From: Pseudomonadota bacterium
GTDB lineage: Bacteria; Desulfobacterota; WTBG01; CAIYCZ01
Reading direction: 5' to 3'
Length of the DNA stretch: 30,811 nt
Assembly (NCBI GenBank): GCA_026388865.1
Contig: JAPLIX010000367.1
Coordinates: 1 to 30,811 of the forward strand
Part shown: positions 1 through 30,811 of the stretch, in pieces
Numbering within the stretch: position 1 is the stretch's first letter
Layout of the letters: every line of letters begins with the position of its first letter
Translations under genes and position numbers: made by a program
The notes under the pieces: model-generated
What the model was told of the DNA's origin: nothing
Database searches by the model: none
Seen by the model: only the letters and a program-made list of their open reading frames with translations

Positions 1-1458
1 ATCCACAAAGTAGCGTGCTGTATTAACCATGCAGGTGTCTTCATCCACGCCCACCACCCCCCCTGATCCCATGATGGAGCCAAGCTTGGTGAGGCTTTCA
101 TAATCAATTGGTGATTCAAAATATGGTGCGGGAATACATCCGCCGGAGGGGCCGCCTGTCTGCACTGCTTTAATCCGCTTGCCCTCTACGCCGCCGCCGC
201 CAATATCATAGACAAGGGTCTTTAATGAAGTGCCAAAGGGTATTTCTGCAAGTCCTGCCTGGCTTATCTTACCTACCAGGGAGAGCACCTTGGTTCCCGT
301 GCTTGTTTCAGTTCCGGTCTGGGTAAACCATTCGCCGCCGCGGGATATAATGACCGGGATATTGCACCAGGTCTCAACGTTATTGATGTTCGTGGGTTTT
401 CCCCAGAGGCCTTTCTCTGCGGGGAACGGCGGACGTGTGCGGGAGCGGCCGGTAAAGCCTTCAATGGATGAGATAAGCGCTGTTTCTTCGCCGCACACAA
501 AAGCGCCGGCACCTTTCACCATGGTGATATCAAAGGAAAAGCCTGAATTGAGGATATTTTTCCCCAGGAAACCGTATGCTCGTAACTGCTTGAGGGCATT
601 CTGGAGCCGCTTGATTGCCAGAGGATATTCTTCGCGGATATAGATGATCCCTTCACTTGCACCGATTGCATAGGCGCCGATGACCATACCCTCAAGGAGC
701 ATGCAGGGATCGCTTTCCATTTCATTGCGGTTCATGTATGCGCCCGGGTCGCCTTCATCAGCATTGCAGATGATGTACTTCTTGTCACCTGTTGCATTGC
801 GGGCCAATTTCCATTTCTGGCCGGTGGGGAAGCCGGCACCGCCTCGTCCGCGAAGCCGGGCTTTGAGCACTTCATCAATAATCTCCTCAGGGGTCATGGC
901 CGTCAAAGCTGTAAGCAGCGCTGAGAACCCGCCTACGGCGATATATTCTTCAATATCCTCCGGATTAATGAGCCCGGTATTTCTCAGGATGATTTTTTTC
1001 TGCTTTGAGAAAAATGGCACATCTGCATAGTGCGTGACATCGTTAAACCCTTTGCCGTATTCAAAAACATTACCCCTGGTAATATGATCCCACTTTTCAA
1101 TCTTGCAGAGTGCTTTGCCCCGGTAAACATCGTTTTTAATCAGCGTGTCAATAATCCCCTTTGCATCATCAGGCACCACATTGGCATAGATGACGAGCGG
1201 CATATCAGGGATGCTCACATTGACCAGGGGCTCCCGGGTACAGTAGCCGATACAGCCCACCTTGGTAAACACCACATCAAGCTTTCTTCGCTTGATCTCA
1301 TCTTCCAGTGCCCGCATTACCCTGTCTGCGCCCGCAGCAATACCGCAGCTGGCGTAGCCCACGGCGATACGGGGCTTCCCCGGGAAAATCTTTTTTAAAC
1401 CCTGTTCTTTAATTTGTTTTAGATGCGTTTGATGATTTAGTTTCACTTTTTTTTCCAT
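1..1458 (-). CDS. nuoF: NuoF/HydB-family NAD(H)/FMN-binding subunit with N-terminal thioredoxin-like [2Fe-2S] domain; 3'-partial (runs off the window edge, so absent from the ORF track)
   Basis: Manual translation from ATG at 1458 (overlapping the nuoE stop) stays open to base 1: GYASCGIAAG, VGCIGYC, RLRGRGGAGFPTG, CNADEGDPGAYMNR, GAGAFVCGEETAL, RPPFPA, NNVET, GGPSGGC, MGSGG. Confidence 0.93.
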   Translation of the reverse strand, partial: MEKKVKLNHQTHLKQIKEQGLKKIFPGKPRIAVGYASCGIAAGADRVMRALEDEIKRRKLDVVFTKVGCIGYCTREPLVNVSIPDMPLVIYANVVPDDAKGIIDTLIKNDVYRGKALCKIEKWDHITRGNVFEYGKGFNDVTHYADVPFFSKQKKIILRNTGLINPEDIEEYIAVGGFSALLTALTAMTPEEIIDEVLKARLRGRGGAGFPTGQKWKLARNATGDKKYIICNADEGDPGAYMNRNEMESDPCMLLEGMVIGAYAIGASEGIIYIREEYPLAIKRLQNALKQLRAYGFLGKNILNSGFSFDITMVKGAGAFVCGEETALISSIEGFTGRSRTRPPFPAEKGLWGKPTNINNVETWCNIPVIISRGGEWFTQTGTETSTGTKVLSLVGKISQAGLAEIPFGTSLKTLVYDIGGGGVEGKRIKAVQTGGPSGGCIPAPYFESPIDYESLTKLGSIMGSGGVVGVDEDTCMVNTARYFVD

Positions 1459-1925
1459 TCATATTGTCGCAAAATTTCAGGTATTTTTTTTGGCGTTAAA
1501 TATCCATAAATAGTGCCGTCAATCATCATAACCGGAGCAAGGCTGCAGCACCCGAGACACCGGGTGGTTTCAATGGTAAAGAGCCGGTCCTCGGTTGTAA
1601 TTGACTTTGCATGTTTTTCTTCAGGATTGATTTTTAAGATATCCAGCATCGCTGCTTTCAAGCGGGGACCGCCGCGCACATGGCAGCTTGTTCCTTCACA
1701 AATCGTAATGATATGCTTACCCCGGGGTTTCAGGCTGAATGCAGCATAAAACGTGCAGACGCTGAATAGCTGAGAAAACGGAACCCCCATCTTCTCACTG
1801 ACATACTGCATTGCCTCTTTGGGCACATACCCTTCCTCTTCCTGAATTGCTTCAAGGGTTGATAAAACCTGCCCGGGCATACTTACATACTGCTCAATAA
1901 TTTTATCAAGTTTTCTTGCATCCAT
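1443..1925 (-). CDS. nuoE: NuoE/HydC-family [2Fe-2S] subunit
   Basis: 160 aa; CEGTSCHVRG and CLGCCSLAPV cysteine motifs; N-terminal LEAIQEEEGYVP...TFY; overlaps the nuoF-like start. Confidence 0.93.
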   Translation of the reverse strand: MDARKLDKIIEQYVSMPGQVLSTLEAIQEEEGYVPKEAMQYVSEKMGVPFSQLFSVCTFYAAFSLKPRGKHIITICEGTSCHVRGGPRLKAAMLDILKINPEEKHAKSITTEDRLFTIETTRCLGCCSLAPVMMIDGTIYGYLTPKKIPEILRQYEWKKK

Positions 1926-2156
1926 GTTCAGTCTCTAAATTTAATAAGTAATAAAAACAAGCAGATGAGAGAAACAGACGTTTTTCCTAATCAGTCCCCA
2001 CCATATAAAATGTGCCCGGGGGATACACCGCATGCAATGGTCAGGCTGGCAATGCCCGGCATCCCATGGATTAGCTGAGGCGGCAAGAATTAATCTCAAT
2101 GCCGACACAATTCTTATCCACCATCCAACAACAAACCATTTTAAAAACCTGACAAA

Positions 2157-2195
2157 GGAAGCCTGAAGAGACACTAAAATACTCTTCAGGCTTCC
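2157..2195 (-). terminator. Perfect 14-bp hairpin in the long nuoE leader; possible intrinsic terminator or attenuator
   Basis: GGAAGCCTGAAGAG (2157-2170) pairs with CTCTTCAGGCTTCC (2182-2195), 11-nt loop; on the minus strand it is followed by TTTGTCAGGTTTTT. Confidence 0.45.
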
Positions 2196-2303
2196 CTGGC
2201 AATATGGCGGGCTGGAGATACATCCAACCTTTTCGGCTCCGCATACACGGAAATCGGAAACTCATGTAAAGTAAGGTGTCTGTATATCTCAAAACATTAA
2301 TCG

Positions 2304-2332
2304 TTTGTATATAAAACAAGCGTCGCTGTCAA
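2304..2332 (-). promoter_or_regulatory. Candidate sigma70 promoter for nuoE-nuoF
   Basis: Minus strand TTGACA-N17-TACAAA. Confidence 0.4.
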
Positions 2333-2368
2333 CTTTTTTTATTTAGTCTTTTATTCCCTCAGTCACCA

Positions 2369-2397
2369 TTGACGCATAGGTATTTTTATTTTATACT
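2369..2397 (+). promoter_or_regulatory. Candidate sigma70 promoter for the ferritin-like gene
   Basis: TTGACG-N17-TATACT, about 55 nt upstream of the ATG; RBS AAGGAG. Confidence 0.6.
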
Positions 2398-2453
2398 GCG
2401 ATAGTTTAAAAACCGAATGACCCATTATTTTTTTAATAGAAGGAGCATGCACC

Positions 2454-2906
2454 ATGGAGAGAAAAAATTTTAATGAAATAATTGATTTTGCCATTGAAAG
2501 AGAACAGGAAGCCGTGAAATTCTACCATGACCTGCAGGGCCTGGTCCTTTTTAAGGCAAGGCAGGAAATGCTTCGTGAGCTTGAAGATATGGAAAAAGGG
2601 CACATAAAGACCCTTGAAGGTATCCGGAAGGGTACAACCAGGATTACTGAAAGCCCAAAAGTTCAAAACATGAAAATAAGCGACTATCTGGTTGAAGCAA
2701 AACCCGCAGCTGATATGAGCTACCAGGATATTATAATTACCGCCATGAAGCGTGAGGAGGCATCTGTCCAGCTTTATACCGACCTTGCTAACCTTTCCGC
2801 AGATGCAACCGTCAAGCAGTTGTTTTTAAATTTGACCGCCGAAGAGGCAAAACACAAGCTCAAGTTTGAAAAAATATACAATGATGAAATATTAAAAGAT
2901 AACTGA
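2454..2906 (+). CDS. Ferritin-like / rubrerythrin-family di-iron protein (no rubredoxin domain)
   Basis: 150 aa; paired motifs AIEREQEAVKFY...MEKGH and AMKREEASVQLY...EEAKH (ExxH). Confidence 0.88.
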   Translation: MERKNFNEIIDFAIEREQEAVKFYHDLQGLVLFKARQEMLRELEDMEKGHIKTLEGIRKGTTRITESPKVQNMKISDYLVEAKPAADMSYQDIIITAMKREEASVQLYTDLANLSADATVKQLFLNLTAEEAKHKLKFEKIYNDEILKDN

Positions 2907-2916
2907 GGTCAAGATT

Positions 2917-2956
2917 CAATAATAACGGGGGCTCATTTGAGCCCCCGTTATTATTG
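2917..2956. terminator. Bidirectional intrinsic terminator between convergent genes
   Basis: Perfect 19-bp inverted repeat CAATAATAACGGGGGCTCA / TGAGCCCCCGTTATTATTG with A/T-rich outer arms. Confidence 0.85.
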
Positions 2957-2976
2957 TGTCAATTGCTATCCGGTAA

Positions 2977-4149
2977 TTACTTTACCCTGATCTCCATCTC
3001 GGTCTTTGCATCTCCCTTTGCTATGTGGGAGGTGAATTTCACCGTGGCCTTCTTGTCCATCTTGATCTGTTTCAGCACATTAGCCACAAAATCTTCGTCC
3101 ATTGCTACCAGCGCTGCCTTGTATCCCTTGTCTGCCTGCAGCATGTCTGCTACCTGTACAAACGGATCTGCCTCGGCGGTTAATACTATACTGCCGTCTG
3201 CCTTGCTGCTGGCCTTGAATGCGGTGTATTTCTTATGTTCACAATATGCAATAATGTCTGCCACATCCTTTGCCGTCTTTACCGTGCCGATCTCACAATC
3301 AAGCTTGGCATCCTTTACCCACATCTTCGGGAATGTCTGCCACAGCTTCAGATATATACCCGTTGCCTTTGCCTTCACATTCAGGTTAAGCTGCAGCCAG
3401 GCAAGAAAATCTACGGCAAAAAATCCAAGAAACGAACCGGGGCCCTGCTCCTCAAGCGTCCGCTTCTGCTTCTTCAATATGTAAAGTACCGGCTCCTGAT
3501 TCCCGATCTCAAGATCAATGAATTTTCTCGCCACTTCAGGAAGCGGAAGATCAGGATTTGCATCACGTGTCCGCAATATTATCTGGCAGGCACAGGCTGC
3601 GCCGTCACGGCATCTGCCCGAAGGCAGTTCTACCAGGATGTCTTCCTTTAACCCTGCCTTCTTTGCCTTTTCAATCAGCTCCCATATATACACATAGGTC
3701 AGATACACTTCCTGCCGGTAGTAATCATGACGGCAGTACGTGCAGTCTGCCGGGCCGTAGGCCGGGTTTGCACACCACTGGACATGGCCTACATGCTCTG
3801 TCGCGGTATTGCGCCTGGTAATATACAGCGCAGGTACTCCGATGAAGCAGTCCTCCACTATCCTTCCAAGGGTTGGAAGGTCTTTTACCTCTTTCAGTCC
3901 AAACTTCGCCATCGCCCCGTCAAAGGACATGTCTGCCAGGGCTGCCCACACATTGCCGTAGTACTTCAGGCCATCCTTCTCGCCCAGAGCCGGCTTAAAT
4001 GTCCGCCAAATATAATATACATGCCCAAACAGTGACTTCAAGGCTTCTACGGTTAAATCCTTTAAGCTCATCTTTAAAAGCTTGCAATGGGCCTCCATAA
4101 ACGGCAGAAACGGGCTCGGCGCTGACTTTGCTTTTGCTTTGCTTGCCAT
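2977..4149 (-). CDS. Hypothetical protein with two tandem V4R/H-NOX-like (ATC-hydrolase-like) domains; Cys-rich first half
   Basis: 390 aa, RBS AAGGAGG. The halves align: GLKYYGNVWAALADMSFDGAMAKFGLKEVKDLPTLGRIVEDCF vs ATGIYLKLWQTFPKMWVKDAKLDCEIGTVKTAKDVADIIAYCE (8/43 identical, ungapped). V4R-like ends GRCRDGAACACQIIL and SHIAKGDAKTEMEI. CDS is solid; fold call is tentative. Confidence 0.7.
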   Translation of the reverse strand: MASKAKAKSAPSPFLPFMEAHCKLLKMSLKDLTVEALKSLFGHVYYIWRTFKPALGEKDGLKYYGNVWAALADMSFDGAMAKFGLKEVKDLPTLGRIVEDCFIGVPALYITRRNTATEHVGHVQWCANPAYGPADCTYCRHDYYRQEVYLTYVYIWELIEKAKKAGLKEDILVELPSGRCRDGAACACQIILRTRDANPDLPLPEVARKFIDLEIGNQEPVLYILKKQKRTLEEQGPGSFLGFFAVDFLAWLQLNLNVKAKATGIYLKLWQTFPKMWVKDAKLDCEIGTVKTAKDVADIIAYCEHKKYTAFKASSKADGSIVLTAEADPFVQVADMLQADKGYKAALVAMDEDFVANVLKQIKMDKKATVKFTSHIAKGDAKTEMEIRVK

Positions 4150-4231
4150 AAATAATTTCCTCCTTAACGTGTTATAGGGTTACTTGATGTTACGGGTCAA
4201 TTCTCTTTTATTGTCTCTACAATGGCAGGTC

Positions 4232-4261
4232 ATTATATAAGCCCCCTCTTAAAATTGTCAA
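4232..4261 (-). promoter_or_regulatory. Consensus sigma70 promoter for the 390-aa gene
   Basis: Minus strand TTGACA-N18-TATAAT. Confidence 0.7.
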
Positions 4262-4422
4262 ATAAAATTGAATTTATAATTGATTTTGAGGTAAAATATT
4301 TTTATGCTGGCTCTGTCCAGAAAATGTCCTTGATTCAATGGCTGAACTCCCCCCCTTTAAGCAGGGGAACCAACTGCAAAGGCGTAAATAAAGCAAGTCT
4401 CTGAAAATGCTGGGGTAATTAC

Positions 4423-4842
4423 ATGTCAACCACAAACCATATTGCTCTCCCGCTTGAATTAAGAAACGCCATGATAGACCATGCCCGGCGGGAGCTTCCC
4501 AACGAGTGCTGCGGGGTGGTCATCGGGCAGCAGGGAGTTTTTGAGCGCGTGATCCCCGTCACCAGCATCCACCCCGCGCCTGACGCCTATTTCATGTCCC
4601 CCGGGGAGCAGGTCGAGATCTTTACCGAACTGGGCACCAGCGGCGGGAGCCTGCTGGGTATTTATCACTCGCACCCCAAAGGCCCTGTCAGCCCCTCGGG
4701 CATGGACATCAGCCTTGCCTTTCACCCTGACGCGGTCTATTTCATTGTCTCGCTTAAAAATAAAAAGCAGCCGGAGGTAAGGGCATTCCGGATAGAAAAA
4801 CAGGTGGTGACGGAGATTTCAATTCGAGAAAATCCGGCATAA
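4423..4842 (+). CDS. JAB/MPN+ (M67, Mec-like) metalloprotease
   Basis: 139 aa; PNECCG and YHSHPKGPVSPSGMD (E...HxH-x7-S-xx-D), plus RAFRI. Confidence 0.9.
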   Translation: MSTTNHIALPLELRNAMIDHARRELPNECCGVVIGQQGVFERVIPVTSIHPAPDAYFMSPGEQVEIFTELGTSGGSLLGIYHSHPKGPVSPSGMDISLAFHPDAVYFIVSLKNKKQPEVRAFRIEKQVVTEISIRENPA

Positions 4843-4844
4843 AG

Positions 4845-4982
4845 TGGCATATCGGGCTGTGGGAAAAGGAAAGCCTGCCGCCGCCAAAGACAAAGCCTCC
4901 GCCGTCAGAATATTATGCGGACGAACAAATCCTCTCATATGACTGCGCCGACCCGGATTACCCTTTTGAAGCATATCTGTAA
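4845..4982 (+). pseudogene. C-terminal remnant of an IS91-family (rolling-circle) transposase
   Basis: Start-less frame WHIGLWEKESLPPPKTKPPPSEYYADEQILSYDCADPDYPFEAYL*, resembling the recalled HLGLW...PPP...DPDYP tail of IS91-type transposases; no catalytic core present. Confidence 0.6.
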
Positions 4983-5117
4983 AAAATTTATCAAGGCTGA
5001 ACGGGAGGGGTGCGTTCAAAACCAGCCGTTGCGCTTGACATAACGCCTCATATCTGACAGTGCATCACGCCACAACCGTTTAATCGCATCGCAGATTTTT
5101 GTCCGGTCAACCCTGCC

Positions 5118-5191
5118 CATATCTTGCGGCGGATTTTTTATTGACACACAATCACCCCAGTCTTATACTTGCTTCATATCAAAGCGAGTTC
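5118..5191 (+). repeat. 74-bp direct repeat, copy 1, containing a sigma70 promoter
   Basis: 62/74 identical, ungapped, to 5737-5810; TTGACA (5141-5146)-N17-TATACT (5164-5169). Confidence 0.9.
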
Positions 5192-5216
5192 CTATAAATA
5201 ATTAAGGAGTTAAACT

Positions 5217-5405
5217 ATGCTTACTGCAAAAGAAGAAGTTAAAAAAATTCTTGATCAGTTGCCTGACGATGTTAGCTATGAGGACATTCAGTATCATATT
5301 TATGTGCGGGAAAAGATTGAGCGGGGGCTCAATGATATTCGGGACGGGAATATCATTAGTCAGGAAGAAGTTGAAAAAAGGATGTCCAAATGGCTTGGAC
5401 AATAA
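5217..5405 (+). CDS. Putative antitoxin of a RelE/ParE-type type II toxin-antitoxin pair
   Basis: 62 aa acidic protein (LPDDVSYEDIQYHIYVREKIERGLNDI...SQEEV) overlapping the downstream toxin; RBS AAGGAG. Confidence 0.75.
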   Translation: MLTAKEEVKKILDQLPDDVSYEDIQYHIYVREKIERGLNDIRDGNIISQEEVEKRMSKWLGQ

Positions 5406-5698
5406 ATTGGACTCAATCTGCCTGGAATGACCTTGAAGCGGCTGCCGATTATATCAGCAAAGACTCTCCCCGATATGCTGCTTCATTTGTTCGGGAAGTT
5501 CGGGATGCCGCCCGGTCGCTGAACACACTGGCATTTCGAGGTCGAGTTGTTCCTGAGTTAGATGATACAAACATACGGGAGCTTTTTCTCAAAAGCTACC
5601 GTCTTATCTATCAAGTTACGGCACAAAAGATTTATATCCTTGGTCTTATTCACGGAGCCCGTGATTTGTGGATGCTTTGGAAAAAGGAGGGCAGGTAA
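5390..5698 (+). CDS. RelE/ParE-family toxin
   Basis: 102 aa; WTQSAWNDL, GRVVPEL, RELFLKSYRLIY, IHGARDL. Confidence 0.88.
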   Translation: MAWTINWTQSAWNDLEAAADYISKDSPRYAASFVREVRDAARSLNTLAFRGRVVPELDDTNIRELFLKSYRLIYQVTAQKIYILGLIHGARDLWMLWKKEGR

Positions 5699-5736
5699 AA
5701 GCATTTTCTCCAAGAGGGGAAGGGACTTTGCCCTCG

Positions 5737-5810
5737 CATATCTTGCGGCATATTTTTTATTGACACACAACTGCCTCAATCCTATATTTACCTCATCTCA
5801 AAGCGAGTTC
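5737..5810 (+). repeat. 74-bp direct repeat, copy 2, containing a sigma70 promoter
   Basis: 62/74 identical to 5118-5191; TTGACA (5760-5765)-N17-TATATT (5783-5788). Confidence 0.9.
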
Positions 5811-5929
5811 TGCTATCAATTATCAATAATTTCACATCCTGATTTAATCAATTAGATTTCCGTTTTCACGGAAATGACATTTTACATTCAGGCATTGGAA
5901 AAGCTTCTGCGGGATGAAGGGAATCCGTC

Positions 5930-6145
5930 ATGAAATCAGGCAGAAAGAAAAAAGACGTTACGGATGAACCCAGGAGATTCAGAGAGTTGGTGCGTGCCAT
6001 GTCTGATAATTTTTTTGACGGCCACACCGAGTTCAAAGCGTTGAATCCTGAGCAGAAACTTCAGTGGCTTTCGGCATGTGCGCGTTTCGTCTATGAGGCA
6101 CAGCAGAAAAAGCCTTCCGGCAGGCGGAAATTACCTGGCAGTTAG
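5930..6145 (+). CDS. Small hypothetical protein
   Basis: 71 aa (FDGHTEFKALNPEQKLQWLS); purine-rich upstream region; ATGA overlap with a short upstream frame. Confidence 0.55.
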   Translation: MKSGRKKKDVTDEPRRFRELVRAMSDNFFDGHTEFKALNPEQKLQWLSACARFVYEAQQKKPSGRRKLPGS

Positions 6146-6183
6146 AAGGGGTGTGTGTTATCAAAAAGAATGTTTTGTTCTGT

Positions 6184-6197
6184 TTGACCTAAGTCAA
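6184..6197. promoter_or_regulatory. TTGAC-N4-GTCAA palindrome (CRP/FNR-family-like operator)
   Basis: TTGACCTAAGTCAA, about 80 nt upstream of the 6276 gene; geometry matches the FNR box TTGAT-N4-ATCAA. Confidence 0.4.
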
Positions 6198-6275
6198 TAC
6201 TGCTTACCGCACGTGATGCTATAGTGTATTTATATTAAGATAAGATATAATCATAATTAACAGGAGGTAATAACC

Positions 6276-6491
6276 GTGACCAGAGCAGACATGTTTGTAA
6301 ACCCGAAACGAGAGGACTGGATGACCCCGGAGCTTGAGGCCAAATTAAAAAGTTTAGCCAAGGATGGCAAGATAAGCTGCTATCAGTCGCAGAAGTTCGC
6401 CGAGGATAACAATATCCAGATGAACAAAATGAAGGCCTTTCTGGATGTGGCCGGGCTTAAGGTGCAGAACTGCCAGCTGGGATGTTTTTAA
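6276..6491 (+). CDS. Small conserved anaerobe protein with C-terminal CQLGCF motif; function unknown
   Basis: 71 aa from GTG with RBS CAGGAGG; KDGKISC...GLKVQNCQLGCF (three Cys). Confidence 0.75.
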   Translation: MTRADMFVNPKREDWMTPELEAKLKSLAKDGKISCYQSQKFAEDNNIQMNKMKAFLDVAGLKVQNCQLGCF

Positions 6492-6493
6492 AT

Positions 6494-6521
6494 CAGAACA
6501 CAGAGCACAGAAGACAGAAAA
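6494..6521 (+). repeat. Heptamer tandem array
   Basis: CAGAACA CAGAGCA CAGAAGA CAGAAAA immediately after the stop codon. Confidence 0.7.
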
Positions 6522-6592
6522 AACGGAGAAAGTCCTGCCAGCTTGGAGACGTACAGGCCGGCAAGCAAAACTTTTGAGGGAGTTGACATCTC

Positions 6593-7615
6593 ATGGCTAA
6601 ATCACTGCGTGAGGAACTGAGGCAGGCCATACTGGATCGGGTGGCAAAGAAAGAGAATCCGCTGGAAGGGTTTTATTGTGATGAGCAGACGCGCGAGGCA
6701 ATCCTTGCCGTGCTGGTGGCAGGCCGGCACCTGCTGCTGGAGGGGCCGCCGGGCACCGGAAAGACCACCCTGGCGCGGATAATATCCGCCCTTCTTCCGG
6801 CCATGGATACTATTGCCGACTGCCGCTACAACTGCTATCCCGAGGACCCGTCCTGCCCTGACTGCCGCGGCAAAAAGAGCCATAAAAAAGTTAAGACCCC
6901 CGGCAGCAAGCGCTTTGTGCGCATCCAGGGCTCGCCCGAAATGATGCCTGAGGACCTGATGGGCGACCTTGACCCGGTCATGGCCATGCGTCTGGGCATC
7001 CAGGATCCGCGGGCGTTCACGCCGGGAAAAATCCAGAAGGCGCACCGGAAAATCCTGTTTATTGATGAGCTCAACCGCGTGCCGCAGCGCACCCAGAACA
7101 CCCTGGTGCAGGTTCTGGAAGAGGGCATCACCACCATTGCCGGTTTTGATTTTACCTCGCAGGTTGACACGCTGGTGGTGGCAACCGAGAACCCGGAGGA
7201 ATTTGCCGGCGTTGAGCGGGTGAGCGAAACCCTCTCTGACCGGTTTGAAGAGATCAGGATCAGCTACCCGGATTTTGAAGACGAGGTAACCATCCTGAAA
7301 CAGTACGGAAAAACACTCGATGCGGTCAGCGTCCCCGAGGACATGCTGCACCGCGCGGTCGCCATCTCCAACGCGGCCCGCGCTATGCCCGAAGAAATTG
7401 AACGGCTGCCCAGCGTGCGCACCAGCCTTTCCATTTACGAGCAGGCCCAGTCCCTGGCCCGGCTGAAAAATGTCAAACAGGTGAAAGCCGAGCATGTGGA
7501 AAAGGCCGCCCGCAGGGTGCTTCAGGGCCGGCTGGTGGTGAGCGCGGAGAGCCGCTACTACGACAAGCAGGACCTGCTCATCGAAAAAGTAATCGAGCAG
7601 GCAAAAAAGAAATAG
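6593..7615 (+). CDS. ChlI/MoxR-type AAA+ ATPase (magnesium-chelatase subunit I-like)
   Basis: 340 aa; Walker A GPPGTGKT, ChlI-like Cys insert CRYNCYPEDPSCPDC, Walker B LFIDELNR, ATENP, DRF arginine finger, lid PSVRTS. Confidence 0.88.
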   Translation: MAKSLREELRQAILDRVAKKENPLEGFYCDEQTREAILAVLVAGRHLLLEGPPGTGKTTLARIISALLPAMDTIADCRYNCYPEDPSCPDCRGKKSHKKVKTPGSKRFVRIQGSPEMMPEDLMGDLDPVMAMRLGIQDPRAFTPGKIQKAHRKILFIDELNRVPQRTQNTLVQVLEEGITTIAGFDFTSQVDTLVVATENPEEFAGVERVSETLSDRFEEIRISYPDFEDEVTILKQYGKTLDAVSVPEDMLHRAVAISNAARAMPEEIERLPSVRTSLSIYEQAQSLARLKNVKQVKAEHVEKAARRVLQGRLVVSAESRYYDKQDLLIEKVIEQAKKK

Positions 7616-7617
7616 CA

Positions 7618-7738
7618 GGCTGGTAAAAAACACCCATCTGCTGCGTTACGCTTATCCCTCGTCATTGCAGCGTACTGCGAAGTACGCTGCATTTCTCGTG
7701 ATGTCGCGCGCCTTGCATCTGAATGTTTTTTACCAGCC
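7618..7738. repeat. 121-bp MITE/REP-like element with 15-bp terminal inverted repeats
   Basis: GGCTGGTAAAAAACA (7618-7632) / TGTTTTTTACCAGCC (7724-7738); internal 11-bp stem TGCAGCGTACT-GCGA-AGTACGCTGCA. Confidence 0.75.
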
Positions 7739-7782
7739 GGGGAAAAACAGCTTTTCAATAAACTTAATAGAGCCCGTTCTCC

Positions 7783-10615
7783 ATGGTTTCCCCCATTGAC
7801 ATAACCAGAGAAGATCTGCGCCTTGCCCTGTGGCGGGGCACGCGGCTGCCTGATGTAGAGCAGGCACTGCTTAAGAAGCTGAAAGGGCCGCTGCCCGAGG
7901 AAACCGCAGCCGAACCGCTTTATCTGCTGCGCCGCCTGAGCCCGGACCTTGCTTCTTATGTATCTCAGTGGCTCGAGGGCACCTACGCGGAAAATGTTTC
8001 CCGCACCGCAACCGTCACAGACCTGACCTTTATCCCCTATCCCTGCCGCGGCATCAATGTAAAGGTATACCTTGCCCCGTTCATACGGAAGCTGCAGCCT
8101 GCAGCCATTGCCATCGATGCTTCTGCGGCTGCCGCAGGGGCGGCGCTGCACTACGGCTTTTCCCTGCTCTATGCCCTGAAGATACCTGCGCGGGTCGGCC
8201 TGTGCGAGGGCCAGGCCTGCTATGAAGAAAGCATTTTTCAGCCGGGGGATTTTCTGCCGGAGCTTGCAGCCTACTGCTATCGCTCACGGCTTCCGCTCGT
8301 GCCCCTGGCAGCGCGCCCGCATCTCATTTCCTCTCTGTACCAGAAAACCTACAGCGAGCTTCTTGCCTCAGCTGACAACCTCTTTGCCGAACAGGCGAAG
8401 CCAGGCGGCAGCGAGCAGGCACTGGGGAAGAAGGCCGCACGCCTTATGAACTCGGTATTTTCCACCGGGCTTGATTTGAACCTTGAACGGGAAAACGCCA
8501 TCAACGAGGCCTGCTACACGGTAAGCAGGCTTCTTGACCTGTGCCGCTACGAAGGGTTTGCGAAAGCGAAAGGCAGCACGGTGCTGGTGCTGTATTCATT
8601 GCCCCATGCGCTCGACCTGCCTTCGCTGGCAAAAACATTTCTGGATAAAAAAGCTCTCTACGGAGAGATATATAAATTTCCGGAACCGCAGGAGCAGGGG
8701 AGTCTGCGCATGGCGCCGCTGGATGTGTGCGAGCTGTCAGGCGGTGAACATACCGTGCCGGGTTTGTCCGGTGAAATGGAAAAAGTGCTTGATGAGCTGC
8801 TGCAGAAGCGGATGCGCGAGGAATTGTCGCCTGACGAGGTTGACCGCCTTGCAAGTGCCATAGCCGGGGCAACCAGGCACCATCCGCTCATTGCCCGGCC
8901 GGGCGGGGTGCGCGGCACCCTTGCCACCCGGGACATTGCCCAGGCCTACGGGCTGCTGCGCGGGCGGGTTACCCGCAGGACGCTTGCCGAGGCTGCCGGT
9001 ATTGCGCTCTGCCATCGCAATCAGGCGAGCCCCGGTGAAGACGCTTCCATTGCAGAAATCCTGAAAAGCATTATCAGCCGGGTGGTCTATGCAATCCCGC
9101 TGTTCCCCGAAGCACAGGAGCACGCTCCGGGCTCGTCCCGGCCGCTCACGCCCGAGGAGATTGCCCGGGCCCTCATGGGGCTTACTGATGCAGCTGTGCG
9201 CCAGCTTGGCCCCGGAGAGGGGCTGCCGCTTGATAATCCGGGGTTTGCCGAGGAAGCGATGAACCACCCGCTGGTGCAGCAGGCGTTAAAAGATGCCATG
9301 GAGAAGGGCCTGCTCAATAACATGCAGCAAAACTACCAGGACCTGCTGAAAGAGCTTGAAGACCGGGGCTACCTTGATCTCTCCGGCTCCTCGGATATGA
9401 CGATGAGCGATGAAGGGCAGAAGCACTTGAAAAAGAGCCTTGAGGAGATGCTGGCCACGGGGGAGATAACCGCCGAAGAGCTTGCCAAATACCTGAACAA
9501 TGCCAAGGGGATGCCCAAGCCGCCGGGGGCAAAAGGAGATAAAATTTCCATTCCGCCAAAGGCTCTGGGGGAGATGCTGGCCGAGCTCATGGACTTTCAG
9601 CATCAGGGTCGCTCCCAGACTTCCTCTCTGGAAGACCTCTATGTGCACTACACCCTGAGCGAAAAAAAGGGATTAGAAGTTTCCCAGCAGAAGATTGATT
9701 ACGAGAAGCTGAAAATTCTCATCCACGACCTGGAAAAGAAGGGGATGGTAGCGCTCGGGGAGGGGGGGAAGCGCTTTACCCTTTCAAGCCTTGCCCTGGG
9801 CAAACTCCTGGAGAAGCTGGTGAAGCGCCAGCAGAGCCAGTCTCTGGAGCGGCGCGCATTCAAGCCGGAAATGGAGATAGACAAAAGCGATGTGCGGCGC
9901 TTTCGCACCGGCGACGTGTTCCGCCACATCTCGGTCCGGCACAGCCTGCGCCGGCTCATGAGAAAGGGAAAAGCGATTGATGATATCAACCGCTCGGACC
10001 TGCGCTCGTTTGAGAAGAGGCCCTCGCAGCAGCTTGATGTAGCAATATGCGTTGATGTCTCGGCATCGATGAAAGACCATCGCGGAGCTGGCAAAGGCAG
10101 CGCTCGCCAAGCAGGACCGGGTGGGCATTGTATCGTTCTCCAACCTGGGGCAGGTGGTGGTGCCGCTCACCGACAAGATGCAGCCCATCCTTGCAGCCGC
10201 CATGACCATGAAGGCCGAGCAGTACACCAACATCGGCAACGGCCTCATCTGCGCGCGGCGCATACTGCTCAAAGAGAAAAACAGCAACCCCAAGTACATC
10301 GTGCTCATAACCGACGGCCAGCCCAACGCGGCGCTCATCGAGGAGCAGGACGGAAGCCGCGACACCCGCCGCGTGGTCTCCTACTCGCGCGAGATAAGCA
10401 TGGAGCGGAAAGAACTCATCGGCACCCAGCACGCGCTCACCGAAGCAGGGAAAACCAGCCGCAAGGATATTAAGATCTCAGTCATCTTTATCAGCCAGGG
10501 AGAAAGCCAGGGCGAGCAGCTTGCCCGGGAGATCGCCCGCATCGGACATGGAAAATTTCACAAGGTGCTTGCGGTTGAGCGCCTGCCGCTTGAGGCACTG
10601 GCAACGGTCGGGTAA
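7783..10615 (+). pseudogene. Large vWA-domain protein (unknown N-terminus, AAA-lid-like segment, helical region, C-terminal vWA), frameshifted at about 10078
   Basis: Frame 1 is coherent up to DVAICVDVSASMKD (MIDAS DxSxS, ends 10077). The +1 frame resumes at 10079 with IAELAKAALAKQDRVGIVSF...TNIG...VLITDGQPN to TAA at 10615. Lid-like segment ATRHHPLIARPGGVRGTLA...ALCHR. Confidence 0.8.
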
Positions 10616-10744
10616 GCTAAAAGCAGTTATTTTTGAGAGCTTGAAAAAACCGCTGCTCAGTAGATAATTAATCCAGGCACAAGCATGGCAAAGAGGACTG
10701 CATTGGCGATGACTATGACTATCGGATTATAATAATATCTAAAA

Positions 10745-10776
10745 ATAAGGCGGAGCCGGCAACGGCTCCGCCTTAT
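10745..10776 (-). terminator. Intrinsic terminator
   Basis: 14-bp perfect stem ATAAGGCGGAGCCG-GCAA-CGGCTCCGCCTTAT; T-run follows on the minus strand. Confidence 0.75.
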
Positions 10777-10847
10777 AGGTAAGCCTGCTTTTCTCATGTT
10801 GGTATTGAATGTGTGTCTCAGGTCATGAGGCAAGCGTCCGGAGCTGA

Positions 10848-11348
10848 TTAATACCTGAGCATAAGCGGGGTAGTGGGCCGGACAGGATTATTCGTATTTA
10901 TGTCATAGCCGTCATAGATGATCCGGTCCAGAGAGATGCCGTCACTATACAGCTTTCCCCGCACCGTCACCTCATCCCTGCGTTTTCTCGCTTTGATTCC
11001 AACGTCTACGGCTAAAGGATCCGGAAAGTATCGGTACTTGTCCTCGTAGCAGCGCAGTTTCATCCCATCTTTTTCCAGCATCAGGTACCAGGTCCAGAAT
11101 AAACTTTTCCCGTAATAGGTAACAGGGGTGGACAGCTCAATATCGTTTCCCTTGTACAGATCATAATGAGCCATAACCTCCTTTAAGGTAGTCACAATGA
11201 CTACATTCTTATCCTTGTATTGCGCTTGATTCTTCAAATAGGTGTCGATGTCAACCTTGATGAGCGGTTTCGGTGCGCAGCCTATTATGCACGCCAGCAA
11301 CAATACAGTAAGTGTCTGTTTTTTTAGTAATCCAATCATCTGAAACAT
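10848..11348 (-). CDS. Putative lipoprotein, possibly OB-fold-like
   Basis: 166 aa; hydrophobic leader with lipobox-like IIGC; YKDKNVVI / YKGNDIEL repeats; VTVRGKL. Confidence 0.65.
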   Translation of the reverse strand: MFQMIGLLKKQTLTVLLLACIIGCAPKPLIKVDIDTYLKNQAQYKDKNVVIVTTLKEVMAHYDLYKGNDIELSTPVTYYGKSLFWTWYLMLEKDGMKLRCYEDKYRYFPDPLAVDVGIKARKRRDEVTVRGKLYSDGISLDRIIYDGYDINTNNPVRPTTPLMLRY

Positions 11349-11519
11349 CCCCTGTTATTACTGGCCCTGCTTATAAGTGATACATGTATACGTTATCTGT
11401 AAGTCCTGTCTTCCGGATTTCCTGCAACATCAGATATACATCTGTCATTACTCACCGCCCCATATCAGCGGGGTGCTCGATTTATTTACAAGGAGAGCAA
11501 TCAAGGGTAATGCAGGCAG

Positions 11520-13253
11520 CTATTCAGCCAGCCTGAATACTTTGGCGCCTCCGGCATTTGACTGGGAGGAAGATGCATTATTGGCCCCCACATACATGGT
11601 TTTGTTAAACACGGCAAACCCTTCATACGCCAGCACTGATGTATCGCCAAAACTGTTGCCGGTTATGCGGGTCCAGGTGGTTCCGTCAGCGGTTTTCCAG
11701 AGCTGGGATCCGGTTGGCGCTATGTCGCTTTTCTGGAAAATGCAGCCTGCATACAGTGTGTCGTTAAAGGGAAACAGGTCTGTTGAGATGTTCGCATAGG
11801 TGCCCTGGAATGCGGGGTCATTGGTCTGCAGCAGTGCTCCGTCAAAACCGACCGGATACGCTGAATCGCCGCCCACGCTGTAGGCCCAGCTTCCGGCGGC
11901 AGAGCTCCCGGTGGTAGTGTACATCACCCGGGTGCCGCCGAGAGAATTGATGCCGGTGAACAGCTTGTTCTTGAAAGACGCAAGGCTCCAGGGCATAAAG
12001 TTTCCGTTAAACATGGTACACGAGTTGCCCTGGCCAAACCCGTTCAGCTCCGGTACGCTTGAGTCAACGATCATCACCCATTCGTTATTGACAAGCTTTG
12101 CCACCCGCGAGCAGGGCCCCTTATCCTGCGTGCAGCCGGAGCAGCTGGTGCCGGTTCCGCCGGCATACAGCAATGATTGTCCTGAGACATCAGAGGCACA
12201 GAGGTACGTGATGCTGCTGCTGACCGGCTTCTGGGAATTTTTATAGCCGGGGCTGGTATGGAAGTTCCCGAAGCTGTTGGTCGGCTGGGTCACTTCCCAG
12301 GAGTCCCCGTCAGCGGTGAACCAGACCTGCGCGCCGTTATCATAGTTGAGGCCGGTGCTCACATAGAGCTTATTATTAAACAGTGCCATCTTGGTGATGG
12401 CCTTGTTCCAGTAATCGCCGAAACCGCTTTGATCATAGCCGGTCCCGATCTCATAGCTGTCACCCGGCTGTACCGCGCCAAGATCGTACTCATATGCCGG
12501 GAACGGATTGCTGTAATGTTTCTTGGCGCAGATGGTATATTCAGTGCCGCCGTCACCGGCAAGCTCATTCTGCTGCACCGTGAGAGTATCTGCGGTGTTG
12601 CTCACGATATCAAACTTGCGGAATTTCCCCTCGCCGGAGGTAATCCGCAGGGTGCCGCCTGCCCACTGGTCCGCAGTCCAGTTCCGGGTATTGTCTGTAA
12701 ACTGGGCGGTCGTGTTCCCGTCATGATCGCCGCAGCTTGAAATCGCTGTAATAGTGCCGGCTTCATCAGCCCCTTTTTTATCAGAAATAACCGGCTCCCA
12801 GTTTTTGCCGTCGTATCGCCAGATCTCACAGCCCGATGATTTAAGCACGTTCCCCTGCACGCCGGCAGAAAAACCAAAATAGAGCTTGCCCTTAAATTCA
12901 ATGATACCGCCCCAGAGAGCGTTAATAAGAGGATTTCCGTAGATGCCGTTAACAGCACCGTCCGGGAACTTTACCTGCTCCCACCCGCCGCCAGTGGTTC
13001 TCCACACCTCGGTTCCCTGAATATCGTTGCGGGTCATGGCGTACAGGCGCCCCTCGTATTCACCGAGGGCAGCCACTGACATATTATTAGCATTGCCGAA
13101 GCCCGGCTCGCTGACCTGCTCCCATGTTGAGCCGTCCTCGCCAGTGAACGTCTCAATGGCGTTGGGGGTGTTGGTACAGCCGTTAAACAGCGCGACTGCT
13201 GCCGCAAGTGTTATTACAACCGGGAGTATCAGGGTGCCTTGTTTTTTGAACAT
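11520..13253 (-). CDS. Exported lipoprotein, probable beta-propeller with an inserted domain
   Basis: 577 aa, RBS AGGAGG; leader ending FNGC; recurring blades such as LGEYEGRLYAMT..GTEVW, IEFKGKLYFG..GCEIW, ALFNNKLYVST..GAQVW, FNDTLYAG..GSQLW. Confidence 0.75.
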   Translation of the reverse strand: MFKKQGTLILPVVITLAAAVALFNGCTNTPNAIETFTGEDGSTWEQVSEPGFGNANNMSVAALGEYEGRLYAMTRNDIQGTEVWRTTGGGWEQVKFPDGAVNGIYGNPLINALWGGIIEFKGKLYFGFSAGVQGNVLKSSGCEIWRYDGKNWEPVISDKKGADEAGTITAISSCGDHDGNTTAQFTDNTRNWTADQWAGGTLRITSGEGKFRKFDIVSNTADTLTVQQNELAGDGGTEYTICAKKHYSNPFPAYEYDLGAVQPGDSYEIGTGYDQSGFGDYWNKAITKMALFNNKLYVSTGLNYDNGAQVWFTADGDSWEVTQPTNSFGNFHTSPGYKNSQKPVSSSITYLCASDVSGQSLLYAGGTGTSCSGCTQDKGPCSRVAKLVNNEWVMIVDSSVPELNGFGQGNSCTMFNGNFMPWSLASFKNKLFTGINSLGGTRVMYTTTGSSAAGSWAYSVGGDSAYPVGFDGALLQTNDPAFQGTYANISTDLFPFNDTLYAGCIFQKSDIAPTGSQLWKTADGTTWTRITGNSFGDTSVLAYEGFAVFNKTMYVGANNASSSQSNAGGAKVFRLAE

Positions 13254-13506
13254 AATAATCCTCCTTTTTTTTAAAAAAGAGATACAACGTTTAAGCCTGT
13301 TTAATTAAGTTTAACATAAAGAGAGTACGAGAGCAATCTCGTGCACTTTGCTCCCAAGAAACGCGTTTCTTTCAAGAACAATCCCGAAGCCCAGCGCCAG
13401 GAGCATTTGCTCGCGAGGACTATTTTATTGAAACCGGCTCAAAGATAGTATAGTGAACATTTCAAGGACACATAACTCCCGCTGAGATCGACAGAGCTTA
13501 TTTACC

Positions 13507-13587
13507 ATGATACTCATTGCAGACAACCTGACCGTAACCAACAGGGCTGTGCAGAGGGCTCTTGAGGAATGGTGGAACGTATGGTAA
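13507..13587 (+). pseudogene. 26-codon stub resembling the N-terminus of a pterin-binding (dihydropteroate synthase / AcsE-like) protein
   Basis: MILIADNLTVTNRAVQRALEEWWNVW*; the first ~21 aa match a recalled MILIADNL start; not searched. Confidence 0.4.
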
Positions 13588-13706
13588 CAGAAGAAGAAAT
13601 GCTCGAAGCAAAGCAGCATGCGCGCAAGGCAACCCGGCCTTCTGAGGATTAAAATACAGCAGGCTACGGCCTTTACTCTTGCGGTGTTTTTAAAAAAAAT
13701 ATACTG

Positions 13707-13772
13707 TTCAATCAGGAACTCAAGAAATCAGGAATTTTTTCCCAGCGTGAGTTCCTCAAGTTCCTGATTGAA
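13707..13772. repeat. Inverted-repeat element (REP/MITE-like)
   Basis: TTCAATCAGGAACT (13707-13720) / AGTTCCTGATTGAA (13759-13772), with internal TCAGGAA and GTTCCT sub-repeats. Confidence 0.65.
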
Positions 13773-13791
13773 TATCAGCAGAATAATTTGT

Positions 13792-13823
13792 CTCAGTGTT
13801 CCCGATGGCTATCGGGACTGTGG
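13792..13823 (+). repeat. 32-bp REP-like palindromic element; second copy inverted at 30141-30172
   Basis: CTCAGTGTTCCCGATGGCTATCGGGACTGTGG; its reverse complement matches 30141-30172 at 30/32 positions. Confidence 0.75.
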
Positions 13824-13849
13824 TTTATTTCGTAGCGAAAGGAGAGTAT

Positions 13850-15313
13850 ATGAAGACATTTAAAACCGTTTCCTGCCTGATGTGTATCTGCGGCCTGCTC
13901 TTTTTCTGCGCCGCGCCCGCTGCTCCGGCAGCTTCCCTCCCCCGCATGTATCCCACCTGCTCCTACCAGGGAAGCTGGAAGGAGATCGGTAAACAGACCG
14001 CCATGCATTACGGCGACACCATCATGTATACCGGCATAGTCTTTAACAACTTTATGAATATCGGAGCGGAGGAAACCCTCGCCTACTATGATGAAATCAA
14101 AGGACGCATTCCTGCAGCCATACAGGAACAGATGGAGGGCCTGGCACAGGGGCTGAATGAATACTGGTCCGTTCCCTATGACACTGCCTGGACGTGGGTG
14201 CTGGTAGCAAACCTCGGCTTTGATATCATGAGCAAGCACACGCTGGACAAGGAAGTCCAGGGCTGCACCGCTTTTGCCCTGCATTCTGACCAGGGGACAT
14301 TTCTCTGCCACAACACCGACAACGCATCCGCCAACGTGGATCTGGGTTCTCTGATTTATTACCAGCCCGACAACGGGGACAATGCCTTCCTGTCCTTCTT
14401 CGCTGCCGCGTTTGTCGGCGCGGCGCTTGCCGTCAATGACAAGGGACTTGCCGTCACCTACAATGTGGGCGGCCGAAATAAAAATCCTGCCGCAGGATTG
14501 ACCGTGCTTTTGAAAACACGCGAGGTGATGGCCACCTGCGGCAGCGTGGCGGAAGCCGTTGAGAGCTTTAAAACATTTCTGGATGCGGGCGGCACCTACG
14601 GCTACGCCACGTCGAATTTCCTGTTTGTAGATTTTAAGGATTCCTCCATGGCCCGGCTGCAGGTCAGCTCGCGTGAAATAAAAGTTACCTACGGACAGGA
14701 GCTGAAACCGGGGGTAACCTATATTGGCTTTACCAATGAGTTTGACGATGACTTCTCCCCGCGGACAGAGGCGGATCTGGCCAAAACTTCGGTTATTTCC
14801 TCGCAGACGCGCTACAAGCGGCTTATGGAACTTCTGCCTGCCTTTGAAAAATATGATCTTGAGACCTGCTGGGAAATACTGACGGACAAATCCGGCGGAG
14901 AGTCCGACAATAACACCATCTGCCGCCGCGGCCAGAGCACCATCACCACCCTGGCAAATATTTTTACCGCAGACACGGCATACTACGCGGTAGGCCCGCC
15001 CTGCGAATATCTGGCACTCTACGGCGCGCCCATGGCCGTGGGCCTTGAGCAGAAGGTACAGCCTTCTATCGGTGGCAGCGTTACGGCACTGGGCAGGCCA
15101 CTGGCCCATGTCCCGGTTGTCCTGGAAAGCACTTCAATGAAAGGGATGACCCTTAAAACCTGCACCGATGGAAACGGCGCGTATCTGTTTAATAACCTGG
15201 AAAGCGATACCTACAGATTACGGGTGAAAAAATTTCCGCACGTGCCCGGAAGAAAAGTTGTCGATTTTCAGAAAGGAACGCAGCAGACTATTGATCTGAA
15301 TCTGCTTTTTTAA
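13850..15313 (+). CDS. Exported C45-family Ntn hydrolase with C-terminal carboxypeptidase-regulatory-like domain
   Basis: Start moved to ATG 13850 (RBS AAAGGAG; signal peptide MKTFKTVSCLMCICGLLFFCAAPAAPA). YQGSWKEIGKQ, nucleophile GCTAF, HNTD, AVNDKGL; tail GSVTALGRPLAHVPV...TDGNGAYLFNNL. Confidence 0.82.
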   Translation: MKTFKTVSCLMCICGLLFFCAAPAAPAASLPRMYPTCSYQGSWKEIGKQTAMHYGDTIMYTGIVFNNFMNIGAEETLAYYDEIKGRIPAAIQEQMEGLAQGLNEYWSVPYDTAWTWVLVANLGFDIMSKHTLDKEVQGCTAFALHSDQGTFLCHNTDNASANVDLGSLIYYQPDNGDNAFLSFFAAAFVGAALAVNDKGLAVTYNVGGRNKNPAAGLTVLLKTREVMATCGSVAEAVESFKTFLDAGGTYGYATSNFLFVDFKDSSMARLQVSSREIKVTYGQELKPGVTYIGFTNEFDDDFSPRTEADLAKTSVISSQTRYKRLMELLPAFEKYDLETCWEILTDKSGGESDNNTICRRGQSTITTLANIFTADTAYYAVGPPCEYLALYGAPMAVGLEQKVQPSIGGSVTALGRPLAHVPVVLESTSMKGMTLKTCTDGNGAYLFNNLESDTYRLRVKKFPHVPGRKVVDFQKGTQQTIDLNLLF

Positions 15314-15374
15314 CCGCAGCGCCCGGGGCAGCCGGTGCCGCCCCTGCCGGCAGTCTCGCTGAGAATAACACGTT

Positions 15375-15407
15375 AAAAGGCCATGGAAATGCTCCATGGC
15401 CTTTTTT
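15375..15407. terminator. Bidirectional intrinsic terminator
   Basis: AAAAGGCCATGGA-AATGC-TCCATGGCCTTTT plus T-run, between convergent genes. Confidence 0.8.
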
Positions 15408-15441
15408 ATTAAACCTGCTGCGGGCATTGCGCGGCGAAGAG

Positions 15442-16146
15442 CTAGCGCGCGAAGAACAGGTCATTGACCCGCTCAATCGCGCCGCTTCTGCCAAACAGGA
15501 TGGAGTAGAGTTTGACCGCGGGGTCGTGGTTGATAACGGTCTGATGATAGTTCTCAAAGTCTGCGTCAGCGTTTCTTTTGTTATCATCTGCAACAGAAGC
15601 TGCCGCATCTGCAAGCTCCAGGAATACATCAAGGTATTCATTAAACAGCGCAAGCGCCCTGCTGTCCAGTTCCGGCGGCACCTTTACATAACAATGGGCC
15701 TTTGACATGATATCGTTTATCTTCCCTTGGAGCGTCAGGGGCGCTGCAAAAAGCTCCCGGTACCTGCTCTTTATCTCAAGCAGCCGCTGCTCAACCCTGA
15801 GCCCGTCCCACCGCTCGCTGCGCACGGTCGGGTGAATGTCCACAAGAAACGCCCGCTTCGCTCCCATGAGAATTGTTTCCGAGGAAAAGATGGGGAGATA
15901 GAATTCAGGCCTGAGCCCGATAAAGATCGAGCGGGAGCACCGGGAAGAGACCAGGAAGTTTGTGGTAAGAACCATCACCCGCAGGAATTTATCAGATTCA
16001 TATACTATACCGTCAATTTTGATAATCCCCAGGGCCCGCAGGGGCCGTTCGGGAAACGGGTGCTTCAGGGCAATCTCCCTCAAGCGGTAGCGGCTGGTAA
16101 TCCGGTCAAGAAAAAGGGTATGAATATCTTTTAATTCTTCTGCCAT
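15442..16146 (-). CDS. Ferredoxin-dependent bilin reductase / RCC reductase-like protein
   Basis: Likely start ATG 16146 (MAEELK). Family-like motifs RPEFYLPIFSSE, DIHP, FNEYLDVF, YHQTVINHDPAVKLYSILFG...VNDLFF. Confidence 0.72.
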   Translation of the reverse strand: MAEELKDIHTLFLDRITSRYRLREIALKHPFPERPLRALGIIKIDGIVYESDKFLRVMVLTTNFLVSSRCSRSIFIGLRPEFYLPIFSSETILMGAKRAFLVDIHPTVRSERWDGLRVEQRLLEIKSRYRELFAAPLTLQGKINDIMSKAHCYVKVPPELDSRALALFNEYLDVFLELADAAASVADDNKRNADADFENYHQTVINHDPAVKLYSILFGRSGAIERVNDLFFAR

Positions 16147-16172
16147 GAAAACGGTCCCCCTGTGCAGCAATG

Positions 16173-16796
16173 TTAAGTGTCCTGTGCCTTTGCTATTTCT
16201 TCAACGAGGCGCACGCCCAGGGCAAAGGTCTGCTGTATTTTTTCCGCATACCGCTGTTCGTCGAAGTTATGAATAAATCCCACGTAGAGTCGCTCGATGA
16301 CCTCCACCTCCTCAACCATGAAATGCCCTGACATCACTTCAAAGCAGGGCTCGGCCATATCCGCAAATTCTTCCCGGGCGCTTCCGGTAGCAAGCAGCAG
16401 CGCCTTTTTTTTAAAATTCTGTTTTACCCGTGCATCAGGGATTCCAATAGCGCCTTTAGTTTTGTAAAACATGGGAAAGCGCCGTTCAATGAAAGCTTTC
16501 ATGACAGAGGTAACGGTAAAATCATACACCGGGCAGGCCATGATGTAGCCATCAGCTTCCAGATATTCTTTGAGGATACCGGCCATATCATCCCTTAAGG
16601 GGCATTTCCCGATGGAAAGCTCGTGGTTCCCATAAACACATTTATAACAGCCGCGGCAATAGGTGATTTTATATTTCACTAAATTAAACTGTTTTACCTC
16701 AGCACCTGCGCTCGCAGCACCCTTTAAAACACTTTCCGTAAATTGAGAGCACAGCCCCCTGGTGCGGGGACTTCCCATAAATCCTAAAATCTTCAT
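16173..16796 (-). CDS. Flavodoxin-fold iron-sulfur flavoprotein (Isf / NADPH-dependent FMN reductase family)
   Basis: Start ATG 16796 with RBS AAGGAG; MKILGFMGSPR, CRGCYKC...C, ADGYIMACPVY...MKAFIER. Confidence 0.87.
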   Translation of the reverse strand: MKILGFMGSPRTRGLCSQFTESVLKGAASAGAEVKQFNLVKYKITYCRGCYKCVYGNHELSIGKCPLRDDMAGILKEYLEADGYIMACPVYDFTVTSVMKAFIERRFPMFYKTKGAIGIPDARVKQNFKKKALLLATGSAREEFADMAEPCFEVMSGHFMVEEVEVIERLYVGFIHNFDEQRYAEKIQQTFALGVRLVEEIAKAQDT

Positions 16797-17001
16797 GGAC
16801 AGGTACTCCTTGGGAAATGAATAAATTATACCGAGGCTATAATGCCTTGATAATTTATAAAAGAGTATATGAGGATAAAGAAGGTGTGTCAATTTTTATG
16901 AGAGAGATGATATATTTTCCGGGCAAGCTTTTTTATCAACAGTATGTTTCTTCAGATATGAATCATTGTCGCATCTCTACCGGCTTTTTTGTTCATTCTG
17001 C

Positions 17002-17030
17002 TTGCATCAACGGCTTTTAACCTCTATACT
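17002..17030 (+). promoter_or_regulatory. Candidate sigma70 promoter for the AOR gene
   Basis: TTGCAT-N17-TATACT, 64 nt upstream of ATG 17095 (RBS CAGGAG). Confidence 0.55.
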
Positions 17031-17094
17031 TTTTAAATATTTTCAAGCAAACGCAGGCAGCAGAAGCAAAGCATTTTTTTAACAGGAGAAACCT

Positions 17095-19077
17095 ATGCAA
17101 AAACAGGCTGCGGACCAGAAAAATATTTTTGGATGGAGGGGAAAAATCCTGCGGGTTGATCTCTCACAGGCAAAAATATGGGATGAAGAGCTTTCCCGCG
17201 CATACATGGACGGTTATATCGGAGGAGCAGGCATCAATGCCCGGCTGCTCTATGATCTTATGCGCACCAATCCCCAGGCAGATGCCCTGTCACCGGAAAA
17301 TCCGCTCATTTTCGGCTGCGGGCCGCTGGTGGGCACCACGTTTCCGTGCGCAAGCCGCTTTACCGTAACCGGCAAAAGCCCGCTTACCGGGATCTTTGGT
17401 GACACCAATGCCGGCGGATGGTTTCCGGTACGGCTCAAGCAGGCAGGCTATGACCACATTGTTATCCAGGGAAAAGCCGGCAGGCCGGCAGCGCTTCTTA
17501 TTGAACCGGGTTTGCAGCCGCAGCTTGTCGATGCAGCTGATATATGGGGCCTTGATATTTTTGATACCGATAAAAAGCTCCATGAAAAATATGGTGACTG
17601 CGAAACAGCCCGGATCGGGCCGGCCGGGGAAAACCTGGTGCGGTTTGCAAGTATTTTATCAGGCACCAAACGGACCAGCTCCAACGGGCGCACCGGCATG
17701 GGCTGCGTCATGGGCTCAAAAAACCTGAAGGCCATTATTATAAAAGTTAAGAAGGGCGTCGGCATGGTGCCGGTTGCCGATGAACAGGCGGTAGAAAAGA
17801 TTGCAAAACATTATCGGGACGTCTGGCTCAAAGGCCCGGGAACCTCGCTTAAACGGCAGTACGGCACCCTGACGAATTTTTCTCAGATAGCCGAACACAC
17901 CCGCATCAAAAATGAACAGGAGCCTTTGACCGCTGAGCAGATTGATGCCTATGATCTGGATCTTTTTGTAAACAATTTTAAAACCGGACAAACCGCCTGC
18001 TATCGCTGCCCGGTGGCCTGCTCCCAGAAATGGGAAATAAAAGAAGGCCCCTATCAGGGGGAGAAAGGTGACAAGGTTGAATACGGGCACCTGCTGAATC
18101 TGGGGCCGAATCTGGGGATTTTTGATTTCGCGACCATGCTGCACCTTGCGGATTTGAGCAACCGGCTGGGCATGGACTGTATCCAGTTCGGCTATAATAT
18201 GGCCATTGCCATGGAGTGCTTCCAGCGCGGCATCTTAAGCAGCGAGGCAACCGGCGGCATTGAACTGAACTGGGGCAACAGCCAGACCGTGGAAACACTG
18301 ATGCGAAAAACCGCCTTTCGCGAGGGCTTCGGCAATCTGCTTGCGGAAAATGCCCCGACCATGGCCTCACGCATCGGACCGGATGCCGAGCAGTACGGCT
18401 CGCATACCAAGGGCATGTCCTTTCCCTTCAGCTGCACCTATGCGCTGCCCATGAGCCTGGCCTCGTCAGTGGCGACACGGGGAGGCGACCACCTGAAGGG
18501 CCATCCGTTTGCAGCCATAATCGGGCACCAGGAAATGCTGGAAAAAATGTTCGGCAAAGACGTTCCCCCTGAAGCAAGCGATCACACCAGCCCAATTGCC
18601 AAGGGCAGGGTTGTCTGGTGGCAGGAAAACTACAAGATGATTATGGACTGCCTTGGCATCTGCTTTCTTCCCATCATTAACTCCAACGTGTGGAGCGACC
18701 CCCTGATTATGATTAAGGAGATGGCCGAGATGTATCAGACCATAACCGGCCGGGACGCCTCCGGGCTGTTTACCGCGGCTGAGCGGGCCTACCAGATTGA
18801 GCGCTGCTTCAACACGCTGCAGGGCATCACACGGAAAGACGACACGAGAAAGGGAACCCTGCGGGGAGAGAAAAATCCCATCGATCTTCCGGGCATGCTC
18901 GATGAATATTATGAATACCGCGGCTGCTCTTCGGACGGGCTGCCGACACGCAAGCGGCTGCAGGAAATAGGGATGGCAGACGTGGCCGAAGAAATGGCAC
19001 GGAATAAAAAGCTTTCCTCAGAGGAGCGACCGGCTATAGCCGAGCTGCTACAGGATTCTACTGATGTGAGGGGGTAG
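17095..19077 (+). CDS. aor: Aldehyde:ferredoxin oxidoreductase family protein (W/Mo-bis-pterin, [4Fe-4S])
   Basis: 660 aa; GKILRVDL, KSPLTG, IGPAGENLV, GRTGMGCVMGSKNLKAI, CYRCPVAC, LGMDCI, RGGDH, EYYEYRG. Confidence 0.92.
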   Translation: MQKQAADQKNIFGWRGKILRVDLSQAKIWDEELSRAYMDGYIGGAGINARLLYDLMRTNPQADALSPENPLIFGCGPLVGTTFPCASRFTVTGKSPLTGIFGDTNAGGWFPVRLKQAGYDHIVIQGKAGRPAALLIEPGLQPQLVDAADIWGLDIFDTDKKLHEKYGDCETARIGPAGENLVRFASILSGTKRTSSNGRTGMGCVMGSKNLKAIIIKVKKGVGMVPVADEQAVEKIAKHYRDVWLKGPGTSLKRQYGTLTNFSQIAEHTRIKNEQEPLTAEQIDAYDLDLFVNNFKTGQTACYRCPVACSQKWEIKEGPYQGEKGDKVEYGHLLNLGPNLGIFDFATMLHLADLSNRLGMDCIQFGYNMAIAMECFQRGILSSEATGGIELNWGNSQTVETLMRKTAFREGFGNLLAENAPTMASRIGPDAEQYGSHTKGMSFPFSCTYALPMSLASSVATRGGDHLKGHPFAAIIGHQEMLEKMFGKDVPPEASDHTSPIAKGRVVWWQENYKMIMDCLGICFLPIINSNVWSDPLIMIKEMAEMYQTITGRDASGLFTAAERAYQIERCFNTLQGITRKDDTRKGTLRGEKNPIDLPGMLDEYYEYRGCSSDGLPTRKRLQEIGMADVAEEMARNKKLSSEERPAIAELLQDSTDVRG

Positions 19078-19133
19078 AGCAAAACAGGCTCTGACCCTCT
19101 TCCCCGTCGACACCCGTATGAGCAACAACAGGT

Positions 19134-19997
19134 ATGGCTCAATTTCATGTAACAAAAGATGGCAGGCTGATTGATTATCTGACCGGCCTTGGCTACTCAC
19201 GAACCAAAATAAAGCAGCTTGTGAAATACCGGGCTGTTGAGGTGAACGGGCAGGTGGTAACGAGCCTCAGCCATCCTGTGCTGACGGGGCATACGGTTGC
19301 AATCAGGACAGAAAAAAGAGAACCAGTGAAGGAGCCGTCTCTGGGGATCAGTGTCGTTTATGAGGACGACGCGATCATTGTCATAGAAAAGCCCGCCGGC
19401 CTGCTGACCATCGCCTCTGAGACTGAAAAAGTAAAGACCGCCTATTACCAGCTGAATGAATTCCTGAAACAGCGCTCAACCGGGACGCGGGAGAGGATAT
19501 TCATCGTCCACCGCCTGGACCGGGACACCTCGGGCCTGATGGTGTTTGCAAAGAGCGAGGCAGTAAAAATGACACTCCAGAGCAGCTGGAAAACGGCTGA
19601 GAAACGCTACTACGCAATAGTAGAGGGCACGCCCGTAAAGAAGGAGGGCGAGATCGAGAGCAACCTGAGCGAGACGAAATCCCTTAAAGTCTACAGCAGC
19701 CGGAAGCAGGATCAGGCAAAACGTGCTAAAACAAAATACCGGGTCCTGAAGCGCAGCCGGGAGTATGCCCTGCTCGATATACTGCTTGAAACCGGGCGCA
19801 AGAACCAGATACGCGTCCATCTCGCGGACATCGGCCATCCCGTGGCTGGTGATAAAAAATACGGGGCACGAACCGACCCGTTCAAACGGCTCGGACTGCA
19901 TGCATGCCTTCTCTCGTTCAATCACCCGGTTACCGGGGAGCGCAAGCGTTTCGAGAGCACCATGCCCGACCGGTTCAATGTGCTTATGATGAGATGA
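19134..19997 (+). CDS. RluA-family pseudouridine synthase with S4-like N-terminus
   Basis: 287 aa; EKPAGLL, IVHRLDRDTSG (catalytic Asp), TGRKNQIRVH, GHPVAGDKKYG, LHA. Confidence 0.95.
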   Translation: MAQFHVTKDGRLIDYLTGLGYSRTKIKQLVKYRAVEVNGQVVTSLSHPVLTGHTVAIRTEKREPVKEPSLGISVVYEDDAIIVIEKPAGLLTIASETEKVKTAYYQLNEFLKQRSTGTRERIFIVHRLDRDTSGLMVFAKSEAVKMTLQSSWKTAEKRYYAIVEGTPVKKEGEIESNLSETKSLKVYSSRKQDQAKRAKTKYRVLKRSREYALLDILLETGRKNQIRVHLADIGHPVAGDKKYGARTDPFKRLGLHACLLSFNHPVTGERKRFESTMPDRFNVLMMR

Positions 19998-20026
19998 GGG
20001 AACGGCTGCGGTGAACAGTTGAGGAT

Positions 20027-20257
20027 ATGGAATCCTGCAAACACGAAGTCCTGACGCTGATACCAATTAAGAGCAATAAGCTGCGCTGCCGGCATTGTCA
20101 TCTTACCATTACAGAGGAAGAGCTTGCCGGCGGCTGCTGCCCGGAATGCCTTGCAGTGCACAAGGTGCGGCGCAATGATTTTGAAAAAATCACTGCAGCA
20201 GACAGCGGCACCACTCGCTACTGCTGCGAGAGCTGCGGCATGGTTATTGAGTGTTAG
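20027..20257 (+). CDS. Small Cys-rich zinc-ribbon-like protein
   Basis: 76 aa; CRHC, CCPEC, CCESC plus N- and C-terminal Cys; RBS GAGG. Confidence 0.7.
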   Translation: MESCKHEVLTLIPIKSNKLRCRHCHLTITEEELAGGCCPECLAVHKVRRNDFEKITAADSGTTRYCCESCGMVIEC

Positions 20258-20263
20258 TAGTCA

Positions 20264-20390
20264 GGGGCTAGGGGTTTGGGGTTAGTGATATTCTATTGCG
20301 AAATGCGGATTTCTGATTGCGGAATAACAGTCGTGACCAGTAACTCGTGACCCCATCTCATCGCTCAGTACTCGTTACTCAGCACTCATT
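20264..20390. repeat. Cluster of four different 7-nt periodic arrays (STRR-like)
   Basis: GGGGCTA GGGGTTT GGGGTTA; ATTGCGA AATGCGG ATTTCTG ATTGCGG; TCGTGAC CAGTAAC TCGTGAC; GCTCAGT ACTCGTT ACTCAGC ACTCATT. Confidence 0.7.
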
Positions 20391-20405
20391 GAGACAGGAG
20401 AAGAC

Positions 20406-20819
20406 GTGAAGACAAGAAATATACGGTTCTGGCTAGTTGCTGCCTGCGCGCTCCTGGCGGCCGCACTGCTGCTGCCCCGCAATGCCGGCGCTGAAATTGA
20501 GCGCATAGAAAAGGAAGAGCTCAGCGCCAAGCTCTGTTCCCCGCAGATTATATTGCTTGACGTGCGGACCGGGGAGGTCTGGGAAAAAAGTAAAATCAAA
20601 ATTAAATGCTCCCGCCGCGTCGACCCGTATAACGTTGAATCCTGGGTTGCTACCATCCCGAAAGACAAGCAAATTGTACTTTACTGCTGCTCCTGAAGCG
20701 GAAACAACAGCGCCCGGGTGGCGAAAAAGATGATAAAAAAAGGGTTCACGAACGTGAAAATACTCGAAGGCGGATGGAAAGGCTGGCTTGACGCCAAACT
20801 GCCCATAGAGGCGAAGTAA
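20406..20819 (+). CDS. Exported rhodanese-related selenoprotein; in-frame TGA at 20694-20696 read as Sec97; 137 aa
   Basis: Rhodanese N-half (ILLDVR...IVLYCCS) continues after TGA in frame as SGNNSARVAKKMIKKGFTNVKILEGGWKGWLDAKLPIEAK-TAA. Signal peptide ending AGA; RBS CAGGAG. Confidence 0.8.
20711..20723 (+). promoter_or_regulatory. Candidate bacterial SECIS hairpin
   Basis: CGCC-CGGGT-GGCG starting 15 nt after the UGA; G-rich apical loop at +19 to +23. Confidence 0.5.
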
Positions 20820-20882
20820 GAAACGCATTATGCACGGTTGGCAAAACAGGAGCTTACCCTGAATCATTGTTAAGGAATGTGT

Positions 20883-21224
20883 ATGGCAGATACCAGCGTC
20901 AAGGAAAAGACCCAGGAGATCCTGGCGTACCGGACGAAATTCGCGGCGAAATATCCTGACATTGCACACGGCTTTGCAGCGCTGCAAAAAAGCGTGATGC
21001 AGGACGGCAGGATACGGGCCAGGGAAAAGGAGCTTATCGCGGTGGGGATCTCGGTGGGCCTGCGCTGCGTTCCCTGCATCTATGCCCATACCCGCTCGGC
21101 CCTGAAACTCGGCGCAACGCCGGAAGAGATAATGGAAGCAGCATCAGTAGCAATTCTTATGGCAGGAGGGCCGGGTATGGCGCATGTTGTCGAGGTCTTG
21201 AACTCGATGCCGTGCCGTACATGA
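20883..21224 (+). CDS. Carboxymuconolactone decarboxylase / AhpD-like protein (CxxC)
   Basis: REKELIAVGISVGLRCVPCIYAH...GATPEEIMEA...MAGGP. Confidence 0.88.
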   Translation: MADTSVKEKTQEILAYRTKFAAKYPDIAHGFAALQKSVMQDGRIRAREKELIAVGISVGLRCVPCIYAHTRSALKLGATPEEIMEAASVAILMAGGPGMAHVVEVLNSMPCRT

Positions 21225-21230
21225 TTGAGG

Positions 21231-21821
21231 ATGACCAGGCTGCTCATCCGCGGCGGCAGCATTGCGGCAGGATACAATGTGGAGAGAGGATACGCTGATA
21301 TTCTCCGGGACTGGGGCGCAGCGCGCGGCATTGAGCTTATCAACTGCTCGCGGTCCGGGGAAAACACCTTTGACGCGGTACGGACCTTTCACGAGGAGAT
21401 CGCCCCGCTTGCGCCCGATCTGCTCATTATCCACTTTGGTTTAGACGATGCCTTCGGCTGTGTATACAAATCAGAGTTCAAGGAAAACCTGGTGCAGCTC
21501 GTGCGGCGCAGCCGCGAGCTGTTCCACCCAATCATCATCATGCCGACCTCGCAGCCCTTTGAAAGCCCCTCCTATATGCAGCCGGCTTATTTCTACTACC
21601 AGATCATCCGGGATGTATGCGGTGATCTTGGCTGCGAGATGGTTCCGGTGCACACGTACTGGAACGGGATGGTCATGGAAAGGGGGCTGAGGCATGAAGC
21701 TTTGGTGCAGGAGAATGTGTTCTATCCCAATGAGCGTGGGCACGAAATTTTTGCTCAAGCCCTTATCCAAAGGCTTGAGCGGATACTATCCGGAAGGAAA
21801 AGAAAAGAAGGTCAACAATAA
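21231..21821 (+). CDS. SGNH/GDSL-fold protein with non-canonical catalytic motifs
   Basis: Block I RGGSIAAG, block II SRSGENT, block III FGLDD, block V NVFYPNERGH. Confidence 0.75.
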   Translation: MTRLLIRGGSIAAGYNVERGYADILRDWGAARGIELINCSRSGENTFDAVRTFHEEIAPLAPDLLIIHFGLDDAFGCVYKSEFKENLVQLVRRSRELFHPIIIMPTSQPFESPSYMQPAYFYYQIIRDVCGDLGCEMVPVHTYWNGMVMERGLRHEALVQENVFYPNERGHEIFAQALIQRLERILSGRKRKEGQQ

Positions 21822-21962
21822 CAGGGGCGGTTCAAGAAAATCTTTTAACCGCCCTGGTCATGTGCACAGAGTGTAAATTTAGCTTTTAAATTAATTTTAA
21901 AAAGTTGGATTTGAACTGGCAGTTTTTAAAATATGGTTTTAACTCCATCGGACAATGGCTGA

Positions 21963-22148
21963 TTACCAGAAGAAGTCATCAATGAATTTTGGTTGACTAA
22001 CTTCTCTCGCTGTTGATACATAGTCTTCACTTTTTTCCCTGTAATACGCACCACAATATATTGATTTTTGTCCCTGCTTCAGCAGTCCATAATATTCTAA
22101 AATTTGACCTGATGCGTCCCTTGATAATATGCCTTTCTTGACTTCAAT
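21963..22148 (-). pseudogene. 3' fragment of a NucS/DUF91-like PD-(D/E)XK endonuclease
   Basis: Start-less frame IEVKKGILSRDASGQILEYYGLLKQG...W* (61 aa); in-frame TAA just upstream at 22155-22157. Confidence 0.55.
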
Positions 22149-22186
22149 TTGCGTTTAAACTGGTGATAGGGGACAGATGATGAATC

Positions 22187-22810
22187 CTACTTTTTTACTT
22201 TCCTAAAGAAATCAAAAAAGCCAATCCAGCCCTTATCCTTATAAAATATATTAGGGGTTGAAGGAAGCCTCGGGTCTTCTTTGTAGCGCTTATGGTATTC
22301 AGTACTGGTCTTAATATTTTTTCCTGCAACAGCCCTTTTTAATTCTTCATAGGTGGGGTAAAAAACTTTTGTCGGCTTGCCAAAATAATCAGACCAACCA
22401 ATCCATCCCTTGTTAGCATAAGTTGCATTAGGGTTTGAAGGAAGCCTCGGGTCTTCTTTGTAGCGCTTATGGTATTCTATTTGGTTCTTAATGTTTAATC
22501 TTTTAACAGCCCGCTTTGCTTCTTTGTAAATGGGGTAAAAAACTGTTCTCGGCTTGCCCAGAAAATCATACCAGTCAATCCGGCCTTTATCTTTGTAATA
22601 TTTATTAGGGTTTGAGGGAAGCCTCGGGTCTTCTTTGTAGCGCTTCTTGTATTCATCTTGGCTCTTAATATTTGATCTTTGAACAGCCCGCTTTGCTTCT
22701 TTATAGGTGGAGTAAAAAACTGGTGTCGGCTTGCCAAATAAATTAAACCAGTTAATCCAGCCTTTATCAGCATAAATGTTATAAGGTTGTGAAGGAAGTC
22801 TCGGGTCTTC
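22187..22810 (-). pseudogene. Start-less fragment of an integrase-repeat-unit protein: four tandem 177-nt (59-aa) repeats
   Basis: 207 open codons; EDPRLPS begins at 22810, 22633, 22456 and 22279; unit EY.KRYKEDPRLPSNP...Y..KGWI.W.D.FGKP...FYP.Y.E.KRAV; in-frame TAA directly upstream and no Met in the frame. Confidence 0.75.
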
Positions 22811-23047
22811 TTAGCCCACTTCTGCACAAGCCATTCAACACTTTATTAAGAAAGCAGAAAATTTACCATCTACAAAAAGTGCAACATGCTGCTATCAAGC
22901 GCAACAACTTTTTTCTCCTGAAAAAATTGCTACTTCATTATGAAGTCATCTCTAATATGTCAGATCGAATTCAAATTACTGCTATACTGCTGTCATATTC
23001 AATCTAAGTTATTAGAAATTATTACGTGACAGCCGCCTGCCATCAAC

Positions 23048-23473
23048 TCAGCCGTTATCCTCAACCAGCTCAATGAGAATGCCGTCAGTATCATTCGGGT
23101 CAAGATAGGCGATCTTGGTTTTGCCTGTGTCAAAGATTCCGTCCTTGGTAATGTGTCCCAGGTGAATCCCTTTTTCCTCAAGCGCCTTGACCTCTGCTTC
23201 CACATCCTTTACCTGAAAGGCTATGTGGTTAATCCCCGGAGGCGGGTCGCCGGTCATCTCCCGGAAAAAATCCGACATGGGCTGGATCAGCTCAAGCTCG
23301 GTGCCGCCTATCTTTACAAACGCAAACGCGCCCGCGCCGCCGGTATCATCAGCGCTCATCAGGCGAATGTCCTCATCCGTCAGGTCAAAGAATTTTTTAA
23401 ACATGTTTACCGATTTGTCCAGGTCATTGGTGATATAACCTACGTGCCGCAGCTTTCTCTTCTGATCATTCAT
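23048..23473 (-). CDS. VOC-family protein (methylmalonyl-CoA epimerase-like)
   Basis: Likely start ATG 23473; LRHVGY, ELELIQP, GINHIAFQV, GILIELVE (H/E/H/E metal ligands). Confidence 0.85.
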   Translation of the reverse strand: MNDQKRKLRHVGYITNDLDKSVNMFKKFFDLTDEDIRLMSADDTGGAGAFAFVKIGGTELELIQPMSDFFREMTGDPPPGINHIAFQVKDVEAEVKALEEKGIHLGHITKDGIFDTGKTKIAYLDPNDTDGILIELVEDNG

Positions 23474-23728
23474 GCTTTTTATTTTCCTTTCTGTCAGGTT
23501 TAGCAAATTATAACAATAAAAACAGAACCACTAAGGACACAGAACTGTTACAGAGATGTTACGGTTTCATCTTGAACTCTCCATGCCCCGTGTTGAGAGT
23601 ATTTTAATTATTAAACATATTTCTCATTAAGTAAAGAGGAGAGAAAAGACATTTTTTATTCGTGCCCATGCTGGACCAGGGGAATAAAAAGCTTGCCGGA
23701 CGGCACTGTCCTGATATAAAGAATTCTT

Positions 23729-25297
23729 ATGAAACCATTATCAGAGCTTATACTCAACAGTGAGCGCTGGCTCATGAAAAGGACCCTCTCCTACGCCATC
23801 ACGCTCAACTATGCGAAATTCACCTCCACGCTCGAAGAAGCATGGCGGACCTCCATCGCCGGGCTGTCGCAGTCACTCGTGGATGCGTTTGAACAGAGCG
23901 AGGCGATACCAGAAATAAATATAGACGAGGATTTCACGAGAGACTCTCTGGCGTCATTCGGGATTCTTGAAGCCCAGCGGCACCGCTCCCGCGGGGTGAC
24001 CCTGATCATGTTTCTCGGCCTGATGAAATACTACCGCCAAAGCTACATTGACCTCATCATGGAAGCGGACTTTGCCGCCTTCTACCGTGAGCACAGCCGT
24101 CTTTTTACTGAGCGCTTTTTTGACCGGGTTGAGCTTGGCTTTGTATCCGAGTGGATCGGCACATCAATGGAGGCGCGCCTGGGAGAACTGCAGGAAAAAA
24201 ACCGTCTCATGACTAATGAGAAAAATAAATATCTCACTATCTTTGAAAGCCTCTCCAACCCGGTGATCCTGCTGAATGAAGACCATAAGATTGACAACCT
24301 GAACTATGCTGCCGCCGAGCTGTTTTTCGGGCAGAAATCCCCTGGGGCGGCTTACTATGGCGAGAACCTGATAGAAGAAACGCTTCCGTGGCTGTCAAAG
24401 AGCCTGTCGGCGTTTATTGAGAGCGGCTCAGGCGAGGCGCGTTTTGAAACAGACATCGATACTGAAAAAGGCTGGAAATATTTTGAGATAAAGCTCATGC
24501 GCATGCTTGATGTCAGTGAAAAGTTCAAAGGCATCACCGTCATTTTCAATGACATCAGCGAGCGCAGGCAAATCGAGATTGAGCGGGAAAAAAACATTGC
24601 CGAACTTGAGGTCAAGAACCACGAGCTTGAACTGTTTTCATACTCCATCTCCCATGATCTGCGCGGCCCGCTGCTTACCATAAAGGAGCTGACGGAAACG
24701 CTTGCCGCGCGCCACCGGGAAATTTTGACTGAGGAAGAACGGAATTATCCTGATGATATCAACCGCGCAGTTGACCACATGGGCCGTTTTATTGACGACC
24801 TGCTTAACTACGCGCGCCTTGGGCGCAAAAGCGTATCGCTGCGGCCGCTGCCGCTCAGCTTCGTTATCGCCCAGGTGATGGATGTTCTGTCGTCGCGCAT
24901 GCAGGAAGCAGGTGCCACGATAATCATGGCTGATGACCTCCCGGATATATCGGGCGACCAGACCCTGCTGCTGCAGATCTTCTCGAACCTGTTTGACAAC
25001 GCGCTCACCTATCGCCCGGAGCAGCGCAGTCCGGAGATAGCGATAACCTGGCAACAGGACAACCAACAGGCCATTATCTGCGTGGCTGACAATGGCATCG
25101 GGATTCCTCAGGAACAGCAGGAACATATTTTCGAGATGTTCTACCGCCTGCACAGCGAAGACGAGTATCCCGGCACCGGCATCGGGCTTGCCATCGTGAA
25201 GAAGGCCGTGGAGATGCAGGACGGCAGAGTATGGATTGAGTCGGGGGTTAACCGGGGCAGTAAATTTTATCTCTCTTTTATGCTGGCCGGGCGGTAA
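23729..25297 (+). CDS. Soluble PAS-domain sensor histidine kinase with helical (RsbRD-N/globin-like) N-terminal domain
   Basis: 522 aa; PAS IFESLSNPVILLN...NYAA; HisKA FSYSISHDLRGPL; HATPase NLFDNA, DNGIGIP, GTGIGLAIVKK; no obvious transmembrane helix. Confidence 0.92.
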   Translation: MKPLSELILNSERWLMKRTLSYAITLNYAKFTSTLEEAWRTSIAGLSQSLVDAFEQSEAIPEINIDEDFTRDSLASFGILEAQRHRSRGVTLIMFLGLMKYYRQSYIDLIMEADFAAFYREHSRLFTERFFDRVELGFVSEWIGTSMEARLGELQEKNRLMTNEKNKYLTIFESLSNPVILLNEDHKIDNLNYAAAELFFGQKSPGAAYYGENLIEETLPWLSKSLSAFIESGSGEARFETDIDTEKGWKYFEIKLMRMLDVSEKFKGITVIFNDISERRQIEIEREKNIAELEVKNHELELFSYSISHDLRGPLLTIKELTETLAARHREILTEEERNYPDDINRAVDHMGRFIDDLLNYARLGRKSVSLRPLPLSFVIAQVMDVLSSRMQEAGATIIMADDLPDISGDQTLLLQIFSNLFDNALTYRPEQRSPEIAITWQQDNQQAIICVADNGIGIPQEQQEHIFEMFYRLHSEDEYPGTGIGLAIVKKAVEMQDGRVWIESGVNRGSKFYLSFMLAGR

Positions 25298-25349
25298 CAA
25301 TGCCGGCACGGCATCCGCGGTTGCAATATACAGAACAGAGCGGGAGGTT

Positions 25350-26588
25350 ATGAAAATGAAAAGAACTGTAGTGACCTGGACGTTAAGTCTTTTCTTCCTG
25401 TTTTCCTTTACCGCTTGTTTTGCCGGGGACCGGCAGGGCTCCCGGTTGCTACAGGTTTCTTTTTTCAACGGAGGAAAACTTTTTACCGCAGGCAGGTTAA
25501 AGGTCGTGCAGCTTAACGGAAGCTATCGTCAAATGGGCCGGCAGTACGGATGGCTTCTCAGAGATGATCTGAACAGGCTCTACGAGATCGCAATCAACAG
25601 CCGGTTTATCGGGAAGCAGGGCTTTACCCATGAACGGCTGCAGGTTATCGCTCAATCAATATTTGATGTGTACCCGCAACGATTTAAGGAAATCATATAC
25701 GGCATGGCTGAAACCTCCGGGCTGGGCATAGATAAGCAGATAGTGCTCAATGCAATCGAATGGTACCCGAAAATTAATAGCTTTATTCCCCGCTGTTCAG
25801 GCTTGGCCGTATGGGGAGATTATACCGGCGGCGGACCCCTGGTGTTCGGCAGAAACAATGACGACAGCAGCTTCTATAAAGAGTTCGCGGAGTTTATGGT
25901 AGTAACGGTTTTTAACCCGAATGATTCGAGCATTCCCGCTGCCATCATTAATTACGCGGGGGTGATGTACGCGCCGACCGGCATAAGCCGGGAGGGAATT
26001 TTTCTGGAGCTGAATAGCGGAAATTGGACCGGCTATTACCCGGACCGGCTCTCGATTTTTGTTACGCTCTTTTCCTTTCTGCAGGATTTTTCGTCCCTGA
26101 GTGAACTGGATACGGCGTTTCAGTCCACCCGGGTAAATCTTTCCTCCATCATAAACGCGGCAGACAAAACAAGCGCCTGCAGCTATGAATGTCCGACGTT
26201 TGCTGTAAAGCGCAGGGGTCCGGACCGCGACGGGCTGCTTGCCGCGACCAACCATTTTGTTGACCCGTCATGGGAGCTGCCGCCGCAGCCGGATGATGAA
26301 GGGACTGAATGGACCGTGACCCGGCGCAATAACCTGCTGGCACTCGCAGAAAAATATAAAGGGGCTTTCGATGCTGAAAAGGTACAGGAGGTTCTTGATA
26401 CCACGATTGAAAATGGCGGGGCCACCTATCCCGGCGGTACGATATATCAGGTTGTCGCGGTACCGGAGGAATTAAAATTATGGCTCAAAGCGCCCGGCCT
26501 TTTTGAATGGCAGGAAGTCGATCTGAAAGATCGGAAGAGCACACGTAAAGAGGAGCGAAAACAACATTCGTTCTCTCTGAACAACTGA
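25350..26588 (+). CDS. Exported C45-family Ntn hydrolase; last ~20 codons unreliable because of an embedded adapter
   Basis: Start ATG 25350 (RBS GGGAGG), hydrophobic leader; LNGSYRQMGRQYG, nucleophile RCSGL, FGRNND, ATNHF. Confidence 0.82.
   Translation: MKMKRTVVTWTLSLFFLFSFTACFAGDRQGSRLLQVSFFNGGKLFTAGRLKVVQLNGSYRQMGRQYGWLLRDDLNRLYEIAINSRFIGKQGFTHERLQVIAQSIFDVYPQRFKEIIYGMAETSGLGIDKQIVLNAIEWYPKINSFIPRCSGLAVWGDYTGGGPLVFGRNNDDSSFYKEFAEFMVVTVFNPNDSSIPAAIINYAGVMYAPTGISREGIFLELNSGNWTGYYPDRLSIFVTLFSFLQDFSSLSELDTAFQSTRVNLSSIINAADKTSACSYECPTFAVKRRGPDRDGLLAATNHFVDPSWELPPQPDDEGTEWTVTRRNNLLALAEKYKGAFDAEKVQEVLDTTIENGGATYPGGTIYQVVAVPEELKLWLKAPGLFEWQEVDLKDRKSTRKEERKQHSFSLNN
26528..26546 (+). other. Illumina TruSeq adapter sequence embedded in the contig (assembly artefact)
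   Basis: Exact AGATCGGAAGAGCACACGT, the first 19 nt of the standard read-1 adapter. Confidence 0.92.
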
Positions 26589-26641
26589 TTGCCCGGAATT
26601 TATCAGCCGGCCCCGGATGCGAGCAGGCTCCCCGCACGAAT

Positions 26642-26971
26642 TCACTCCAGCGTTTCAAATGTTTCCGTATCAAGCGTTTCTGTAAACCTGCTGCCAACCA
26701 GAACACTTTCGTCCGTGTGCTGGCTCCATACTACGCGTGCCTCAATATTTATTTTATTCATTTCCCTGTTTAATACTTCAATAAAAATCGGGGCGCCTGC
26801 CGCAAAATCATCATCCCTGGGGAGTTTTAGACAAACGCCATTCACACTCATGTCAAGCACGGTACACTCTCTCTGCCTGCTGCGCTGTTCGTGAGAATAT
26901 TTACCTTTCAGAACGAACTTAAAGCGGTCCCATGATCTTTTATCTTCGCTGGTTCTTTCAAGTTTGTTCAT
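26642..26971 (-). CDS. Stand-alone PilZ-domain protein
   Basis: 109 aa; RxxxR (RSWDR) and DxSxxG (DMSVNG); ARVVW, VGSRF. Confidence 0.85.
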   Translation of the reverse strand: MNKLERTSEDKRSWDRFKFVLKGKYSHEQRSRQRECTVLDMSVNGVCLKLPRDDDFAAGAPIFIEVLNREMNKINIEARVVWSQHTDESVLVGSRFTETLDTETFETLE

Positions 26972-27182
26972 AATTCGTGCCTCTATTTTATTGATAGTGG
27001 TTATCGCAAAATTTCAGCAATTTATAAACTATATATCGGCATAATCATGAAATGGTCAATAACCAAATCTGGTTATTTTGAAAGATATTTTGCATTAGCA
27101 GCGCACTGTTTTTGCAGTAATCGTTGTAGTAATCGCCGTAAATCGGTGCAGGGGAAAAGGGAACGTGAAAGGAGACGCGCGG

Positions 27183-28406
27183 TCACCGGGAGCGCATGAA
27201 TAAACCCCAGGCTATAAGGATCGAAGCGGCTGCGACCCAGATCGGAACGGTGTAAGGCTGGCCGACAATGAACCCGCCGATGAGCGGCGGCAGAAACTGG
27301 GTCATGGCCTGTACGGACTGGTTGATGCCGAGTATCTCCCCCTGTCGTTCAACACCGCCAAGGCCGGAAATGAGCGCCGTTAAATTCGGGTTGGACAGGC
27401 CGTTGGTCAGCGGTATGCAGGCAAGAACCGCAAACAGGAGCGGGTAATTCGGCGCCAGCAGCAGCACCGGGAATATGCCCGCCGACAGCAGGAGCGTAAC
27501 GGTCAGGACCTGCGGCGGCCTGAATTTTTTTGACACCTTCGGGACAATCACGGCCTGCGTGAGTATCGACCAGATGCCGATGTAGGAAAAAATCATGCCG
27601 AGCTGGGACCGGGTCGCGGCGAACTTGTCGATGAGAAAGACCTGGAAGAACTGCGTGAAGAAATTGAAGCCGAAGCCGAGGAAAAAAACAACCAGGAACA
27701 TGTTGCGGCTCACGGCGTCCTGAAAGGCCCTCATAACGTTGAGCGGGCCGATCAGAAGGTGAAAGTCAGCATGCCTCCTTCTTTCCGGGGGCAGGGTTTC
27801 AGATAGCTGCCACGCCACCTGCCCGATATTGACGAGCGTTAACAGAGAAGACAGCCAGAACGGGGTAGCATAATTAAACCAGGGTCGGATGGCAGGATCG
27901 GACAGGAACCCGCCAAGTGCCGGCCCGATAAACAGGCTCGCACCGAACGCAGCGCCGATGAGCCCGAAATTCTTCGCCCGGGACTTCTCGTCGCTTAAGT
28001 CCGCGATGGCTGACTGCGTTACCGCAATGCTTCCGGAAAAGCACCCCATGACGATGCGGCTGAAGAATGCGAGCGTCAGGCTTGCGCGCATGATGCTCAC
28101 CGCCATGATGACAGAGCCTGCCAGCATGCCGGCAAGGCTGAAGAGCAGTATCTTTTTCCGGCCATAGCGGTCGGAAAGCGTACCGAGCATCGGGGAAGCG
28201 AAGAACTGGCAGAGCGGAAATATCCCCAGGATAAATCCCAGTATGGTGGTCCGGACCGGGATGCTGGTGCCGACCGCGATTATGCCGCCGCTCTGGTCCA
28301 GGCACAGCGGCGTGAAAATCGGGATGGCGATGGTCAGTCCTATAAAGTTAAGGAAAGCCGTAAAGGCAATGACGGCGAGGTCCCGCCGGAGATGTTTTTG
28401 TTCCAT
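27183..28406 (-). CDS. MFS transporter, DHA1/TetA-like
   Basis: Motif A GTLSDRYGRK; AIADLS...RAKNFGLIGAAFG..GPALGG; about 12 hydrophobic segments; start ATG 28406 or TTG 28424. Confidence 0.9.
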   Translation of the reverse strand: MEQKHLRRDLAVIAFTAFLNFIGLTIAIPIFTPLCLDQSGGIIAVGTSIPVRTTILGFILGIFPLCQFFASPMLGTLSDRYGRKKILLFSLAGMLAGSVIMAVSIMRASLTLAFFSRIVMGCFSGSIAVTQSAIADLSDEKSRAKNFGLIGAAFGASLFIGPALGGFLSDPAIRPWFNYATPFWLSSLLTLVNIGQVAWQLSETLPPERRRHADFHLLIGPLNVMRAFQDAVSRNMFLVVFFLGFGFNFFTQFFQVFLIDKFAATRSQLGMIFSYIGIWSILTQAVIVPKVSKKFRPPQVLTVTLLLSAGIFPVLLLAPNYPLLFAVLACIPLTNGLSNPNLTALISGLGGVERQGEILGINQSVQAMTQFLPPLIGGFIVGQPYTVPIWVAAASILIAWGLFMRSR

Positions 28407-28487
28407 AAAAAATGATCGGGACAACGCCCGGTATCAGTCAATATATTTCAATTAGAGTAGGTACTTTTAGTTTATCTTTCAGTGGTT

Positions 28488-28532
28488 GAGATTGCCGCGT
28501 CATCCCGCCGTAACGGGATTCTTCGCAATGAC
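28488..28532. repeat. REP-like element of the GTCATTGCGA...GCAATC type
   Basis: GAGATTGCCGCGTCATCCCGCCGTAACGGGATTCTTCGCAATGAC; inner ATCCCG/CGGGAT stem, outer ATTGC/GCAAT. Confidence 0.6.
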
Positions 28533-28615
28533 AGAGCAATAGGGTTCCCGTTTAGACGGGACGGTGCTGCGCGGCAGTCTCCGGATGCGGTCGAGGCTGA
28601 TTACTTCCCCTGCTG

Positions 28616-29188
28616 CTATTTACCCTTGAGCGCTTCCTTGATTTTAAGCCCGAGCTGCCGTGCCTGTTCCATGAATTCCGGCTTCTCCCGGACATCGTCC
28701 ATACCCGCAATGGCCCCGAGCTTGCCCACGACCTTCATCTCGCTGTAACCAAGAAACTTCTCCATGACTTCCAATGTGTGCTCAATCCCGTGACCTGCCA
28801 CGGCGCCCACCACGGCGCCGGGTTTTCCCGCGAGGGGTTTCCTGCCGTGCATGGGATTTTCCGATTCTTTGCCGATCCCCATGTAGCCAAGGGCAATGCT
28901 CCTATCCATCATGCTCTTCATCAGCCCTGAAACCTCGCCGTAGTAGCAGGGCGAGCCGAGGACGATGGCTTCGGCGTCAAGCATCTTCTTATAGAGCATC
29001 GTGGTCATCCCGTCCTGCTGCCAGCAGTTCCCCTCCACCACGCAGCGCATGCACCCCGTGGAGTAACCGGGGTTTATATCTATGAGCCATATAAGCTCTG
29101 ATTCGCCTCCGGTCGCTTTCAGGACTTCTTCAATGAGGCCGCCGGTATTTCCCTCTTTCCTTCCGCTGCCGCAGATTCCCAGTATCAT
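28616..29188 (-). CDS. Flavodoxin-fold (Isf-like) flavoprotein with first cluster Cys replaced by Ser
   Basis: 190 aa; ILGICGSGRKEGNT, YSTGCMRC...C, AEAIVLGSPCYYG..SGLMKSMMDR; RBS AAGGAG. Confidence 0.85.
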   Translation of the reverse strand: MILGICGSGRKEGNTGGLIEEVLKATGGESELIWLIDINPGYSTGCMRCVVEGNCWQQDGMTTMLYKKMLDAEAIVLGSPCYYGEVSGLMKSMMDRSIALGYMGIGKESENPMHGRKPLAGKPGAVVGAVAGHGIEHTLEVMEKFLGYSEMKVVGKLGAIAGMDDVREKPEFMEQARQLGLKIKEALKGK

Positions 29189-29280
29189 GGTGTACTCCTT
29201 TCAAACAGTAATTAGTTATGAGTATAAAAAGCAATCAGTCCCGAAAGCGTTCGGGATCAGCTGTCAGCGTTTTGAATAGT

Positions 29281-29340
29281 CTTTGTGCCTTCTGCCTTTG
29301 TGCCTTTTCTTCACTCCCCAACCCCGAAACCCTATTCCCC
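29281..29340. repeat. 7-8-nt periodic arrays
   Basis: CTTTGTG CCTTCTG CCTTTGTG and CCCCAAC CCCGAAA CCCTATT CCCC. Confidence 0.55.
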
Positions 29341-30099
29341 ATTCCCGCGCTTACATTTTACCATGGTTCTTATGAAATAGCCCATGGGGCAGATGAGGCT
29401 GCAGTAGCTCCTTCCGCCCAGGAGCGGTATTCCTATCACAAAGTAAAAAAGCTCTGCGGTAAAGAAATATACCAGTTTCTGCGCAGAGCGCAAGGGGTAG
29501 ATGGAGCCCGGCAGGGCAATGACAGCGACCAGCGCTGCGGTCATCAGGAAAAAATAGGCAGGAGGGATAACCTTTGCGATTCGGAGAAAACGCATGGGCT
29601 TCGGAGAAAAGACCCTGCCGTAGGTTTCAGAGAAGAACGCGCCGTGCGGGCAGAGATAGCCGCAGAAAGCTTTCGCGCCCCACTTGTAGGTGATGAGCGG
29701 TACAATGGCAAAACCCATAAACACGCTTACATAGAAGGCCGTTCTCGGGGTTGCCGGGTCAAATGCCTGCAGGGAGTGGGGCCAGGGGTAGAGCAGGCAC
29801 GTCCAGCTCCAGCTGTCGAGAAGCATCGGGAGCGCGAGGATGACCGTGAAGTGGCATGCCGAGAGGATAATGAGGCGCAGCCTGCGTGCCGGGTATTTGA
29901 CGATGAAATAGATGACCAGGCCCGCCATGATCATCTCGATGAGGAACAGGCTTGACCAGAAAAAGGCGTTTGCCATGCGCAGGGGTTTGTGGCCGAAGTC
30001 AGGGTTGAGCTCAAAGACGATTTTTACAAACTCGGAGGCGAAGGTGATGAAGAAAATCAGCCAGAGCAGGAATTTTAAACTGTTCTTTAATTTTTTCAT
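29332..30099 (-). CDS. Polytopic membrane protein with two CxxxCP motifs (NapH/MauN/YccM-like 4Fe-4S-binding family)
   Basis: 255 aa; KAFCGYLCPHG and RSYCSLICPMG; multiple hydrophobic helices. Confidence 0.8.
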   Translation of the reverse strand: MKKLKNSLKFLLWLIFFITFASEFVKIVFELNPDFGHKPLRMANAFFWSSLFLIEMIMAGLVIYFIVKYPARRLRLIILSACHFTVILALPMLLDSWSWTCLLYPWPHSLQAFDPATPRTAFYVSVFMGFAIVPLITYKWGAKAFCGYLCPHGAFFSETYGRVFSPKPMRFLRIAKVIPPAYFFLMTAALVAVIALPGSIYPLRSAQKLVYFFTAELFYFVIGIPLLGGRSYCSLICPMGYFIRTMVKCKRGNGE

Positions 30100-30140
30100 C
30101 CGCTAATGTCCTGTAAGGTAAATGAATCGTCAAACATGAG

Positions 30141-30172
30141 CCACAGTCCCGATAGCTATCGGGAACACAGAG
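30141..30172 (-). repeat. REP-like element, inverted copy of 13792-13823
   Basis: CCACAGTCCCGATAGCTATCGGGAACACAGAG; 30/32 match. Confidence 0.75.
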
Positions 30173-30183
30173 AATTATGATTT

Positions 30184-30261
30184 TCATTCACCGCCCCGCC
30201 TCCAGGCGAGATCATACTGCGCCGCATCAGATAGTATCTGGAGTTTTTTGTGCGTGTCCAT
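30184..30261 (-). pseudogene. 25-codon stub resembling the N-terminus of the putative DNA modification/repair radical SAM protein
   Basis: MDTHKKLQILSDAAQYDLAWRRGGE*; the first 19 aa match the recalled start MDTxxKLxILSDAAxYDxAC; lies ~30 nt below a consensus-like promoter. Confidence 0.55.
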
Positions 30262-30290
30262 AGACCGGAGAGGATAATTTCAGCTTGCGG

Positions 30291-30326
30291 AAAGTATAGG
30301 AAGACGGGCGTAAGGTGTCAACAGAA
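30291..30326 (-). promoter_or_regulatory. 36-bp direct repeat, copy A: sigma70 promoter
   Basis: 35/36 identical to 30751-30786; minus strand TTGACA (30321-30316)-N17-TATACT (30298-30293). Confidence 0.85.
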
Positions 30327-30405
30327 TTTAAGAAATATTCTCTTTCTTCCCCCATCAATGCAGGAAGACACCGGCACACAGTCTGTACAACTGCAGGCCA
30401 GGCAC

Positions 30406-30663
30406 TCAGCGAAGTAACCCGAGGACGATGATGACGGAAACCGATGTGAGAAAAAGCAGCCCGGCAAAAAAGGCGATGGAGAGAACGCTGGAGATGAGGA
30501 AGAAGATGGTGGCAGAGCCCGCGATTTCATCGATGAGAGTTTTCTGCGGTGCCCCGAGAGCATTAATAGAGCACAGTATGAGGAAACATATGCCTATCAG
30601 GGTGGCTGAGCTTGACAGTATGTGCGGCGGATTTGTTGGTGCTGGTACATTTCCTTCCGGCAT
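30406..30663 (-). CDS. Small hydrophobic membrane protein, possibly internally deleted
   Basis: Start ATG 30663 with RBS AAGGAG; HILSSSATLIGICFLIL...TLIDEIA...FFLISSVLS-IAFFAGLLFL. Confidence 0.65.
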   Translation of the reverse strand: MPEGNVPAPTNPPHILSSSATLIGICFLILCSINALGAPQKTLIDEIAGSATIFFLISSVLSIAFFAGLLFLTSVSVIIVLGLLR

Positions 30664-30750
30664 GGGAGTTCTCCTTATGCGATCAGGCCCGGGAGCCAGT
30701 ACTGGCAACGGTCATCCATGTGTAACCATGGAACTATTTTTTTATCGGGT

Positions 30751-30786
30751 AAAGTATAGGAAGGCGGGCGTAAGGTGTCAACAGAA
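30751..30786 (-). promoter_or_regulatory. 36-bp direct repeat, copy B: sigma70 promoter
   Basis: 35/36 identical to 30291-30326; TTGACA (30781-30776)-N17-TATACT (30758-30753). Confidence 0.85.
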
Positions 30787-30811
30787 ATAAATTGAAATTG
30801 GGGACAGCGGG

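Follow-up and report, generated by a model that had tools for sequence, protein, structure and literature searches.

The window, meaning the whole stretch of 30,811 nucleotides under analysis, belongs to an uncultured, oxygen-avoiding bacterium of freshwater or sediment, from a class-level lineage of Thermodesulfobacteriota of lakes and sediments. Three of its genes are of concern here. The first (15445..16146, reverse strand) encodes a protein of 234 amino acids with the fold of the ferredoxin-dependent bilin reductases (FDBRs), as judged by its Pfam family (PF05996), its AlphaFold2 model, Foldseek, and its invariant residues. Upstream on the same strand (16176..16796) is the gene for an iron-sulfur-motif flavoprotein of 207 amino acids, with an FMN_red/WrbA-type fold and akin to Isf and FLR. 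The third gene (17095..19077, forward strand) encodes a tungsten-type aldehyde:ferredoxin oxidoreductase (AOR family) of 660 amino acids. An earlier note on this DNA had the AOR gene read oppositely from a common intergenic region, and so it is: the layout of open reading frames and a promoter scan define a divergent gap of 298 bp (16797..17094) between it and the flavoprotein gene. The AOR is a full-length member of its family, with domains AFOR_N (236 bits) and AFOR_C (273 bits), and its nearest matches among solved chains (E 1e-74 to 1e-78) are AORs too, namely 9mqx, 9g7j, and 1aor.

The open reading frame of the FDBR-like gene runs from 15442 to 16170 on the reverse strand, with its stop codon at 15442-15444. 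Translation probably begins with the ATG at 16146, giving a product of the same length, 234 amino acids, as nearly all of its homologues. The motifs that the earlier note had called PcyA/PebA/RCCR-type are all present, reading RPEFYLPIFSSE, DIHP, FNEYLDVF, and Y..TVINHDPAVKLYSILFG...LFF. Of the two family models the note had named as checks, Fe_bilin_red (PF05996) matches with 45 bits (E 1.3e-11, residues 86-239), above its gathering cut-off of 31 bits, and RCC_reductase (PF06405) gives no match at E<=0.1. The structural match on which the note had staked its reading was found. The AlphaFold2 model (pLDDT 94.4, pTM 0.92) resembles PcyA, PebB, PebA, and HY2 (2dke, 6qx6, 2x9o, 6kme) with TM 0.75-0.83 and a Foldseek probability of 1.00, and the predicted fold is the alpha/beta/alpha sandwich of PcyA, PebS, and HY2. 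The best 45 PDB matches are FDBRs or RCCR, except for two entries of the Ycf2/Orf2971-FtsHi complex, and HemF ranks below the FDBR and RCCR matches. One of the two Ycf2/Orf2971-FtsHi entries is listed as a PcyA chain by sequence search. Judged by its model, the protein is a genuine relative of the FDBR fold and the resemblance is not by chance.

Might it also be an enzyme? Glu90, Asp103, His207-Asp208-Pro209, and three arginines (Arg37, Arg56, and Arg226) are invariant across 39 homologues, at identities down to 36%. In a HMMER alignment to PDB sequences, Glu90 aligns with Asp105 of PebS and PcyA, a mapping that comes from a low-scoring segment (4.2 bits) and is backed by the conserved D/E-L-P-x-F motif. 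Asp105 of PebS is the residue changed in the D105N chain of 2x9i. His207-Asp208-Pro209 aligns with E-L-D206-P of PebS, so that Asp208 corresponds to PebS Asp206 and HY2 Asp256, the aspartate of the C-terminal D-P motif that has a role in A-ring reduction. Both catalytic positions are acidic, and from its sequence the protein appears to carry a plausible catalytic set. Glutamate at the position of Asp105 is also the state of pre-1, and pre-1 enzymes are active and reduce biliverdin (PMC13446030). The residues at the two positions differ between orthogroups, as they do among FDBRs of differing regiospecificity; in OG5 paralogues position 90 is F or R, and position 208 is either Glu or a gap. The invariant arginines are specific to the orthogroup of the window's gene and would suit propionate-type carboxylates.

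With the branch that holds PebB, HY2, PebA, and PebS the protein shares Pfam family and fold. The TM of its model is 0.78-0.83 to 6qx6, 2x9o, and 6kme and 0.62-0.64 to PebS (2vck), and by E-value the profile of its family is nearer to HY2 (6kmd, 3e-9) and PebB (4e-8) than to PcyA (4e-3). However, it is only 13-18% identical to the proteins of that branch, has Glu in place of Asp at the 105 position, comes without heme oxygenase, phycobiliprotein, or phytochrome, occurs in multiple copies in anaerobes, and has a flavoprotein for a partner where they have a plant-type ferredoxin. The NCBIfam equivalogs for PcyA, PebA, and PebB give it 18-30 bits, against cut-offs of 263-327 (at best 29.6 bits, with the PebB model NF009722, cut-off 283), and another ten paralogues do not exceed 91 bits, where the cut-offs are 206-327. 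The pre-PcyA proteins of heterotrophic bacteria (pre-1 to pre-3) are likewise FDBR homologues in non-phototrophs. Besides its Glu at the Asp105 position, pre-1 is without His88 and Glu76 (Rockwell 2023, PMC10151467; Frascogna 2026, PMC13446030). Pre-1 and pre-3 share their gene clusters with a heme oxygenase, an Fe-S protein, a pair of V4R proteins, and a BBAG globin, and pre-2 with a B12-binding protein and a globin (PMC10151467; PMC13446030). Neither set is seen among the neighbours of 87 paralogues of the lineage, and PF00502 and PF01126 have no match in the host genome. An open reading frame at 2977-4149, proposed to be V4R-like, matches nothing in Pfam at E<=1e-3.

The flavoprotein gene ends with a stop codon at 16173-16175, its 207 codons counted from an ATG that follows an AAGGAG site. 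Its product scores 63 bits with FMN_red (PF03358). With Isf and FLR it has in common the fold and the N-terminal CxxCxxC...C motif (residues 47-65), which the earlier note had rightly seen as intact: Cys47/50/53/65 form CxxCxxC-x11-C, kept in six of six aligned homologues adjacent to FDBR genes. In canonical Isf the spacing to the fourth cysteine is x4-7, shorter than the x11 found here, and a sequence comparison with solved structures at E<=1e-3 gave no Isf chain for the flavoprotein. Its nearest match among solved chains is the flavone reductase FLR (7d38), in an alignment that spans residues 1-119 and with them the Cys motif; the C-terminal substrate tail of FLR is absent. FLR is itself an ene-reductase (PMC7862272), and so the flavoprotein might have a catalytic activity of its own.

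The flavoprotein gene lies directly before the FDBR-like gene, as the earlier note said, but the spacer between them is 26 nt (16147..16172, reverse strand) rather than 27. Since it contains a ribosome-binding site, GGGGGA, 8 nt before the ATG, the FDBR-like gene would be translated from the mRNA of the flavoprotein. A consensus scan found no promoter-like or terminator-like site in the spacer. It did find two sigma-70-like promoters facing the pair (16825..16892, reverse strand), pattern matches only, namely TTGACA-17-TATACT (11/12) and TTATCA-17-TATAAT (10/12); both sit upstream of the flavoprotein, and there is none upstream of the FDBR-like gene alone. The two genes are co-oriented and almost certainly co-transcribed as one operon. 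Metatranscriptome contigs cover parts of all three genes, which is weak evidence.

The FDBR-like gene belongs to a lineage-specific radiation that numbers about 17 paralogues in its genome. The radiation is the main point here, and it was absent from the earlier note. The host genome (3.7 Mb, 91% complete) contains 15 FDBR genes at the level of Pfam and 17 by iterated HMM, relatives from four of the class's families carry 6-22 per genome, and there are none in 194 further genomes of the phylum. AOR genes number about 25 in the host and 25-31 per genome in most relatives, and FMN_red genes about 20 per genome. Heme oxygenase (PF01126) is found in none of the 41 genomes of the class sample, host included, and the HutW model reaches 205 bits in the genome, under its cut-off of 400. 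PHY and phycobiliprotein/BBAG (PF00502) have no match anywhere in the host genome, nor was a heme-copper oxidase found there. What the earlier note had said of the window, that it holds no heme oxygenase, phytochrome, or phycobiliprotein gene, holds for the whole genome. To judge by the PF01126 search, the host, like 40 relatives, is without an oxygen-dependent source of biliverdin. A genome with some 17 FDBR genes would then be unable to make their usual substrate, and the family in this lineage therefore probably does unknown chemistry.

I propose that the FDBR-like protein is a radical reductase, fed by a flavoprotein or a ferredoxin, and that its substrate is not self-made biliverdin, because the lineage is without heme oxygenase, but probably an imported compound of the tetrapyrrole type. 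I put the probability of this at roughly 45%. Its catalysis, electron path, and substrate class I infer with known FDBRs as the model. The protein would be free of cofactors, its sandwich holding a large conjugated, carboxylate-bearing substrate, and a C=C bond would be reduced in two steps, each of one electron and one proton, with Glu90 and Asp208 as proton relays. In the window's genus the electrons would be supplied by the co-transcribed, predicted FMN flavoprotein with its putative [4Fe-4S] motif; for sister paralogues the donor may be an adjacent small 2x[4Fe-4S] ferredoxin or a ferredoxin domain fused to the reductase. As substrate, a tetrapyrrole-type compound that is imported or arises independently of oxygen is the most likely; bilins, chlorophyll catabolites, and porphyrinogen-like molecules are examples.

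Redox carriers recur beside the FDBR genes. The 381 neighbours of 87 FDBR genes in five genomes include 10 small ferredoxins, 9 GGR/HI0933-type flavoproteins, 7 PNPOx-like proteins, and 5 FMN_red proteins. The small ferredoxins are of the 2x[4Fe-4S] kind, and Fer4::FDBR fusions occur at L022:4207-5199 and in OG4 of G006 and G009. Isf-like flavoproteins directly adjoin OG0 FDBR genes in G001, G017, G004, and G008, the last three being other genera in which the adjacent protein belongs to the subfamily of the window's flavoprotein. The FDBR gene of C169 adjoins an FMN_red paralogue that is more distant, with 32% identity to the window's flavoprotein. Adjacency of FMN_red and FDBR genes is about 10 times what about 20 FMN_red genes per genome would lead one to expect. 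Neither flavoprotein nor AOR, however, is found at 8 of about 12 FDBR orthologue loci, and most flavoprotein orthologues are located elsewhere in their genomes. With neighbourhoods so variable, the flavoprotein cannot be an obligatory partner.

The earlier note had suggested that all three genes form one closed pathway: AOR supplies low-potential electrons, which pass through the Isf-like flavoprotein to the FDBR-like reductase. In such a scheme the AOR would oxidise an aldehyde, possibly a formyl group of the same substrate (compare the formyl-oxobilin chlorophyll catabolites). The FDBR fold, the flavoprotein operon, and the lack of an oxygen-dependent source of biliverdin have survived from that account. 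The fixed trio has not, for flavoprotein, FDBR, and the window's AOR are kept together only in the same genus, where an IS-like insert separates flavoprotein and AOR. That retention still speaks for a closed pathway, as does the divergent layout with its common 298-bp control region. So do the places where the orthologous flavoprotein adjoins AORs: in G028, G032, and G038 (family f4) it lies beside a protein of the Coprogen_oxidas fold, a pair of AORs, and a Fer4::DUF169 protein, and in G018 beside an AOR, flavoprotein/AOR arrangements being of three types in three families. AORs of other clades also adjoin FDBR genes (in L015, L022/L023, L063, and L078). But the FDBR-adjacent AORs are of different clades, scoring 55-170 bits against the window's AOR, and most orthologue loci have no AOR at all. 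In five genomes 13 FDBR-AOR pairs within 10 kb were observed against about 8 expected by density (about 1.6-fold), and since AOR and FMN_red genes are also expanded, the adjacency is near chance overall. The linkage that the note had expected to be conserved does recur in other genera for flavoprotein and FDBR, and is confined to the same genus for the trio with the window's AOR. The AOR is a neighbour of uncertain functional link, at most a loosely coupled partner, and I consider the closed pathway unlikely.

About equally doubtful is the idea that the radiation has left tetrapyrroles altogether, and that these proteins are cofactor-free ene-reductases, driven by ferredoxin or flavoprotein, for other conjugated hydrophobic compounds (polyenes, polyphenols, quinone-like molecules, humic-derived compounds) in a broad reductive catabolic repertoire. 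So many FDBR, AOR, and FMN_red genes in 3.7 Mb would suit such a repertoire, as would the missing heme oxygenase, BBAG, and phytochrome and the flavone-reducing activity of FLR, the solved protein nearest to the flavoprotein. Neighbours of the SDR, FAD_binding_4/Fer4_8/CCG, thiolase, and GGR types, and the DUF1302/DUF1329/BNR envelope genes, favour it too. An SCP2-like small protein near FDBR genes is a lead only. The SCP2-like, DUF1302/DUF1329/BNR, SDR, and FAD_binding_4/CCG neighbours suggest substrates that are hydrophobic or of a generic redox kind and do not single out tetrapyrroles. Against all this, the solved or characterised proteins of the fold (FDBR, RCCR, HemF) all bind or act on a tetrapyrrole, the canonical acidic pair is retained, and the orthogroup's own arginines would suit propionates. 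The Coprogen_oxidas-fold neighbour in f4 and a B12-radical-SAM gene that follows one paralogue pair also indicate tetrapyrroles, which on this analogy are the most likely class of substrate.

It is very unlikely that the FDBR-like protein merely binds a tetrapyrrole or pigment, as carrier, chaperone, or sensor, keeping the fold alone. Some paralogues (OG5) have lost the acidic residues, and a few have lipoprotein or membrane-anchor N-termini that put them beyond the reach of a cytoplasmic ferredoxin. Against it stand Glu90, Asp103, His207, and Asp208, invariant in 39 sequences of the orthogroup, the translational linkage to a redox protein, and the ferredoxin domains fused to sister paralogues. 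An ordinary biliverdin reductase that makes the chromophore of a photoreceptor or globin-type bilin-binding protein, in the manner of PcyA and pre-PcyA, has family, fold, and the biliverdin-reducing pre-1 enzymes in its favour, and is scarcely credible in view of the equivalog scores, the lack of heme oxygenase in 41 genomes and of PHY, phycobiliprotein, BBAG, and heme-copper oxidase in the host genome, and 6-22 paralogues per genome, unlike any chromophore pathway.

If the FDBR-like protein is a reductase of imported tetrapyrroles, then the whole set of FDBR/CPO-fold proteins, 6-22 per genome and each with its own ferredoxin or flavoprotein, might break down imported bilins and chlorophyll catabolites reductively, step by step and without oxygen, or use them as an electron sink, with partner AORs handling their formyl or carboxyl groups. 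I offer this tentatively and think it rather unlikely as it stands. Were it true, the set would represent a previously unknown anaerobic fate for a very large flux of tetrapyrrole pigment. Anaerobic reduction of an exogenous bilin, with a flavodoxin-like partner encoded adjacent, is the business of the bilirubin reductase BilR/BilS in gut Firmicutes. BilR, a flavoprotein of the Old Yellow Enzyme type, does not have the FDBR fold, and no homology is implied.

RCCR has the same fold and stands directly below the FDBRs in the Foldseek ranking. A related fusion protein scores 19.8 bits with RCC_reductase, under the cut-off of 24.9. The profile of the FDBR-like family also reaches, as a distant match (E 2e-9), a 50%-identity cluster with proteins of Ca. 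Schekmanbacteria, whose FDBR/RCCR-like group was placed in the RCCR outgroup by Rockwell 2023 (PMC10151467).

The open reading frame at 15442-16170 on the minus strand encodes a real ferredoxin-dependent bilin reductase (FDBR)-fold protein. Its likely start is the ATG at 16146, preceded by a GGGGGA ribosome-binding site 8 nt upstream, and the resulting product of 234 amino acids has the length of nearly all homologues. The protein scores 45 bits against Pfam Fe_bilin_red (cut-off 31), and a profile built from 39 homologues matches the sequences of solved HY2 (E = 3e-9) and PebB (4e-8), as well as those of PebA, PebS, and PcyA. The AlphaFold2 model (pLDDT 94.4, pTM 0.92) was compared to known structures by Foldseek, which ranked PcyA, PebB (TM 0.83), PebA, and HY2 best, RCCR next, and then the coproporphyrinogen oxidase HemF. 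All of this bears out the earlier note, which had recognized motifs of the PcyA/PebA/RCCR type. The closest characterised proteins are FDBRs of the PebB/HY2/PebA type, and the NCBIfam equivalogs for PcyA, PebA, and PebB give only 18-30 bits (cut-offs 263-327). The protein thus belongs to a known kind of enzyme, as a new and uncharacterised form of it.

Residues were mapped by HMMER alignments to PDB sequences, with Asp105 located through the PebS D105N mutant chain. PebS Asp105 aligns with Glu90, invariant in the family, over a low-scoring segment (4.2 bits) that a conserved L-P-x-F motif anchors, and PebS Asp206 (within E-L-D-P) aligns with the invariant Asp208 (within H-D-P-A). Asp103, considered as the equivalent of PcyA Asp105, is ruled out by the D105N chain alignment, which points to Glu90. 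The pre-1 enzymes, which reduce biliverdin, also have Glu at the Asp105 position (PMC13446030). Given the alignments and the pre-1 precedent, Glu90 and Asp208 would make a plausible pair of proton donors.

Genomes with known FDBRs have one to three such genes; they belong to phototrophs, to phages that infect phototrophs, and to a small number of heterotrophs in which heme oxygenase is present too. In contrast, 31 of the 41 genomes of the window's class, all of them in families f1, f2, f4, and f5, have 6-22 Fe_bilin_red matches each, in anaerobes without heme oxygenase, and here FDBRs come with fused ferredoxins and flavoprotein partners. The window's own genome (3.67 Mb, 91% complete) has 15 matches, 12 of them above cut-off. 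With an iterated HMM the count is 17, including two outside Pfam Fe_bilin_red (one a Coprogen_oxidas-fold protein, one without a Pfam match), a slight drift of the HMM. A scan of genome contigs with the single protein gave only 4 loci. There is no Fe_bilin_red match in 8 genomes of family f3. When the phylum was sampled evenly (201 genomes), matches occurred only in the window's own order, and the 194 genomes from 83 other families had none.

In five genomes, the 87 family members fall into 26 blast clusters. Sixteen of the clusters have at least two members, and most of these 16 are common to several families, which argues that the expansion is older than the families that share them. Position 90 is occupied, according to orthogroup, by D, E, N, T, Y, or F, and position 208 is Asp in 58 of 77, variation that resembles the differences among known FDBRs of different regiospecificity. 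The window's orthogroup is rare in public data, with only 22 clusters at E<=1e-30 among 1.84 billion representatives. A protein cluster from Ca. Schekmanbacteria is a distant match; Rockwell et al. (PMC10151467) assigned this group to the outgroup formed by RCCR. The organism's ribosomal protein L2 matches only MAGs of Thermodesulfobacteriota or Deltaproteobacteria, and the window's DNA is present in metagenomes from freshwater, lakes, and sediment. No description of this radiation was found in the literature, and a paper on benzene-degrading Desulfobacterota proved unrelated to it.

Then there is the matter of the substrate. Heme oxygenase (PF01126) is found in none of the 41 genomes of the class, and the window's genome has no match to phycobiliprotein/BBAG or PHY, no DsrA, and no heme-copper oxidase. 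A candidate anaerobic heme opener of the ChuW/HutW type in the window's genome was rejected, the only match being HemN-like and below cut-off. The closest conceptual parallel is with the pre-PcyA enzymes, FDBRs of non-phototrophs, though these are defined by clusters with heme oxygenase, an Fe-S protein, V4R proteins, and BBAG globins, and such clusters are absent here. A link through V4R was rejected as well, since the proposed V4R-like protein (2977-4149) has no Pfam match. As substrate I favor a compound of tetrapyrrole type, one not produced by the cell through heme oxygenase.

There are two readings: these organisms handle linear tetrapyrroles anaerobically, or the radical reductase chemistry of FDBRs, which needs no cofactor, has been turned to new substrates. 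To my knowledge, next to nothing is known about the degradation of chlorophyll catabolites and bilins in anoxic sediments. Each has implications for how bilin biosynthesis arose, an origin that recent work traces to non-photosynthetic bacteria (PMC10151467).

The flavoprotein gene (16176-16796, minus strand, 207 amino acids) ends 26 nt upstream of the FDBR-like gene, and the gene for aldehyde:ferredoxin oxidoreductase (AOR; 17095-19077, plus strand, 660 amino acids) runs in the opposite direction across a 298-bp spacer. Pattern matches place two sigma-70-like promoters in the spacer, pointing towards the flavoprotein gene, and a sequence scan found neither promoter nor terminator between that gene and the FDBR-like gene, a layout from which I infer that the two form one operon. 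In metatranscriptomes of lake water and sediment, contigs match 15499-15822 of the FDBR-like gene (about 98% identity), 16314-16442 of the flavoprotein gene (95%), and much of the AOR gene. This is weak evidence for expression of all three, because the short pieces derive from related strains and may reflect carry-over of DNA. Convergent with the FDBR-like gene lies one for a secreted C45/AAT-family peptidase-like protein with a CarboxypepD_reg domain (13796-15313, plus strand), a neighbor retained within the genus only.

The flavoprotein is of the FMN_red/WrbA type (63 bits in Pfam). Among solved structures, the flavone ene-reductase FLR is closest to it, in an alignment that spans residues 1-119 and takes in the Cys motif, and Cys47, Cys50, Cys53, and Cys65 are kept in all six aligned homologues that adjoin FDBR genes. 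The earlier label, Isf-like, seems a fair description, but the spacing to the fourth Cys is longer than in Isf, and the Fe-S cluster is putative. The window contains a second FMN_red flavoprotein gene (28616-29188, minus strand), in which the first Cys of the motif is replaced by Ser.

Do the flavoprotein and the FDBR-like protein constitute a linked pair, as had been supposed? Orthologues of the latter (59-84% identity) occur in 10 relatives, and the flavoprotein is directly upstream only within the genus, in two occurrences, one a degraded and interrupted copy. In G017, a relative, the upstream gene is a flavoprotein paralogue, 47% identical, and 8 other orthologue loci have neither flavoprotein nor AOR. 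Of the 14 relatives with true orthologues of the flavoprotein (65-79% identity), most have them at unrelated loci, so that the two genes do not make up a fixed system. What survives of the supposition is an association at the level of the protein family, which is not random. Flavoproteins of the same subfamily directly adjoin FDBR genes of the same orthogroup in G004, G008 (on both sides), and G017, and more distant FMN_red paralogues adjoin FDBR paralogues of the type on contig C169 in the window's genome and in G001, of the same genus. With about 20 FMN_red genes in the window's genome, the adjacency expected by chance is about 1% per FDBR gene. In three f4 genomes, the orthologous flavoprotein adjoins a 255-amino acid Coprogen_oxidas-fold protein (69 bits), two AORs, and a Fer4::DUF169 protein; the first of these neighbors has the same tetrapyrrole-binding superfold as FDBR.

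The case for AOR as a partner is possible but unproven, since the excess of FDBR-AOR proximity is weak, the AORs belong to different clades, and independent cases of flavoprotein-AOR proximity are few. AOR genes have multiplied strikingly as well: AFOR_N matches number 25 in the window's genome, 31 in G001, 29 in G030, 14 in G006, and 7 in G009. In the five related genomes, an AOR lies no more than 10 kb from 13 FDBR genes, against about 8 predicted from gene densities, and the AORs that adjoin FDBR genes are of different clades. On the other side, an AOR lies within a few genes of a flavoprotein orthologue in three types of arrangement (genus g1, family f4, and G018), which, few as the independent cases are, is more than I think chance would give.

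The earlier note had joined all three proteins into an anaerobic reduction module; its observation is confirmed and its interpretation supported in part. New here are the counts of FDBRs across the genome and the phylum, the finding that the class lacks heme oxygenase, the mapping of residues, the association of the flavoprotein with a protein of coproporphyrinogen oxidase (CPO) fold, and the parallel expansions of AOR and FMN_red, which weaken arguments from adjacency.

I propose that the 234-amino acid protein would be an enzyme that receives electrons from its flavoprotein. This reading comes mainly from its paralogues, which are repeatedly paired with one-electron carriers. Some have a fused N-terminal 2x[4Fe-4S] ferredoxin domain (L022:4207-5199, and orthogroup OG4 of G006 and G009), and others adjoin small ferredoxins or flavoproteins of GGR/HI0933 type or PNPOx-like. 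One module (flavoprotein, FDBR, FDBR, a 138-amino acid orphan, ferredoxin) is present in four of five genomes and, without the orphan, in the fifth. Two more are conserved: TetR, FDBR, FDBR, SDR, FAD_binding_4, Fer4_8, CCG, PNPOx; and FDBR, orphan, ferredoxins, FDBR, ferredoxin, B12-radical-SAM enzyme. Known FDBRs act by sequential transfer of electrons and protons, and the repeated pairing fits that mechanism. A 569-amino acid neighbor in G030 and G034, taken for a FAD_binding_4 protein, is instead a YgiQ-type radical SAM protein.

Several smaller observations concern the same loci. AOR genes of the window's genome include those at C369, C160, and C184 besides 17095-19077; the one downstream of three FDBR genes at L022:6829-8780, on a metagenome contig, was called in four pieces, and that on the related contig L023 in two. 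In G001, an insert of about 6 kb, including a pair of genes (474 and 224 amino acids) resembling an insertion sequence, parts flavoprotein from AOR, and there is a second, degraded flavoprotein-FDBR-peptidase block, its FDBR gene split into 168 and 102 amino acids; the loci concerned are L032:9431-15238 and L042:1621-7619.

Short HemF-fold proteins (250-270 amino acids) occur at L019:2955-3707 (C130 of the window's genome), L092:6696-7463, L094:5147-5959, and L095:1145-1945, in hosts without heme-copper oxidase; in family f4 they lie between genes for the orthologous Isf-like flavoprotein and AOR. Near genes for FDBRs, CPO-fold proteins, and AORs, DUF169 (COG2043) proteins turn up repeatedly (L092:9742-10614, L094:2041-2913, L013:13157-13843, L025:9546-11363), some with a fused N-terminal ferredoxin domain, parallel to the Fer4::FDBR fusions. 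In each of the five genomes, a conserved orphan of 135-174 amino acids comes after an FDBR paralogue, within one or the other of two modules (L010:1314-1730 and L017:1194-1646, with orthologues in G001, G006, G009, and G030); it has no Pfam match, and a protein atlas suggests, weakly, that it is SCP2-like (score 0.92).

Some FDBR-fold paralogues (L047:4198-5097 in G001, L076:1618-2520 in G006) begin with a lipoprotein-type signal peptide or membrane anchor; these may function beyond the cytoplasm, or do no more than bind a ligand. Finally, outer-membrane-type DUF1302/DUF1329 proteins and BNR/Ycf48-like proteins adjoin several FDBR paralogues (L077:2677-5705, L079, L081, L083, L051:2883-3941, L073:9242-11869), which hints at uptake of a hydrophobic compound.
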